Shown: piece by piece, positions 1-64,000 of the stretch
Layout: every line of letters starts with the position of its first letter
Numbering within the stretch: position 1 is the first letter of the stretch
Source of the DNA: Synechococcus sp.
Lineage (GTDB): Bacteria > Cyanobacteriota > Cyanobacteriia > PCC-6307 > Cyanobiaceae
DNA: 64,000 bases
Assembly: GCA_047285535.1 (NCBI GenBank)
Contig: JBJBDC010000001.1
Span: 864,136 to 928,135 of the forward strand
Direction: 5' to 3'
Program-made: the position numbers and the translations under genes
The notes under the pieces: model-generated
What the model was told of the DNA's origin: nothing
Databases searched by the model: none
What the model saw: the letters and a program-made list of their open reading frames with translations, nothing else

Positions 1-2097
1 GGAAAACCTGCCAAGTTGGCGGCAATGATCAGTGACGAATCTCCCAATCCTGAATTTCGCGAAAAGTATCAAAAAGATCCGACTGTGAAGCGTTGGGTTG
101 ATATGGCGATGCGGATTGAAGGAACGAACAAAACATTCGGTGTTCACGCGGCAGGTGTTGTGATTGCAGCAGACCCTTTGGATGAACTCGTACCTCTTCA
201 AAGAAACAACGATGGACAGATCATCACTCAATACTTCATGGAAGATGTGGAGTCCATGGGACTATTGAAGATGGATTTCCTTGGCCTTAAAAACCTCACG
301 ATGATCGATAAAACTCTGGAACTTGTAGCGAGCAGCATTGGAGAACGCATTGATCCAGACAAACTTCCATCGGAGGATCCGGAAACATTTGCTCTCTTAG
401 CTCGTGGTGATCTTGAAGGAATTTTTCAGCTTGAGTCCACTGGAATGAGGCAAATCGTTCGCGACCTCAAGCCATCATCTCTTGAAGATATTTCTTCAAT
501 TTTGGCGCTCTATCGCCCCGGTCCACTCGATGCAGGATTGATCCCTAAATTTATCAATCGAAAACATGGTCGTGAAGTCATTGATTTTGCTCATCATTCG
601 ATTGAACCAATCCTTCAAGAGACCTATGGAATCATGGTTTATCAGGAGCAAATCATGAAAATTGCTCAAGACATGGCTGGATATTCGCTTGGCGAAGCGG
701 ATTTACTCAGGCGCGCGATGGGCAAGAAGAAAGTGTCAGAAATGCAGAAACATCGAGGCATTTTTGTCGAGGGTGCTGCTGAGCGAGGAGTCGAAAAAAA
801 GGTTGCTGATGAATTATTCGACCAAATGGTTTTATTTGCTGAATATTGCTTCAACAAGAGTCATTCCACTGCCTATGGAGCTGTTACTTACCAGACTGCA
901 TATTTAAAAGCGCATTACCCGGTGGCTTACATGGCTGCCTTGCTAACGGTTAACGCTGGAGCCAGTGACAAGGTGCAGCGCTATATCTCAAATTGCAATG
1001 CCATGGGCATTGAAGTGATGCCTCCGGATATCAATGCATCCGGAATTGATTTCACTCCCAAAGGTGAGCGCATCCTGTTTGGCTTATCTGCTGTTCGCAA
1101 CCTCGGCGACGGAGCCATTCGCGCAGTCATTGCGTCCAGGCAAGAGGAAGGATGTTTCGAGTCCTTAGCGGATCTCTGCGATCGACTTCCTTCTTCAGTG
1201 TTGAATCGAAGAAGCATAGAATCACTGATCCATTGCGGAGCAATGGATGCACTCGAGCCGAAAGCCAATCGAGCTCAATTGATGGCTGATTTGGATCTTC
1301 TTCTGGATTGGGCCACATCACGAGCCAAAGATCGAGCCAGTGGTCAGGGAAATTTGTTTGATCTGATGGCAGCACCGAGTGATGGTGCTGATTCCGCGGT
1401 CAAGGATCTCAGCCTGGCGCCCAAAGCCCCTGCAGTTAAGGATTACCACCCCACGGAAAAGCTCAGATTGGAAAAGGATCTCGTGGGTTTCTATCTTTCC
1501 GACCATCCGTTAAAACAGCTCACTCCGCCCGCGAAGCTATTGGCTCCAATCGGCCTCGGAAGTCTTGAAGAACAAGCCGATAAATCCAAGGTCAGCGCTA
1601 TCGCCATGATCAGTGAGATGCGTCAGGTCACCACTCGAAAGGGAGATCGAATGGCAATCCTGACCCTCGAAGATCTCACTGGTTCTTGTGAAGCCGTGGT
1701 CTTTCCCAAAAGCTATGCACGTTTATCGGATCACCTCGTCGCTGAAGCTCGCCTGCTTGTCTGGGCAGCTGTCGATCGCCGTGACGATCGGGTCCAACTG
1801 ATCATTGATGACTGTCGAGCCATCGATGATTTGCGCTTGCTGATGGTGGAACTTGATCCTGAGCAGGCCAGTGATGTAGCTGTACAGCACAAACTGCGTG
1901 AATGTCTTCAGGCTTATCGCCCTGACCAGGAGGAATTAGGTGTGCGAGTGCCAGTCATCGCTGCAGTGCGTCAAGGCACAGCTGTTCGCTATGTGCGACT
2001 TGGTCCTCAGTTCTGCGTGCGTGATGCTTCCGCTGCCGCCGTTCACTTACAAGAACGTTCTTTCAAGGTTCAATGTAGTGAACCTCTTCTCAATTAA
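1..2097 (+). CDS. dnaE: DNA polymerase III alpha subunit, 5'-truncated by window edge
   Basis: Frame open from base 1; motifs GVHAAGVVI, GLLKMDFLGL, YRPGP, FAEYCFNKSHS; C-terminal OB fold. Confidence 0.98.
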   Translation, partial: GKPAKLAAMISDESPNPEFREKYQKDPTVKRWVDMAMRIEGTNKTFGVHAAGVVIAADPLDELVPLQRNNDGQIITQYFMEDVESMGLLKMDFLGLKNLTMIDKTLELVASSIGERIDPDKLPSEDPETFALLARGDLEGIFQLESTGMRQIVRDLKPSSLEDISSILALYRPGPLDAGLIPKFINRKHGREVIDFAHHSIEPILQETYGIMVYQEQIMKIAQDMAGYSLGEADLLRRAMGKKKVSEMQKHRGIFVEGAAERGVEKKVADELFDQMVLFAEYCFNKSHSTAYGAVTYQTAYLKAHYPVAYMAALLTVNAGASDKVQRYISNCNAMGIEVMPPDINASGIDFTPKGERILFGLSAVRNLGDGAIRAVIASRQEEGCFESLADLCDRLPSSVLNRRSIESLIHCGAMDALEPKANRAQLMADLDLLLDWATSRAKDRASGQGNLFDLMAAPSDGADSAVKDLSLAPKAPAVKDYHPTEKLRLEKDLVGFYLSDHPLKQLTPPAKLLAPIGLGSLEEQADKSKVSAIAMISEMRQVTTRKGDRMAILTLEDLTGSCEAVVFPKSYARLSDHLVAEARLLVWAAVDRRDDRVQLIIDDCRAIDDLRLLMVELDPEQASDVAVQHKLRECLQAYRPDQEELGVRVPVIAAVRQGTAVRYVRLGPQFCVRDASAAAVHLQERSFKVQCSEPLLN

Positions 2098-2134
2098 AGG
2101 GGAGAATTAAACTGAAACTGAAACAAAAGCCAAT

Positions 2135-2551
2135 TCAACTCTGTTGTTGAGTACGAATCGATTCTCTCATTCTCTGGAAATTGATCTTGATATTCTCCAG
2201 CCCAAGGAATGTCCCCGATTCTTGTTCCCAGCTGGCAGATAAAACTCCATAGCTCAGTCCACCCAGCCCCAACAAAAAGAAACCTCCTGAGACAATCAAT
2301 GTGACACCAGGAGGAACATCCAGTATTTGACGAGAAACCAGAAAGTAACTGGCTACAAAGACACCCATTCCGATGATGGAAGGAATCCCGGTGGCTATTG
2401 CTACCCGACGTGCCATGCGATTGGCAACAGCCTTCGGTATGGGTTGGCTACGTACAGATGTTGCTGAATTTTTGCCAGGTTTTGCTTGAGATTTGGATCC
2501 ATCAGCTGATCGTCGCGGCTCAAAAGGCAAGGAGTTGCGTCGGTCAGCCAT
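2135..2551 (-). CDS. PAM68 family (DUF3464) photosystem II assembly membrane protein
   Basis: IPKAVANRMARR, two TM helices, SYGVLSASW motif; follows rpsO; likely start MADRRNS. Confidence 0.9.
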   Translation of the reverse strand: MADRRNSLPFEPRRSADGSKSQAKPGKNSATSVRSQPIPKAVANRMARRVAIATGIPSIIGMGVFVASYFLVSRQILDVPPGVTLIVSGGFFLLGLGGLSYGVLSASWEQESGTFLGLENIKINFQRMRESIRTQQQS

Positions 2552-2585
2552 GGCTATGGGGGTCTTGAACTCAAATGCAGCTTGC

Positions 2586-2855
2586 TTAGCCGCGAATTCC
2601 AAGCTTAGAAATCAAATCGCTGTAGCGCTGTTCGCTTTTGCCACGAACATAACCAAGCAAACGCTTGCGACGTCCAATCATTTTCAACAGGCCCTGACGA
2701 GACGAATAATCGTGGATGTTCTGTTGAAGATGGCTGCTCAGCTTCGAGATGCGCTCGCTCAGCATGGCGACCTGAACCTCTGCCGATCCTGTATCGGTGG
2801 CATGGGTTTGATGGCTGTTGATGAGTTGCTGCTTTTCAGTGGTATCAAGCGACAT
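2586..2855 (-). CDS. rpsO: 30S ribosomal protein S15
   Basis: [12 protein letters not shown]...[20 protein letters not shown], 89 aa. Confidence 0.99.
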
Positions 2856-3391
2856 GCGCGGCGTCCGGACCTTTCAGGGCAAAGATCTAATTTACCTCTT
2901 CATGTGCAGAATGAGGAAGACTTTACGTAAGCAAGTCCTATCAATGGATTTGACGGAAAACAAGTCCACAGGTAGCTGTACCAAGTGGCTGTTCCCATAG
3001 GAATAGTGCAGCGATGGGCTCAGCTTCAAAGCTCGCTAGGGCGGACGGAGGTCAAGCCTGCGGCTCCGTGGTACGTCCACAGATGCACCTCAGTGCGCTT
3101 AGACGCAATGACGCGGGCAGCCTTGCTTCGACAAACGGGTGCTACTGCTCAGGATCGTTGTGTGAGACATGGATCTCCGCGATTGCAAAATCCGAGCACT
3201 GACAGTCAGGTCCCAGCATTTCTTCGAGATCAGCGTGGGAGCATCCATCAACCCAATCCAAGACAGCGATCTCAGCAGACAAAATCCCCAAGCTGATGAC
3301 AAAGCTCGCGTTTGCTTCGGTAGATGTGGGGGAACACCTAAAAATCCTGGGATTCAAGGCCCAGGGCGTTCTTTTGTCGTAACGTCAATAC

Positions 3392-3637
3392 ATGAAAAAA
3401 ATCATTCTTATTCTTTTCATTGTATTAGCAGCTGGTGGCTGGTCTGGAGGCACTTATGGATCACGCATAGAAGCCAGGAAGGCAAGCCAAAAATGGCAGA
3501 AAGCTGATCCTAATAATCGAGTTTGCCATCTATCAAGTGACTACCGGGAGAAACAATTCAATTGTTTCCAAAAAGATAGTGATGAACAGAACTATGACGA
3601 TCCAAAATATTTTTATTTTAAATGGGGCAGTCAATAA
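3392..3637 (+). CDS. Small hypothetical exported or membrane-anchored protein
   Basis: MKK plus hydrophobic N-terminus, two Cys, AT-rich composition. Confidence 0.6.
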   Translation: MKKIILILFIVLAAGGWSGGTYGSRIEARKASQKWQKADPNNRVCHLSSDYREKQFNCFQKDSDEQNYDDPKYFYFKWGSQ

Positions 3638-4753
3638 TTTCTTTGCCGTGGATCGCAAGAAGTTCGCGCTGTCTCCATCAATCGCTCTCACTGTTGGGCG
3701 AACTCTTTAGTTCCATAGGAAGAGCCCGAGTCTGGGAGGTGCGTGGAACTCCTAAGGTTTGAACGCTCGGCGCCTAAACGAATTGTACAGATTCCATGGA
3801 TTGACTTCTTCCTTGTGTTGAGTCGTGAGTGTGGGGTTCTTCTGCCAACCATTGTCGGTTAGACCCTTGCATCTGTTGCTCGCGCCAATGTTTTTTTGAA
3901 CCAATGTCGTATTGGGTTGTACGAAATTCGAATACTCTGATTAGCTTCAACAGCTTTGATCGAAAATCGATCAATTTTGGGTTGCGTCATTCCGCCAACC
4001 TGGCGGTTTGTCGTTTGCGCCATTGGGCCAATACTTTTTGGCCCTTTGGCAATACCACCACTGAACAACACAGGGGAGTGGCATATCGAGTTGGCGCCAG
4101 GGGCTCCAAAGCTCGTCCATCAACAGCTGTTGAATCACAGATTATTCCAAACTCTCATCAATAGGGCAGTGATCGCCAATGCGGTCTTACACAGCAACAT
4201 CTTTTGCTGTTGCAACACCGTTGTCCATCCACTCGAACTGGACCGACCACAAGATCCGTTTTTAGCTGCTCAACAGCAGTTGCCATACGTTGAAGGTTCA
4301 GAGCCTTATGAAAGCCAGTTCTTGCCTTCTGATACAGGGTTTGATGAGCTCTGTAGAAATCCATCTGGAGAAACCAATAACCTTCCAAGGACTTTCTTCT
4401 TCTCAGCAGTCGCAATTAGTTGCCCAAGGTCCACCCCTGATGGCGTAGTTCTCAGGACCATCAAGAGTTCGGTTTAATCAACAGTGATCGGCAGTCGCTT
4501 TCCAAGCAATGAGTTGCTTGCAGTCTGGCGATATGGACGGACAGCTCCCAGAATAAGTTTCAGGCATGGCTTCAAAGTCGAACTCACAGCTCTTGAACTG
4601 CTCTGAAGAGATTGAGACGATTCACAAGAAGGAATTGATTGTCATCCCTTCGTTGCCATTTAGCATCAATGCAAATGTGAATTAGAGCTCAAGTTCTATT
4701 TCTCCAGAGTCAGCGAGCAAGTCTTAGTACCACCATTGAATGCACCAGAGGTC

Positions 4754-5413
4754 TTACGCAGAAGGACGATTTAACCAACGCAAACTGGCCCGTAACCAAC
4801 CATCACCGTCATCAGAGGCCGGGACATCACTTCCTGCCGCCACTGCGCGCATGGCTCGACGGATCTCCAGGTCCTCGTAGCCCAGTGCGCTCAAAGTGAG
4901 TTGTAAATCCTCAAGAGGGTCAGGCTGAATCGGTAGCTGTTTGAGGTCACTCCGATCAACAAGAGAAAGCCCGGAAGAATCACTCTCGTGCTGCGCACTC
5001 CAGGCACCAAGACGATCACGCAGTTCCACAGCGAGCCGCTCAGCTGTTCGTTTACCAACCCCCTGAGCCTGGGTCAGTCGGCGCAGATCACCATCGATGA
5101 TGGCTTCAATCAGCTCTTCTGCCCTACAGCACTCCAATAATGCAAGACCCATCTGGGGCCCGACACCATTGACGCTGATCAGAACTCGAAACAGGTCTCG
5201 CTCCCTTCGATCAGGGAAACCAAACAAACTGGATCCATCGTCCCGCTGAACCTGATGAATCCAAACGGTGCAAATCGTACCGGCGGAGAGTGGTTGCAGG
5301 TATCGAGAAGCCAATTGGACTTCGTAACCAACTCCAGCGCAGGCAATAACCAAGCCCTGACGTCCGCCCTGACTCCAGTGTTCGATGCGCTCACCTTGCA
5401 GCCAACCGATCAT
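4754..5413 (-). CDS. ruvA: Holliday junction branch migration protein RuvA
   Basis: MIGWLQG, GVGYEV, LISVNGVGP, QGVGKRTAERLAVEL, L.ALGY. Confidence 0.98.
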   Translation of the reverse strand: MIGWLQGERIEHWSQGGRQGLVIACAGVGYEVQLASRYLQPLSAGTICTVWIHQVQRDDGSSLFGFPDRRERDLFRVLISVNGVGPQMGLALLECCRAEELIEAIIDGDLRRLTQAQGVGKRTAERLAVELRDRLGAWSAQHESDSSGLSLVDRSDLKQLPIQPDPLEDLQLTLSALGYEDLEIRRAMRAVAAGSDVPASDDGDGWLRASLRWLNRPSA

Positions 5414-5643
5414 GCGAAAGAGTCCAATTGCTGTATCAACATTTGCTCGGGCACTGAGTATGAGAAGGAATCAGACCAATCAACCTGTGAGCCAAGACCA
5501 GCCAGCTCACACAGGATGGTCAGTCTGCGAAATGAGATTCGCTCGATCATCCGTAAGAAAAACCCAGCAAGACGCACATTGATCTGTTCCTTTTTAGAAC
5601 TGAATTTCGCACCACTGTTACCACCAGACTGAACCTGAGCCAT
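5410..5643 (-). CDS. Hypothetical protein overlapping the ruvA start
   Basis: Stop overlaps the ruvA ATG (ATGA); no recognisable domain. Confidence 0.3.
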   Translation of the reverse strand: MAQVQSGGNSGAKFSSKKEQINVRLAGFFLRMIERISFRRLTILCELAGLGSQVDWSDSFSYSVPEQMLIQQLDSFA

Positions 5644-5856
5644 AGAAAAGATCTGGTCTTTGGTCAAAAAATCACAAAAGCCTTCTTCTGCTCATCAAAG
5701 GAGCGCAGGAGGGAAACTGACTCTCAAAGTCCCTCATAAGAGCTCCAAAGCAGTCGTGGAGCTCTGAACGTTTGGATCGATCACGAAGATGCTCAGAAAA
5801 GGCAATGGCAGCATGCCCAAAGAAGTGGAGCAACGGTTCAACGAAACGACAGACAT

Positions 5857-5883
5857 AAAAAAGAAGGCCAGGAAGCCTTCTTT
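5857..5883 (-). terminator. Rho-independent terminator of the candidate sRNA
   Basis: 9-bp inverted repeat aaagaaggc/gccttcttt with 6-nt loop; U6 tail on the minus strand. Confidence 0.75.
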
Positions 5884-5931
5884 AGGGGTGTGAGGAACCA
5901 AATCGTGTGAGGAGATGGCTTCTCCATCGAT
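5857..5931 (-). ncRNA. Candidate Yfr1-like small RNA with two CCUCACAC seed motifs
   Basis: Minus strand reads GATGG-agaag-CCATC (5' hairpin), CTCCTCACAC (5914-5905), TTCCTCACAC (5897-5888), then terminator hairpin GAAGGC-ttcctg-GCCTTC and TTTTTT. Confidence 0.7.
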
Positions 5932-6201
5932 AGGAACACTGAGCCAATGAGTCAACAAGCTGATGCTCTGAGGTTTGTTGCAACTGACAGACCTTACTGT
6001 GTACTGATGTGCATCAGAACCTCTTGAAATCAAAGCGTCAAGCCAAAACCAACACAGGACAAACTCGTCAATCACGGCCCCAATCAACCGGATATGGAGA
6101 CAATGCCTTTGAATCCACAAAAAAGGCGATTACCTGCACATCATCGATTCAAGCTTTTAATCTTGATCCACGCAGAAACCCTGACCTGTTAAGGTAAAGA
6201 A

Positions 6202-6230
6202 ATAATGGAAATAATTATCGCTTTCATTAT
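6202..6230. promoter_or_regulatory. Putative Fur-family (Fur/Zur/PerR) operator upstream of the porin
   Basis: AT-rich imperfect palindrome ataatggaaataattatcgctttcattat containing the 7-1-7-like TGGAAAT-A-ATTATCG. Confidence 0.4.
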
Positions 6231-6232
6231 AT

Positions 6233-6242
6233 TTGTGTGAGG
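6233..6242 (+). promoter_or_regulatory. Yfr1-type sRNA target site overlapping the porin RBS
   Basis: TTGTGTGAGG ends 6 nt before the TTG start; complementary to CCUCACAC. Confidence 0.7.
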
Positions 6243-6248
6243 TTTAAT

Positions 6249-7823
6249 TTGAAACTATTTCGCAAACTGCTGGTGGCTCCAGCGGCTCTGGGTCTTCTGG
6301 CCCCTGTGGCTGCGAACGCCACTGAGCTGAACATCAACGGTGTGTCTGACTACACCGCCACTGGTGAACAGGTCACCAGCATCACTCAGTTTTCTGATGT
6401 GTACCCCACGGATTGGGCCTATCAGGCCCTGAGCAACCTGATCGAACGCTACGGCTGCGTCGCTGGATACCCCAACGGCACCTACCGCGGCAACAGGGCG
6501 ATGACCCGCTTTGAAGCGGCGGCTCTGTTGAACGCCTGTCTCGATCGCGTCACCGAAGTGACCGACGAACTCAAGCGCTTGATGAAAGAGTTCGAGAAGG
6601 AACTCGCCATCCTCAAGGGCCGTGTGGACGGACTGGAAGCCCGTGTTGGTGAACTGGAAGCCACTCAGTTCTCCACCACCACCAAGCTGAAAGGTCTAGC
6701 GACTTTTGCCATTGGCGCTAATAACTTTTATGGAACGAAATCATTAACTCGTGAAAGCAAACGCGAGTTTGGAGGCACCACGTTTAATTACGACCTTCAA
6801 TTAAGCCTTGAAACAAGTTTCACAGGAAAAGATCTACTCCTTACGGTCTTAAGATCTGGAAACTTTGAAACATCTGCATTTGGTGATGGTGGTGGACCAA
6901 CAGGACTATCCACCTTGGAAACCGCATTCCAAGAAGACTCTGGCCCTAATTCCGTAGGGATCGATAAATTATTTTATCAATTCCCAGTTGGCAGCTCATT
7001 CACCTTCACTTTGGGTGGACAAGTAGGCCAAGAGGACATGCTGGCTGTTTGGCCAAGTGCATATCCAAGTGAAACTATTTTAAATGTAACGACTCTCAAT
7101 GGCGCGCCAGCTGCTTACAACAAAAATCTAGGGCCAGGTGCGGGTGTGAGCTGGGCAACAGAAAGCGGATTTAGCATTTCTGCTAACTACGTTGCAGCGA
7201 ATGGAGCCATTGGAAATCCCAGGGAAGGTGGAATTGCGACCAGGAATTCATTGTCCTCTGGAACAGTTCAAATTGCCTATGAATCAGAGAACTGGAACAT
7301 AGCCGCTATTTATTCTGGAATCCAGAATTCAGCACAACTAATAGGAGGGTTTGGTACGACTTTTAATGAAGTGTTCACTGGCTCCAATGCCTTTATGAAT
7401 GCATGGGGCATTGGTGGTTCATGGCAACCTCAAGAGAGTGGCTGGATCCCCTCTATTTCTGCTGGATACGGATACAACACTGTAGAGGCAAACATTGATT
7501 TCGAAGTTTCAGGGAGCCAATCCTGGCTTGTAGGCCTGCAGTGGAATGATGTGTTCCTTAAGGGGAACAATGCTGGTATGGCCGTTGGTCAACCCGTTTT
7601 TGCCACAAGACAGAAAGGAGATTTCACTCCAGGAGACGGCAACTATGTATGGGAATGGTGGTATCAATTCCAGGTTACAGACAATATTAGCGTTACACCT
7701 GCATTGTTTTATCTCTCGAGTCCACTTGGCCAGTTCACTGAGCAGTTCACTGAGCAATTTGCTGGCAATGGCGCAACTTTTTCACAGCTTGGAGGACTCG
7801 TTAAAACTTCATTTAAATTCTAG
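6249..7823 (+). CDS. Cyanobacterial Som-type porin (SLH domain plus OprB-like beta-barrel)
   Basis: Signal peptide, SLH motif FSDVYPTDWAYQAL...TRFEAAA, coiled coil, FSTTTKL, terminal KTSFKF; TTG start MKLFRKLLVA. Confidence 0.96.
   Translation: MKLFRKLLVAPAALGLLAPVAANATELNINGVSDYTATGEQVTSITQFSDVYPTDWAYQALSNLIERYGCVAGYPNGTYRGNRAMTRFEAAALLNACLDRVTEVTDELKRLMKEFEKELAILKGRVDGLEARVGELEATQFSTTTKLKGLATFAIGANNFYGTKSLTRESKREFGGTTFNYDLQLSLETSFTGKDLLLTVLRSGNFETSAFGDGGGPTGLSTLETAFQEDSGPNSVGIDKLFYQFPVGSSFTFTLGGQVGQEDMLAVWPSAYPSETILNVTTLNGAPAAYNKNLGPGAGVSWATESGFSISANYVAANGAIGNPREGGIATRNSLSSGTVQIAYESENWNIAAIYSGIQNSAQLIGGFGTTFNEVFTGSNAFMNAWGIGGSWQPQESGWIPSISAGYGYNTVEANIDFEVSGSQSWLVGLQWNDVFLKGNNAGMAVGQPVFATRQKGDFTPGDGNYVWEWWYQFQVTDNISVTPALFYLSSPLGQFTEQFTEQFAGNGATFSQLGGLVKTSFKF
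7731..7760 (+). repeat. 12-bp tandem duplication in a porin C-terminal loop (QFTE-QFTE-QF)
   Basis: cagttcactgag x2 followed by caattt. Confidence 0.85.
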
Positions 7824-7829
7824 ATATGT

Positions 7830-7858
7830 CCAGGCCTGATTTGCATCAGGCCTGGTTT
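7830..7858 (+). terminator. Porin terminator
   Basis: Perfect 11-bp inverted repeat ccaggcctgat-ttgc-atcaggcctgg followed by ttt. Confidence 0.8.
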
Positions 7859-8368
7859 CAATAGTCACGAAAAAATCACAACTGAAGCGATGATCACGAA
7901 AAATCTTGCCAAAATCATATTATTGCATGAGCATAGAAGAGCTTGAATGGACAAGCTCTCACTTCAAAACCAGATCTCACTGAACCTGAACTTACATCGC
8001 CGTAAAAAATCGATTCCCGCAAAAGACGACTGCAGTGCAACAACAATCACATAAACAAATTTCCCAGCCAAAGCATTCATCGGCCACCTCCTAGTATGAC
8101 AACAAAACTCCCATTTTATCAAAAAAAATACAACCAGAAACTAACTACACTGATGAGCTGCCATAGGCTAGTCCGTTCAGAACGTATCTGAATCGATTGA
8201 TGAAATTGAGTGCAAAGACACAGCAATACTTGGCATGGACCAAGCCTTCTCGTTAGATTTTACCTACCCTTTATCCTGAATTAGTAATCTCAATCAAATA
8301 ATCCGTACACCATCTATGATCGGAACGACAGAAATCCATGATTTGGTTATCAAAGACCTCATCTGCTC

Positions 8369-8851
8369 ATGTTGACTGACCTGGCTGGCCTTTCATGTCA
8401 AAACTTTTGGATTGTTCCTTCCAAACGCCTCGTTGAGGGGTTGTTGGTTTTAGCGCTGGTGTTGCTCCTAAGCGTGGGATTAACCGGGTGTGGGCCCTTC
8501 GACCAACCGCCACGAAGTGTGCTGTTGAAAGCTCTTGGTCTACAGATTGAATTGACCCAAACGGCGATTGCCCACTCTTTGGAGTTAGAGCCAGCTGGGG
8601 TCCCGGAGGTGAGTCGTGTGCGCATAGAAAATCAAGAGTCCATTCGCTTGGGTGAGCAACGCGGAATCCATCTCAGAGGCCGTTTCGACTGGCGACTGCC
8701 AGCTGACCCCGTACGTGTTGACAGTCCTTTTGAACTTTTCTTGGAGCGTGGTGAACAGGGTGAAAGCTGGCAATTGATTCAACCTGTTGGCTCCAGCGAT
8801 GGAACATCTCAGGATTGGATCACCCATCCGCTACCGATAGATTCGCCCTGA
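8369..8851 (+). CDS. Conserved hypothetical lipoprotein (true start probably downstream)
   Basis: Lipobox-like LTGC after a hydrophobic stretch; SPFELFLERG..GESW motif. Confidence 0.75.
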   Translation: MLTDLAGLSCQNFWIVPSKRLVEGLLVLALVLLLSVGLTGCGPFDQPPRSVLLKALGLQIELTQTAIAHSLELEPAGVPEVSRVRIENQESIRLGEQRGIHLRGRFDWRLPADPVRVDSPFELFLERGEQGESWQLIQPVGSSDGTSQDWITHPLPIDSP

Positions 8852-8868
8852 ACCCAACGATCAAATCG

Positions 8869-9783
8869 TTAGGCCTCTGGTTGTCTGGAAGACCTCGCGC
8901 TCAAGCTGATCAAGGTCGCTCCTAAAACGCACATGGCACCAAGCACCACGCCGCCGGTAATCGGCTCTGCGAAAAACAACATTCCCCAAAAAGACGCAAA
9001 CACCACCTGGACGTAATTGATCGAGGTGGCTCGGGCTGCGGGAAGAGCAGCAAGGCCTTCGGTTAACCAGATTTGCCCAAGTTGAGTAAATAAACCAACC
9101 CCCAGTAGCCAGATCCATTCCGTTGGTGTTGGCAAGAGAGTGGGTTGGCCCCAAAGCAACAGCAGAGTCGCGGGCACAGAAACCAATGGGAAGTAAAAGA
9201 CAATCACCAGCGGGTGCTCTTTCACTGAGAGTTGACGCACACTTACGTATGAAAGTGCCGTCAGCAAAGCTCCGCTCACGCCAATTAGGGCTGCCATTAC
9301 TGGCAGGTTTTGCGTTGTGCTGTCGACCCACTGTGGCTGCACAACCAAAGTGACACCGACCAGCCCCAAAAGCACTGCAATGCCAAGGCGCCGTCTCACA
9401 TATTCACCCAGCAGCAACCATGCCGCCAAAGCTGTCAGGGTTGGATAGGTGTATTGCAGCAGGGTGGCCGCTGCTAAAGGCAGTCTTGCCAGTGCGTCAA
9501 AAAAACACAACAGAGCTGCAGTTCCAAGCCCCCCACGTACCAATAACAATCTCCGTTGCTCTCCCCACGGTGAGACCCCAAGGCGACGAAGCATTGCCAA
9601 GGTAATGGCAATGCTGATCAAAGAGCGCACCAACACGACCTCCGCCACTGGTAAACGTCCTCCCAGGTATTTCACGCAGACGGTCATCAAACTGAAAGCC
9701 AGTGCACAAGCAATCAGAAGACCGCAGGCGCGCCATTCTTGTGCCGTCTGGCTGCCTTTGATTGCGCGTAGCAGCCCTTGCAT
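8869..9783 (-). CDS. DMT/EamA family transporter
   Basis: About 10 TM helices, two EamA repeats (LGE motif, FAEP). Confidence 0.92.
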   Translation of the reverse strand: MQGLLRAIKGSQTAQEWRACGLLIACALAFSLMTVCVKYLGGRLPVAEVVLVRSLISIAITLAMLRRLGVSPWGEQRRLLLVRGGLGTAALLCFFDALARLPLAAATLLQYTYPTLTALAAWLLLGEYVRRRLGIAVLLGLVGVTLVVQPQWVDSTTQNLPVMAALIGVSGALLTALSYVSVRQLSVKEHPLVIVFYFPLVSVPATLLLLWGQPTLLPTPTEWIWLLGVGLFTQLGQIWLTEGLAALPAARATSINYVQVVFASFWGMLFFAEPITGGVVLGAMCVLGATLISLSARSSRQPEA

Positions 9784-9998
9784 GGTTGATCAACAGCTTT
9801 CAAAAAAGTACAAGCCTGCTTTTACAGGCTTTTCTAAATGTATGACCCAATGATTGAAACACCGGGCTAAAACTCCAGAGTGAAACTTCGTGAGGTGGGG
9901 ACGATCATCAGGGGTTTTTTGGAGTATCTAATCCAGAGATTGAACGCAAAATATGATCGAACGATATTCTGTCCTGCCTTGAAAGCTCGGAACATCCA

Positions 9999-10199
9999 TT
10001 AGATACGGACTTCCAACATCCTTGCTGAATCCATGCGTTCTGCTTCTCGTGAGAGAAATTCGTACCACATGCTCACCAGGACATTGAAAGTGTTGAGCGC
10101 CCGAATTTGCTCATCTGAACCGGGATCAGTGTACTTAAAATCCATAAACATTCGATCAGCAATGACCTGTTGCTCCTTACACCTTGTATCAATCGACAT
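9999..10199 (-). CDS. Small hypothetical protein
   Basis: 66-aa protein-like ORF in tandem with an upstream small membrane ORF. Confidence 0.65.
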   Translation of the reverse strand: MSIDTRCKEQQVIADRMFMDFKYTDPGSDEQIRALNTFNVLVSMWYEFLSREAERMDSARMLEVRI

Positions 10200-10202
10200 T
10201 GA

Positions 10203-10337
10203 TCATCCCTGAGTTTGAGATTTCTTGACGACAGGGAGGTCAGAGGGCTGCACAAGAACAAAAATCACAGCAGCAGAAATGACTGCGGTGAAGCCAAGCA
10301 ATCCAATGAACGCAGTTATGCAGTCAACCATTGGCAT
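10203..10337 (-). CDS. 44-aa single-TM microprotein (not in ORF track)
   Basis: MPMVDCITAFIGLLGFTAVISAAVIFVLVQPSDLPVVKKSQTQG*; ends 3 nt before the next ATG. Confidence 0.6.
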   Translation of the reverse strand: MPMVDCITAFIGLLGFTAVISAAVIFVLVQPSDLPVVKKSQTQG

Positions 10338-10863
10338 ACTTCATGAAGTCACGCAAAGAGCCTAGTCTTTTCGTGAAGAATTGTAAACAGACTGATCGCT
10401 GGATCAGCTTAAGTGCTTACACACTTGATCCGAGCACTCCAAGACTGCGCAGCGGTTCAGGCGGACCTACAAACATCACTGAACTGTCCCAGCTATCAGA
10501 GCACTCTTAAGGAAGCAGGAGCCCCTGGCTTTAGTACGGCCCCGTTGCAACACGATGCTTGTACAAGTAGATCAGACGATTGCATTGATCACGATTGGCA
10601 CATGGCGAAGGGATCTAGCCATAGGAGCAAGCAGGCATCCAAGAATTGCAGGGGCAACCGGATACTCCCAGCCTCAGACGAGAAGGAGAGACGAATGCAG
10701 TCAGGCCTTGAGGGTGAGCTGATCTGACCTGCATTCACTGGATGGCATGCCCTTCTCATGCCTGACAATCCATGGCACATGGCGTCGATCGTTCGTTTAG
10801 TCGCAATGGAGACATCCAACAGCTGTCTCGAAGATTAATTTTCTTTTTTGACAAATACTTGTT

Positions 10864-10938
10864 ATGGGATTTCTGCTTGTCGCTGGTTGCATGGCTTTAG
10901 CAGCCGTCATGTCTGCATCGTTAACCGAGAAAAACTGA
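10864..10938 (+). CDS. 24-aa hydrophobic microprotein (not in ORF track)
   Basis: MGFLLVAGCMALAAVMSASLTEKN*; GC-richer than its AT-rich flanks. Confidence 0.4.
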   Translation: MGFLLVAGCMALAAVMSASLTEKN

Positions 10939-11102
10939 TCTAGATTCGAAATCATCCAATCACATGTTTTGATGTTTTTGTTCCAAGCAGGAGCAACTCA
11001 TCACTGTAGTCCTACAATTTTTTGAATCACTACCGATCACACACGGCGTATCAGCTTCAAAGAATTCTGTTGATTAAAGCTCCATCTAATTAACCACAAT
11101 GC

Positions 11103-11291
11103 TTAGCATCCAAAAATTTTGGAAGCCACATTATTTTTCATTATCCAATCAAAGCTGGGACCTAAAAATTTCTCTCGTACTTCTTCTTCCTGCCATAGGA
11201 ACCAGGAGTGTAGAAACCCATGAAAACCAGCATTTTTGTAATATCGCTCCTCCCGGCAAAGAGATTGCCCCTCATTGGATTGATTTGTCAT
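11103..11291 (-). CDS. Small hypothetical protein
   Basis: 62-aa aromatic-rich ORF from MTNQSNEG. Confidence 0.5.
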   Translation of the reverse strand: MTNQSNEGQSLCREERYYKNAGFHGFLHSWFLWQEEEVREKFLGPSFDWIMKNNVASKIFGC

Positions 11292-12413
11292 TATCAGACA
11301 AGAGAAGCCGACACAGGCTTTTAATTTACTCAATCGCTTGACAATTCAGGCACGACGGATTCACCCTTATCTGAAGCATATTTTATATCTTGCAAGGGAT
11401 GCGAAATCTCCTTATTGACATACAACTCTTTGATCTCACTTAACTCAATAAGCAACCGTTCAGCACGGCTATTTTGATCACTAATCGAGTGATGATCCAA
11501 TAAATGGACTCAAAATTGGGTAAGGCACCCAACCAAGACCCAGGGTTCCAGCAACCAGCAATTGTCCTGACGGCCACGACATCGCACAAAGCCTTGGCGT
11601 TTAGCCTAGGCATCCCAAAAAGACCAATGGAATCACCTGAACGCAATGTACCGTTTTCGTAGACATTCCTCCTCGCACCGTCCAAAATGACGCGTGCCAA
11701 ACCATCGCCTGCCATAAGCATCCCGAACAATTGCTGATCAATAGAGCAGAGGGTGACTTGTATATCTTCAATCTTTTAGCCAAATCTTCTTAATCGCTAA
11801 TGCATTGGATGATGCTTATGAAACAGCAGGCATCCATTTTGCAGCAAATTAACATCACCTGCGTTTGCGATGAGACCGATTCGCAACAATGCAGCTTTGG
11901 CTTGAATAGCAGGGGAGTATCGAGAGCATTGCACGCAGAATAGAGACACCTAGCTTTCGTTACTGCAGTCGATCGTGACTACCTGATGGATATCATTGAC
12001 AGCAGATCTTCCTCAGCAGCCCACATCCATGGACCTGAGCAGCCGTTTTCTCTAGCGGAATGGGCAAGGCAGGCTTGAGTCGCACATCAGACTAGATATG
12101 GCAGAAACGCATTGCAAACTCAGTCGCGAAAAAGAAGAACCTGTTGCCCCACGAGATGGACAGCTGTTCTTTGTATCTGGAGCCCATCGGTGAAGTTTCC
12201 AGCATCGATGTTCATCAGCCCCAGCGAGGAGTTGTCCTTCAGCACTGGTGTTGAGGACTTGTCTTAAGTCACTCCTTCAGATGTTGCAGAAGTTTTCTCC
12301 CTATCGAGTGGTTGAGTACGCCCGCATGATTGAAGAGCCGGATTGGCCCTCGATCACCGATGTCCCATCGTGGTGAACAACCACGATGGGCTCAGGTCTC
12401 GCAGAATGGTCCC

Positions 12414-14495
12414 ATGGCGATGCCCCGTCTTCATCCCCGCACCATCGACGCCGTCAAGGAGCGAGCCGACATCGTCGATGTGATCGGTGAGCACGTGGTG
12501 CTCAAAAAGAAAGGTCGAGAGTTCGTTGGCGTTTGCCCGTTTCATGACGACAGCAAGCCCTCGATGACGGTGTCTCCGCAGAAGCAGTTTTATTACTGCT
12601 TCTCTTGCGGAGCAGGAGGAAACTCCATCAAGTTTTTGATGGAGTTTCAACGCCAGAGCTTCAGCGATGTTGTACTGGATTTAGCGCGTCGATACCAACT
12701 CCCTGTAGAGACGGTTGATGGACCGCAACAGGAGCGACTTCGTCAACAACTGTCAAGGCGTGATCAGTTGCATCGTGCTTTGGCTCTTGCCTCAGGTTGG
12801 TTTCGCAGTCAGCTGAAGAGTTCTTCCGGCGCTGACGCCCTGACTTATCTTCGCGATCAGCGTGGCTTGAGCGAAGCCACGATGGAGTCCTTTCAGCTCG
12901 GCTACGCCCCCGATCAATGGGACGGATTGATCAAGCATCTTCAACACGTTGAGGGCCTATCGCCCGACCTACTCGAATCTGCGGGCCTGGTTGTTCCCAG
13001 GAAGGGGGGAAACGGATTTTATGATCGCTTTCGTGGTCGAGTCATGGTTCCGATCCGCGATCGACAGGGCCGGGTCATTGGATTTGGAGGAAGAAGTCTT
13101 GATGGCAGTGATCCGAAATACCTGAACTCACCAGAAACGGAAGTCTTTGAGAAGGGAAAACATCTATTTGGTCTGGACCAGGCGGCCAATGCGATCCGAA
13201 AAGACGATCGAGCTGTCGTCGTAGAGGGCTATTTCGATGTCATTGCACTGCATGCGGCTGGCATCACAAATGCGGTCGCCTCTCTTGGCACGGCTCTCAG
13301 CGGACAGCAGATCACCCAGCTTTGCCGGTGCAGTGATGGCAAGCGGATCGTTCTCAATTTTGATGCTGACCGAGCAGGAATCAGAGCTGCCAACAGGGCA
13401 ATCGGGGAGGTAGAGCAGCTTGCTCTTCAAGGACAACTGGAGCTGCGAGTGCTTCACACGCCCTCCGGCAAAGATCCGGATGAGTACTTAAAAGACCACG
13501 GCGCCGGTGACTATCGCGCTTTGCTCGATCAGGCTCCTCTTTGGCTCGATTGGCAGATCGAGCAAGTCCTCGAAGACCGTGATTTAAGTAAGGCTGATCA
13601 GTTTCAACAGGCCGTCAGTGGTTTGGTGGAGCTGTTGGGCAAGCTCCCTCAGTCGGCCATTCGGACTCATTACCTGCAGCAAGTCGCGGAGAGATTGAGT
13701 GGAGGCCAAGGCCGTTTGGCGTTGCAGTTGGAGCAAGATCTGCGCCAGCAGGTTCAGGGGCAGCGCTGGCATGGACGTTCCGCTCGGCATGAAAAGGCTG
13801 GAGAAATCAGCCAGCGAGAGCGCTGCGAAGCTGAGATCCTTCGCATTTACTTGCATTGTCCGATTCATCGCGCCCGGGTGCGCCTCGAATTACGGCAACG
13901 GGAATTGGAGGATTTCGCCCTGCAGCATCACCGTCTGCTGTGGTCCACGATCACAGATCTTGAGGAGGGCAACATCGGATCAGAACGGCTAGAGGCGATC
14001 AGCAGGGGCAAGGACCCTGGTCAAGAATTGGCCGATCTTGATCTTCCACGATTGCTCACCGATCAGTTGCTGCTGGAAAACAGTGACTTAGTAACCCGGC
14101 TAACACCGCTGCTAGAACCCGCTGAACTTCAGCGCCTGGCCCTGGCCCGTCCAATGGAGGTCTTACGTGGCACCGCTGCAATTCTGGAACGTCAGAAGAG
14201 TCATAAGCGCTGCCGTCATTTGCTTGAGGCCTGGGGTGGACAAAGGCTCGAGACCCTGGAGCGCTGTATCGCCTCGCTGATTGCCGATGAACAGGAGCAG
14301 GCGGGCGCGGGAGAAAAGGTGGATATGGAAGGCCGTATTCAAACGATGTTCGAACAGCTGAATGCAGATGCTCTTCGATTGCAAGAGCTCTATTACTCCG
14401 AAAGGAAGCACATTCAGCATCTTGATCAACAGCGCTGCGCTGGTTATGAGGTTGCTGTTGCTTCCCCCCCCGAATCCACGCCTCCAGCAGCTTGA
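12414..14495 (+). CDS. dnaG: DNA primase
   Basis: CPFHDD...CFSC zinc finger, FRGRVMVPI, KYLNSPET, VEGYFDVI and FDADRAG Toprim motifs. Confidence 0.99.
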   Translation: MAMPRLHPRTIDAVKERADIVDVIGEHVVLKKKGREFVGVCPFHDDSKPSMTVSPQKQFYYCFSCGAGGNSIKFLMEFQRQSFSDVVLDLARRYQLPVETVDGPQQERLRQQLSRRDQLHRALALASGWFRSQLKSSSGADALTYLRDQRGLSEATMESFQLGYAPDQWDGLIKHLQHVEGLSPDLLESAGLVVPRKGGNGFYDRFRGRVMVPIRDRQGRVIGFGGRSLDGSDPKYLNSPETEVFEKGKHLFGLDQAANAIRKDDRAVVVEGYFDVIALHAAGITNAVASLGTALSGQQITQLCRCSDGKRIVLNFDADRAGIRAANRAIGEVEQLALQGQLELRVLHTPSGKDPDEYLKDHGAGDYRALLDQAPLWLDWQIEQVLEDRDLSKADQFQQAVSGLVELLGKLPQSAIRTHYLQQVAERLSGGQGRLALQLEQDLRQQVQGQRWHGRSARHEKAGEISQRERCEAEILRIYLHCPIHRARVRLELRQRELEDFALQHHRLLWSTITDLEEGNIGSERLEAISRGKDPGQELADLDLPRLLTDQLLLENSDLVTRLTPLLEPAELQRLALARPMEVLRGTAAILERQKSHKRCRHLLEAWGGQRLETLERCIASLIADEQEQAGAGEKVDMEGRIQTMFEQLNADALRLQELYYSERKHIQHLDQQRCAGYEVAVASPPESTPPAA

Positions 14496-14548
14496 TGAAT
14501 TGGCGTTACCGCTAACAATCTGGGGGTTTGATCTAAGAGCATCCCTTG

Positions 14549-16819
14549 TCAAAGCTGGGGAGCAGAGGCTGGTGCTGGTGCTCTCAGCAAAACGGGCACG
14601 CGTTTGAATGCTGGGGTACCGCTCACTGGATCCGCGGTACCTCGCATCAACACATTGGCTTCCGGATAAAACATCAACCCGCAACCCCGACGGATGGATC
14701 CAGGAATCAATTGAATCTCTTCCAGTCGACCCGCTTCACCCTGAACCGTGACCCTTTCATGAGCCACCAGACCAGCGGCCAGAAGATCCTCCGGATTGAT
14801 CAGTAGCGTCTGTCGATGTGGCATGCCGCGATAGCGATCGGCGGATTTGTACACCACTGTGTTGTGTTGGCCATAACTACGAGCCGTGATGAGATTCAGA
14901 AGAAGACCACGCTCACCGTGAGCCAACCCTCCAAAATGATCAACCGAGGGGAGGCTGAGATCTGGCAACGGCGTCAAGGCCAACTGAGCTCGACCATTAG
15001 CAGTCGAGAAGTGCGGAGTCTGAAACACTCTTCCACTCACTTCAAACTCACGACTTGCTGTATCCATCTCCGCCATCGCCGCATATCCAGGAACAGTGCG
15101 AGCAATCAACGCGCGGACGTAAACAGGGTCCTGAAGTCCCCGCCAGTCGATGGGATCAGCACCAAACAAACGGTGGGCCAACTCAGCCAAAAAAACCACT
15201 TCACTGGTGAGCTGGGCATCACGCAGATGGGTGCTGCCCGGCTCATTCAGCCGCACCCAGTTGTTGCCGGATTCCACTGTTGTGCGATGCGGCGATTCAA
15301 ATCTGTTGAACACCGGCAAGAGCAACGTTGTCCGAGCCGCAAGGCCTTGAAAATGCCCAAGATTGGGTTTGGTGGCGAGGTAGGCAATGGTGTCGACCTG
15401 ACCAAGAGCACGACGGGCCTGAGTGCTATCGGGATTGGCTCCGTAAAGATTGCCACCTAGACAAAGCAAGGTCTGCACCACACCCCGGTCTGCCGCCTCA
15501 ATCAAATCACGAGCGTGATACCCAGGCGTAGGGCTCATCGGGCGCCCGAGCAAAGCTTCTAACGCCTGTCGCATCGGTTCTCGCAACCGCACCGAAACGC
15601 CCATCGAGCCAAATCCCTGCACATTCGAGTGACCGCGAATCGGCATCGTTCCCGCCCCAGGGCGGCCAACATTGCCACTCAAAACAGCTGAATTGGCAAT
15701 AGCACGCACATTGCTTGTGCCATTGGCATGATGCGTGATGCCCATCGCCCAGGCAAACACCACGGCACGGCAATCTGCTAATCGAGCAGCGGTGTGTTCA
15801 AGCTCTTCACGACTGAGACCGCAGCAATCCGTGATCGACTCCCAGCTGGTGGTCTGAATCTGTTCCAGCAATAACTCCCAGCCGTCACTATGGGCCTTCA
15901 CAAAGTCCCAGGCGATGGAACCACTCTCCAACCAAGCTTTTTGAAATCCAAGAAACACTGCGGTATCTGAGCCTGGGATCGGCTGCAAAAACAAAGAAGC
16001 GATCTCACTACCACGCAACAAGGAGCGAATCGGAAATGCAGGTGAACCAAATTTGAGAAGACCAGCCTCCAAAACAGGGTTGATCACCACTACGGTTCCA
16101 CCACGATTTCTGAGGCGAATCAACTCATTCATCAAGCGCGGATGGTTCGCCGGAGCATTGGAACCGACCAACACGACTCCATCCGCATGACGGAGGCTCT
16201 CTAAGCTCACATTTGAAGTGCCGCTTCCAAAGACCCGAGTGAGGCCCACACTCGATGGGGCATGGCAGAGATCGGAGCAATCGGCGAGATTGTTCGACCC
16301 ATACGCACGCATCAGCAGTTGGAGCAGATAGGCAGCTTCATTGGATGAACGCCCAGAGCTGTAGGACGCCACTCGCTCCGCAGGCGCAGAAAGGAAAGCA
16401 GCGGCTAGGAGGTCATAAACCTCTTCCCAACTGATCGGCTCGTAGAAATCCTCTCCAGCTCGATGAATCAAAGGACGATCCAGGCGACCGAGCCGGTCAC
16501 ATGACGCTGAATCCATCTGCTGCAGCTCCGTCAGAGTGAGACGGTCAAAAACATCAGGAGGAACTGCTGACTGAAGTTCAGCATGGATTGCCTCAACACT
16601 CTTCAAACAGCGCTGGAGGGGTTCACCAAGTTCATCGCGAAAACCACCGTTCTGACCTCCAGTTCCCCATGCACATGAGAGACATGCACTGTTGTGATTT
16701 AGCGTTTTCCACAGTCTTGTGCCCCGTCGTCCCAATGACGCCTTTGCCCAGCCTGCAATCAGAGGCCATCCCCCACCCGTAACCTCTTCTCCTGGTGATT
16801 CGCCTCCTTGGATCTTCAT
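14549..16819 (-). CDS. FdhF/YdeP family molybdopterin oxidoreductase
   Basis: CLSCAW, SGRSSNEAAY, NNLADCSDLCH, NHPR, RGHSNVQG, C-terminal LITARSYGQHNT...PAFK. Confidence 0.92.
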   Translation of the reverse strand: MKIQGGESPGEEVTGGGWPLIAGWAKASLGRRGTRLWKTLNHNSACLSCAWGTGGQNGGFRDELGEPLQRCLKSVEAIHAELQSAVPPDVFDRLTLTELQQMDSASCDRLGRLDRPLIHRAGEDFYEPISWEEVYDLLAAAFLSAPAERVASYSSGRSSNEAAYLLQLLMRAYGSNNLADCSDLCHAPSSVGLTRVFGSGTSNVSLESLRHADGVVLVGSNAPANHPRLMNELIRLRNRGGTVVVINPVLEAGLLKFGSPAFPIRSLLRGSEIASLFLQPIPGSDTAVFLGFQKAWLESGSIAWDFVKAHSDGWELLLEQIQTTSWESITDCCGLSREELEHTAARLADCRAVVFAWAMGITHHANGTSNVRAIANSAVLSGNVGRPGAGTMPIRGHSNVQGFGSMGVSVRLREPMRQALEALLGRPMSPTPGYHARDLIEAADRGVVQTLLCLGGNLYGANPDSTQARRALGQVDTIAYLATKPNLGHFQGLAARTTLLLPVFNRFESPHRTTVESGNNWVRLNEPGSTHLRDAQLTSEVVFLAELAHRLFGADPIDWRGLQDPVYVRALIARTVPGYAAMAEMDTASREFEVSGRVFQTPHFSTANGRAQLALTPLPDLSLPSVDHFGGLAHGERGLLLNLITARSYGQHNTVVYKSADRYRGMPHRQTLLINPEDLLAAGLVAHERVTVQGEAGRLEEIQLIPGSIRRGCGLMFYPEANVLMRGTADPVSGTPAFKRVPVLLRAPAPASAPQL

Positions 16820-17254
16820 TTGGACGAACAGGTGACAATTCCACCAACAAATTAGATGGCTTGTGTTGATTAAACCGTCAAATTTCTCATAAACAATCCA
16901 TGAAATACTGAAACCTCTCTAGCTTATGGACGTTTAGTCCAGGCAAAAGGAGAGGCACGTTCTCCCCCTTGGCCAAATCTTTCCGAGGCCGCTTGACCGC
17001 TCCACTTGTTTCGCAATGGTCTTAGGGCTCCTGGGCCTTCCTTCAACAACCGTTCCGCATCCTCCATGGCGTCGCGCGGATGCTTTCATCCGCTAGGCAA
17101 ACAACAAGGAAAAAGGGATGATTGAATCAAGACCTTCTCCTGAATGCAGACTTGATCAATCCGAGTCGGCGCCAGTTTGACCTGACTCCTTGCAAGGACG
17201 AGAGTTGCCCTGAGCTTCTACCCACCCGCAATCAACTTCTAATTCACAACAACG

Positions 17255-17512
17255 ATGTCTGAATTTTTTGAAACGATCTGGCATGGAGAAGGAATCGGGG
17301 ATGGCGGCAATCTTGATGAAGCCCTTCAGGCCTATGTGGCTGTGAAGCCAGACAACAACGATTGGATTGAGGCTTGTTCCGCAGAGGGTGCGAATCCCCA
17401 TATCGAGCGCTTCGCTTCCTTCGATTCCTATCTCGACAATGAAGATGCTCTTGAACGCATTCCCGTGACTCCACAAATGATTGCTGTTGCAATTGAACAA
17501 TTACCGGTTTAA
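17255..17512 (+). CDS. Acidic hypothetical protein
   Basis: 85-aa protein-like ORF with ATG start. Confidence 0.75.
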   Translation: MSEFFETIWHGEGIGDGGNLDEALQAYVAVKPDNNDWIEACSAEGANPHIERFASFDSYLDNEDALERIPVTPQMIAVAIEQLPV

Positions 17513-17948
17513 GGCCTGCTCCAACTATGGATTTTTCAAATTTCAGGAAAACGAGAATTACTTCCAAAACCATTACCAAATCAAAGGCAGAAAAATTCTT
17601 TCCGCAATGAAGATCACGTCTGGCTTTGCTTTTGAATCTGCTCAATCAGATCCCGCTCTCCTCTGAATCACTTAACGATCCCATTTGTCAGCGAAAGGAT
17701 GTGTATCTCGACAACCAACTTGCAATGGGCCACGAATCGCATGACGCTATTGATAGTCATTTTGCTTACTACATCCTCAGGCTGAAACTGAAGACTGACA
17801 TTCTCATCGATGCCCCAACCAAACCCTACTGGCCATTGCTGCTGTGCTTACCGCAGGCTTGACTACAGAAAGTAAGGCTTTTAGCGCAAAAACAGTTTTC
17901 ACCAAGAGAACCAATCAATCCTCGGAACCACCGCTAGGCAATTCAGTC

Positions 17949-18306
17949 ATGGCGATGATCCCAGATCCCAATCATGGGCAGGCGCGATCCCGGTCACGAA
18001 GAAGAAGCCGCACCCAATCCAGACCTCATAGTAACTTTGTATTATATGACCACTGGGTGGTGTGGAGGGTTGGCTGACTGACGCAAACGGCTACTGGAGC
18101 AAGCGCTTTCATCAAGGAGAACGTTCGTGACCTCTGATCCGAAGATCTTTGTTGACGCTGGACGTGCCATGCAAGATGGCCAGCAAGCACTACTCAAAAG
18201 CAGGCAGCACATGAGACGAGTGGATGCCGAAAAACTCAGGAAACACTGACGCAAGCAAGGGTGGCAGAAGGTCACTCCACGGCAGGGAAGCCCTGTGGAG
18301 CCATAA
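17949..18306 (+). pseudogene. DUF1651 family pseudogene
   Basis: Fragments PLGGVEGWLTDANGYWSKRFHQGERS / TSDPKIFVDAGRAMQDGQQALLKSRQHMRRVDAEKLRKH*RKQGWQKVTPRQGSPVEP*, with frameshift(s) and an in-frame stop; 5' end uncertain. Confidence 0.75.
18029..18044. promoter_or_regulatory. Degenerate LexA box
   Basis: TAGTAACTTTGTATTA versus picocyanobacterial consensus TAGTACA-N2-TGTACTA (3 mismatches). Confidence 0.45.
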
Positions 18307-18341
18307 AAAAAGACGGTCATTAAACACCAGCCCGTCTTTTT
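18305..18341. terminator. Bidirectional terminator-like hairpin
   Basis: aaaaaagacgg...ccgtctttttt. Confidence 0.6.
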
Positions 18342-18942
18342 TGATTTGAAGCCTTGTCTTCCCCCCAGGCTTCATGGTCATTATGTATCTTCTGGAACCT
18401 ATCTGTCCGTAGACATTTTTGCTCATCGTTAACACTTCTGGGGAAGGCTGCTTTGGTTGATCGATGTGCTTGTGATTAGTTAGCGCACAACAGCCTGATC
18501 AAGCCTTGAACAGCCAACTGCGCTACCCCTTAGAGCTAACAGAATGACTAATGAACAAATGAGAAATTAATCATCCATAGCGCCACTAACAGGTGCGTAA
18601 TAAATCATTAAATCTCGTTAAAATACTAACCAGAACACAGTTTTACCATGACTTCATAGGTCACAGAAGAGCAGGCAATATGCAGTTACCAATAGAGCAT
18701 GCACTGGTTCATATAGAACTCAACAAAGCCCCCACGTGTTTGTCAATAGCACCATAAGCAAGACTTAAAGAAGGAAATTCAATGAAAGAAAAAAGATCTC
18801 ATCCGTGATGACCAATATCAGACTCTTCGAAACACGTCACCTTGAAGGCGATTGACACTCAATTCTTCTGACATTAAGTCCTGCAATTATTCAACGGTCA
18901 TGACGGTTGCATGACTAACATACTTACAAATATCCTAAGAGC

Positions 18943-19170
18943 ATGCAGCATTATTTACTCAGTATCTTTGCAGGCGTTGGTGGTGTTGCCCTAGTGATTG
19001 TAGCCTGTCAAACTATTGTGTTCATGGAACAAGCGATTGAGGAGATGCACTACAGGGAGACATGTGCAAGACATTTAAGCGATAGCAAGTCTTCAGATGC
19101 ATTGATACTGAAGAAATTAGGACTTAAAGAAAATGTGTCTATATCTAAATTCTGCAATCACTATGATTAG
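18943..19170 (+). CDS. Small membrane-anchored hypothetical protein
   Basis: N-terminal TM helix, Cys pair, AT-rich island. Confidence 0.6.
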   Translation: MQHYLLSIFAGVGGVALVIVACQTIVFMEQAIEEMHYRETCARHLSDSKSSDALILKKLGLKENVSISKFCNHYD

Positions 19171-20437
19171 ATGGCAAGATAGATGGATATTCAGCCATGA
19201 CAGCAGCCTGATGCAGTGATGAATCAAGATCACCATGCTTCCCCATAACGACTGTCTCACCATTAGAAGCTCAACAACCAAAGCCTTTCAATCGTTTGCA
19301 GCATTGTGGATTGCTCTATTTGTTGAAGCTTGAATCAGCATTTAGGTCTGATCACGCCCCTCACTCTGAACAGAAGAGGAGCCGCTCAGGCATAGAAGAA
19401 CCCAATTTCACAATTAAGCAAAAACCTGCTTGCTGAATTAGCAATCAAACATCGTAGCTTCATCGAGATAAACAAATAACGAGCACACAAAGAAATCCAC
19501 CGAAGCATACCTGTGCAAGAGATAAAGCGAAATCCACAACACATCCAAGGCTAGAACTTCTGTTTCACAGCCGTAGTGCCTGTGATAATTCACTGCATAA
19601 CGGATCCATCGCATTAACAATGCATAGATGTACATCAATTTTTCATTTCCAAACGTATAAACGCATGCAAGGAGAATTTGTATTCCAAAAATGAAGACAG
19701 CATGCGTAAGTTTCAGTTAGCAGCGGCAGAGAAAAACGTGACTATTCCAAAATAATAATACTACTCATGCCATCAACAAGGGCGATCCTCTCTCGCTAAA
19801 TTCAAACAGAAGGTTGGCAAAACTTGTGCGATAATGACAACAAAGACGTGTCATCAATCAATAACTCAAAATGCAAACTTATAACTCTTTGAGATCACAA
19901 TCGCATTGGAGGCGCAAGTAAACATGCAGAGAATAAATCGACAGACGCTCCACTACTTACAATCACCAAAACGATTCCAACCCTTCATACGATTACGATG
20001 CATTTCCCACAAGATTTAGCGGCAATATGCGTCACCATGATTTTCATTCTTTGACGAGTTAAAGAAGTACATCAAACAGAGAACTTCATCTATTTTTACC
20101 ATATAGTCCTTAGCATTATGTTGATGGATCTAGTAGCACTCAATACTTAGACAACCAGCCAAATCAAACCAACCTTCAAAAGACCGATTAAGAACCCTTC
20201 GCAATAAGAGAATGCGTACTCCTTTGTGATGTCAAGTGCTTTAGGCCAAGGGTCAACTGGACATTGATTTGTGTTGAAGACCTACAAACCATAATCATCA
20301 ACCTAAGAAAGCAAGGACGAATGAGGCTAATTTAACGTCCATCCGTTCTTTCTCATCCGGTCGCTATTGGCCTTGGCTTCTAATACTTTAAATCAGAGTG
20401 ACGCTCAATTTGGCAGGGAGTGAACTCGAATTGCCAG

Positions 20438-20929
20438 TCATCGGTAGGCGAGAAGAATCTGTATCGAAGCGCCAGCCATCGCCAATAACAGGATTGGTCT
20501 GTTGAGGTTTTGCCAGGTCTTATTACCATGGGCGATGGCTTCCCACGTGTGATTGAGTGCTGAAAGGACAAAGAAGCCGCCTATTAAGACGACATACAAA
20601 AGAAACGCTCCCGCGTCTGTCGTGGGGGTTGCCGCCCAGCCAACTCCGACGATGGTCGCAGAGAGAAACCACATCGTGTTCTGACGGTGATACGGATTAA
20701 TTCTTCCCTCCGGCGATGTGTCATAGCCTTTTTCCTTGGCTGACGCCTTCGCAAGGAACAGTCCCTCAAACGCGCAGGTTCCACAAAGTGCGATCGCGTA
20801 GGTCAGGGCCAAAATTCGAATTGCATTGACTGATGGCGGATTGTCAAGAGCTCCGTAAGCCAGCGAAAAGCCAACAGCGGCGCCAAAAATCCGCACTGCC
20901 TCAACAAGCTTGACCCAGCGGCTACCCAT
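20438..20929 (-). CDS. Hypothetical multi-pass membrane protein
   Basis: 163 aa, about 5 hydrophobic segments, GC-rich relative to its flanks. Confidence 0.75.
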   Translation of the reverse strand: MGSRWVKLVEAVRIFGAAVGFSLAYGALDNPPSVNAIRILALTYAIALCGTCAFEGLFLAKASAKEKGYDTSPEGRINPYHRQNTMWFLSATIVGVGWAATPTTDAGAFLLYVVLIGGFFVLSALNHTWEAIAHGNKTWQNLNRPILLLAMAGASIQILLAYR

Positions 20930-21130
20930 CGTTCACATTCAACACAGCTCATTGTCAGCCATTTGACTGCACCTGTCCGAAAATATTTTCTTCAAACATT
21001 ATCTTAAACAGTAGAGGCCATTGATTTTGGCAATTCTTTTCAACAACTGGGCTCACAACGATGCATATTATGACTGATGCTAAATTAACCTTGTCATTGC
21101 ACAATTAGCAGTTTGATTCCTGATCCAACT

Positions 21131-21412
21131 ATGGATTTTTCAGAGTGCACCCCTGTCAATCATCTGTGGCCTGCTCTTGTGGAGCGCCTGGGTTCTGAAA
21201 AAGCACAGCAGGCAGTTCGTCAAGCCCTAGATCTTCAAGGGATGAGCGGGCAAAGAGGCAGTTTGCCTGTACTATTTGTGGAAACATGTGGTTTAGCCTT
21301 AGCCAGCAGTGATTTACTGCGTGAGCAAACAGGTCTCAACGGTCATGGACATCGCATGGTGCTTCTCTTCAGCCGTCGAGAGCAATGCCTACAGTTGCTG
21401 CAACAGGCATAA
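21131..21412 (+). CDS. Conserved hypothetical protein
   Basis: W..LVERLG...AVRQALDLQ.M...LPVL..ETCG...LREQTGL pattern typical of picocyanobacteria. Confidence 0.8.
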   Translation: MDFSECTPVNHLWPALVERLGSEKAQQAVRQALDLQGMSGQRGSLPVLFVETCGLALASSDLLREQTGLNGHGHRMVLLFSRREQCLQLLQQA

Positions 21413-21874
21413 ACAATCTCCAACAAGCCGTGTCTTCTAAATGCATTCTGCGTGGTTTATAACTGTTTTGAGGACAGGAATGTGAGCATCAATGAATGAC
21501 TGATTCTCGCATTCAACACATAGGACTCGAGACACAACGATCCACTTCCATCAATCTCCATACACAGAAAAATGAGAACATCTGATCTTTAAATATAGAC
21601 AGTTAAATCTCATCGACATGATCAAATCTTTTGGTTTTGGCCTATCACTCAACCCAAGAAAGACAACTCAAAACCAAGCTCTCCAAGACACAACAAGCGC
21701 TTATAGAATGCATACTTTAAACATTTACACTCAGTGCAGAAGATTATTCCCCTTCTATCTAATAGCATTTAAGCCCCTATTTTCGAGTGTTGAATTGCAT
21801 GATTCATGAGCATCACCCGATCAGCCGAGCAGATTCAGGTGCCATGCATTTCATCTCGACAAACCCAGTAAGGA

Positions 21875-23149
21875 TTAACAATGCACCGTTGGCAATTCAT
21901 CCAAGCGCGTTGTACTCGCTCGACCTAAGCGTTCGCGACGCATCGCCCAGCCCGGATGGAGGCCACAAGCTGCCCATTGAACCGTGCCTCGTCCATAGCG
22001 TTGATTGAGGTGATCAATGGTGGCCATCAAGATCTCCCGTTTCCGCTGCTGCTCCTCAGTGCAAGGGACCCATAAGTGCTGTTGCAGTTGATCCATACCC
22101 TGCAGGTGCTGCATCAGAACGCCTGCTTTAGCCAAGGGGCGGTGGGGTTGAAAAATCCTTTTCACCAAGGGCAAGGCAGCCTCCAACAACACGCTGGTGT
22201 CGTTGCTGGGCAAGTCAAGGCGAGTGCTAGCCGCTCGGCTGTAAAACGCTGGGATAAATGGACTCGTACGCGTATAAACCGTGAGTGCCGCTGTGCGTTG
22301 ATGCTGCTGTCGTAATTTTTCAGCAGCTCGCACCACATAGGTCGCCACAGCTTCGCGCAGCTCCTCCAGGCTGGTGATTGGGCGACTGAAACTACGGCTC
22401 ACACAAGTTTCTTGTTTCGGAGATGGTTCTAGATCAAGCGGCAGGCAGGCATGACCTTGCAGTTCTCTCTGGATCCGAACGCCCACGACGCCAGCCTTGG
22501 CACGCAGACATCCGGAGGGCATGTCACGCAGCTCACGGGCATTGACAACTCCTCGCCTTCGGCACCAGAGCGCAAGCTTTCGACCAATACCCCAGACATC
22601 TTCGATCGAGATCGTTTCCAGCCAGCTATCTGGATCACGACACACTTCAAGATCAAAGAGTCCAGCATGGGCTGGCACCACCTTCGCCAGGCGGTTAGCC
22701 AACTTGGCCTGACCCTTGCTAGCGCCAAGGCCAATGGCGATCGGCAGCCCGAGATTGCGTCGCACCAAAGCCCGCAGGTGCCTTGCCCATGGATGGAGAT
22801 TTCCGTCAGACGGACGACCAAGGCGTGCAAATGCCTCATCAATGGAATAGATCTCCAGATCCTCAACCTGACGCTCCAACAGACTCATCAATCGCTGACT
22901 CATGTCGGCGTAGAAGGCGTAATTCGAGCTGCGAATCACAACATTTTGCTGTTCCAGATTGCGCTTGACCTTGAAATAGGGTGTTCCCATCGCAATCCCA
23001 AGCGCTCGTGCTTCAGCGCTACGAGCCACGATGCAGCCATCATTATTTGAGAGCACCACAACGGGACGGCCGATCAGGGCCGGATCAAGGCTCTGCTCGC
23101 AAGACGCATAAAAATTGTTGGCATCAATCAGGGCTGTGACCTGGGACAT
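21875..23149 (-). CDS. umuC: Y-family DNA polymerase V subunit UmuC
   Basis: ALIDANNFYASCE, VLSNNDGC, YSIDEAF, VWGIG, SRSF; start MSQVTAL. Confidence 0.97.
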   Translation of the reverse strand: MSQVTALIDANNFYASCEQSLDPALIGRPVVVLSNNDGCIVARSAEARALGIAMGTPYFKVKRNLEQQNVVIRSSNYAFYADMSQRLMSLLERQVEDLEIYSIDEAFARLGRPSDGNLHPWARHLRALVRRNLGLPIAIGLGASKGQAKLANRLAKVVPAHAGLFDLEVCRDPDSWLETISIEDVWGIGRKLALWCRRRGVVNARELRDMPSGCLRAKAGVVGVRIQRELQGHACLPLDLEPSPKQETCVSRSFSRPITSLEELREAVATYVVRAAEKLRQQHQRTAALTVYTRTSPFIPAFYSRAASTRLDLPSNDTSVLLEAALPLVKRIFQPHRPLAKAGVLMQHLQGMDQLQQHLWVPCTEEQQRKREILMATIDHLNQRYGRGTVQWAACGLHPGWAMRRERLGRASTTRLDELPTVHC

Positions 23150-23165
23150 CGCGACGAATTCGGTA

Positions 23166-23627
23166 CTAAAGCGAATGGATGACGTGAATCGCGACACCCC
23201 AAATCTGCACGTCACCGCAACAACGCAAATCCAAATGGGGATAGGCAGAGTTAGCCGCTTCCAGTCGTAGGGACCCGCGATGGCGAGCAAGACGTTTAAG
23301 TGTGAAAGCGCCATCAAGGACAGCCACCACCACACGTCCGGGACAGGGCTCAAGGCTGCGATCGACCACCAGCAAGTCGCCATGATGAATGCCTGCACCA
23401 GTCATGGAATCGCCGCTGACACGCAGAAAGAAGGTGCTGCTTGGATGGCGAATCAGTTGTTCATTGAGATCAATCCCAACATCGATGTAGTCGTCAGCAG
23501 GAGATGGAAAACCGGCAGCCACCTGTTCGCTAGCCAGAGGGAGGCTGAGTCGTTGGCACTGCACCCGCAGAGGCTGAGGCGAGTGCAGCGAGATGCAATC
23601 AAATCTCACGAAAGCGAACCCCGACAA
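23166..23627 (-). CDS. umuD: UmuD (S24 peptidase), start uncertain
   Basis: VAAGFPSPADDY, FFLRVSGDSM, FTLKRL, IWGV. Confidence 0.95.
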   Translation of the reverse strand: MSGFAFVRFDCISLHSPQPLRVQCQRLSLPLASEQVAAGFPSPADDYIDVGIDLNEQLIRHPSSTFFLRVSGDSMTGAGIHHGDLLVVDRSLEPCPGRVVVAVLDGAFTLKRLARHRGSLRLEAANSAYPHLDLRCCGDVQIWGVAIHVIHSL

Positions 23628-23635
23628 CCACTTAA

Positions 23636-23651
23636 TAGTACAAATAAACCA
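23636..23651. promoter_or_regulatory. LexA (SOS) box upstream of umuD
   Basis: TAGTACAAATAAACCA with one perfect half-site, immediately upstream of umuD. Confidence 0.65.
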
Positions 23652-23873
23652 TCAGGTGCGCTGCTGCGGCCATGGCGCGTGACATGGAAGCCCAAGCTCT
23701 AGCCAGGCAAGCCTTCAAACGCGGCTTCATGCTGCCATTGCTGCCGTTGACGAATCACGCGTCGGAAAACGAACAGCCCATCTCTAGGGACACTCATCCA
23801 TTGATTCAGCCATTCCGATGCATCTTCAAAGCAAAATCTTGCCACTCGCAAAATCCTGCCAATCATCACGTCG

Positions 23874-24608
23874 TTACTGCAATGCCTTGGCTTTCTCCTG
23901 TTCTTCTGCGCCCCAGACCTCGAGGACATCTGGAAAATGCTCTTCCATACAGGAATCGCAAATACCATGACTGAAATTTAAATTAGTACGTTTAGACAAA
24001 TACCGATCAAGATGCGACCAATGGCCATCATTATCTCTTGCCTTCCTACAATAAGAACAGGTTGAAATAATACCTCCGACATTGTCGAGTGAGCAGTAAG
24101 ATTCAATTAAATTGATGGATCTTTTCCTTAACTCGAGAAACGCAACGACTTGCCTGGACAAAGCCTGCATAATACTGAATTGCTTATCCGTAAGACCATG
24201 AGGCTCTCTATCAATCACACAGAGAGTTCCAATTCTATGGTTACTATCATTTTGAAGAGGGAAACCAGCATACAACCTAATTTTCGGCTCTCCCTTCACC
24301 AAAGGATTATCAAAAAATCGATCGTCATTCAAAGCATCTTCAACGATTAGAGGCTCTGAGGAGTGAATCGCATGGGCGCAGAATGACCAATCTCTAACCG
24401 TCTCTTTAGCCTCAATACCAACTTTTGCTTTAAACCATTGCCGATTCGAATCAACAAGACTCAGCAATGCGATGGGCGTTTCACATGTAAGTGACGCAAT
24501 TTTAGTTATATCATCAAAACTCTCTTCAGGCTTTGTACCAAGAATTCTATATTCACTAAGAGCCTTCAGCCTTTCTGACTCATTCAAAGGAATCTCGGGC
24601 TTTTTCAA
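23874..24608 (-). CDS. GAF domain protein with C-terminal CxxC...HGICxxC module
   Basis: NESERLKAL..Y.ILGT, RQWFKA, SFCAHAI, IRLYAGFPL, GTLCVID; CSYCRKARD...W...FSHGICDSC. Confidence 0.9.
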   Translation of the reverse strand: MKKPEIPLNESERLKALSEYRILGTKPEESFDDITKIASLTCETPIALLSLVDSNRQWFKAKVGIEAKETVRDWSFCAHAIHSSEPLIVEDALNDDRFFDNPLVKGEPKIRLYAGFPLQNDSNHRIGTLCVIDREPHGLTDKQFSIMQALSRQVVAFLELRKRSINLIESYCSLDNVGGIISTCSYCRKARDNDGHWSHLDRYLSKRTNLNFSHGICDSCMEEHFPDVLEVWGAEEQEKAKALQ

Positions 24609-24986
24609 GTAAGAAACTCAGGCCTAAGCGAATTGTGAGGACAAAGCGAGCGAAATAAGAGCAAGAAACACAAAAGGTAACAAAAGCCAACCCGTATTGT
24701 TTACACTTTTACCTGTAACAAAAGAATCAATGGAGAATGCTTGTGATCAAAAAACCACTGATTAAGCTGACAACCTAAGGGTTGACGAGGCTGAGGCAAG
24801 ATGGGTTCATTCTAGGATTATCAATAGAGAATGGATGCCTTCTGAAATAACAAAAGTTGAGTTACAGATCCTGCGAAACCAGTTGCAACCGATCAAACTT
24901 AATTCTCAGAAGGGTGTAACAGTTACAAAGTCGAGGATGCGATCTTGAATCGATCAGGATGATTCTCTCACTGAAAGCCGTTGCTG

Positions 24987-25403
24987 ATGGCCAACTCTCC
25001 CTATCTCCTAGCACTAGCCCTGTTTGAGCAGAACGGAAAAAGGGCGATGCCCCTCGCTGGAAGATCCCTGCCGCCTGAAACGACACAGGATGAAGCGGGC
25101 GTTCCTGTACGAATCGCCCAGGAACTGGCGTTGGAACTACTGCTCCGCGTCTGGCAACGCAGTGAAGACGGGGCTTTGCAACGCAGAGCGGGGCCAGCAA
25201 GCTTGCTCATCGTTGAATTAGCAATGGAACACTTACCCGAAGACTTACCTGTCCTTAAAGCGGCCTGGCTCTCAACAGGCGATAGCGACGCCTTTCAGGC
25301 GGGACTGCTGGCCATTGCCTCGAAGTGCTGGACCGTGAGCATCGCCAAATTCGAGCCAATAACATTTAGCGCGCTTGAAGCTGGGACTCCAAACCAAAAG
25401 TGA
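24987..25403 (+). CDS. Conserved hypothetical protein
   Basis: YLLALALFEQNGKRAMPLAGRS...LELLLRVWQRS, core-like codon usage. Confidence 0.85.
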   Translation: MANSPYLLALALFEQNGKRAMPLAGRSLPPETTQDEAGVPVRIAQELALELLLRVWQRSEDGALQRRAGPASLLIVELAMEHLPEDLPVLKAAWLSTGDSDAFQAGLLAIASKCWTVSIAKFEPITFSALEAGTPNQK

Positions 25404-25449
25404 GAGCATGAAAATGGACATTCGCACAATCAAAAGTTCAAAATTGCCA

Positions 25450-26133
25450 ACTCAGGAATAGTTGTGAGAAATTCTGCTCATCCAATAACACTTGTCTCCT
25501 GCTGATCAGCAGCCAAGTAAATACCGTCTCGAGGACACGTCTCGGCACCAGCTTGTGGATCAAAAATAAAATACCCCGACTCCTCTTCGGCGAGTTTGCG
25601 ATAAAAAAACGAAGAAACGGGACTGTTCAGTCGCCCCTTTGAATCTCCAAGGCAGGGAGACTGGAGTCGTTTGCATCAAGCCAGATCTGGCTTAAATACT
25701 TTTAAGATGTCGATTCTCATGGCGTGGTCCACACTCAAAGACAGTACAAACATCATGAATCAGAATTTTCGCTCCGGCCATAATCAGTTCAGGCCTAAAA
25801 TTAAACAACGATTGCAATCATTGAACCCAAGCCTAAGAACAATGACATCATTTGGCTTACAACTGTGTAAAACAATAAGCAAGTGATATCTGACATTAAA
25901 ACGATGATCGCCTCCATCATTAACAGCTCCAGAGGATCATCCGTCACTGATGATCCTGAATTCAAGGCTTGTTCAATCACACTCCTGGACTGATGGTCAG
26001 GGCTGATTCCATTGAGTTGATGCTCGAGACGATTGGGCCAGTCTGTTCGCAATGGCAACCGACCACGACCAGCAGGTGCCATGCCCCTTGAGTTGGGTTC
26101 TGCAAAGCACAGAATGAGTCTGGGCTCTGGCCA
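25450..26133 (-). pseudogene. SGNH/GDSL hydrolase (arylesterase-like) pseudogene
   Basis: Fragments across frames: RLILCFAEPNSRGMAP..RGRLPLRTDWPNRL; VIEQALNS...TDDP; LHSCKPNDVIVLRLGFND; FKGATEQS; YRKLAEE...DGIYLAADQQ, matching SGNH blocks I, II, III and V. Confidence 0.75.
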
Positions 26134-26214
26134 AGACTGGTCTCAACCAAGACCTGAGCCTTGATCGGCAGAAGGCATGGTGAGTAGAAATACAGCAATC
26201 CCGAATGTCCTGTC

Positions 26215-26649
26215 TCAAGCTCGGTGGTAAGGACTTCCTTGGTGGATGGATTGGGCGCGAAACAGTTGCTCCATCAAAAGCAGTCTTGCCAGCTCATGAG
26301 GAAAAGTCATCGGCGAGAGGCTGAGCTTCCAACGAGCCAGAGCCTTCAGCTCTGCAGTCACCCCATTCGCTCCACCAATCACGAAGGCAAGGCGCTGAGA
26401 TCCCAGGCTGCGCAACCGCTCAGCAAAGGCCATTGAGGTCATCGTTTCACCCTGCTCCATCAGAATCACAGGCCATTCATCAGATCGCAAGGCCTGGCCG
26501 ATCGCTTCAGATTCCTTCTCCGAACTGGTGTCACGCAACTCGGTGATCGTCAGTCCGGGAAGACGTTTGCGATAAAGCTCGATGCCTTCCTGGACCCAAG
26601 TCTTTCGCACTTTGCCGATGGCAATGATGCGGCAACGGGAAGGATTCAT
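26215..26649 (-). CDS. rlmH: 23S rRNA (pseudouridine1915-N3)-methyltransferase
   Basis: [41 protein letters not shown]. Confidence 0.97.
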
Positions 26650-26682
26650 CCCTGACGATCAAAAAGCTGATTGACGTTGAAA

Positions 26683-27102
26683 TCAGATTTCGTCATCTTC
26701 CAGAAGCAGCTGCCCAAAGGCCACATACAAGGATTCTTCTTCACTCCCAGCAGCCACATCGGGTCGAGAAGGGCGGGTGGTTTTTCCTTGGCCGCCGCGA
26801 GGCGGTTGCTCAGAAAGAGGTTTGGCCAACGAAGGGGGCTCAACTGTTGCTTTCCTCTGAGCAGCAACATCGCGCTCAGCCTGTTTTAGACGAGCCATCA
26901 AATGCTCTGGCACCGTGCCATCACGACTGGCTTTCATCAGCTCCTGAAACAACCGTTCAGGGTTGTCTTCCGTTTCAACAGGATGACGCTTTTCAGACGC
27001 CTTGCTAGGGCGAACGGATTTCTGCTCCGGTGCCGCAATGGGCTCAGGCAACGTACGGCCCAACTCCTTGAGGCGCTCCAGGCTGCGAGGATCAAAGCTC
27101 AT
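26683..27102 (-). CDS. Conserved hypothetical protein
   Basis: [38 protein letters not shown]. Confidence 0.85.
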
Positions 27103-27578
27103 GAGCAACCTAGGGTTTCGCGAGTTTCTCTACCAGTCACTGGATTCGTACCTTCGGCATTGGCGCAAAGGGCCTTGAGCGCATCGGCGCGTAAAGGCAC
27201 ATTGGTGAAATCAGCACCTTCTACAATGGCATTGACGAAACGCGTGTTGAAAGCAAACGCGTTCTCAAGAACGGCATTGGTGAGATTGGTTCCATCGAAG
27301 ACTGCCGAATCAAGCGTGGCATCGCGGAGATTGCTGTCACTCAGATTGGCGTCCTGAAGTTTGGCACCATAAAGACTGGCACCCTGTAGATCACTGCCGG
27401 ACAGATCGGCATCACGAAGGTTCGTAAGATTGAATGTGACACCTTGCATCTCCCGATTTGAAAAATCGGCGCCAATCAACACCTGCTTGGCGTAATCCAT
27501 GGCAGCCAAGGCCGGGTCCACAGGTAAAGCCATCATGACCAAAAGTGCCATCAGCGGTGCCAACAAGCGCAAACGCAT
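27099..27578 (-). CDS. Pentapeptide repeat protein (exported or lumenal)
   Basis: Signal peptide, A(D/N)LXX repeats, C-terminal LC...[16 protein letters not shown]. Confidence 0.95.
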
Positions 27579-27603
27579 CGGGAGTAGAGATCGCTGATTC
27601 AGC

Positions 27604-28218
27604 CTAGGACTTTGAGATCCGTTTGTTTGATCCAACTTTGATGGCTTCTTCCAAGCTGTTCAGGCGGTCTTCCCTTGCTCCCCAAAGTTCAATCAACTGT
27701 GGTGGGTTCTCTTTTGGCATCACATCAAAACGTTGATGCCGATAAATCTGCTTAAAAATAGCATCAACTTCATCACGATAAGGCAGATCAACAGGGCGAA
27801 TTCCATCATCTTCCATGGCTACTGGCCATTGAGTTGTAATGGGCAGAAAAACCAATACATCGAGTTGCTGAAGAGAATTACGAACTCGTGAGGCCAAAGA
27901 TTCTACGAAAGCATCATCAATATCGGTGGTTCCATGATCGGCAGTGTATTGCGAATAAGCGACATAATCAACAGGGCATCGATCAAAAATAACGCAATTA
28001 TTCTCTTGCCAATAAGCCAGAATTCTACTGATATTGTAATACATTTGAATCCCATTATGCAGCCTAGAACTCTCTTGACGAAAGCGAATATCATATCCTT
28101 CTCTATCAAGGACGCGAAAAGGCTCTTCCTCCAAAATATAATCGGGATGACGCTGAATCCAGTCACGTACGAATGTGCTTTTCCCCTGTGAATGCGTACC
28201 AGTAATAGCTATTCGCAT
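27604..28218 (-). CDS. AAA_28 (NadR/Ttd14-like) P-loop NTPase or kinase
   Basis: [33 protein letters not shown]. Confidence 0.85.
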
Positions 28219-28312
28219 ACAATTCTCCAGCTTTTTAATCTTTATAGCGTTCGACCATTGATGAGGAAAGTAAGTCTAGGGGGAACACTTCAGAGCAAGT
28301 ACTGAGAGTTTT

Positions 28313-28705
28313 ATGTCTGGATCCCAAGTTCAAGGAGCAAAGGCAGAGCAGCATGTCAAACGAATCTTGATCGCTCAAGGTTGGCGGTTGCTGGAAGAGA
28401 ATTGGCGATGTCGTTACGGCGAAATTGATCTCCTTTTAACGAAAGGGACCCCGAGGAAGCGCCGAATACTGGTTGTTGAAGTCAAAGCTAGACACCATGC
28501 AGGATTGGATGGCTGGGGTACGGGCGCATTCAATAGCGCCAAGCGCAAATGCTTGGCAAGAAGCGTGGTCTGCTGGCAGGCAGCCAATCCATCGATTAGG
28601 GACAGTCATTGCATCGTGGTACTGGCATTAGTGGCGCTTCCACTTCACAGCCGCGCCGTGCGCTGGATCAACATCGAAGAACTTGATGGCACTAGGTACT
28701 CATGA
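28313..28705 (+). CDS. YraN family PD-(D/E)XK-like protein
   Basis: G..AE, NWRCRYGEIDL, VVEVKAR. Confidence 0.9.
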   Translation: MSGSQVQGAKAEQHVKRILIAQGWRLLEENWRCRYGEIDLLLTKGTPRKRRILVVEVKARHHAGLDGWGTGAFNSAKRKCLARSVVCWQAANPSIRDSHCIVVLALVALPLHSRAVRWINIEELDGTRYS

Positions 28706-28714
28706 GATTGCCCA

Positions 28715-29320
28715 TTATTTAATGAGCAAAGCCTTGATCAACGGCAGCGCAGCAACGACTCCGTGGCGAGGGTTGGTGATGACAAGCAACGCAGCAGAGC
28801 GAAGCGGACGAATAAAGGTGAGTTCTCCTGGAATCATCTGAAACAGCATTTGTTGCATAATCTGCAATCGATTTCGACCACGCTCTTTGACATCACGACG
28901 GAGCCTGCGAATCATGCGCAGCACTAATGGTTCTTCTAGATAGAAAAAGGCATTGATCAAGCCGGCCTCAAGCAAATCTTGAGGCCCATAGGCTCCTTCC
29001 AGCAAGACCAGCTGATAATTTTGATTCAGTGTTTTGCGAGCAACTGCTCGTGTACGCATGTCATAGGTGCGCAAGCTTTTGGCCGAGCCTTGCCTGACAT
29101 GCCCTAAATCAGCTCGCAGTGCATCGGTGTCAATGGCATCCACCGTGTCGAATCCAAACAGTGGATGGGGGTGCCAGTTTTGGCGGTAATAGTTGTCGCA
29201 GCACATCACGAGCACCTGAATATCGAGGGCTAGAAGGGCTTCTGCAAGTTGCATGGTGAAGCTGGTTTTACCAACAGCGGAAGGTCCCCCGATGCAGACC
29301 ACAGGTCGACGAACATTCAA
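28715..29320 (-). CDS. Uridine kinase-like P-loop kinase
   Basis: GGPSAVGKT, DNYYR, FDTVDAID, LLEG, RRLRRDVKERGR, FIRP. Confidence 0.8.
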   Translation of the reverse strand: MNVRRPVVCIGGPSAVGKTSFTMQLAEALLALDIQVLVMCCDNYYRQNWHPHPLFGFDTVDAIDTDALRADLGHVRQGSAKSLRTYDMRTRAVARKTLNQNYQLVLLEGAYGPQDLLEAGLINAFFYLEEPLVLRMIRRLRRDVKERGRNRLQIMQQMLFQMIPGELTFIRPLRSAALLVITNPRHGVVAALPLIKALLIK

Positions 29321-30597
29321 GCGATCAGTCCGTTGAGAGTCATCCTGTAGAGATGTCGATGGTTCTATTCAAACGAGTGAGGCACCTCTGGTCTACCGGC
29401 CAAGGAAGAAAATGACCTGGACAGAACAACCAGCTCCGCTGATTCATCCTCTAGATGACTAAGCACAGGTCAAATAAAGGAGTCATAATGCTTTCAGATG
29501 TGCTCATGACTGGAATGGGGTCGAAACTGGAGTCCTACGCCTGAAATCAGGCAAGACTGCTACAAGAGCCACATTGTTATCTGTTATCCGGCTGCAAAAC
29601 ACCAGAAAACGTGAGCTATAAGTTCTTGACACGGATTGTGCGCATTCACTCCCTCTTATAGCAATTTGCAATGCACCTTAGACACTGAAGAAAAGACAAT
29701 AACAAGGCAGTTTTCATGCCCCAACAAAACGCATTTAATGCATTAAATTCATTAAGAAGCGCCCTACCCAATGCAACAGTTTAACAAGTTATTTCGATAA
29801 AGCAACCAACAAAATACAACCTCAGATCACAGAATGAACATCAATGAAAGAACGGTTTGGCGCAGACATCAAAAATACCATCGAGGGCATCAAATCCTCC
29901 ATACTAAATCTACAAACAAGTGTCAAACCCAGTGACCAATACATCCTTGGATAAGCAGGCATTGTAGCAGATGACTACAGAGCCCAACCTCCATCCGAAA
30001 TCTAAAAATTTTTTCGCGTCACCAAGCGCGTCAGAACCAATGGCAAAGAAGCATTCTCATCCTCCCAACCCTCTGAATAGCCATTACTATTAAAAAACTT
30101 TTTCACCAGATGCAAACCGAAATGCCTCAACACAGCCAAAAGGACACAAGCCAAAAGTGAAGCAAATTACAGCCCGTTAAACCGATCAAGGTTGAATCCG
30201 TACGCGAAACAATTCATCATCTCAAAAACGAGTAACGAGATGAAATGGCAACCTGGAAACCTGCCATTCTCAATCTGAGCAGCACAAAAGGTTTTACATC
30301 AAAACTTTTAAACCAAAAAATCACCACGTCATAAATAATCCTGTGCAGTGCTTTCAGCAGTCTGAATAGAATCAATCTCCAGGATCGCAAACAAGAAGCC
30401 TGAGCCCAGAATGGAACCATTCGGCCAGAAACAATAGCAAAGCTTATATCCAATCTTTTATTGCTAGTCCAGAGTCAAAACCAATTATCCCAACACTTTA
30501 GAAGTATTTTAAATCATACAGGTGGAGAATTTCAGACAGAAATAATAACAACAAATTTTGGCTTAATTAAAATCACAAGCAAGGGGATTAAGTGGCA

Positions 30598-31095
30598 CTA
30601 ACTTTCAAGGAGGCTCCTCAACATCCAGGCCGTCTTCTCATGAATCTGAAGGCGTTGAGTCAGCAGATCGGCTGTGGGTTCATCATTCGCGGCTTCTGCC
30701 AATGAAAAAACGCTACGGGCTGTACGGGCGACCGCTTCGTGACCTGTCACCAATTCACGCACCATGTCGAGGGCGGCTGGCTGCTGTTTGCCTGCTTCTT
30801 GAATGGAAGCCAGGCTTGCCAATGTCGCTCCACCATGCGGCGCGACCACGCCCAAGGCACGAATTCGTTCTGCAATCTCATCCAGCGCGTTCCATAGCTC
30901 AGTGTATTGACCCATAAACATTTGGTGGAGCGTGTTGAACATCGGCCCAGTCACGTTCCAGTGGAAACCGTGTGTTTTGCCATAAAGCACATAGGTATCT
31001 GCCAACAGGCGACTGAGACCAGCAGCGATCTCTTCACGCTGTGCGTCCGGAATACCGATATCGATGGCTGGCACACCGGATTTTGCTGTGGTCAT
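30598..31095 (-). CDS. dps: DNA starvation/stationary phase protection protein Dps
   Basis: [35 protein letters not shown]. Confidence 0.97.
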
Positions 31096-31403
31096 GGAAT
31101 AGAACTAAAACCAATGAGCTTGGTCTATTGCTGCAGTGCTGAGAGCAAAAGGTGGGCTAACCGTAATCAGAGGTTCGGTTCAGGACCTGTTCTGCCTTTT
31201 CTTCCTGTCCATCCGAGCGCTAATGGGGAGATGGGTCAATGTCCGCAAGATTTTTAAATCAGAAGCAATCAGCCGTTTTGGCGTCCAAAAAGAAAGGACA
31301 TCCCTCAGCAAGCATGTCCTATCAACTTTTTTCTCTCATCCCATCAGCCACGAACACCAAGGCTGAATCTGTCATTGGTTCACAGTAAAAGAACGCTTGA
31401 CAA

Positions 31404-32240
31404 GTGATGACGTTTTCAGGCCACAGACCACGCAAGCGTTTTGGACAGCACTGGCTGAAAGATGAACGAGTGCTCGATCGCATCCTTCAGGCTGCAGAGC
31501 TCCACGAGGGTGATCGTGTTTTGGAAGTAGGGCCCGGTCGTGGGGCTCTCACCGAACGTCTGATGGCTTCACCGGCAGCGGCAATCCATGCCGTGGAACT
31601 TGATCGCGACCTGGTGGCTGGACTTCAGGAGCGATTTGGAAGCAGTCCGCGTTTCTCGCTGCAGCAAGGAGACGTGCTTTCAGTCCCACTGGAACTCATC
31701 GATGGAACAGCAGCGTCAAAGGTAGTGGCCAACATCCCTTACAACATCACCGGTCCCCTATTGGATCGTCTGATCGGACGACTGGATCGTCCTGTCGAAC
31801 CGTCATACCAACGTCTCGTCTTGCTCGTGCAGCAGGAGGTCGCTGATCGGATACGCGCTCGCCCTGGGCATCGAAATTACAGTGCTCTGAGTGTACGCAT
31901 GCAGTTATTAGGGCGATGCAGCCACGTCTGTCCTGTACCACCTCGCTGCTTTCAACCGCCTCCAAAGGTGCAGTCAGAAGTGATCTGCATCGAGCCATTT
32001 CCAGCTGAACAGCGACCGGCTCCGGACTTAGCCCGTCGGGTTGAAAGTCTCTTGCGGATGGCTTTCCTGAGTCGGCGCAAAATGTTGCGTAACACCTTGG
32101 CCGCGGCCTGTCCCCCAAACCGCCTGCAAGCCTTAGCAGAGGCAGCTGGCATCAGCCTTGAGCAACGCCCCCAGGAAGTGTCTCCAGAGGCTTGGACTGC
32201 CCTGGCGAAGGGTTTGAATCAAACCAACTCTGCTGCTTGA
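31404..32240 (+). CDS. rsmA: 16S rRNA dimethyladenosine transferase
   Basis: [39 protein letters not shown]. Confidence 0.98.
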
Positions 32241-32244
32241 CCGG

Positions 32245-33177
32245 ATGACCGCCAAGGTTCGCGTCACCGCTCCCGCCAAAATCAATCTGCATCTGGAGGT
32301 GCTCGGTCAGCGATCCGATGGATTTCACGAGTTGGCCATGGTGATGCAAAGCATCGACCTTGTTGATGAGTTGGAGTGTTGCAATCGGGCTGACGGCTTG
32401 ATTCAGCTCAGCTGCACACAGCCAGGACTCAGTTGCGGTAATGACAACCTCATCATGCGCGCAGCCAAACTCTTGAAGGAACGGTCTGGTTTTCCTGAGC
32501 TTGGCGCTCACATCAATCTGCACAAACACATTCCGATTGGCGCTGGTCTTGCCGGAGGGTCCAGCGATGGTGCTGGAGCTCTCGTCGCTCTCAACGAGCT
32601 CTGGGGCCTCGGACAGACCCCAGAGCAATTAAGAGCCCTGGCCTCTGAACTTGGCTCAGACATGCCGTTTTGTCTTGCCGGCGGGACTCAGCTTTGCTTT
32701 GGTCGTGGTGAATGCCTGGAAGCCGTCGCGACCTCAGAGGAAGCTCTCGGTGTTGTGCTGATCAAAGACCCAACGGTCAGTGTTTTAACACCTTGGGCCT
32801 ATGGCGAGTTTCGTCGCAAAAAGAGCCATCAATATCGCATGGGTGAAGAGGCCTTTGCTCAGCGGCGTCAGGTTTTACGCGAATCCCCTTGGTTGCACCC
32901 TGTACGAGCGGATGAGCCACCTCCACTGCGCAACGATTTACAAGCTGTGGTAATGCCTCAGACACCCTCGGTGCAAACAGCCATTCGTCTGCTCCAGACT
33001 CTTCCTGGGCAACTGAGAACAGCCATGAGTGGTTCGGGCCCCAGCTGCTTTGCCCTCTTCCCAGATCTCAGTTCAGCGAATGAGGCGCTTACAGGGGCCC
33101 GTGATCAGTTCAACCAAGCTGGTTATGCCGCATGGAGTTGTTCATTTCTTGGACATGGCGCCAAGCTGATCTCATGA
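32245..33177 (+). CDS. ispE: 4-diphosphocytidyl-2-C-methyl-D-erythritol kinase
   Basis: [35 protein letters not shown]. Confidence 0.98.
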
Positions 33178-33503
33178 GGACTGACGACATCGAGACGAAA
33201 AGGGAGACGGAAAAGGTCTCTTCAGAACCGAAAAAAGGCCCGATCAGTTTTTTGTCGGGCTCCCTGACGAGCTTGATGTTGGGGTGGCTGTGTTTGGGAC
33301 TTAGCAAAGGAATGGTGGCCTATTTCGCGCAACGTCCTCCAAACTTCAGCTCTGCGATCGCTCAAAGCATCGCATCGGCGCTCAAAACGTTACTCATAGG
33401 ACTGTGTTTCCTGGCCACATTCAGCTGTGCCTTCATCGGCATTGGGTTGTTTGTGGTGTTTATTCGCAGTCTTTTCACAGGCAAAGAAGCCGATGCTGCC
33501 TAG
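33174..33503 (+). CDS. DUF3082 family membrane protein
   Basis: PKKGP.SFLSGS, TM helices, position after ispE. Confidence 0.85.
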
Positions 33504-33545
33504 CCTCAAATCACTGTCCTGAACGGCCCTAGGCGGTCATTGGTG

Positions 33546-33641
33546 ATGACTCCCCACGATCTTGGTCAGCTGGTGCTTCTGCTTTCACCAGGTTTGCTCC
33601 TCTCGGTACTCCTGCTTTCGACGTTTGCTGCAGGGGGCTGA
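33546..33641 (+). CDS. 31-aa single-TM microprotein (not in ORF track)
   Basis: MTPHDLGQLVLLLSPGLLLSVLLLSTFAAGG*. Confidence 0.7.
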   Translation: MTPHDLGQLVLLLSPGLLLSVLLLSTFAAGG

Positions 33642-33702
33642 TTTTTCTCTGCTGAGATAGCTTGGCCACTCACGCCGGCTTGGCCGGGATTGCAGCAACG
33701 CC

Positions 33703-34686
33703 GTGGCAGGGACGCTTCTTTTCAATGCACTTCGTGAGGCCATCGACGAAGAAATGGCCCGTGACGCCCACGTCTGCGTGATGGGTGAAGACGTCGGCCA
33801 GTACGGCGGCTCTTACAAAGTCACAAAGGATCTTTACGAGAAATACGGTGAATTACGCGTCTTAGACACGCCGATTGCTGAAAACAGTTTCACGGGCATG
33901 GCCGTTGGTGCCGCCATGACAGGCCTGAGGCCAATCGTGGAAGGCATGAATATGGGCTTCCTGCTTTTGGCGTTCAACCAGATCTCCAACAACATGGGGA
34001 TGCTTCGCTACACGAGTGGCGGAAATTTCACCATTCCCACAGTGGTGCGTGGTCCAGGTGGCGTGGGTCGTCAGCTAGGGGCTGAACATAGTCAGCGCCT
34101 TGAGGCCTATTTCCACGCCGTTCCAGGTATCAAGATCGTTGCTTGCAGCACGCCCACCAATGCCAAGGGGCTGATGAAGGCTGCGATTCGCGACAACAAC
34201 CCAGTGCTCTTTTTTGAGCACGTGTTGCTCTACAACCTCACAGAAGAGCTGCCAGAAGGGGATTACATCTGCGCTCTTGATCAAGCCGATCTGGTGAAGG
34301 AAGGGAGTGACGTCACGATCCTTACCTACTCACGCATGCGTCACCATTGCTTGAAAGCGGTGGAGCAGCTTGAAGCGGATGGCATCAGTGTTGAGTTGAT
34401 CGACCTGATCAGCCTGAAGCCCTTCGATATGGAAACGATTGCCCGTTCAATCCGTAAGACCCATCGGGTGATCGTGGTGGAAGAGTGCATGAAGACCGGC
34501 GGTATCGGTGCAGAACTGATTGCCTTGATCACGGAGCATTGCTTCGACGATCTCGATGCCCGGCCCATTCGCTTGTCCAGCCAGGACATTCCCACGCCTT
34601 ACAACGGCAATCTTGAAAATCTGACGATTATTCAGCCCCACCAAATTGTGGAAACGGCCCAGGCCATCGTGCGCACGGGGCTCTGA
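33703..34686 (+). CDS. pdhB: Pyruvate dehydrogenase E1 beta subunit
   Basis: [26 protein letters not shown]. Confidence 0.98.
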
Positions 34687-34689
34687 TTC

Positions 34690-36174
34690 ATGGCCCGTCA
34701 ACAGGGGTGGTTTGCCCTCATCCTCGCTCTGGCCATTGCTGCTGGATCCGTACTCACCAGCTTCCCTCTTCAGCTGGGTCTCGATCTTCGCGGGGGGACC
34801 CAACTCACCTTGGAGGTGCAGCCATCGGGTGACATCACCAAAGTAAAGGCTGAGCAACTGGAAGCGGTGAAAGCGGTGCTGGATCGCCGAGTGAATGGCC
34901 TTGGTGTCGCGGAATCGACCCTTCAGACCGTTGGCGAAAACCAACTGGTCTTGCAGCTTCCCGGAGTCACCGATCCTTCGAGAGCAGCCAGAGTACTTGG
35001 CAGCACAGCTTTGCTTGAGTTTCGGGCACAGAAACCAGGTTCAGAAGAAGAATTACGGAATTTGATTCAACTCAGAGCCCAATTGAAAAGCGTGCTGGCT
35101 TTGAACGAAAACAAGACCAATTCTGAGCCCGAAGCTCAAAACGATGAACGCACCCGTGAGCAGTTAGCCAAGGCTCAGAAGGCTTTAGGTCTTGAGGGAA
35201 GTGCGTCCTCCGAGCAAGAACAACTGGAACAACTGCTGGAGCGTGCCAATCAAGAGATTGTTGAACGTTTTGAACCAGCTGCACTGACAGGCAAGGATCT
35301 TGTGACCGCTGGTCGTCAACAGCAGCAAAATGGCAGCAGTTGGGAAGTCACCCTCACATTCAATCGAGAAGGCGGCGAGAAATTTGCGGAGCTAACCCGC
35401 TCCATCGCTGGCACCGGGCGACTCCTGGGAATCGTGCTGGATGGCCGTCCGATCAGTGAAGCCAGTGTTGGTGATCAGTTCCGAGCTGCGGGTATCACGG
35501 GTGGTTCTGCCGTGATTACTGGCAATTTCAGCGCAGAGGAAGCTCGAGATCTGGAAGTTCAGCTACGCGGTGGATCGCTTCCACTTCCCGTGGAAATTCT
35601 TGAAGTGCGCACAATTGGCCCGAGCCTTGGTGCCGAAAATGTGCAGCGCAGCCTCATTGCTGCCTTAGCCGGACTGATCTTGGTTGCCATCTTCATGCTG
35701 CTCGTGTATCGCCTGGCGGGAGCGGTGGCGGTCTTTGCTCTAAGTCTTTATGCCCTGTTCAACCTGGCGGTTTACTCCCTCATTCCGGTCACTCTCACCT
35801 TGCCTGGTACGGCTGGATTCATCCTCAGCATTGGTATGGCCGTTGATGCCAATGTCTTGATTTTTGAGCGAATCAAAGACGAGTTACGGCGAGGCAACAC
35901 ATTGATCCGCTCCATCGAAACAGGGTTCTCTCAGGCTTTTTCTTCGATTGTTGATGGTCATCTCACCACCCTGATTAGTTGCGCTGCTTTGTTCTTCCTC
36001 GGAACAGGGTTGGTGAAAGGTTTTGCGGCCACGCTTGGAATCGGAGTTCTTCTCAGCCTGTTCACGGCCCTCACCTGCACCCGCACGCTTTTGCGCTTTT
36101 TGATGAGCTATCAAGCGCTACGGCGCCCAACCAATTTCCTGCCCGCAGGGCAGCTGCCTTCCTCCGCTGCTTGA
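34690..36174 (+). CDS. secD: Protein translocase subunit SecD
   Basis: LGLDLRGG, IGPSLG, GMAVDANVLIFERIKDE. Confidence 0.98.
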   Translation: MARQQGWFALILALAIAAGSVLTSFPLQLGLDLRGGTQLTLEVQPSGDITKVKAEQLEAVKAVLDRRVNGLGVAESTLQTVGENQLVLQLPGVTDPSRAARVLGSTALLEFRAQKPGSEEELRNLIQLRAQLKSVLALNENKTNSEPEAQNDERTREQLAKAQKALGLEGSASSEQEQLEQLLERANQEIVERFEPAALTGKDLVTAGRQQQQNGSSWEVTLTFNREGGEKFAELTRSIAGTGRLLGIVLDGRPISEASVGDQFRAAGITGGSAVITGNFSAEEARDLEVQLRGGSLPLPVEILEVRTIGPSLGAENVQRSLIAALAGLILVAIFMLLVYRLAGAVAVFALSLYALFNLAVYSLIPVTLTLPGTAGFILSIGMAVDANVLIFERIKDELRRGNTLIRSIETGFSQAFSSIVDGHLTTLISCAALFFLGTGLVKGFAATLGIGVLLSLFTALTCTRTLLRFLMSYQALRRPTNFLPAGQLPSSAA

Positions 36175-36177
36175 TCC

Positions 36178-37167
36178 ATGGCTGTGCCCTCTTCAACTGG
36201 TCAAGAACGCCCTTTGCGTTTTCCTTTAAGTCGACAACGGCGAAAAGTGTGGTTGATTTCGCTGGTCGTGCTCATCATCAGCACACTTGGTGTCGTTCTG
36301 AGTTGGACCAATCCTCAGATTCGCTCCCCTTTACGACCTGGACTCGATTTCACAGGCGGGACCCAAATTCAACTTGAGAGAGTGTGCGCAGAAAGCTGCC
36401 AAGAAATTAAGGCGATCGACATTCAGAATCAGTTAGAGACTCTGACAGTGACCGATGAGGGAGTTGAAACACTCCCGAATCTCGCTACAGCACGAGTTCA
36501 GTTACTCGATAGGGGAAAGTCTGTGGTGTTGCGGATGCCTGCTTTATCGGCTGCACAAGGCCAAGCCGTGATCGAGACTCTTGAACCGATCGCTGGTCCA
36601 TTTGAGGTTGGCGGTCAATCCGTCGACACCATTGGACCAAGCCTTGGCGGCCAACTACTCCGCAGCAGCTTGATCTCTCTGCTGGTTGCATTTGCAGGTA
36701 TCGCCCTTTACATCAGCATTCGCTACGACGGTCGTTATGCCGTTCTCGCACTGGTCGCCCTCGGGCATGACGTGTTGATTGTGTGTGGTCTGTTCGCCTG
36801 GCTTGGACTGATCAGCGGCTTAGAAGTCGATAGTCTTTTCGCCGTTTCACTCTTGACGATCGCCGGCTATTCAGTGAATGACACCGTGGTGGTTTTCGAT
36901 CGCATTCGAGAACGCCAAAAAGAAGATGGCGATTTGCCGCTGGATGCTCAAGTTGATCGTGCCGTTTCAGCCACTCTCACCCGCACCCTTTACACAAGTG
37001 GCACCACCTTGCTTCCGCTCTTGGGACTCATTTTGTTTGGTGGTTCGACCTTGTTCTGGTTTGCCATTGCTCTCGCCGTAGGAGTGATTGTGGGGAGCTG
37101 GTCCAGCATTGCTCTAGCGCCATCCCTACTGAGTATCTGGCCCAATCAACGCACGGCAGGTGCGTAA
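36178..37167 (+). CDS. secF: Protein translocase subunit SecF
   Basis: GLDFTGG, HDV, GYSVNDTVVVFDRIRE. Confidence 0.98.
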   Translation: MAVPSSTGQERPLRFPLSRQRRKVWLISLVVLIISTLGVVLSWTNPQIRSPLRPGLDFTGGTQIQLERVCAESCQEIKAIDIQNQLETLTVTDEGVETLPNLATARVQLLDRGKSVVLRMPALSAAQGQAVIETLEPIAGPFEVGGQSVDTIGPSLGGQLLRSSLISLLVAFAGIALYISIRYDGRYAVLALVALGHDVLIVCGLFAWLGLISGLEVDSLFAVSLLTIAGYSVNDTVVVFDRIRERQKEDGDLPLDAQVDRAVSATLTRTLYTSGTTLLPLLGLILFGGSTLFWFAIALAVGVIVGSWSSIALAPSLLSIWPNQRTAGA

Positions 37168-37396
37168 TTTGGCCGTGTCAGCAGGCAGCTCATCCCAACG
37201 CTGGGTGCCCCTATTGCTGGCCACACTGGCCTTCCTCGATCTTCGCGTAGAGCTTCAGCTCCTCTTCGATCACTTCACTCTTACAAGCCTGATCTTCGCT
37301 GTCAGGCATCATCTCCTTGCTGTTGTGGTGATCATCCTCCTTCCCTCCATGTGGCGTCGTTATGGCTCCCGTGTCGGCTTCAGGTCTGACTCCTAG
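37160..37396 (+). CDS. Small conserved membrane protein
   Basis: DLRVELQLLFDHFTLTSL, two hydrophobic segments. Confidence 0.7.
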   Translation: MRNLAVSAGSSSQRWVPLLLATLAFLDLRVELQLLFDHFTLTSLIFAVRHHLLAVVVIILLPSMWRRYGSRVGFRSDS

Positions 37397-37422
37397 GTTG
37401 AGTTCACCGCTTCAAAGGAACC

Positions 37423-37905
37423 ATGTCGCTTGATCTAGACGCCAAGAAAGCTCTGCTAAGGAAAATCCCTCACGGATTGTTCATCTGTGGAGTGGCAGAA
37501 GGTGATCAAGTCAACGGCTTCACCGCCAGCTGGGTCACCCAAGGGTCGTTTGATCCTCCTCTTGTGGTGATGGCTGTGCGTGCCGACAGCACCAGCAACG
37601 GCATGATTCAACGCACGAGCCGTTTTTCCTTAAACGTCTTGGCCGCCGATCAGAAGGATCTAGCGGCTGTCTTTTTCAAGCCACAGCAAGCGGTTGGAGG
37701 CCGATTTGAAGCTGCACCCTTCACAACCGGTGCACTGGGCTTGCCGATTCTCAAGGACGCCCTTGGGGCCGTGGAATGTGAGCTCGTGGGTGAGCTTGCC
37801 CATGGAGATCACACCGTATTTCTGGGACAAGTGAAATCAGCTGTTCTCCATCGTGACGGAGCTGCTCTTGAACTCAGCAGCACGGGATGGCAGTACGGGG
37901 GCTAA
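37423..37905 (+). CDS. Flavin reductase family protein
   Basis: ASWVTQGSFDPP, F.LNVL, GDHTVFLG. Confidence 0.93.
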   Translation: MSLDLDAKKALLRKIPHGLFICGVAEGDQVNGFTASWVTQGSFDPPLVVMAVRADSTSNGMIQRTSRFSLNVLAADQKDLAAVFFKPQQAVGGRFEAAPFTTGALGLPILKDALGAVECELVGELAHGDHTVFLGQVKSAVLHRDGAALELSSTGWQYGG

Positions 37906-38904
37906 CTACCAACGATCCATGATCTGTTTGATCACCACTTGCTGCATGACCACTTGAAGCACCACAACAAACGGCAAAGCCAATAGAACTCCTGGAAGCC
38001 CGAGCAGGGCTCCCAGGCTGAGTTGAGCGGTTAAAGCCACCGTTGGCAGAAGATTGACTGTTCGACTGAGCAGCACGGGAGTAAGAACAAAAGCTTCAAA
38101 GTTTTGCAGTCCTAATCGCAGCACCAGAACCTGCACCATCAGAGAGGGAGAAATCAGTAAGGCAATACCCATCGGCAGAAGAGTCGCCGTTGTAGGACCA
38201 ATGGTCGGTACAAAGGTGAGTAGCCCACACAACAAACCACTCAAAAGGGCTAAGGGGACACCGAGGATGGCAAGACCTGTCCAGGTGAGGATAAAAACAG
38301 TGCTGGCTGAAATTGTCATACCAGCAAGCCATCCGCCGAGAGCATCACGGCATCGATCGAGCAGGTCCGTGACCTGAGTGCGCGCTGGGCGGGGGCTGAT
38401 AGCGATCAGCATTTGTCGGTGTGAGCTTGGATCAAGGGCGAGCAGAATGGCGAGAAGACTCATCAAAAGCACCTGAACCAAGCCATTGGCAGCTCCACCC
38501 GCATAACCAAGAAGCTGAGCCCCAACAGGCTGAATTCCCTGCCAACTCAGCGATTCAGATGGACTGATGTTGAGGTCTTGCAGACTTGGTTGGCTGGAAA
38601 TGATCGACCTGATTTTGTTGATCAAAGTGGGCAGCAGAGTGGTGAGCTGTTCGAATTGGCCCAACAGTTCTGGGAGAAGCAGTTGAAAGACCAACATTCC
38701 TCCCAAGAACAAAACCACCAGAACGATCAAAAGAGCAGCTGGGCGTTTTAACCGAAATCGTTCCATCAACTTCTGAATCGGAACATCGAGTGTCACGGCC
38801 AACACCACGGATCCAAAAAGAATCAGTAACACCCATCGAAGCTGCCAGACCAAAAGTGTGAGCAGAATGAATGTGAGCGCAATAAGCAGAGTGCGGGCTT
38901 TCAT
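37906..38904 (-). CDS. AI-2E family transporter
   Basis: Multi-TM, FVPTIGP, QNFEAFVLTP. Confidence 0.92.
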   Translation of the reverse strand: MKARTLLIALTFILLTLLVWQLRWVLLILFGSVVLAVTLDVPIQKLMERFRLKRPAALLIVLVVLFLGGMLVFQLLLPELLGQFEQLTTLLPTLINKIRSIISSQPSLQDLNISPSESLSWQGIQPVGAQLLGYAGGAANGLVQVLLMSLLAILLALDPSSHRQMLIAISPRPARTQVTDLLDRCRDALGGWLAGMTISASTVFILTWTGLAILGVPLALLSGLLCGLLTFVPTIGPTTATLLPMGIALLISPSLMVQVLVLRLGLQNFEAFVLTPVLLSRTVNLLPTVALTAQLSLGALLGLPGVLLALPFVVVLQVVMQQVVIKQIMDRW

Positions 38905-39980
38905 GAAGCAAGTCGTTGCCGCTTCCACGGGTCCAGAAGATCGTGAACCACAACTTCACGAATCAGCACCTGCAACACAACGGCTAAGGGCAGAGCAAGC
39001 AACAATCCAAGCGGACCAAACAAAACAGTGAACACGAACTGGGCTGAAAGGGTGAGTCCTGGCAACAAATTGACTTGGCGCTGCATGACCGAGGGAGTGA
39101 TGACGTAGCTCTCAAGGTTCTGAACGACGATATAAAGGCCAAGTACAGCCAACGCTTTCCAAGGAGCATCGAGGAGCGCCACCGACATCGGAAAGACTGT
39201 GCTCAATGTGGGGCCAACATTGGGAATGATGTTGAGCAGACCAGCCAAAAGTGCATTGGCCATGACCAGCTTCACGCCCAGAAGAGAAAGACCTATTCCG
39301 GCGAGCACAGCCACACAAACCGAACTGATCAAGACGCCGATCATCCAGCTGCTGAGTGCATCACCGCACATGCTCAGGATCACACGAGCTCGCCGCCGAT
39401 AAAATGAAGGGAGCAGCTGAATGCCAACATCCTTGTAGGCATGGGGCTGAATAGCCACCATCAGCGTGACGGCTAAGACAACGACGAGCTGAAAGAACCC
39501 GCTGCCAATATTGCCAGCCAATCCCAGAAGACTTTGAAGTCCTCCACTCACGCTGGATGCGATGGCAGGCGCACTAGGTCCATCAGCCAAGCCTTTTGGA
39601 AACAGCAATTGTTTCCAGTCACTGGTACTGGCACTGCCATAGAGCGTCGAGCTGACCGATGAAAACGTCTGCAGGACTAATTCTTTCAATGCCTTCGCTG
39701 CAGTTGGCAACTGCAGAATCAACTCTTGGAACTGGCTTGTAAAAGGCGGGACAATGACGGTCACACCAATCGCAAGAGTGAGGAGCAGTCCAAGCACACA
39801 CATCAGGAGAGCCAGCGGTCTGGGCATCTCCCAGCGCTGTCGAAGGGCTCCGACGAGTGTGCAAAGAGCCATGGCTAAAACAATGGCTGCAAAGAGATGA
39901 ATCAGGACTTCTCGCAGACTCCAAAACAACAAACCTGTTGCAAGAATGGCGAAAAGTCCAAGCCAGTGTTGGAGCTTCAC
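38901..39980 (-). CDS. AI-2E family transporter
   Basis: Multi-[29 protein letters not shown]. Confidence 0.92.
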
Positions 39981-40363
39981 CCGTTCTCGTCGCCGCTGGA
40001 TTCACCATCGCCTGGATCCTGCGAATAACCAAGACCAGCAGACTCCGCATATCTCTGCGCAAAGCGCATAAAACGCTCAAAATCCTGTTCTGATTTCCAG
40101 GTGTAGGTGGCTTCCAAGGCACTTGCTTTGCCATTCACGAATCGGGCGTTCACTTCACGAGTGACGAGCATTCCCTCTTCATCGAGCATGAACATCCCTG
40201 TGATGTCTCCCATCGTTTCGGGAGCCAGAGCCTGGGGTTGTTCAAACACAAAGATGGCCTGTCCAGTTCGGCCGTCTCGACTGCGAGTAATGCGGATGTC
40301 AGGAACCACCGGCTCATCCACGCCACGAAAGAACTGGATCACTGCCTTGCTTTCGTCTGCCAT
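39977..40363 (-). CDS. psb28: Photosystem II reaction center protein Psb28
   Basis: [33 protein letters not shown]. Confidence 0.97.
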
Positions 40364-40392
40364 GAATGCTGCTTCGTTACCAAAGCGGGATC

Positions 40393-41448
40393 TTAAGGGG
40401 GTTCGATGGGTTCAACGCGACCAATGTTCAACAGTTCGATGGCTGCAACCTGTGCATCTTGTCCATTGAGATCAACGTGGGACGTTGTACTGGCTTGATT
40501 TAATTCGTGGTCATAACAGCGATCGTAATAGTCCAGCATGGCGCGGCAGGCATCACGCCAGCGTTGATTGCGGATCGCTTCGATCGCTTGCTGGGTACGT
40601 TGTGGGCCCAGTCTTCGATGAATCCGCTCCGTAGCTCGAAGCAGCTCATCAGCGTCCTGACAGGCATAGACCTCAACCAGTTGGTCAATTCGCTCTGAGA
40701 GACTGCGGCGGATTTCGAGCACCGGAGCCTGTTGCATCTGCAGGAAGAGCGCTTTCGGAATGCGGCAGCAGCCCACCGAGGAGCTCTCAGCTTCCAACCA
40801 AATCTGATGAGCGCCTTGCTGCCCATAGCGAACGAGAGCTTCTGCAAGTTGATTCTCATAGTGCTCACTTGTGGGCTGATCAGGTTGCCCCAGACCACCA
40901 AAGCTGCTGCCTCGATGGTGAGCCAATCCTTCCAAATCGACCACAGCCACATTCAGAGACTGCAGTGCCAAAAGCAAATCGGTTTTGCCTGTGCCCGTCT
41001 TTCCACCTAGGAGGTGAATGGGCCAGCGACGTTCAAATTGCTGCAGCACCCAGCGACGATAAACCTTGTAACCGCCTTCGAGCACCAGGGTCGGATGATC
41101 CTGAAGCCCAGCAAGCCAGGCCATGCTGTTGGAACGCATTCCCCCTCTCCAGCAATACATTCGAAGAGCTTGCTCTGTACCTCCGGCGGCATGCGTCAGA
41201 GCTTTGGAAAGATCTGCAAGGGCAGGGCCGATGAGGCTGAGGCCAAGTTCAATGGCTTGCCTCCGGCCCTGTTGTTTGTAGGCTCGACCAACGAGGGATC
41301 GCTGATCATCGTCAAACAGAGGGACATTGATCGCGCCTGGCCAGTGGCCTCGAGCAAATTCTGATGGAGTGCGCACATCGACCAGGGTCCCGCTTGCGGC
41401 CCGGAACTGATCAATAGCGCTCACGTTTGTGGGTCCCATCCCTGACAT
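40393..41448 (-). CDS. mnmH: tRNA 2-selenouridine synthase
   Basis: Rhodanese [17 protein letters not shown]-loop [22 protein letters not shown]. Confidence 0.95.
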
Positions 41449-41488
41449 AGTGGTTGAACGCCGAGCTAATTAGAGCCGGTTGTTAGTC

Positions 41489-42214
41489 ATGCTTTCAGGT
41501 CTTTCTTCTTCATCCGAACTCAGCGTCGACCAGCTATTGGAGAAACTCTCTAACGGCTCCTCACGTCAAAAGCGTTCTCTGATTCCTGCAGTTGAGAAAG
41601 CTGCTGATCAGATTGCAGCCATGGGAGCGACTGCTCTGGCCTCATTCGATCGTGAAGGGGAAGAATGGGCAGCAGGCTGGATTCTTCAGACGCTGCATCG
41701 TCATCAAGCGTCAGCCCTTAAAACTCTTCTGGATGGATCCGAGGGGTGGTTTGCCACTGCATCAGCAAGCGATGTGGATTATTCCATTCTCCAACAAGCT
41801 CTCCTAGAAGAGCGCTTCGAAGATGCGGATCGGCTCACCAGTGCAATCCTTCGTCGTCTCGCTGGTGAACAAGCTGAGCGCAGAGGATACGTCTATTTCA
41901 GCGAAGTCTTATCAATGGGTGGGCTTGATCTCGTCACAATCGATCGTCTCTGGCTCGCTTACTCCCAGGGGCGGTTTGGATTCACAGTGCAAGCCCGTTT
42001 GCTGACAACGCTCAATGGCCGCTATGACAAACTTTGGCCTCGAATCGGTTGGAAACAGGAGGGTGTCTGGACCCGGTACCCAGGATCTTTCAATTGGTCC
42101 CTTCAGGCTCCTGAAGGGCATCTACCGTTAATCAACCAACTGAGAGGTGTACGACTGATCGATGCTTTGCTCAACCACCCGGCCCTTGTTGCTCGGCGAG
42201 GATCCAAGGCCTAG
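41489..42214 (+). CDS. gun4: GUN4 domain protein (Mg-chelatase cofactor)
   Basis: ADRLT, DRLWLAYSQGRFGFTVQ, APEGHLPLINQLRG. Confidence 0.92.
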   Translation: MLSGLSSSSELSVDQLLEKLSNGSSRQKRSLIPAVEKAADQIAAMGATALASFDREGEEWAAGWILQTLHRHQASALKTLLDGSEGWFATASASDVDYSILQQALLEERFEDADRLTSAILRRLAGEQAERRGYVYFSEVLSMGGLDLVTIDRLWLAYSQGRFGFTVQARLLTTLNGRYDKLWPRIGWKQEGVWTRYPGSFNWSLQAPEGHLPLINQLRGVRLIDALLNHPALVARRGSKA

Positions 42215-42265
42215 TGGCATGAATTAAAGAGGGGGTTATGTTCAAAACAGGATGCTTCGGCCCGG

Positions 42266-42718
42266 ATGTCATCAAGGATTGGATCGACTTCAGGGTCGTT
42301 CAGCTTTAATTTCATCCCCTCGGTTCAACGCACGCGCTGGGCGGATTTTGTTCTCCCCTCAACACTCCAACTCGCTCCGTTGCTGGAGTTACTGCTGGAC
42401 CCGGTGGAGTGTGTTGAAACGGCTTCTCGTCTCCAATTAGGACTCCAGGAGGCGCTTGTCAATGCTGTCCGTCATGGAAATTCTGACGATCCCTCCAAGT
42501 CTTTGCGCGTACGTCGCATCCTCACTCCTCAATGGATGATTTGGCAGATTCAGGATGAAGGTCAGGGGTTACCAACCCATGCCCGTCAAGGGGAGCTGCC
42601 TCAGTACTTAGAGGCAAATCAGGGCAGAGGGCTGTTTTTGATCTATCAGTGTTTTGACGATGTGCGCTGGAGTCGTCGCGGCAATCGAGTGCAACTGGCA
42701 AGCCGCAAGCGTAATTAA
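42266..42718 (+). CDS. RsbW-like HATPase (anti-sigma regulatory factor family)
   Basis: LQEALVNAVRHGN, IQDEGQG, GRGLFLI. Confidence 0.9.
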   Translation: MSSRIGSTSGSFSFNFIPSVQRTRWADFVLPSTLQLAPLLELLLDPVECVETASRLQLGLQEALVNAVRHGNSDDPSKSLRVRRILTPQWMIWQIQDEGQGLPTHARQGELPQYLEANQGRGLFLIYQCFDDVRWSRRGNRVQLASRKRN

Positions 42719-42731
42719 CGAATGGCGGCAA

Positions 42732-42986
42732 TCAACGATGGGGACAACCAGGGTCTTTCACTTCCCTTCTGATCCAGCGAAGTGCTTGTTCTGTGAGTTC
42801 CTCCACATCGTGACGCTCGCCTCCCTGAATCAACTGAGAGAGTGCAGCAGCCATCAGTTCAGCGCAACGACGGTCAGCATCGGATTTCAAGCGATGCCAA
42901 TCACGGTCACCAAGACTCAAGCAACCATGGAGTTCCTTAGCAAGCTCAGTAGCTTGCCCTGGCCATCGCGACTCAGCCCTTGACAT
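42732..42986 (-). CDS. Conserved hypothetical protein (DUF6439-like)
   Basis: L..RDWHRLK...R.AE..AAAL, C-terminal DPGCPHR. Confidence 0.8.
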   Translation of the reverse strand: MSRAESRWPGQATELAKELHGCLSLGDRDWHRLKSDADRRCAELMAAALSQLIQGGERHDVEELTEQALRWIRREVKDPGCPHR

Positions 42987-43062
42987 CTTGTTCTGGCGAT
43001 CGGTTGTTCTTATCCTGAAGCCTTGCGTCGACAGCTGTGACGTCAATGATGGACACATCTCC

Positions 43063-43329
43063 ATGGGATCAGATTTGCGTCGCTCTCGTTTACGACATTT
43101 ACATGCGCTGGCCACGTTGATTCACATTCAGCCAAGGCAGTGGGAAACAAGAGATGTACGTTCGAGAAGAAGATTGCAACGTCGTCGCCTTATTCAACAA
43201 CTCGTTGAAGGCCAAAACAATTTGAAATGGATGCGGCGACCCGAATCAAACAAATTGTTTTGGCGAGCGTTGCGATGGGGAGGACCTGGACTCTTGCTTG
43301 GATGTGTACTGGCAAAACTTTCATCTTGA
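43063..43329 (+). CDS. Hypothetical protein with C-terminal TM
   Basis: Arg-rich; ALRWGGPGLLLG C-terminus. Confidence 0.55.
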   Translation: MGSDLRRSRLRHLHALATLIHIQPRQWETRDVRSRRRLQRRRLIQQLVEGQNNLKWMRRPESNKLFWRALRWGGPGLLLGCVLAKLSS

Positions 43330-43348
43330 CAAAGATGAATCAATCCTA

Positions 43349-43663
43349 TTAATCAACAAGCATCTTGTGATGGACAATCACAAGTGAGTCCGGTGGTTGG
43401 GTTGCGTGGTCATGCGGGGAAGGAAGTGCATTGGAATCAGGCAGAATGGCTAGTCCTTTTAACCAAGCTTGATGGAGTGCATGACGACGTTTATCTTCTT
43501 CGAGCACGAGTCGGTCAGCGGCTGATTGTGGAGTCTCGCCATGCAAAAGCGCAGTGCGAAGACAGATTCCAAAACCTTGGGCTTCCACCTGAACTTTTCC
43601 CTCCATAAGCACCAACTGAAATGTCCAGCCTTTCAACCAGCGGACATAGAAGGGGTTGATCAT
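43349..43663 (-). CDS. Conserved hypothetical protein
   Basis: NPFYVRWLKGWTFQLVLMEG..QVEA.GFGIC.RT. Confidence 0.75.
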   Translation of the reverse strand: MINPFYVRWLKGWTFQLVLMEGKVQVEAQGFGICLRTALLHGETPQSAADRLVLEEDKRRHALHQAWLKGLAILPDSNALPSPHDHATQPPDSLVIVHHKMLVD

Positions 43664-43738
43664 CAAAGCCCTCAATAGGGGTAGCTGCACCTTATGGGGA
43701 GCTGAAAGGAATCAATACGGGTATGTCAGGGAATCACT

Positions 43739-44794
43739 TCAAGTCTTCTTGGCCGTCCAAACTCTCACCATGCAATGGGATTCAGCTGAGACCCCCGTGA
43801 AGCCAGCGTTACTGAGGCGCAATTCAATGTCGTCTGAAATGAAATCCCTATAAAAGGGCTCGTGGAATGATCGCCTAAAATTATCCATGACCACGCTGAA
43901 TTGCGGTGAATCCATGAGTTGAATGGAGTCAGCAAGAACAAAAACTCCACCTGGCTCTAGCAATCGATAAGCCTCATCAAGAACAGCCTGCCGCGCTTGG
44001 CCTGGAAGCTCATGCAACAGGAAAACACAGGTCAAACCCTGCATGCTTTCATCTCCAAAAGGCATGGATTCAGCATTGCCTTGAAGCAGCTGAACGAGCC
44101 TCTCACTTCCTTTGTTCAGCCATCGATTGGCCTGTCTTAAGTAGGCCTCAGACAGATCAAGACCAACCAAAGAAGCCTGAGGAAGTGCAGCACGGATTTG
44201 ATGAAGCATCCGACCGGTTCCAGTCGCTACATCCAGAATCCGAAGACTCGCTTCGGGCCGATCACTAAATCCTCTCAAGCCTCGTTTGAGTGGAGCGATC
44301 AAACGCCGCCGCATGGCGTCGGCAGCGCCATTGAACAGGATGTCGACCTGGAGGTCGTACAGCTCAGCAGAGTGATCACTGAGATATCCATCTGTTTGAT
44401 GATGGAAATTCTGGAGGTAGTAGTCGGGATAGAGCTCTTCATCGTGATGTTCAGGAATGTCCTGAACATCACGGGCACGACGTCTGGCCCAGTTGGATGG
44501 AAGGTCAAGCCAAACGCGTGGGTAACGCTCGGCCCATTCCAACCAAGGAAGATCGAATAAAAGTGATGGGGGATAAAGCCCTTCTTCTGATTCTTGCCAA
44601 TCAAGATCCTGAAGGGCGGCTGAGGCACGGCGCAATTCGTCGAGCGTTTCGGGAGGAACAGGTTCGGTACTGGGGACAACATCAGGTGCCAACAGTTCCA
44701 TCGCTTTTGTGGTCAGCTCCTTATGGGCCAGGCCTGCCAGGGTGCGCCCCTGCTGGATGGTGCGATAAGCAAATTCGGTCAGGCTGGACGCCAT
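43739..44794 (-). CDS. Class I SAM-dependent methyltransferase
   Basis: YYLQNFHHQTDGYLS, ILDVATGTG, GLDLS, FLLHELP. Confidence 0.93.
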   Translation of the reverse strand: MASSLTEFAYRTIQQGRTLAGLAHKELTTKAMELLAPDVVPSTEPVPPETLDELRRASAALQDLDWQESEEGLYPPSLLFDLPWLEWAERYPRVWLDLPSNWARRRARDVQDIPEHHDEELYPDYYLQNFHHQTDGYLSDHSAELYDLQVDILFNGAADAMRRRLIAPLKRGLRGFSDRPEASLRILDVATGTGRMLHQIRAALPQASLVGLDLSEAYLRQANRWLNKGSERLVQLLQGNAESMPFGDESMQGLTCVFLLHELPGQARQAVLDEAYRLLEPGGVFVLADSIQLMDSPQFSVVMDNFRRSFHEPFYRDFISDDIELRLSNAGFTGVSAESHCMVRVWTAKKT

Positions 44795-44898
44795 GGGGCT
44801 GTGAATAAGTCAATACGCCTATTCCAAAGGATGAGCCCAGGAAGCGGGGCCGATAATCAAATTCTTAGGGGAAGAATTATGAAGATCAAGGAAATTCG

Positions 44899-44912
44899 GT
44901 ATCAACCAATAC
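44899..44912. promoter_or_regulatory. NtcA binding site
   Basis: Perfect GTA-tcaaccaa-TAC between divergent genes. Confidence 0.7.
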
Positions 44913-44937
44913 AGAATGTTTTCAGTTAGACGAGGCT

Positions 44938-45210
44938 GTGACCATGAGAGTCGCCATTCGTTCGTTTCCGATTGCCTACACCGGCAATGTGCTCGAACGA
45001 CGCCAAAAGGCTGCAGCTGAATTTCTCGCCTGGGCAGACCAACACGCCCATGAGCAAAGGCTGAGCCAATCCAGTCAAGCGCAGATCGAACATCATCCCG
45101 ACCTCCTCGATTCAGAGAGTGCCGTTGCGCAGCAGCGCATCTGGGCCAATCGCCAGGCCCATCAAAAACATCTCCAAAACAGCGCTATCGCCCACCTGCG
45201 GCACCACTGA
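44938..45210 (+). CDS. Small Gln/His/Ala-rich hypothetical protein convergent with glnA
   Basis: 90-aa ORF (start uncertain) with helical, low-hydrophobicity composition; followed by a strong hairpin. Confidence 0.7.
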   Translation: MTMRVAIRSFPIAYTGNVLERRQKAAAEFLAWADQHAHEQRLSQSSQAQIEHHPDLLDSESAVAQQRIWANRQAHQKHLQNSAIAHLRHH

Positions 45211-45214
45211 CGGC

Positions 45215-45261
45215 ATTGAACGCTAATGAAGAGGGGATTGCCCCCTTCATTAGCGTTCAAT
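45215..45261. terminator. Long hairpin, terminator or 3' stabiliser
   Basis: attgaacgctaatgaag-a-gggg-attg-cccc-cttcattagcgttcaat: 21 bp with one bulge. Confidence 0.7.
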
Positions 45262-45816
45262 ACCAAATTAGCGATCGTTTTTTGACTTATCAAAATGCAG
45301 ACAGGTCAAGAATCTTCTGTGCTTCATCAATTATTAAGTTGATTTTCATGAGGTAAGCCCAGGACAAATTTGCAAGTGACCGTCTCTCGCATCCATTCAG
45401 AGACTGGCCTTGATCCAAATCCAAAAATGAGAAACCACCGCTCGAACCTCAAGTTACGAAGATTCAATCCTTACGGTTAGCAGCGATCATCTCTATCGCG
45501 AGCTCTTATGCGATGGCCTCTAACTCTGGCCCGGTGCAATCAGCGGTGTCGCCTCCTAAATAGAAGAGATTCTCATCAATCTGATTATTGCTGCGATAGC
45601 AAGAGGTCTCAGCCAAATTTAGACTGATGATGAAGCTTGATGTGATCTCTTGATCTGTTCCTTGATATCAATGGGTATTGATACGGTGGGATGCCTCTTG
45701 GCTTGAACAGCCAGGTCTTTTAACGAAGATGATATTGATCCCATTGTGCAGAGCGATAGACGGCCTCCCTGCCCACACGAAGAACTGTTCAATCTCAAGG
45801 GACGCTCCCTACCAAC

Positions 45817-45848
45817 AAAAAATGATCCCCTTGATGGGGGGACCATTT
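45817..45848 (-). terminator. glnA terminator
   Basis: Minus strand aaatggtcccc...ggggatcattt followed by a T-run, 60 nt after the glnA stop. Confidence 0.65.
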
Positions 45849-45907
45849 CATAACTATTTTCTTGATTCACTTAGGAGCTCAGAATCAGCGGCACAAAGCC
45901 GCTGAAA

Positions 45908-47329
45908 TCAAGCGTCGTAGTACATGGTGAATTCATAAGGGTGGGGACGCTGACGCAGTTGCTGCACCTCTTCATATTTAATGTTGATCCAATTATCGAT
46001 GAAATCTTTGCTAAAGACACCACCTTCCATGAGGTAATGATGATCAGCATTGAGTGCTTCTAAGGCACCATTCAGAGAGGCTGGAACAGTGGCAATATCC
46101 TTCAATTGTTCAGCGGGAAGTTCAAAGAGATCGCCATCAAAACCATCACCTGGATCGATTTGGTTTTTAATACCATCGAGGCCTGCCATCATCATGGCAG
46201 CAAAGGCTAAGTACGGATTAGCCAGGGCATCACCAGAGCGGAATTCCAAGCGCTTCGCCTTCGGACTAGGCCCTGTCAGTGGAATCCGAACAGCCGCAGA
46301 TCGGTTGCCTTCTGAATACACCAAATTCACAGGTGCTTCAAAACCTGGCACCAGGCGTTTGTAGCTGTTGGTGGTGGGATTGGTGAATGCAAGAAACGAT
46401 GGAGCATGTTTCAGAATTCCGCCGATATACCAACGAGCTGTTTGAGAGAGGTTGGCATAGGTCCCTTCTCCGAAGAATAGGGGTTGGCCGCCTTTCCATA
46501 GGCTCTGGTGCACATGCATTCCAGTTCCATTGTCATTAAAAACTGGCTTCGGCATGAAAGTGGCCGTCTTACCATATTTTTTTGCCACATTGCGCACAAC
46601 ATATTTATAAGTCATCACATTGTCGGCAGCCTGAATTAGCTCCGCAAACTTCATTCCCAATTCATGCTGACCAGCACCAGCAACTTCATGGTGATGCTTC
46701 TCAATTGGAATGCCCAATTGAGCCATCATCAGCAACATCTCAGAACGAATATCCTGCGCCGTATCGTTTGGAGAAACAGGGAAATAACCTTCTTTCAGTT
46801 GAATTTTATAGGCAAGATTTCCTCCTTCTTCCACCCTCCCGCTATTCCAGGAGGCTTCGATGGTGTCAACGCTATAGGAACAGCTTCCCTCACTGGAGCT
46901 GTAACGAACGTCATCAAAAATGAAAAATTCAGGTTCTGGACCAAAAAATGCAGTGTCTGCCAATCCAGTATTAGCAAGGTAGGCCAATGCTTTCTGAGCC
47001 AGAGAGCGAGGACAACGCCCATAAGGTTCACCCGTACGTGGATCCTGAATCGAACAGATCAGGCTCACTGTTTTATGGCGGTAGAAGGGATCCACCCATG
47101 CCGTGGAGGGGTCTGGAACCATGGCCATGTCAGAAGCGTTGATCGCCTTCCAGCCGCGTATCGAAGATCCATCGAAGGCCAGACCATCACGAAAAGCGTC
47201 CTCATCCACCATGTCTGAACACACGGTGAGGTGTTGCCACTTGCCGTGCAGATCGGTGAATTTGAGGTCGATCAGCTCGATCCCTTCGTCCTTGATTTGA
47301 CGAAGAACGTCCTGAGCAGTTTTGGCCAT
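45908..47329 (-). CDS. glnA: Glutamine synthetase type I
   Basis: [55 protein letters not shown]. Confidence 0.99.
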
Positions 47330-47361
47330 GATTAAGGCTGAAGCCGAAGGTATCTTTTCTA

Positions 47362-47403
47362 ACCGTAGGTACTGATCTGACTCGCTTTTGTAGCAACACG
47401 CAC
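47362..47403 (-). promoter_or_regulatory. NtcA-activated (class II) promoter of glnA
   Basis: Minus strand GTG-cgtgttgc-TAC, 22-nt spacer, then TACGGT (TAN3T -10 element). Confidence 0.8.
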
Positions 47404-47551
47404 TTTTTTGATTGCAGACAGTTGGGCTGCCAGGCAGAGGTCACCACTTGGTAACCGTTTCTGTCAGATTCCTAGGATCCCAGGTGATGAAAGCGTTCTG
47501 ACCACCTTTGTGATGTTACCTTCCAGCCAGTGATCATTAGCGTCCCCCACC

Positions 47552-48076
47552 ATGCGTGATGCCATCACCGGGTTGATCGGTCGTTACGACCAATTGGGTC
47601 GCTACTTCGATCGATCCGCAATTGATAGTATTGAGGGCTATTTCGATCAAGCCGAGCTGCGACTCAGGGCTGTGGAGTTGATCAACCGAGAAGCGACTGA
47701 GCTGGTAAGAGAAGCCAGCCAAAGGCTTTTCGAAGGCGACCCAGAACTGCTTTTACCAGGAGGGAATGCATACACGACTCGACGTTTAGCAGCCTGTCTC
47801 CGGGATATGGATTATTTCCTTCGCTACGCGAGCTATGCCCTTGTCGCTGATGACAGCACAATCCTGAACGAAAGGGTGCTGAACGGTTTAGACGACACTT
47901 ACAAGAGTCTTGGGGTTCCGACGGGACCCACAGTGCGAAGCATGATTCTCTTAGCTGATGTTCTTTGCGAGCGGATGGTGGCTGAAGGCTGCAACCCGGC
48001 TGATTGTCAGATGATTCGTAAGCCCTTCGATCATCTTGCTTCAGGGCTTTCCGTTACTGATGTTCGTCAGCGCTGA
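47552..48076 (+). CDS. apcF: Allophycocyanin beta-18 subunit
   Basis: MRDAIT.LI..YD..GRY, PGGNAYTTRRLAACLRDMDY; downstream of divergent glnA. Confidence 0.95.
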   Translation: MRDAITGLIGRYDQLGRYFDRSAIDSIEGYFDQAELRLRAVELINREATELVREASQRLFEGDPELLLPGGNAYTTRRLAACLRDMDYFLRYASYALVADDSTILNERVLNGLDDTYKSLGVPTGPTVRSMILLADVLCERMVAEGCNPADCQMIRKPFDHLASGLSVTDVRQR

Positions 48077-48168
48077 TCGCGCAAGGCGCATTCTTTTCAA
48101 CAGGCGTTGCAAACCAGCTGTTCAGCTCCCTGATTGGTCCTCTCTATGCGTAGGCTTCTGCCCATTGA

Positions 48169-49368
48169 TTGGTGATCCAGGCTTTGGCGACGACGCACCC
48201 CCCCCTGTTGGTTGATTCGTCCCATCGAAGGGCTATTGCCCCGATCAACACACCTGATCGTCTGCTACTGGGACCAGGACCCTCAAATGCAGACCCTACA
48301 GTTCTCAAGGCTTTATCTCGGACTCCAATCGGTCACCTCGATCCACTTTATGTCGAGCTGATGGGAGAAGTGCAGGAACTTCTCCGCTATGCGTGGCAGA
48401 CCGACAATCGCTTGACCCTGCCAATGAGTGGAACGGGAAGTGCAGCGATGGAAGCCACCCTTGCCAACACCGTTGAACCTGGTGACAAGGTTCTGGTTGC
48501 TGTGAAGGGATATTTCGGCAATCGCCTTGTTGACATGGCTGGGCGCTATCGCGCTGACGTGAAGATCATTGAAAAACCTTGGGGTGAAGCCTTTTCCAAA
48601 GATGAACTGGAAGCTGCTCTGATCGAACACAAACCAGCCATTCTGGCGATGGTGCATGCCGAAACTTCTACAGGCGTCTGTCAGCCGATGGATGGGATTG
48701 GAGACCTCTGTCGGAAACACAACTGCCTGCTCCTCTTGGATACCGTGACCTCGCTTGGCGGAGTTCCCCTTTATCTCGATGATTGGAAGGTAGATCTTGC
48801 CTACAGTTGTAGTCAGAAGGGTCTGAGCTGCCCTCCTGGACTTGGCCCATTCACCATGGGTCCCCGTGCAGAAGCGAAGCTCGCTGCTCGAAAAGACAAG
48901 GTTCCCAATTGGTACCTTGATGTTTCACTGCTCAATCAGTACTGGGGTAGTGACAGGGTGTATCACCACACAGCACCGGTGAACATGAATTTCGGCATGC
49001 GGGAAGCACTGAGACTTTTAGCCGAAGAAGGCTTGGATCAGGCCTGGGACAGACACCGGAAAAACGCCGAATCACTTTGGACCGGTCTGGAATCAATGGG
49101 CATGGAAATGCATGTGTCCGAGGAACTCCGCCTTCCCACACTCACCACAGTTCGCATTCCCGAAGACGTTGATGGGAAGGGATTCACCCAGCACCTCCTG
49201 AACACCCACGGCATTGAGGTGGGTGGAGGCCTTGGGGTTCTTGCCGGCAAAATCTGGCGAATCGGCCTGATGGGTTACAACTCCAACCCTGAAAATGTCA
49301 ACAGGCTGTTGAATCTGTTTGAAACTGATTTGCCTCAGTTCCGTCAGAACGTCGCCGCCGCTGCCTAA
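48169..49368 (+). CDS. Alanine-glyoxylate / serine-pyruvate aminotransferase (class V)
   Basis: LLGPGPSN, HAETSTG, DTVTSLGG, SQKGLSCPPG, WRIGLMG. Confidence 0.95.
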   Translation: MVIQALATTHPPLLVDSSHRRAIAPINTPDRLLLGPGPSNADPTVLKALSRTPIGHLDPLYVELMGEVQELLRYAWQTDNRLTLPMSGTGSAAMEATLANTVEPGDKVLVAVKGYFGNRLVDMAGRYRADVKIIEKPWGEAFSKDELEAALIEHKPAILAMVHAETSTGVCQPMDGIGDLCRKHNCLLLLDTVTSLGGVPLYLDDWKVDLAYSCSQKGLSCPPGLGPFTMGPRAEAKLAARKDKVPNWYLDVSLLNQYWGSDRVYHHTAPVNMNFGMREALRLLAEEGLDQAWDRHRKNAESLWTGLESMGMEMHVSEELRLPTLTTVRIPEDVDGKGFTQHLLNTHGIEVGGGLGVLAGKIWRIGLMGYNSNPENVNRLLNLFETDLPQFRQNVAAAA

Positions 49369-49816
49369 ACCAGCGCTCCAGCATCTCTTTGGCTTGTTCA
49401 GAACGCACCCCAGAGATCACTGTCATTCGGTGATGAGCACTCACATGATCTGCCAGATTGATGGTGCTCCCCAAAGCCCCACGCTTAGGGTCGGTCGCGG
49501 CGAAAATCACCTGTCCGACTCTCGCCTGAACCAAAGCCCCCGCGCACATCGGACAGGGTTCCAACGTCACCAACACTGTGCAGTCATTAAGACGCCAGTC
49601 GCCCCGAAGCAAACAGGCTTGACGAATCGCCATCAACTCCGCATGGCCAAGAGGATCACTGCGCTGTTCCCTTGTGTTCATTCCATGTCCAATACAGCGG
49701 CCCTGGTGATCCAAAACAATGGCAGTGACAGGGACTTCTCCTTGTTCTCCCAGACACCGCGCCCTCTCAATCAACCGTCCCATCCAGCAATCCGATTGCT
49801 CGGGCGTCAGGTCCAT
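49298..49816 (-). CDS. tadA: tRNA adenosine deaminase-like nucleoside deaminase
   Basis: GEVPV, HAE, TLEPCPMCAGA. Confidence 0.9.
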   Translation of the reverse strand: MDLTPEQSDCWMGRLIERARCLGEQGEVPVTAIVLDHQGRCIGHGMNTREQRSDPLGHAELMAIRQACLLRGDWRLNDCTVLVTLEPCPMCAGALVQARVGQVIFAATDPKRGALGSTINLADHVSAHHRMTVISGVRSEQAKEMLERWFRQRRRRSDGTEANQFQTDSTAC

Positions 49817-49878
49817 TGGGGGAGGCAAAATCAGACTCTTTGAGGAGCGCGTCGTTCGATGAGCCACCACAAGAGAGA

Positions 49879-51315
49879 ATGTTGATACTCCATCCTCTCT
49901 TCTTGGTCGGACCTTCTAGGAATCCCGCACCGGTAGCTCTGTCGGCATTTGCTTCTCCCGACACGCTTGACCCTCAGCTGCTTCAGTTTTTGGAGCGAAC
50001 TTCCGAGCGACTTTGCCATTGGATCGGCACGGCTGCAGAGCGGGGGCCATTGCCAGCACTACGCGTGCTTCCTGATGCTGCACCTGAACCGAATGGTCGG
50101 GAGATGAATCAACTGTTGGATGACCTTCAACACGTGATGGATGGCGCTTATCAGCCCTCACATCCTGGGGCACTTGCTCATCTGGATCCACCACCGATCA
50201 CGGCCTCAATCGCAGCCGATTTGATCTGCGCGGGATTGAATAACAACCTCCTAGCAGAGGAGCTTTCTCCCAGCCTGAGTCATCTTGAACGTCAGGTTTG
50301 CGCGTGGTTTGCTCAGCGGATTGGATTTCCTGCTGGCGCTTCTGGTGTGGCGGCGAGTGGTGGCACCCTCAGCAATTTGATCGCCTTGGTCTCAGCGCGA
50401 CATCATGCTGGTTTAAACCACACTCCAGATGCCGTGGTGTTGGTCAGTGCTGATGCCCATGTCTCATGGAAAAAGTCTGCCCGCGTCATGGGACTTCCAA
50501 TCGATGGAATCCGCCAAATCCCCGTCGATCAACAGGGCTCCATGGATGTCGACCAACTGGAAGTCGAAATCACACAACTCTCAAAGGAAGGGCGCCCTTG
50601 TATCGCAGTCGTTGCGACGGCAGGAACCACATTGAGAGGAGCCATCGATCCTGTCTCGTCCATTGCCGATGTCTGTGACCGCTTTGGCTTATGGCTGCAT
50701 GTAGATGGGGCGATCGGTGCTGTTTTTGCTCTGAGCGCCGCAACAAAGCATGTACTCCAAGGGATCTCAAGAGCTGATTCCATCACCATCAACCCCCAGA
50801 AAGTCCTCGGCATCACCAAAACGTCGTCACTACTGCTGGTCAGGAATGAGAACGTCCTTGCTGAGCCTTTCTCCACAGGTCTTCCTTACATGGAACCGGC
50901 CCTTGAACACGATCACGGTGGCGAACTGGGCCTGCAGGGGAGTCGCCCCGCAGAAGTCCTCAAACTTTGGCTGGGATTGCGGCAACTCGGTGAATCAGGA
51001 ATTGAACAGCTTCTTTCAGCCGCCATTTCTCGACGTGAATATCTCGAGGAGAAACTTGATTCCACAAGGCTGCAAGTGCTGACAGGTCCATTGCATCTGC
51101 TTGCCTGCGGCCCCCTGTGCTGCCCTGGATCACAACAGGAAACCTGGTCGATCGAAACTCGCCGACAATTGCTGAATCAAGGCATCATGCTGTCGAGGCC
51201 CATGCATCAAGGACGGCATTTCCTCAAGGCTGTTCTTGGGAATCCCCATACCGATTGCATTTTGCTGGACAAACTGGCACTAGCCCTGAATCGATCCGTG
51301 GAAACCTTGCTCTAA
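49879..51315 (+). CDS. PLP-dependent group II decarboxylase (start uncertain)
   Basis: SGGTLSN, ATAGTT..GAIDP, WLHVDGAIG, DSITINPQK. Confidence 0.92.
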   Translation: MLILHPLFLVGPSRNPAPVALSAFASPDTLDPQLLQFLERTSERLCHWIGTAAERGPLPALRVLPDAAPEPNGREMNQLLDDLQHVMDGAYQPSHPGALAHLDPPPITASIAADLICAGLNNNLLAEELSPSLSHLERQVCAWFAQRIGFPAGASGVAASGGTLSNLIALVSARHHAGLNHTPDAVVLVSADAHVSWKKSARVMGLPIDGIRQIPVDQQGSMDVDQLEVEITQLSKEGRPCIAVVATAGTTLRGAIDPVSSIADVCDRFGLWLHVDGAIGAVFALSAATKHVLQGISRADSITINPQKVLGITKTSSLLLVRNENVLAEPFSTGLPYMEPALEHDHGGELGLQGSRPAEVLKLWLGLRQLGESGIEQLLSAAISRREYLEEKLDSTRLQVLTGPLHLLACGPLCCPGSQQETWSIETRRQLLNQGIMLSRPMHQGRHFLKAVLGNPHTDCILLDKLALALNRSVETLL

Positions 51316-51515
51316 TGGCGGAACCAAAACGCCAACGGGGCCGCTGGGTGGCCATCGCGACAGGCATCCTGTCGGTCCTGATTGGTGTGGCCTATTTAGG
51401 CCTGATCACTGTTCTCGATGCCCGCGGCCCCATGCGCCCCCCTCCGCCCGAGGCTCTGGTTGGGGTGGTAAGCGCCTCCTGGATGACTTTTGGAGTGGTT
51501 CCACCACCCTCGTGA
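51315..51515 (+). CDS. Small conserved membrane protein
   Basis: VAIATG..SVLIGVAYL..ITVLDARGPMRPPPPEA. Confidence 0.75.
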   Translation: MAEPKRQRGRWVAIATGILSVLIGVAYLGLITVLDARGPMRPPPPEALVGVVSASWMTFGVVPPPS

Positions 51516-53007
51516 GTGCCGTTTCTAAAAATCGTTTTAGGGCACTATCACGACGGTTGAGGTCGTAGTGATGCTGCACAACATCCTGCACGCCGCCATC
51601 GCCCCAGTCTTGATCCTGCTGGAAGTAAGTGATGAAACTGGCTCCTGCGATGCGCGTTAACCAAGCTGCAGCAACACCCTGAACAGCTTTCCCAAGAAGC
51701 AGAGTGGGCAAATTCACGCTAAGGGCGGTACCAATCAGAGCAACACCTCCTTTGACAACACCAAGTCCTGCAAGCGTTCTCCCAACCGACACGGCCAGCT
51801 CCTGAGCTTTGGAACGTGTCAACGGCACGTTGTAGACCCTTGCCACCTCCATCACCATCTGGGCATTGACAGCTGCAGTACCAAGCAAGTCGACGCCGGG
51901 GAGTGGCGTCGCGGCCACGACGCCTGCACTAATCCAGCTGTATCGATCAACGATTCGTCGTGCCTCTGTCTGACGCTGCCTGTTGAGAAGAGATCGACCC
52001 TTGTCACCCAGATCTCTGCATTGCAGAAGAATGTTGTCAGCCAGGAGTTCTTCACCATCGGCATGGAGCACAACGGCCATTCTCTGAAGCAACAGGGCCA
52101 CTTCAGGTGATGGTTGCCAGGGTTGCTGCCCTGGTCTTGGCAAGGATTGGGGCGATGCACTGGTGGGGATCACGTCCTCGCCAGCCAGCCAACCTCTGCA
52201 ACGACCTCGGAGCAAGGCCAATAAGCGCTTCTCCTCTTCTTCTCCGCGTAAATCGCATTTGTTCAAGATCAAAAGCAGTCTCTTACCCAAGCCAGCGAGG
52301 CTGCGCACCACATCCAGTTCGGCAGATCGAAGATCACCATCCACCACGACCAGCATCAAATCAGCACGGCTGGCACGCTCTCGGGCCTCCTGTTCCCGCT
52401 CTCTTCCATCAAGACCACTTTCAAGAATTCCTGGTGTATCCACCAACTGAAGGCCCCGTTCCAGTTTGTTGAGGCGCAGCCGATAGGTCTGGCTGCCGGT
52501 GGTGGAACCCATCGGTGCACCAACACTGCCAACGATGTCTTGGAGCAAGGCACGAATCAGTGATGTTTTTCCACTGGAACCAGTGCCAAAGACCACCACC
52601 ACCAAATCGCCGCGGGCAAGCTCACGGGCGACTCTCTCTCTTTCGAGGTGAAGGGATTGACGGGCCACATCGTCCTGAAGACGATCCAACAAACGATCGA
52701 TACTTTGCAGGCTTTGTTCAGCAGCTTGACGACGGGTTCCTGGGGGTAAGGGAGCCTGACTCTGATTGTTCGTGTTGGTTGTTGAGTGACGGCCTTTCCA
52801 ACCCTTCCACCACGGCAACCCAACCTGAACCACCATCGCTATGACCAGGATGGTGCCGATCAGCAGAACTGGACCCAGGAGCCAAGGCGGAAGGATGTAA
52901 CTCAGATCCCAGAGCAGATTGCGAATGGCCTGCAACACCAGACCAAGCACCAGCAGAACAATCAGTCCTGCGGCTCCAAGAAGTATCCAGCGATTTTTTC
53001 CTTTCAT
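51406..53007 (-). CDS. YcjF/DUF697 family membrane GTPase
   Basis: GTGSSGKTS, DTPG, NKCD, TPLPGVD; N-terminal TMs. Confidence 0.92.
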   Translation of the reverse strand: MKGKNRWILLGAAGLIVLLVLGLVLQAIRNLLWDLSYILPPWLLGPVLLIGTILVIAMVVQVGLPWWKGWKGRHSTTNTNNQSQAPLPPGTRRQAAEQSLQSIDRLLDRLQDDVARQSLHLERERVARELARGDLVVVVFGTGSSGKTSLIRALLQDIVGSVGAPMGSTTGSQTYRLRLNKLERGLQLVDTPGILESGLDGREREQEARERASRADLMLVVVDGDLRSAELDVVRSLAGLGKRLLLILNKCDLRGEEEEKRLLALLRGRCRGWLAGEDVIPTSASPQSLPRPGQQPWQPSPEVALLLQRMAVVLHADGEELLADNILLQCRDLGDKGRSLLNRQRQTEARRIVDRYSWISAGVVAATPLPGVDLLGTAAVNAQMVMEVARVYNVPLTRSKAQELAVSVGRTLAGLGVVKGGVALIGTALSVNLPTLLLGKAVQGVAAAWLTRIAGASFITYFQQDQDWGDGGVQDVVQHHYDLNRRDSALKRFLETALTRVVEPLQKSSRRRLPPQPEPRAEGGAWGRGHREQ

Positions 53008-55160
53008 CCGCCTGAAACACTGCCGCGTCCCGCAGCACGAATAATCCGACTCCAAAGAGAAGCCGCTAACGCGCTCGAACTGGCTGAAGGACTGTTGTCA
53101 TCATTTCCAAGCCAGATGCCAAGGACCCAATTTCGGCTTGGTTCATAGCCGATAAAGAGCAAGTCGCGACCATCGTTCGTCGTGCCAGTCTTGCCTCCTT
53201 CCTGGCCCCCGAGAGCGGCTGCACGCCCGGTTCCGCTGCGAATCACAGATCGCATCAAGCCCTGCATATGCCGTGCGGTTTGCGGCTTTAAAACGCGACG
53301 AGCTGAACGTCGCTGATGGTCATCTCCATTGAGACTGCCGCAGCCGCGTGAACCCTCCGAGCGGCACGTTTCAGCATCAAGAAGACGGCGAATCGTTGTG
53401 GGCTGCTGCCAGATCCCGCCGTTGGCAACAGCCGCATAGGCACTTGTGAGTTCGATCAAGCGAACCTCACTCTGCCCAAGGGCGAGCCCCGGTACGGCCT
53501 GTAAAGGGGTGGTGATACCCAGTCGTCTGGCCTGCTGCACCACCCGCTCCAGCCCCACGCGTCTGGCCAAGCGCAAGGCTGCAGTGTTATGGCTGGATGC
53601 AAAGGCGCTGGCCAGGGTCAACTTGCCTGTGCAGCTGCTGTCAAAGCGTTGACCACCCCAACTCAGGGGGCTGCAATCCAGGGTGTCGCTGGGTTGTAAC
53701 CCTTGCTCAAACGCCGCTAAGTAAGTGATCAATTTAAAGGTGCTGCCTGGTTGCCGCATGGCCATCGAGGCCCTGTTGAACTGGCTGACCTGGTAGTCAC
53801 GACCGCCAGCGATGGCAAGAACGCCCCCATTCCTGCTGTCCAACACCACAGCGGCCCCTTCTCGGACGCCATGTGTTGAGGGGCTGCTTAGCAAACGATT
53901 TAACTGGCGTTCGACAACCGCCTGCAGCAGCGGATCCAAATGGGTTTCGATGAGGAAGTTGCCTTCATCAGCAACATCAGGGCCAACAAGCGCTGTGAGA
54001 TCTCGACGAACCTGATCGGTGTAAAAGGGAGCGGAGCGGCTGATCTGTTCGCGACTGCAAGCCCCTGATGCCAACTGAATCGGCTGACGACGCGCCACTC
54101 TTGCCTCCTCTAAGGACAACCGACCGGCATCAGCCATCTTGTTGATCACCCGATTGCGTGCTTTCAGCGCTCGCTGGGGAAACTGACAGGGGTCATGCCC
54201 ATTGGGTGATGGCAACAGACCCACAAGCAGGGCTGCTTGCTGCACATTCAGATCCGCTGCTGATTGCTCAAAGAAAATGCGCGAGGCATCTTCAAAGCCC
54301 CAACCAACCCCCAAGTACACGCGATTGAGATAGCTCAGAAGCAAATGGCTTTTACTGAAGCGACTTTCCAGCTGGAGAGCCACTAACAGTTCCTTCCATT
54401 TCCGCTGCAAAGTGTCTCCATCCCCCACATATTCGGGATACAGACTCCGCGCCAGCTGCTGGGTAATGCTGCTGCCTCCTTCCAACACTTGTCCACCAAT
54501 TAAATTGGTGCTGAACGCTCGAAGCGTTCCAATGAGATCAATCCCTGGATGCCACCAGAAGCGGTTGTCTTCACTGCTCAGCAAAGCGTTCACAAGAACA
54601 GGCGAAAAAGCGCTCAGTGAACCGAGCTCGCGATGGCGGCTTGAGTCCACCGATGCCAGTGGTTTGTTGTTGCCGTCATAGATCGCAAGCGGTCCGCGCA
54701 CACGCGCTAACTGACCACGCAGAGGCATGTTGAGAGTGGACAAGAGCAGCAGGATCCCACCGCCTCCCAGGCATGCCAACACCACCAGACCAAGGGATCG
54801 CTCGAACCGATGTCGGTGTCGTTGCGTGGCTTGTTCAAACTCAAGGAAGGGTGCACCCGTATCAGAAGCAGGCGCAAACTGAACACGGTCTCCATCTCGG
54901 AGTTCCAGCGTCTGCACGCGACGGCCCTTCCACCACAAGCCATTGGTGGAGTCCAAATCATGGAGGATCCAATGCCGTCCCTTTCGTTGCAGAAAGGCAT
55001 GTTGGCGGCTGACGGCCGGGTGCTTGATGGTCAGCTCCAGCGGACCTTCCCGTCCAATCCGATACCCATCGCCATGCAATGGAATCATGCGATCGGTTTG
55101 ATCTGGCTGATGAATGATCAGCTGAGCGATGGCGCGGGCTTCAGGATTTCGCTTGCCCAT
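53004..55160 (-). CDS. Class A penicillin-binding protein with N-terminal FHA domain (start uncertain)
   Basis: FHA (IGRE, VSRQHA, STNG), transglycosylase EDNRF..H.G / GSSITQQL, transpeptidase STFK, SHN, KTGT. Confidence 0.95.
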   Translation of the reverse strand: MGKRNPEARAIAQLIIHQPDQTDRMIPLHGDGYRIGREGPLELTIKHPAVSRQHAFLQRKGRHWILHDLDSTNGLWWKGRRVQTLELRDGDRVQFAPASDTGAPFLEFEQATQRHRHRFERSLGLVVLACLGGGGILLLLSTLNMPLRGQLARVRGPLAIYDGNNKPLASVDSSRHRELGSLSAFSPVLVNALLSSEDNRFWWHPGIDLIGTLRAFSTNLIGGQVLEGGSSITQQLARSLYPEYVGDGDTLQRKWKELLVALQLESRFSKSHLLLSYLNRVYLGVGWGFEDASRIFFEQSAADLNVQQAALLVGLLPSPNGHDPCQFPQRALKARNRVINKMADAGRLSLEEARVARRQPIQLASGACSREQISRSAPFYTDQVRRDLTALVGPDVADEGNFLIETHLDPLLQAVVERQLNRLLSSPSTHGVREGAAVVLDSRNGGVLAIAGGRDYQVSQFNRASMAMRQPGSTFKLITYLAAFEQGLQPSDTLDCSPLSWGGQRFDSSCTGKLTLASAFASSHNTAALRLARRVGLERVVQQARRLGITTPLQAVPGLALGQSEVRLIELTSAYAAVANGGIWQQPTTIRRLLDAETCRSEGSRGCGSLNGDDHQRRSARRVLKPQTARHMQGLMRSVIRSGTGRAAALGGQEGGKTGTTNDGRDLLFIGYEPSRNWVLGIWLGNDDNSPSASSSALAASLWSRIIRAAGRGSVSGG

Positions 55161-55629
55161 GCCCTTGAAAGAAAGCGTCGATGGCAAAGCAGAGGACTGC
55201 AAGGTTGATGGCGATGTCCGCTCCATTGAAAATGGGAAAACGAACCGGAACCAGCTCCAAAAAGTCGGTGACATATCCGAATTGCCAACGGTCGATGCCA
55301 TTGCCCAGAGTGCCTCCAAGCAAAAAAGCCAAGGCAAGACCTAACCAGAAATTGAGGCGCTTGGATCGCCAAATCAAGCCCACCAATCCAATCGACACGA
55401 GCAGGCTCAGGACGGCAAGCAGGGGTGTCGCATCGCTCAACATGCTGAAAGCAGCTCCGGTGTTGCGAACCAGCCGAAATTGAAGCAATCCAGGCAGGAA
55501 CGGCTGCGACAGTCCGGGAGGAAGGTTAAAACGAGCCCAGTACTTGCTGACTTGATCCAACATCACGATCAGCAGGCTGATGACAACAACCAGACGACGA
55601 CGAATCAAACGGCTGCTTCGACTGATCAT
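55141..55629 (-). CDS. lspA: Lipoprotein signal peptidase
   Basis: DQVSK, NTGAAFS, GNGIDR, VTDF, FNGAD. Confidence 0.97.
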   Translation of the reverse strand: MISRSSRLIRRRLVVVISLLIVMLDQVSKYWARFNLPPGLSQPFLPGLLQFRLVRNTGAAFSMLSDATPLLAVLSLLVSIGLVGLIWRSKRLNFWLGLALAFLLGGTLGNGIDRWQFGYVTDFLELVPVRFPIFNGADIAINLAVLCFAIDAFFQGHGQAKS

Positions 55630-56204
55630 TCGATCAAAAGCAGACGACGAAGAGGCAGAGCGATCAAGGCGATTGCAACGCAAAGCACCAGTTGAGCTGG
55701 CAGTGGGCCAAGGCTGTAACTGAACAACAGCTCAGGAAAGGATTCACTCCAACGATTCAAACCCGCTCCAAGCAGCAAATTCAGAATTCCGCATAGCTGA
55801 ATCGCAATCACGCCAGCGATCCCAGCCAAGGTGAGGAGCAACACATCGTTCATCCGAAGTTGATGAGCGAGACGTCCGGTGAGCCAAGCTGCTGGCACAA
55901 AGCCAGCCAGATAGCCAAAAGCGGGGGTCAATACATATCCGAAGCCTCCACCGTCATGAAAAACTGGCAGATCAACAAGACCAATTGTGATGTAGGCAAC
56001 AGCTGCTATCACGCCAGCACGGGGGCCACAGACCAGAGCACAAAGTAAAAGCGCTGGAACCTGCCAAGTGCTGGGCAAACTGAGGATCTGAGGAGGTAAT
56101 GTCGCGATGGGCAGGAGAACAGCCGCCGGAATCAGACTTCCCACAAGGATCAATAGAAGCCCAGCGATCGCGCCGCTCCACGTGGCAAGAGCCCGCACGG
56201 GCAA
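55626..56204 (-). CDS. bioY: Biotin transporter BioY
   Basis: TWQVP, GL..LPVF..GGG, P.FGYLAGF. Confidence 0.93.
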   Translation of the reverse strand: MPVRALATWSGAIAGLLLILVGSLIPAAVLLPIATLPPQILSLPSTWQVPALLLCALVCGPRAGVIAAVAYITIGLVDLPVFHDGGGFGYVLTPAFGYLAGFVPAAWLTGRLAHQLRMNDVLLLTLAGIAGVIAIQLCGILNLLLGAGLNRWSESFPELLFSYSLGPLPAQLVLCVAIALIALPLRRLLLIE

Positions 56205-56254
56205 ACAACAACTACAACCATCCTGCTCTAGTAAAGAGTGATTGCCTAGGTGTT

Positions 56255-56482
56255 ATGAGCATTTCAATCGGTGACCAAGTCCGACTGATCAGCCCGATGC
56301 CCTATCTCAAAACAGCAGATCCGATGCCGATGCTTCGGCCATCCGATCTTGTTGGAAGTGACGAATCAGGCTCGGTGGTTGCACTGCATCCTCTTGAAAC
56401 AGCTGCAGTTCGCTTTCGTCGCGGCACATTCTTAATTCCGATTAATCGCCTCTGCCCTGCAAACGAAGAAGAGGACAACTAA
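56255..56482 (+). CDS. sipA: SipA/DUF3148 family NblS-interacting regulator
   Basis: IGDQVRL...PYLKTADPMPMLRP.DL...VRFRRGTFL. Confidence 0.85.
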   Translation: MSISIGDQVRLISPMPYLKTADPMPMLRPSDLVGSDESGSVVALHPLETAAVRFRRGTFLIPINRLCPANEEEDN

Positions 56483-57738
56483 GCGCCAAAGGCCATGTTC
56501 CAGCGCTCAGCCAGGGGTTCGATGGTCGATCCGGGGCCACAAAGACTGAGCAGAGGGTTGGTGAGATGGAGCGATGCGGCAACCCGCAAGGCCGGGCCAT
56601 CCAAAGTCTCCAAAGCCTCCATACAGCGCTGATCATGATCGTCAGGCAAAGCGAGCCCTCTGAGTTGAGCGCGGCGCTCTGCTCTCTGCCCAGTTGTCTG
56701 CGAGGCATGGGCCAGTTGACCCCGAAATTTCGCACAAGCCAAATTGAGATCGGAGGTCTTGAGCGTTTGTTCCACTAAGTCCCGCCAACTCATGATCAAT
56801 AAATCCAAGGTCGTAATGGCCTTATCAATCGCAGAGGATGCATGCAAAATAAAAGGTGAGGCCATCGCCCTTGCGGGATGGTGAACGCCCACGTCATAAG
56901 CCACACCATGGTCTTCGCGAAGCCTGCGAAAGAGCAGACTCGACATACCAGTACCAAGATGCGTTTGCAGCAGACGAAGCGCCAGATCGTCTGGGTGTCC
57001 GTGGGGAAGAGTGGGCTGACCAAGCATCAGCACGACCTGCTCTGTGGGAAGAGAATGGAGATGAACGGTTGGTTTCGAGGACAGCGCTTCTGGTCGACTC
57101 GCGCCATCGATTCCCGCAGTCGATGGATCTCGTTTGGCTCGAGCTTGAATTCCATCAGCTTGCAGTTGGTCCAACAAACCTGCTGGGATGGAACCCGACA
57201 AGGCCAAGATGGATCCGTCTCTGCTGAGGGACTTGGCAATCGGCCGAAGGGACTCTGTGGTGAGCTGTTGCAGTTCATCGGCGACGCCTAAAGGGTCATG
57301 GCCGTAAGGGCCAGAGCCGTAAGCCAACTGGCGCCAGCCATCAAAAGCCAGGTGAAATGGGTCCTCTTGCTGACGCTGCAGAGCCTGAAGACTGAGCTCC
57401 CGCTCGAGATTCACTTGATCAGCGTGTAAATGGGGCTCGTACAACATCGAAGCCAACAAGGGCAGCAGTTGAGGGCTATCCAGATCTCTGCATTTCAGAC
57501 TGATCAGCAGACCATCTTCATGGGTGTCGCAACGTAATCCGGCTCCACATCCCTCCACCAGATCGGCCATTTGAATTGCATCGAGCGCGCCACAGCCTCG
57601 TGTCAGGACTGATGCCAGCAATTGATGAGCTCCTCTCTGGCCAATCGGATCAGCTGCGCTACCCCTGCCGATCCACAATTTGGCGGCTAAAACTCCTGGT
57701 GTCTGCACAGGATCCAGAACCAGATCAGTAGTGGTCAC
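56479..57738 (-). CDS. M16 family peptidase, non-catalytic subunit
   Basis: M16 fold motifs (HQLLASVLTRG, SSLLF..LRE..G.AY) without HXXEH. Confidence 0.88.
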   Translation of the reverse strand: MTTTDLVLDPVQTPGVLAAKLWIGRGSAADPIGQRGAHQLLASVLTRGCGALDAIQMADLVEGCGAGLRCDTHEDGLLISLKCRDLDSPQLLPLLASMLYEPHLHADQVNLERELSLQALQRQQEDPFHLAFDGWRQLAYGSGPYGHDPLGVADELQQLTTESLRPIAKSLSRDGSILALSGSIPAGLLDQLQADGIQARAKRDPSTAGIDGASRPEALSSKPTVHLHSLPTEQVVLMLGQPTLPHGHPDDLALRLLQTHLGTGMSSLLFRRLREDHGVAYDVGVHHPARAMASPFILHASSAIDKAITTLDLLIMSWRDLVEQTLKTSDLNLACAKFRGQLAHASQTTGQRAERRAQLRGLALPDDHDQRCMEALETLDGPALRVAASLHLTNPLLSLCGPGSTIEPLAERWNMAFGA

Positions 57739-59027
57739 GAAGATTGCTCCGGTAAAGCCACGAGGGTGAAGGCTTGATCGCTCTGCAGAAAGGGCAATAG
57801 GGAACTTTGCAACCTCTCCATGGTCCAAGTTTTCATGTAACCCAGCGGAGAAAGCAAATTCTGGGTGCGTCCCCACAGGGAGTGTGATCCGGCTAGAGCA
57901 GCAACTGATCCAGGGGCTTCAAGGCTGAAACGAAGACCATTACCTACAAGTTGTTGGGCCCGATGAAGTTCATCATTTCTGATCTCATCCACAAGTGAAC
58001 GTCTCAATTCATCATGGATAACGGTTTCAACCTGCTCGATCTGATCTTCAGGGCAGCAGGCTTCCAGCATCACCACACTTCCCTGCTCCAGCACGGTGAC
58101 ATCCATATCGATGGATTCCACGATTTGAAGGTCTTCCCTTAACCGTTGCACCAAACGGCTGCGCCTCCCTTCCGCAAGAAGGGTGGTTGCCAAGTCCGCA
58201 CCCATCAACCTGTCTTGATCATTGGCTGCGGCCATCGGCCAAGCCATCAGCAACCGCGCTGCTTCAAGGCGGGGGAAGCGCATGGTTTGGCGTCCCGTTT
58301 GAAAGGAGATCGAGTTGTCGGACTCATCTTGGATGTCTTCAGACAGATTCCCTTCAAGCTGGGTCAGGCGGCTCGACTGAATGTGCTCCAACAAGGTTGA
58401 TGTCACAGCCCCACTGATCGCCAGACAACAGTTTGGGCCGCGATACCTCCTGCGATGAAACTGACGCATGGACTCGGGTGTGCTGTTGATCAGACTTTCT
58501 TCCCAGCCCAAAATTGGCCGACCATAGGGGTGTTGTCCAAAGCCTTGGCTCAAAAGTTTTTGGAATACTTGTTCATCGGGTTGATCGCGATACTGGGCGA
58601 TCTCTTCCAGCACCACGCCCCGTTCCATGCCGTAGGCCTCCTCCCTCAGTGCCGGATTGAGCACAAGATCCAACAACAAGTCGAGCGCTTCCTGGGCGCA
58701 ATCAACAGGCACCAAAACATGAAAGTGCACGTCATCAAAACCTGTGGCTGCATTGCTGCTGCCGCCTAGTGCCTCAATACGACGATCAAATTCACCCGCT
58801 TGAAGGGTTGCGCTTCCCTTGAACACCATGTGCTCAAGGAAGTGAGCCAGACCTTCCTCACCCTGACCTTCCCAGGTGCTGCCGCCCCGACACCAAAAAT
58901 CAAGACAGGTGAGGGCTGCATCTGGCATCAGTGCACTCACGGTTCGGCAGCCGTTCTTCATGAGCTGATGCTGCAGCCCAGGGCCAGAAGTGATCTCAGT
59001 CAGGTTCCAGTGGCAAAGCCTTACCAC
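57735..59027 (-). CDS. M16 family zinc peptidase, catalytic subunit (start uncertain)
   Basis: GLAHFLEHMVFKG, NAATGFD, ERGVVLEE, HPYGRPILG. Confidence 0.93.
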   Translation of the reverse strand: MVRLCHWNLTEITSGPGLQHQLMKNGCRTVSALMPDAALTCLDFWCRGGSTWEGQGEEGLAHFLEHMVFKGSATLQAGEFDRRIEALGGSSNAATGFDDVHFHVLVPVDCAQEALDLLLDLVLNPALREEAYGMERGVVLEEIAQYRDQPDEQVFQKLLSQGFGQHPYGRPILGWEESLINSTPESMRQFHRRRYRGPNCCLAISGAVTSTLLEHIQSSRLTQLEGNLSEDIQDESDNSISFQTGRQTMRFPRLEAARLLMAWPMAAANDQDRLMGADLATTLLAEGRRSRLVQRLREDLQIVESIDMDVTVLEQGSVVMLEACCPEDQIEQVETVIHDELRRSLVDEIRNDELHRAQQLVGNGLRFSLEAPGSVAALAGSHSLWGRTQNLLSPLGYMKTWTMERLQSSLLPFLQSDQAFTLVALPEQSS

Positions 59028-59551
59028 GTTATCGACTGGAGCGACTGGTCTACAGCCATCAGAGTCATGGCTTAGACCCGGCGTACCAGTTTGATTATTA
59101 CTACAAATTCTTTGTAGCTCAAACAATAAAAAACTATTCAGAAGTTGCTCAAGAAGCAGCAAGAAAATAATTAATCCACTACGAATCAATCTTCTCCATA
59201 GGGTTAAAACTGGATTCTCCAAGAAGATGCACACCAGCATCTATTAACTTTCACCAGCGAGAGAAAGGCCTCTTCATTCTCAAACAGCAACCCAAAAAGC
59301 TATCATGAGAAACTAGCCTTAACCTTCAGCCAGAAAATCTGAAGCGATAAAAATGAATTCCAAGCAAACACCAAACCATCAAAATACATGCAAATCAAAA
59401 ACTCAAAAAAATTCTTTTAGGGGCAGCGTTTTCATGCGGCTCTCATCTTTCCAGCAATAACCGGACCGGCTAAGCAAATTTACTGCATACTTTCACCAAC
59501 CTTTAATCAAATTTCTCATCATAGTCCAATGTTATGGCATTTACCTGAGAC

Positions 59552-62206
59552 TTGAATGAACAAAGACTTGCTTTGTTTAAAGTGGCTCCTGATTTTTTGT
59601 CGAGCATTATCTTTGATGAAAATCCAAACTTCGCTTTTTCTGCGAATGGCTGGCTCATCAATACTGGAATTTTTACATTCAACGGACCCGATACTATTCA
59701 GGGAGGTTCACTGTCTTCAGACATTGAATATGGGATCAGAGTAAGCCAGCCCGAAGAAGGTGGAGGCAATGGATTCATCCGATTTGGCGAAATAAATACT
59801 GCGGGTGATAGTTCCAATCTTCTTTTTGGCAATGAGTATACTTTAAACGCCTACGGAAACATAGGCCTACTTATTGACCCCTTCGGCATAATAATTGGAT
59901 CTAGCGGTCAATCATATGATCGATTAAGTGCTACGGGCTTGGAGATTGGTGCTCGTATTGAGGGTTCAATCCTACTACAAGAAGGTCTTAATAATTTTAC
60001 AATAGAGTCCACATCTTCAAATGCTCTAGAGATTGCTAGTGGAGGTTCAATCTTTGGCGGCCGTACTTATTTAGCTAGTGAAGACCTACCGACGGAATTT
60101 GCTCAAGACTTCATTGATGCTTATTCAGAGAATGGCAACGGAATTTACAGCGAAGGGAGTATTAATTTACTTGGCGTGAACAGCAATGATGCAAACCTAT
60201 ATGATTATATTTCAGGCAGAAGTGCTAGTGAAACTGGAATTTATCTGAGCGGAAATTCAGTCAGTAGATTTGGAATCGAAGGGAAAACTATAATACGAGG
60301 AGTTGGCGGGACTAATTCTAATTCATCGGGCATATATCTTGACAATGAAGCGAAGCTGATTGCAGGTAAGGATGCAAGCTTACAAATAGAAGCTACTGGC
60401 CAACCAGGAACACTTGGAGGATTGATAATGCTTGGTGATTCTCAATTAAGCTCTGGAAATGGATTAACACTTGAGGGAACAGGGGGACAGTATGGCGCTT
60501 ACTTTGCAGATAATGCTCAAGTTAACATCAATCGAGGTTTCAACAATTCACGATTCTTCGGAACCTCCAGAGGATTCATAGCCAGGGATTCTGCTGAAAT
60601 AAATCTCAGCAGAGATAACGATTTAATTACAACAAATAGTTTCAGAGTAATTAATAATGCCAAAGCAAGTTTAAGGGGTGGATCGCAAGATCTAATAGAC
60701 GCACATCAAGAAGGTGTTGGTGTTCAAAATAATGCAGTATTAGACTTTGGTTCAGGGCGTTTAAATGCTTTGTACGCAAGAAATGAGTCGCAAAGTGTAT
60801 CGCCCGGATCGTTTCTTGGTTCAGGAGTATTTGTAACAGATAATGCTATTTTAAGCTTAGGAAATAAGCCTGTGACTTTGATTGAAGAAAGTGAGAATGG
60901 TGAAATCACTATCATAGAAAGTGGCCCCATAGGAGACACCCTTGCTTACAGTGAAAATGGAACAGGGGTATTTGTTCAAGGTTTGTTTAAAACTGGTTAC
61001 ACATCTAAACTATTTTCTTATGGTTTTGAATCGGGCATGAGAATAGAAGCAGAGGGTGAAGTCATAAGTGGATCTAACAAAGCTTTCTATGAAGTTATAG
61101 GGTTAAAAAGACATGGGTTAGAAATCGAATCAGGCCATATGAATATGAAAGGTCAAATCAACAAGCTGGAGGCTTATGGAGATATCTCAGGTATTACTCT
61201 TGGAAGCAACAATGAGGATTCATCAACCGATAAGAGACTTAGAATCAAAGGTGGTACTAATACGGTTAATGCGGTCGGAAATACATATGGGATGAATATC
61301 AATTCATCAGGGATATTTCAAGTCATAACGTCTGGGCAAAGCTTCATAACTGCCGCTGGTGACACCATAGGAACCATGATTCAAGAGGGAGGCTTAGCGG
61401 AATTCAGAGGTGACACAAATTTTCAATCAGATGGAGGTTTTTCTGGCCTGATCATGAATGGAAGACTAGCAGGAGACAATCAACGTCAAGTTATCCAAGG
61501 TAGTGGGACAATGAGAGGAATTGAAATTTCAGGAGCTCTTAATTTGTATGGAGGTGATGATATTTTATCCGGCATATTGTCTGATAGTGAAACAGAAGGG
61601 AGTTCAGCATCAGATGGGTTTAGTCTTGAAAGAAATTTAACGGATAGCAGTCAGTCTCTAACTGAGGATCAGTCCCCATTCCAGCCCGAAACCATTATAC
61701 GAGCATCATTATTTACTGACATAAACAATGACATTATAGACTCCTCTATTGTTTCAGATATGCCATCGAGCATAGATGCTATTACTGGCATAGATATGCC
61801 CAAGGATGGTATTTATGTGCATGTTGGGAAGGAAGCGCGTATGGGTAGGGGTAACGATGCCTCAGTATCCAGACATTATGGAGGTGATGGGACCATCAAT
61901 TATGGAAATGGTCAGGACGAAGCTTGGGGTTTTGGAGCAATTAATGCGGTTGGAGGAAGAGGATTTGACACGTGGCGACCCTATGATGGAGTCTATTTAA
62001 TCGAAGGGACAGGAAGTATCAGCTGGGATGTAACTAATTTATCGTACGAAGGTATTGATGCTTTCTCTGAGACCATGAGTTTCGAGGGCTTTGAATTCAT
62101 AAAACCTGCCGATTCAAATTCCTTGGAAAACTTGAATTTTGGCGCTATCGAATTCGGCCAGACTGCATTGCTTATAGTGAATGAGGGAAATACTTTGCTG
62201 ATATGA
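59552..62206 (+). CDS. Large acidic Gly/Ser/Asn-rich RTX-like surface or secreted protein; upstream in-frame ATG (59534) is separated by a TGA
   Basis: 884 aa, low GC, GGDD/GRGND/GNGQD/GGRGFD motifs, no Sec signal peptide. Confidence 0.8.
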   Translation: MNEQRLALFKVAPDFLSSIIFDENPNFAFSANGWLINTGIFTFNGPDTIQGGSLSSDIEYGIRVSQPEEGGGNGFIRFGEINTAGDSSNLLFGNEYTLNAYGNIGLLIDPFGIIIGSSGQSYDRLSATGLEIGARIEGSILLQEGLNNFTIESTSSNALEIASGGSIFGGRTYLASEDLPTEFAQDFIDAYSENGNGIYSEGSINLLGVNSNDANLYDYISGRSASETGIYLSGNSVSRFGIEGKTIIRGVGGTNSNSSGIYLDNEAKLIAGKDASLQIEATGQPGTLGGLIMLGDSQLSSGNGLTLEGTGGQYGAYFADNAQVNINRGFNNSRFFGTSRGFIARDSAEINLSRDNDLITTNSFRVINNAKASLRGGSQDLIDAHQEGVGVQNNAVLDFGSGRLNALYARNESQSVSPGSFLGSGVFVTDNAILSLGNKPVTLIEESENGEITIIESGPIGDTLAYSENGTGVFVQGLFKTGYTSKLFSYGFESGMRIEAEGEVISGSNKAFYEVIGLKRHGLEIESGHMNMKGQINKLEAYGDISGITLGSNNEDSSTDKRLRIKGGTNTVNAVGNTYGMNINSSGIFQVITSGQSFITAAGDTIGTMIQEGGLAEFRGDTNFQSDGGFSGLIMNGRLAGDNQRQVIQGSGTMRGIEISGALNLYGGDDILSGILSDSETEGSSASDGFSLERNLTDSSQSLTEDQSPFQPETIIRASLFTDINNDIIDSSIVSDMPSSIDAITGIDMPKDGIYVHVGKEARMGRGNDASVSRHYGGDGTINYGNGQDEAWGFGAINAVGGRGFDTWRPYDGVYLIEGTGSISWDVTNLSYEGIDAFSETMSFEGFEFIKPADSNSLENLNFGAIEFGQTALLIVNEGNTLLI

Positions 62207-62689
62207 ATCAGGCCGAATGGTCAGCTGAAATTTATCATAAAATGACACTCAAGGCTCTTAACGTCTTAAATGTCATTTTATTAGAGACGTGAAACCCACT
62301 GAGCTTTTAAAGGCAATAGCAAAACTAATGCTTGGGCTGTCAATCAAGATAGCTTCTTAAATGTAAAAACTTAACATCAAAATTTGATTCCCAAGCTGGT
62401 CACCATAGAAACTAATCAATCATGACACTGCCATTTCATACAAATTATCAGAGCGCAGCCTGAAAGGTGTTGTTACCAGCGCCCAGAGGTTCCTAAAATT
62501 AAATCTTGTGATTACAGGAACAAGCTTCGTTCGGCTCCCTCGAGTAGGTTGAAGCATCCAATGAATGGATAGCGAAAACTGACACATCACTGACAACTCA
62601 GTGAATGAGGGTTTAGCAAAACCCAGTCACAGAGCCAATCAGTTGACAGGTCAGCGAAGCTCCATTCTGTGCTGTCCCTCGCTGGACTG

Positions 62690-63427
62690 ATGTCCGAATC
62701 CACCAACGGCCTTGAGTTGCATCCGCTGGTGATCTCCCTATCGGAGCAAATTCGCACCTGTAGGAAGGCTTTGCCTGATCTAAGTCCGCTATCGGTAGAT
62801 CCGGCCTTAGAAGCAATCAGCGGCATGCTGGATGGTGAATCGCTGTTCATTCGTAACGAGCTGCATCAATGCCTTGGTCTCAGAAAACTGCATCTTGAGA
62901 TTGCTCGACTGGGCATGGGATTACAGATCCTTCACTGCGTCTTTTTTCCTGATCCGCGTTTTGACTTACCCATTTTCGGTGCCGATATCGTTGCCAGTCC
63001 TGCAGGGATATCCGCTGCCATCGTTGATCTGTCGCCCGTAAGCGATGCACTACCTCCAACGATCAGCCAACCGCTCAGTGCTCTTCAGTTGCCGCCATTT
63101 CAGCAAGTGCGAGACCTGCCTGCGTGGGGAACTATTTTTTCGCCTTACGTCAAGTTCATTCGTCCGATCAACGAAGAAGAGCAAAGCTGGTTCGTTGATC
63201 TCGTTGCCGAATATCTCGAGATTCTTCGCCAAGCCATTGTGGGCACCGCCCCCAATAAGATTCATGAACTCAGTACGATCAATCGGCATCAAGGCCAACT
63301 TTCCTATTGCCAACAACAAAAACGCAACGACAAAACCCGACGAGTTCTAGAGAAAGCCTTCGGCAACGCCTGGGCCGATCGCTACATCACGGAGATGCTG
63401 TTCGACGATCCTCCTCCTCTTCAATGA
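62690..63427 (+). CDS. pcyA: Phycocyanobilin:ferredoxin oxidoreductase
   Basis: [44 protein letters not shown]. Confidence 0.97.
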
Positions 63428-64000
63428 AGAGTGTTCCTCTGTGGTTAGCAGTTGGACTCCTTGGAGCTGCTGTACTAGGTGCTGGCCTATGGATCACGCG
63501 ACGGCCATCAACAGCCACGGTTTCCTCAGCTGCAGTTCAAAACGTGCGCGCGCCTGAAGCGGTAGCTGCCCTCGGTCAACTGAACCCAGCTGGTGATGTG
63601 CGGCGTTTGGCCGCTCCAAGCGGCAGTTTTGGCGGTATTCCTCGTGTGGCCTCACTGTTTGTTAACGAAGGCGACAGTGTTCAGAAAGGGCAAGTCTTGG
63701 CGATCTTTGATAACCGACCTCAAATCCAAGCTGACCTCGCTGAAATTGATGCAGAAATACGAACTTCTTCGATCGATGTAGAAAATCAAAAACGTGAGGT
63801 CGCGCGCTATGCCGCCGCGGCAAAGGTCGGTGCATCATCCATGGCTGTGTTGGAGGAAAAGCAAGACGAACTCACCAGCTTTCAACGGGAGGGAGTGGAG
63901 TTAATCGCCAGAAGACGAGGGCTAGAGGCTGAGCTGGCTGACAGTGCATTGATCTCACCCATTGATGGTGTAGTTCTGAAAATCAACAGTCGAGCAGGGG
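63424..64000 (+). CDS. DevB-like HlyD-family periplasmic adaptor, 3'-truncated by window edge
   Basis: [11 protein letters not shown]...[21 protein letters not shown]...V.EGD.V.KGQ.LA...SPIDG.VL; overlaps the pcyA stop. Confidence 0.9.

Follow-up and report, generated by a model that had tools for sequence, protein, structure and literature searches.

Yfr1, Yfr10 and Yfr2 make up one RNA regulatory network of the most abundant phototrophs in the ocean, for which few such networks have been studied; the gene for Yfr1 usually lies between guaB and trxA in marine picocyanobacteria, and porins are nutrient gates and likely phage receptors. In its published description, Yfr1 consists of two stem-loops with an unpaired stretch carrying ACUCCUCACAC between them (PMC2190773). 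It is further described as repressing the PMM1121 porin leader, a repression that is relieved by Yfr2, and the same source places an identical motif of Yfr10 in a loop atop a stem and reports Yfr10 homologues to be poorly conserved (PMC6778093). Genes of the Yfr2 family are marked by the Cyano-1 element (RF01701), according to the account in PMC8400943.

The locus considered here lies in a 64,000-nt stretch of the genome of a Synechococcus sp. (this whole stretch being referred to as the window; source genome G000, a single 3.03-Mb contig of 50.6% G+C), between a porin gene and ruvA and not between guaB and trxA. It very probably is a real small regulatory RNA gene of this marine picocyanobacterium, belonging to an uncatalogued family that is conserved and structured. 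Direct reading of the minus strand and a pattern search both revealed the two Yfr1-type motifs 7 nt apart and the strong terminator that the initial annotation had pointed out, with CTCCTCACAC at 5914-5905, TTCCTCACAC at 5897-5888 and GATTTGG between them. In order, the minus strand carries TTGACT, a spacer, TATCGAT, GGAGAA, GCCAUC, UCCUCACAC, GAUUUGGU, UCCUCACAC, CCCUA, a hairpin and a U-run. The intrinsic terminator (5857..5883, minus strand) comprises a hairpin at 5883-5860, with a 10-bp stem (4 G-C pairs) and a 4-nt loop, and a run of six U residues (U6) that ends at 5857 and follows the hairpin on the minus strand only.

The transcript would be ~64 nt long (5857..5920, minus strand), its putative 5′ end being placed by the fold and by the match to a covariance model of the family (R1, see below). 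In the MFE fold of these 64 nt and the corresponding pairing probabilities, stem-loop 1 (5897..5919, minus strand) presents the loop CUCACAC and is formed by the pairs G5919-U5897, C5918-G5898, C5917-G5899 and A5916-U5900, plus U5915-A5903 and C5914-G5904; it is followed by an unpaired motif 2 (probability ~0.99) and the terminator. Motif 1 (CUCCUCACAC, 5905..5914, minus strand) falls mostly within the loop of stem-loop 1, while motif 2 (UUCCUCACAC, 5888..5897, minus strand), the predicted principal seed, occupies the single-stranded linker. A different 5′ hairpin, of GATGG (5928-5924) with CCATC (5918-5914), and an RNA of ~75 nt had originally been proposed. These arms do pair in the window copy, yet in eight orthologues only 40% of cells pair (12-65% when slid), and the 5′ arm GATGG overlaps the conserved –10-like box. 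Because of this missing conservation and this overlap, ~64 nt (5920-5857) is the more likely length of the RNA, and the conserved 5′ element is the other stem, with motif 1 in its loop.

A –35-like hexamer, TTGACT (5950..5955, minus strand), and a weak –10-like box, TATCGAT (5926..5932, minus strand), are separated by a 17-nt spacer in the window copy and would make up the promoter. Among 20 copies of sequence types 1 and 2 (see below), TTGAC was invariant (20/20) and its sixth base was T in 19/20, and TATCGAT takes the aligned position of a semi-conserved nAnnAT(G) located 17-18 nt after the –35 hexamer, the version in the window copy being among the weakest. A consensus promoter scan called neither box of the window copy and no sigma-70-like promoter upstream of it, nor did it call anything upstream of the sRNA in the orthologous copies of two relatives; the same scan did call the neighbouring yfr2 promoter. 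In the 20 copies, a block of conserved sequence with TTGACT at its end is followed by a variable spacer, nAnnAT(G), ~6 variable nt and a conserved body, with sequence conservation falling directly after the T-run, a pattern that would be expected for an independent gene. Nine metatranscriptome runs were found, each sharing a small part of the query words, and the four examined gave coverage at 6236-6700 alone, where porin genes of relatives are conserved at their 5′ end, and none across 5400-6235, which is uninformative on expression of the sRNA because contigs drop short RNAs.

As far as Yfr1 (RF01116) is described in Voss et al. 2007 (PMC2190773) and Richter et al. 2010 (PMC2796815), the present RNA resembles it in that a 5′ stem-loop and a terminator flank an unpaired UCCUCACAC, in its similar size (54-69 nt) and in having porin ribosome-binding sites as predicted targets. 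Unlike Yfr1, the family is multi-copy, carries a second motif in the loop of its 5′ hairpin and lacks the leading A of ACUCCUCACAC in both motifs. The layout of Yfr1 is found for motif 2, and the 11-mer is matched at 9/11 positions by motif 2 (GUUCCUCACAC) and at 10/11 by motif 1 (UCUCCUCACAC). The likeness did not extend to the Rfam covariance model of Yfr1 (RF01116, gathering threshold 38 bits), which gave no match at that threshold in the window, and none at E<=10 in the region 5700-6300 or at any of the four family copies of this genome. A whole-genome search with this model at E<=10 returned 15 matches, the sole one over the cut-off (62.3 bits) being the canonical Yfr1 gene at G000:222262-222318, between the IMPDH gene guaB and the thioredoxin gene trxA; the present locus is distinct from it, as had been claimed. 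Because they are absent even at E<=10, the two-motif copies are not Yfr1 members by this curated test.

The number of motifs in the window is weak evidence by itself, because the two matches to YTCCTCACAC (0.42 expected) are reached in 6 of 100 shuffles, and genome-wide the 9-mer showed no enrichment (25 matches vs 22 for its reversed control). The paired arrangement TCCTCA-N6-16-TCCTCACAC was found in 23 of 301 genomes of the taxonomic family, vs a single match of the reversed control pattern in all 301, and was present in 10 of the 16 other genomes of the same genus.

R1 was built here from 19 copies of one genus only, the window sequence among them. In the window it yielded a full-length match at 5856-5923 on the minus strand (80.2 bits, E 3e-17), a score that is partly circular because the window sequence helped to build the model; this was the sole match below E 0.1, with nothing else above 14 bits and the hairpin alone reaching 13.7 bits on the plus strand. 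Independent support for membership of the family comes from synteny with six type-2 orthologues and from 13 metagenome contigs, which are discussed below. The source genome carries four copies, located at 446.5 kb (copy A), 811.0 kb (B), 870.0 kb (C, the window copy) and 1,638.9 kb (D). Between copies B and D the shared sequence is limited to a unit of 557 bp (98.4% identity) reaching across the sRNA gene, yfr2 and the intergenic DNA. The terminator loops and the flanks of the motifs are different in copies A, B/D and C, and no tRNA genes were found as integration sites near copies A-D.

At E<=1e-5, R1 matched 30 of 40 other genomes of the genus, with up to six copies per genome, while three more gave weak matches and seven none; the weak match in G191 is a single-motif relative. 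Under filters stricter than those of this 40-genome run, and at E<=1e-4, no match was found in 141 good-quality genomes of 35 other genera of the taxonomic family, vs 8/9 in the genus. Within this sampling, the RNA family is most likely restricted to a single genus of marine picocyanobacteria. A loose two-motif pattern was also encountered in at least 118 viral contigs, and because R1 matches none of the 80 loci listed, these are taken as chance matches; the family core TTGGCTCCTCACACCCC occurred in no viral contig. The exact variant of the window copy was found in none of the metagenome contigs.

At least six sequence types, all of one layout, can be told apart among the copies, the 5′ stem being GCCAA/UUGGC in type 1, GCCA..UC/GA..UGGC in type 2 (to which the window copy belongs), GAAAGC/GCUUUUC in type 3, GAUCAACU/AGUUGAUC in type 4, AGUUGG/CCAACU in type 5 and GUCAA/UUGAC in type 6. 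The stem 1 sequences of type 1 and of types 3-6 are unrelated to one another. Both helices covary across 45 copies: in an alignment that was fitted to R1, favouring structure, 94.1% of cells pair vs 76.4% in shuffles (0/500 reach the observed value) and 37-66% when slid, and the unrelated stems are still visible in the raw sequences. Changes on both sides were seen in 9 of 14 pairs, distributed as 3/5 in stem 1 and 6/9 in the terminator. Over eight syntenic type-2 copies, the alignment of which is nearly invariant, stem 1 pairs in 100% of cells, and in the window copy stem 1 shows one change only, from G-C to G-U. The window copy scores 80 bits with R1, vs 88-93 bits for its relatives, and is the lowest among the type-2 copies.

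Seeds and terminator are conserved in this family: besides the covarying terminator helix, UCCUCACAC of motif 2 is invariant in 45/45 copies, and CUCCUCAC of motif 1 is intact in 38/45, a point change breaking the remaining 7/45. The full 10-mer of motif 1 is present in 6/45 copies only, including the window copy, where it is more complete than in the orthologues. In type-1 copies, CCU of motif 1 pairs with AGG, leaving CACA alone exposed. Because it is broken in 7/45 copies and largely base-paired in type-1 copies, motif 1 is doubtful as a second seed and may not be a true one. The terminator, the covarying helices, the promoter-like boxes and the family model together uphold the central claim of the initial annotation, namely a minus-strand sRNA gene in which the Yfr1 motif is duplicated.

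Yfr10, Yfr12 and Yfr18 of Prochlorococcus MED4 are, in the descriptions given by Steglich et al. 2008 (PMC2518516) and Lambrecht et al. 2019 (PMC6778093), additional Yfr1-motif sRNAs like the present ones, with genes that likewise adjoin Yfr2-family genes and occur in several copies per genome. By these published descriptions, and not by sequence, they are set apart from the family, in that each has a single motif and a gene that precedes yfr2 in the same orientation, whereas the family has two motifs and is usually divergent from yfr2 at ~80 nt. Exposure of the motif in a loop, as in Yfr10, is found in the window copy (CUCACAC, 7 nt), and a Yfr2-family neighbour, absent at the window copy, is found for the family at large. 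The 'Yfr10-like' sRNA of WH8102 (Lambrecht et al. 2019) is also a marine Synechococcus RNA with a Yfr1 motif besides Yfr1 itself, and differs in that the sole exact match of its probe (in G403, of another genus) has a single motif, CCCUCCUCACACGG, and an unrelated body. No Cyano-1 gene lies within 1.2 kb of this G403 locus, and R1 finds nothing in 10 genomes of the genus of G403; identity with the published Yfr10-like RNA was rejected, the G403 locus being unrelated in sequence to the two-motif family. The full-text literature on Yfr10 and Yfr1, within a scope that left out Gierga et al. 2012 (PMC3400404) and supplementary figures S6/S7 of Lambrecht et al., yielded no description of a two-motif RNA.

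Two further candidates were discarded. Rfam yielded no match for the locus beyond a weak one to STnc40 on the plus strand (19.7 bits, E 0.9), which mainly covers the terminator hairpin. In four other genera, Yfr1-type motifs, also doubled, immediately follow the stop codon of porin genes on the porin strand, whereas the present gene is free-standing and divergent, with promoter-like boxes of its own. The motif was found in the mRNA tail of none of the nine porins of this genome, and a porin sRNA derived from a 3′UTR is ruled out by the position of the gene, which lies 5′ of the porin and in the opposite orientation.

Cyano-1 genes were found next to most of the family loci scanned. At copies A, B and D, and at 6/6 other type-1 loci scanned, Cyano-1 is divergent at ~80 nt from the inferred sRNA start; it is divergent as well at the type-5 locus, convergent at the type-4 locus, also present beside the type-6 loci scanned, and absent at the type-3 locus scanned. 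The orthologous type-2 loci of several genomes are arranged as Cyano-1 (minus), type 6 (plus) and type 2 (plus). The source genome has four Cyano-1 genes above threshold, and the window contains no Cyano-1 at the gathering threshold, none near the sRNA at E<=10 and no second family copy; relative to the orthologous loci, the window copy has lost its Yfr2 partner. The suggested interplay with Yfr2-type RNAs gains support for the family because it is normally encoded beside a Yfr2/Cyano-1 gene, though not from the window copy itself, which is without such a neighbour. The family combines the Yfr1 layout (motif in the linker) with the Yfr10 layout (motif in the loop) and is normally paired with yfr2.

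The neighbouring porin (6249..7823, plus strand, with a probable TTG start at 6249) is of the Som type, with 524 aa, OprB and SLH domains (Pfam) and the C-terminal end ...KTSFKF, and lies ~315 nt from the sRNA on the opposite strand. Downstream of the sRNA and on the same strand lie an 85-aa ORF (5410-5667), ~190 nt from the terminator, and ruvA (4754 to about 5413-5417, minus strand; Pfam RuvA_N/HHH_5/RuvA_C). Collinearity with six other genomes of the genus takes in window positions 772-2908, ruvA, and the sRNA together with the promoter region (5857-5964). No porin was found at the syntenic position in any of these six genomes (8-10 kb upstream; tblastn of the porin over six 13-kb regions), nor beside the type-2 element in any of 13 metagenome contigs (up to 2 kb upstream). 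Because 0/6 genomes and 0/13 contigs have it, the adjacency of sRNA and porin is specific to G000. The self-contained sRNA-porin module of the initial annotation was not borne out, since sRNA and ruvA are syntenic in six genomes and 13 contigs of which none has a porin upstream; a dedicated cassette does not hold, and the proximity of the porin is an accident of G000 alone.

The porin does bear the complementary site that had been noted: GTGTGAGG at 6235-6242, at its ribosome-binding site and just 5′ of the probable TTG start. A predicted target, the GUGUGAGG site over the Shine-Dalgarno sequence (6235-6242, plus strand), recurs across the genome: GUGUGAGG precedes the start codon by 6-7 nt in eight of the nine porin paralogs, the remaining one having GGUGUGAGAG. 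Of 48 genome-wide GTGTGAGG sites, nine are found 3-12 nt ahead of an ORF with 100 aa or more, which is a porin in eight of the nine cases; with comparable control 8-mers, which occur 72-141 times each, the number of such ORF-proximal sites was 3-10. In cofolding, motif 2 pairs with positions –14 to –7 of the porin leaders, and for the neighbouring porin ddG was –15.4 kcal/mol, vs a mean of –7.1 (sd 2.4) and a best value of –14.7 in 200 shuffles, these being mononucleotide shuffles only. The seed-only cofolds of copies A and B and of canonical Yfr1 on the porin sites ranged from –4 to –10.6 kcal/mol, and those of the window copy from –6 to –16.7 kcal/mol, with extra pairing of the stem-1 arms to codons 2-10 that is a prediction only, made from a single sequence. 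The site of the neighbouring porin is short, an 8-mer, and one predicted porin promoter would start inside it.

We consider it probable that the locus is a free-standing gene for a trans-acting sRNA of ~64 nt, a type-2 copy of which the linker motif would mask porin ribosome-binding sites and be antagonised by Yfr2, by analogy with Yfr1 and Yfr10. The sequence, conservation, covariation, synteny and complementarity on which this reading builds are observed. The 5′ stem-loop would present CUCACAC, the linker would expose the invariant UCCUCACAC, and the intrinsic terminator would end the RNA. By analogy with Yfr1/Yfr10, the linker motif would then pair with GUGUGAGG(A) over the porin Shine-Dalgarno sequence and block translation initiation, the loop motif serving perhaps as a second, weaker contact or as a second binding site. 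The Yfr2 homologues have predicted unpaired 5′ ends, GGGUGAGGAGG (GUGUGAGGAG in one), and such an unpaired Yfr2-family 5′ end, GGUGAGGAG, which is complementary to both motifs, may bind and neutralise the sRNA. The window copy would have lost its Yfr2 partner and have come to lie beside the porin through a rearrangement specific to G000.

The Yfr2 pairing could also be the main role of the RNA, a reading that we regard as unlikely: the sRNA would chiefly be a partner or decoy of Yfr2 RNAs, its motifs titrating Yfr2 or shielding it from RNase E, and effects on porins would be indirect, through the release of canonical Yfr1 or competition with it. The back-to-back arrangement of the family with Cyano-1/Yfr2 genes speaks for such a role, as does the predicted pairing of the Yfr2 5′ ends with motif 2 (–13 to –14.5 kcal/mol), which is stronger than the seed-only porin pairing (–4 to –10.6 kcal/mol). 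The published work on Yfr2 counts in the same direction, since it describes Yfr2 as binding Yfr1/Yfr10 more tightly than an mRNA target and as being shielded from RNase E by them (PMC6778093). Against it, the window copy is without a Yfr2 gene nearby, Yfr1 acts on porin leaders through the very seed found in motif 2, and the corresponding site is kept in 8/9 porins; the two roles are not exclusive.

Less likely again is a two-site toggle, in which the RNA would, by its loop and linker motifs, bind two partners simultaneously, either two porin mRNAs or one porin mRNA and Yfr2, with mutually exclusive expression of sRNA and yfr2. The back-to-back promoters of sRNA and yfr2 would, for this purpose, share a palindromic box overlapping the –35 hexamer of the sRNA, and the window copy would have escaped to become a constitutive, porin-specific silencer, its motif 1 sharpened to the full CUCCUCACAC and its position now next to a porin whose variant site matches. 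The palindrome TCAGT-N6-ACTGA occurs five times in the genome, twice at copies B and D, and with control counts of 0-13 it is uninformative as a marker of a regulon. CGRE1, an element of the yfr2 promoter (PMC6191309), begins about as far from yfr2 as the conserved intergenic box, position being the only property compared. Around the –35 of the window copy the upstream palindrome is degenerate.

Returning to the favoured reading of a free-standing sRNA gene, the state of the window copy itself has to be weighed, as it could be decaying because of its lower score, the degenerate palindrome and the missing Yfr2 partner. Taken further, the locus would be a decaying or silent remnant of a [yfr2 | type-6 | type-2] cluster of which the upstream half was replaced by a porin segment, which we hold to be improbable, more so than the toggle. 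Both the Cyano-1 gene and the tandem type-6 copy of the orthologous locus are indeed missing here, and similarity to the six syntenic genomes ends upstream of about 5964, ~45-50 nt upstream of the inferred start, those genomes carrying 2-4.8 kb of unlike DNA up to the point where collinearity returns, at window 8440-9790. The degenerate palindrome, the weak –10 box and the lowest model score of all type-2 copies fit this picture too. The motifs, stem 1 (with its one G-C to G-U change), the terminator and the –35 hexamer TTGACT are nevertheless intact, and motif 1 is fuller than in the orthologues.

The constant position of the type-2 copy, which invariably precedes the small ORF and ruvA in the same orientation (in the six genomes and in 12/13 metagenome contigs, the thirteenth being cut there), would also suit a leader with an attenuating terminator that controls these genes by read-through, an 'actuaton' of the kind described for Yfr2c in PMC6596454. 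We hold this to be very improbable, as the same architecture recurs in many unrelated places next to different genes, the terminator, with 10 bp and U6, is a strong one and ~190 nt separate it from the ORF. Almost certainly wrong is the reading put forward as an alternative in the initial annotation, that the plus strand, which reads GTGTGAGGAA and GTGTGAGGAG ~320-345 nt upstream of the porin start, supplies a long porin leader, or a decoy RNA, with two additional sites for Yfr1 binding, since the terminator, helices and boxes belong to the minus strand and are conserved at loci without a porin downstream (0/6 genomes, 0/13 contigs), R1 scores 80.2 bits on the minus vs 13.7 bits (hairpin alone) on the plus strand, and the U-run is present on the minus strand only.

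For annotation, R1 marks 1-6 unannotated RNA genes per genome, the family being missing from Rfam. If the favoured reading of a trans-acting sRNA family is true, it would add several regulators to the Yfr1/Yfr10/Yfr2 network in one Synechococcus lineage, would explain why the yfr2 genes of that lineage pair with another conserved element, and would provide a natural test of one vs two seeds.

Two copies of the two-motif family in the Synechococcus sp. genome (G000) are part of a 557-bp unit that occurs twice with 98.4% identity (G000:C1 810679–811235 and 1638546–1639102). Each unit comprises a two-motif sRNA gene, a Cyano-1/Yfr2 gene and the intergenic region that they share. The two sites are far apart, with unrelated flanks, and no tRNA gene was found near either copy. 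The divergent promoter region of such gene pairs is compact (locus L006:1560–1593, equivalent positions in loci L018–L036, and window 5950–5972) and contains a palindrome, ATCAGT-N6-ACTGAT, that overlaps the –35 element of the sRNA and lies ca. 40–60 nt upstream of the yfr2 start. At the window copy (window 5950–5972) this palindrome is degenerate. Its site upstream of yfr2 is close to the start of CGRE1, an element described for yfr2 promoters (PMC6191309), to which the palindrome may correspond.

A single-motif relative in genome G191 (locus L079, G191:C1:1490702–1490786, minus strand) consists of the stem GUUGGUG/CACCAAC with a plain AAA loop, followed by UCCUCACAC and a terminator; members of this genus can thus lack the loop motif. 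At the orthologue of the window locus, four genomes (that of locus L039, together with G135, G037 and G286) carry tandem family genes, a type 6 gene followed by a type 2 gene at a distance of 170–300 nt (9752–9822 and 9991–10059 in L039), and the loop motif of type 6 in these pairs is degenerate (CUCCUGAC). In G037, a Glutamine-II riboswitch aptamer (RF01704; L023:323–382, minus strand, 57.1 bits) lies ca. 1.1 kb from a type 1 sRNA/yfr2 pair.

Regarding the surroundings of the window copy, the segments at window 2908–4754, whose ORFs yielded no Pfam match, and at window 9786–12366 are missing in all six syntenic genomes of the genus; taken with the porin segment (ca. 5964–8440), they identify the area as a variable islet. 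The first ca. 450 nt of the porin gene (window 6250–6700), coding for the signal peptide and SLH domain, are ca. 95% identical to two paralogs (L004 and L007), while over its full length the protein shares only 57–62% identity with the eight paralogs, suggesting either gene conversion or strong constraint at the porin 5′ end. Three of the nine porin paralogs have an apparent TTG start (window 6249, and G000:C1 820657 and 1469277) and a leader of variant sequence (either UGUGUGAGGUUUAAUUUG or GGUGUGAGAGUUCAAUUUG); GGUGUGAGGACCGAAAAUG is present in the remaining six.

Elsewhere in G000, outside the window, three 686-bp tandem repeats (G000:C1 2029873, 2030559 and 2031245) each carry ACTCCTCACAC in sense orientation ca. 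9 nt upstream of an ATG that starts a signal-peptide-like ORF (MNRSLSLLSAFALSS...), thus placing a Yfr1 motif within an mRNA leader. In other genera of the family (loci L010, L011, L013–L015, L017 and L029–L031), two Yfr1-type motifs were observed 0–28 nt past the stop codon (...F*) of Som-type porins, often between tandem porin genes and with terminators after them. These doubled motifs suggest that porin-tail RNAs with the same seed occur in other genera.
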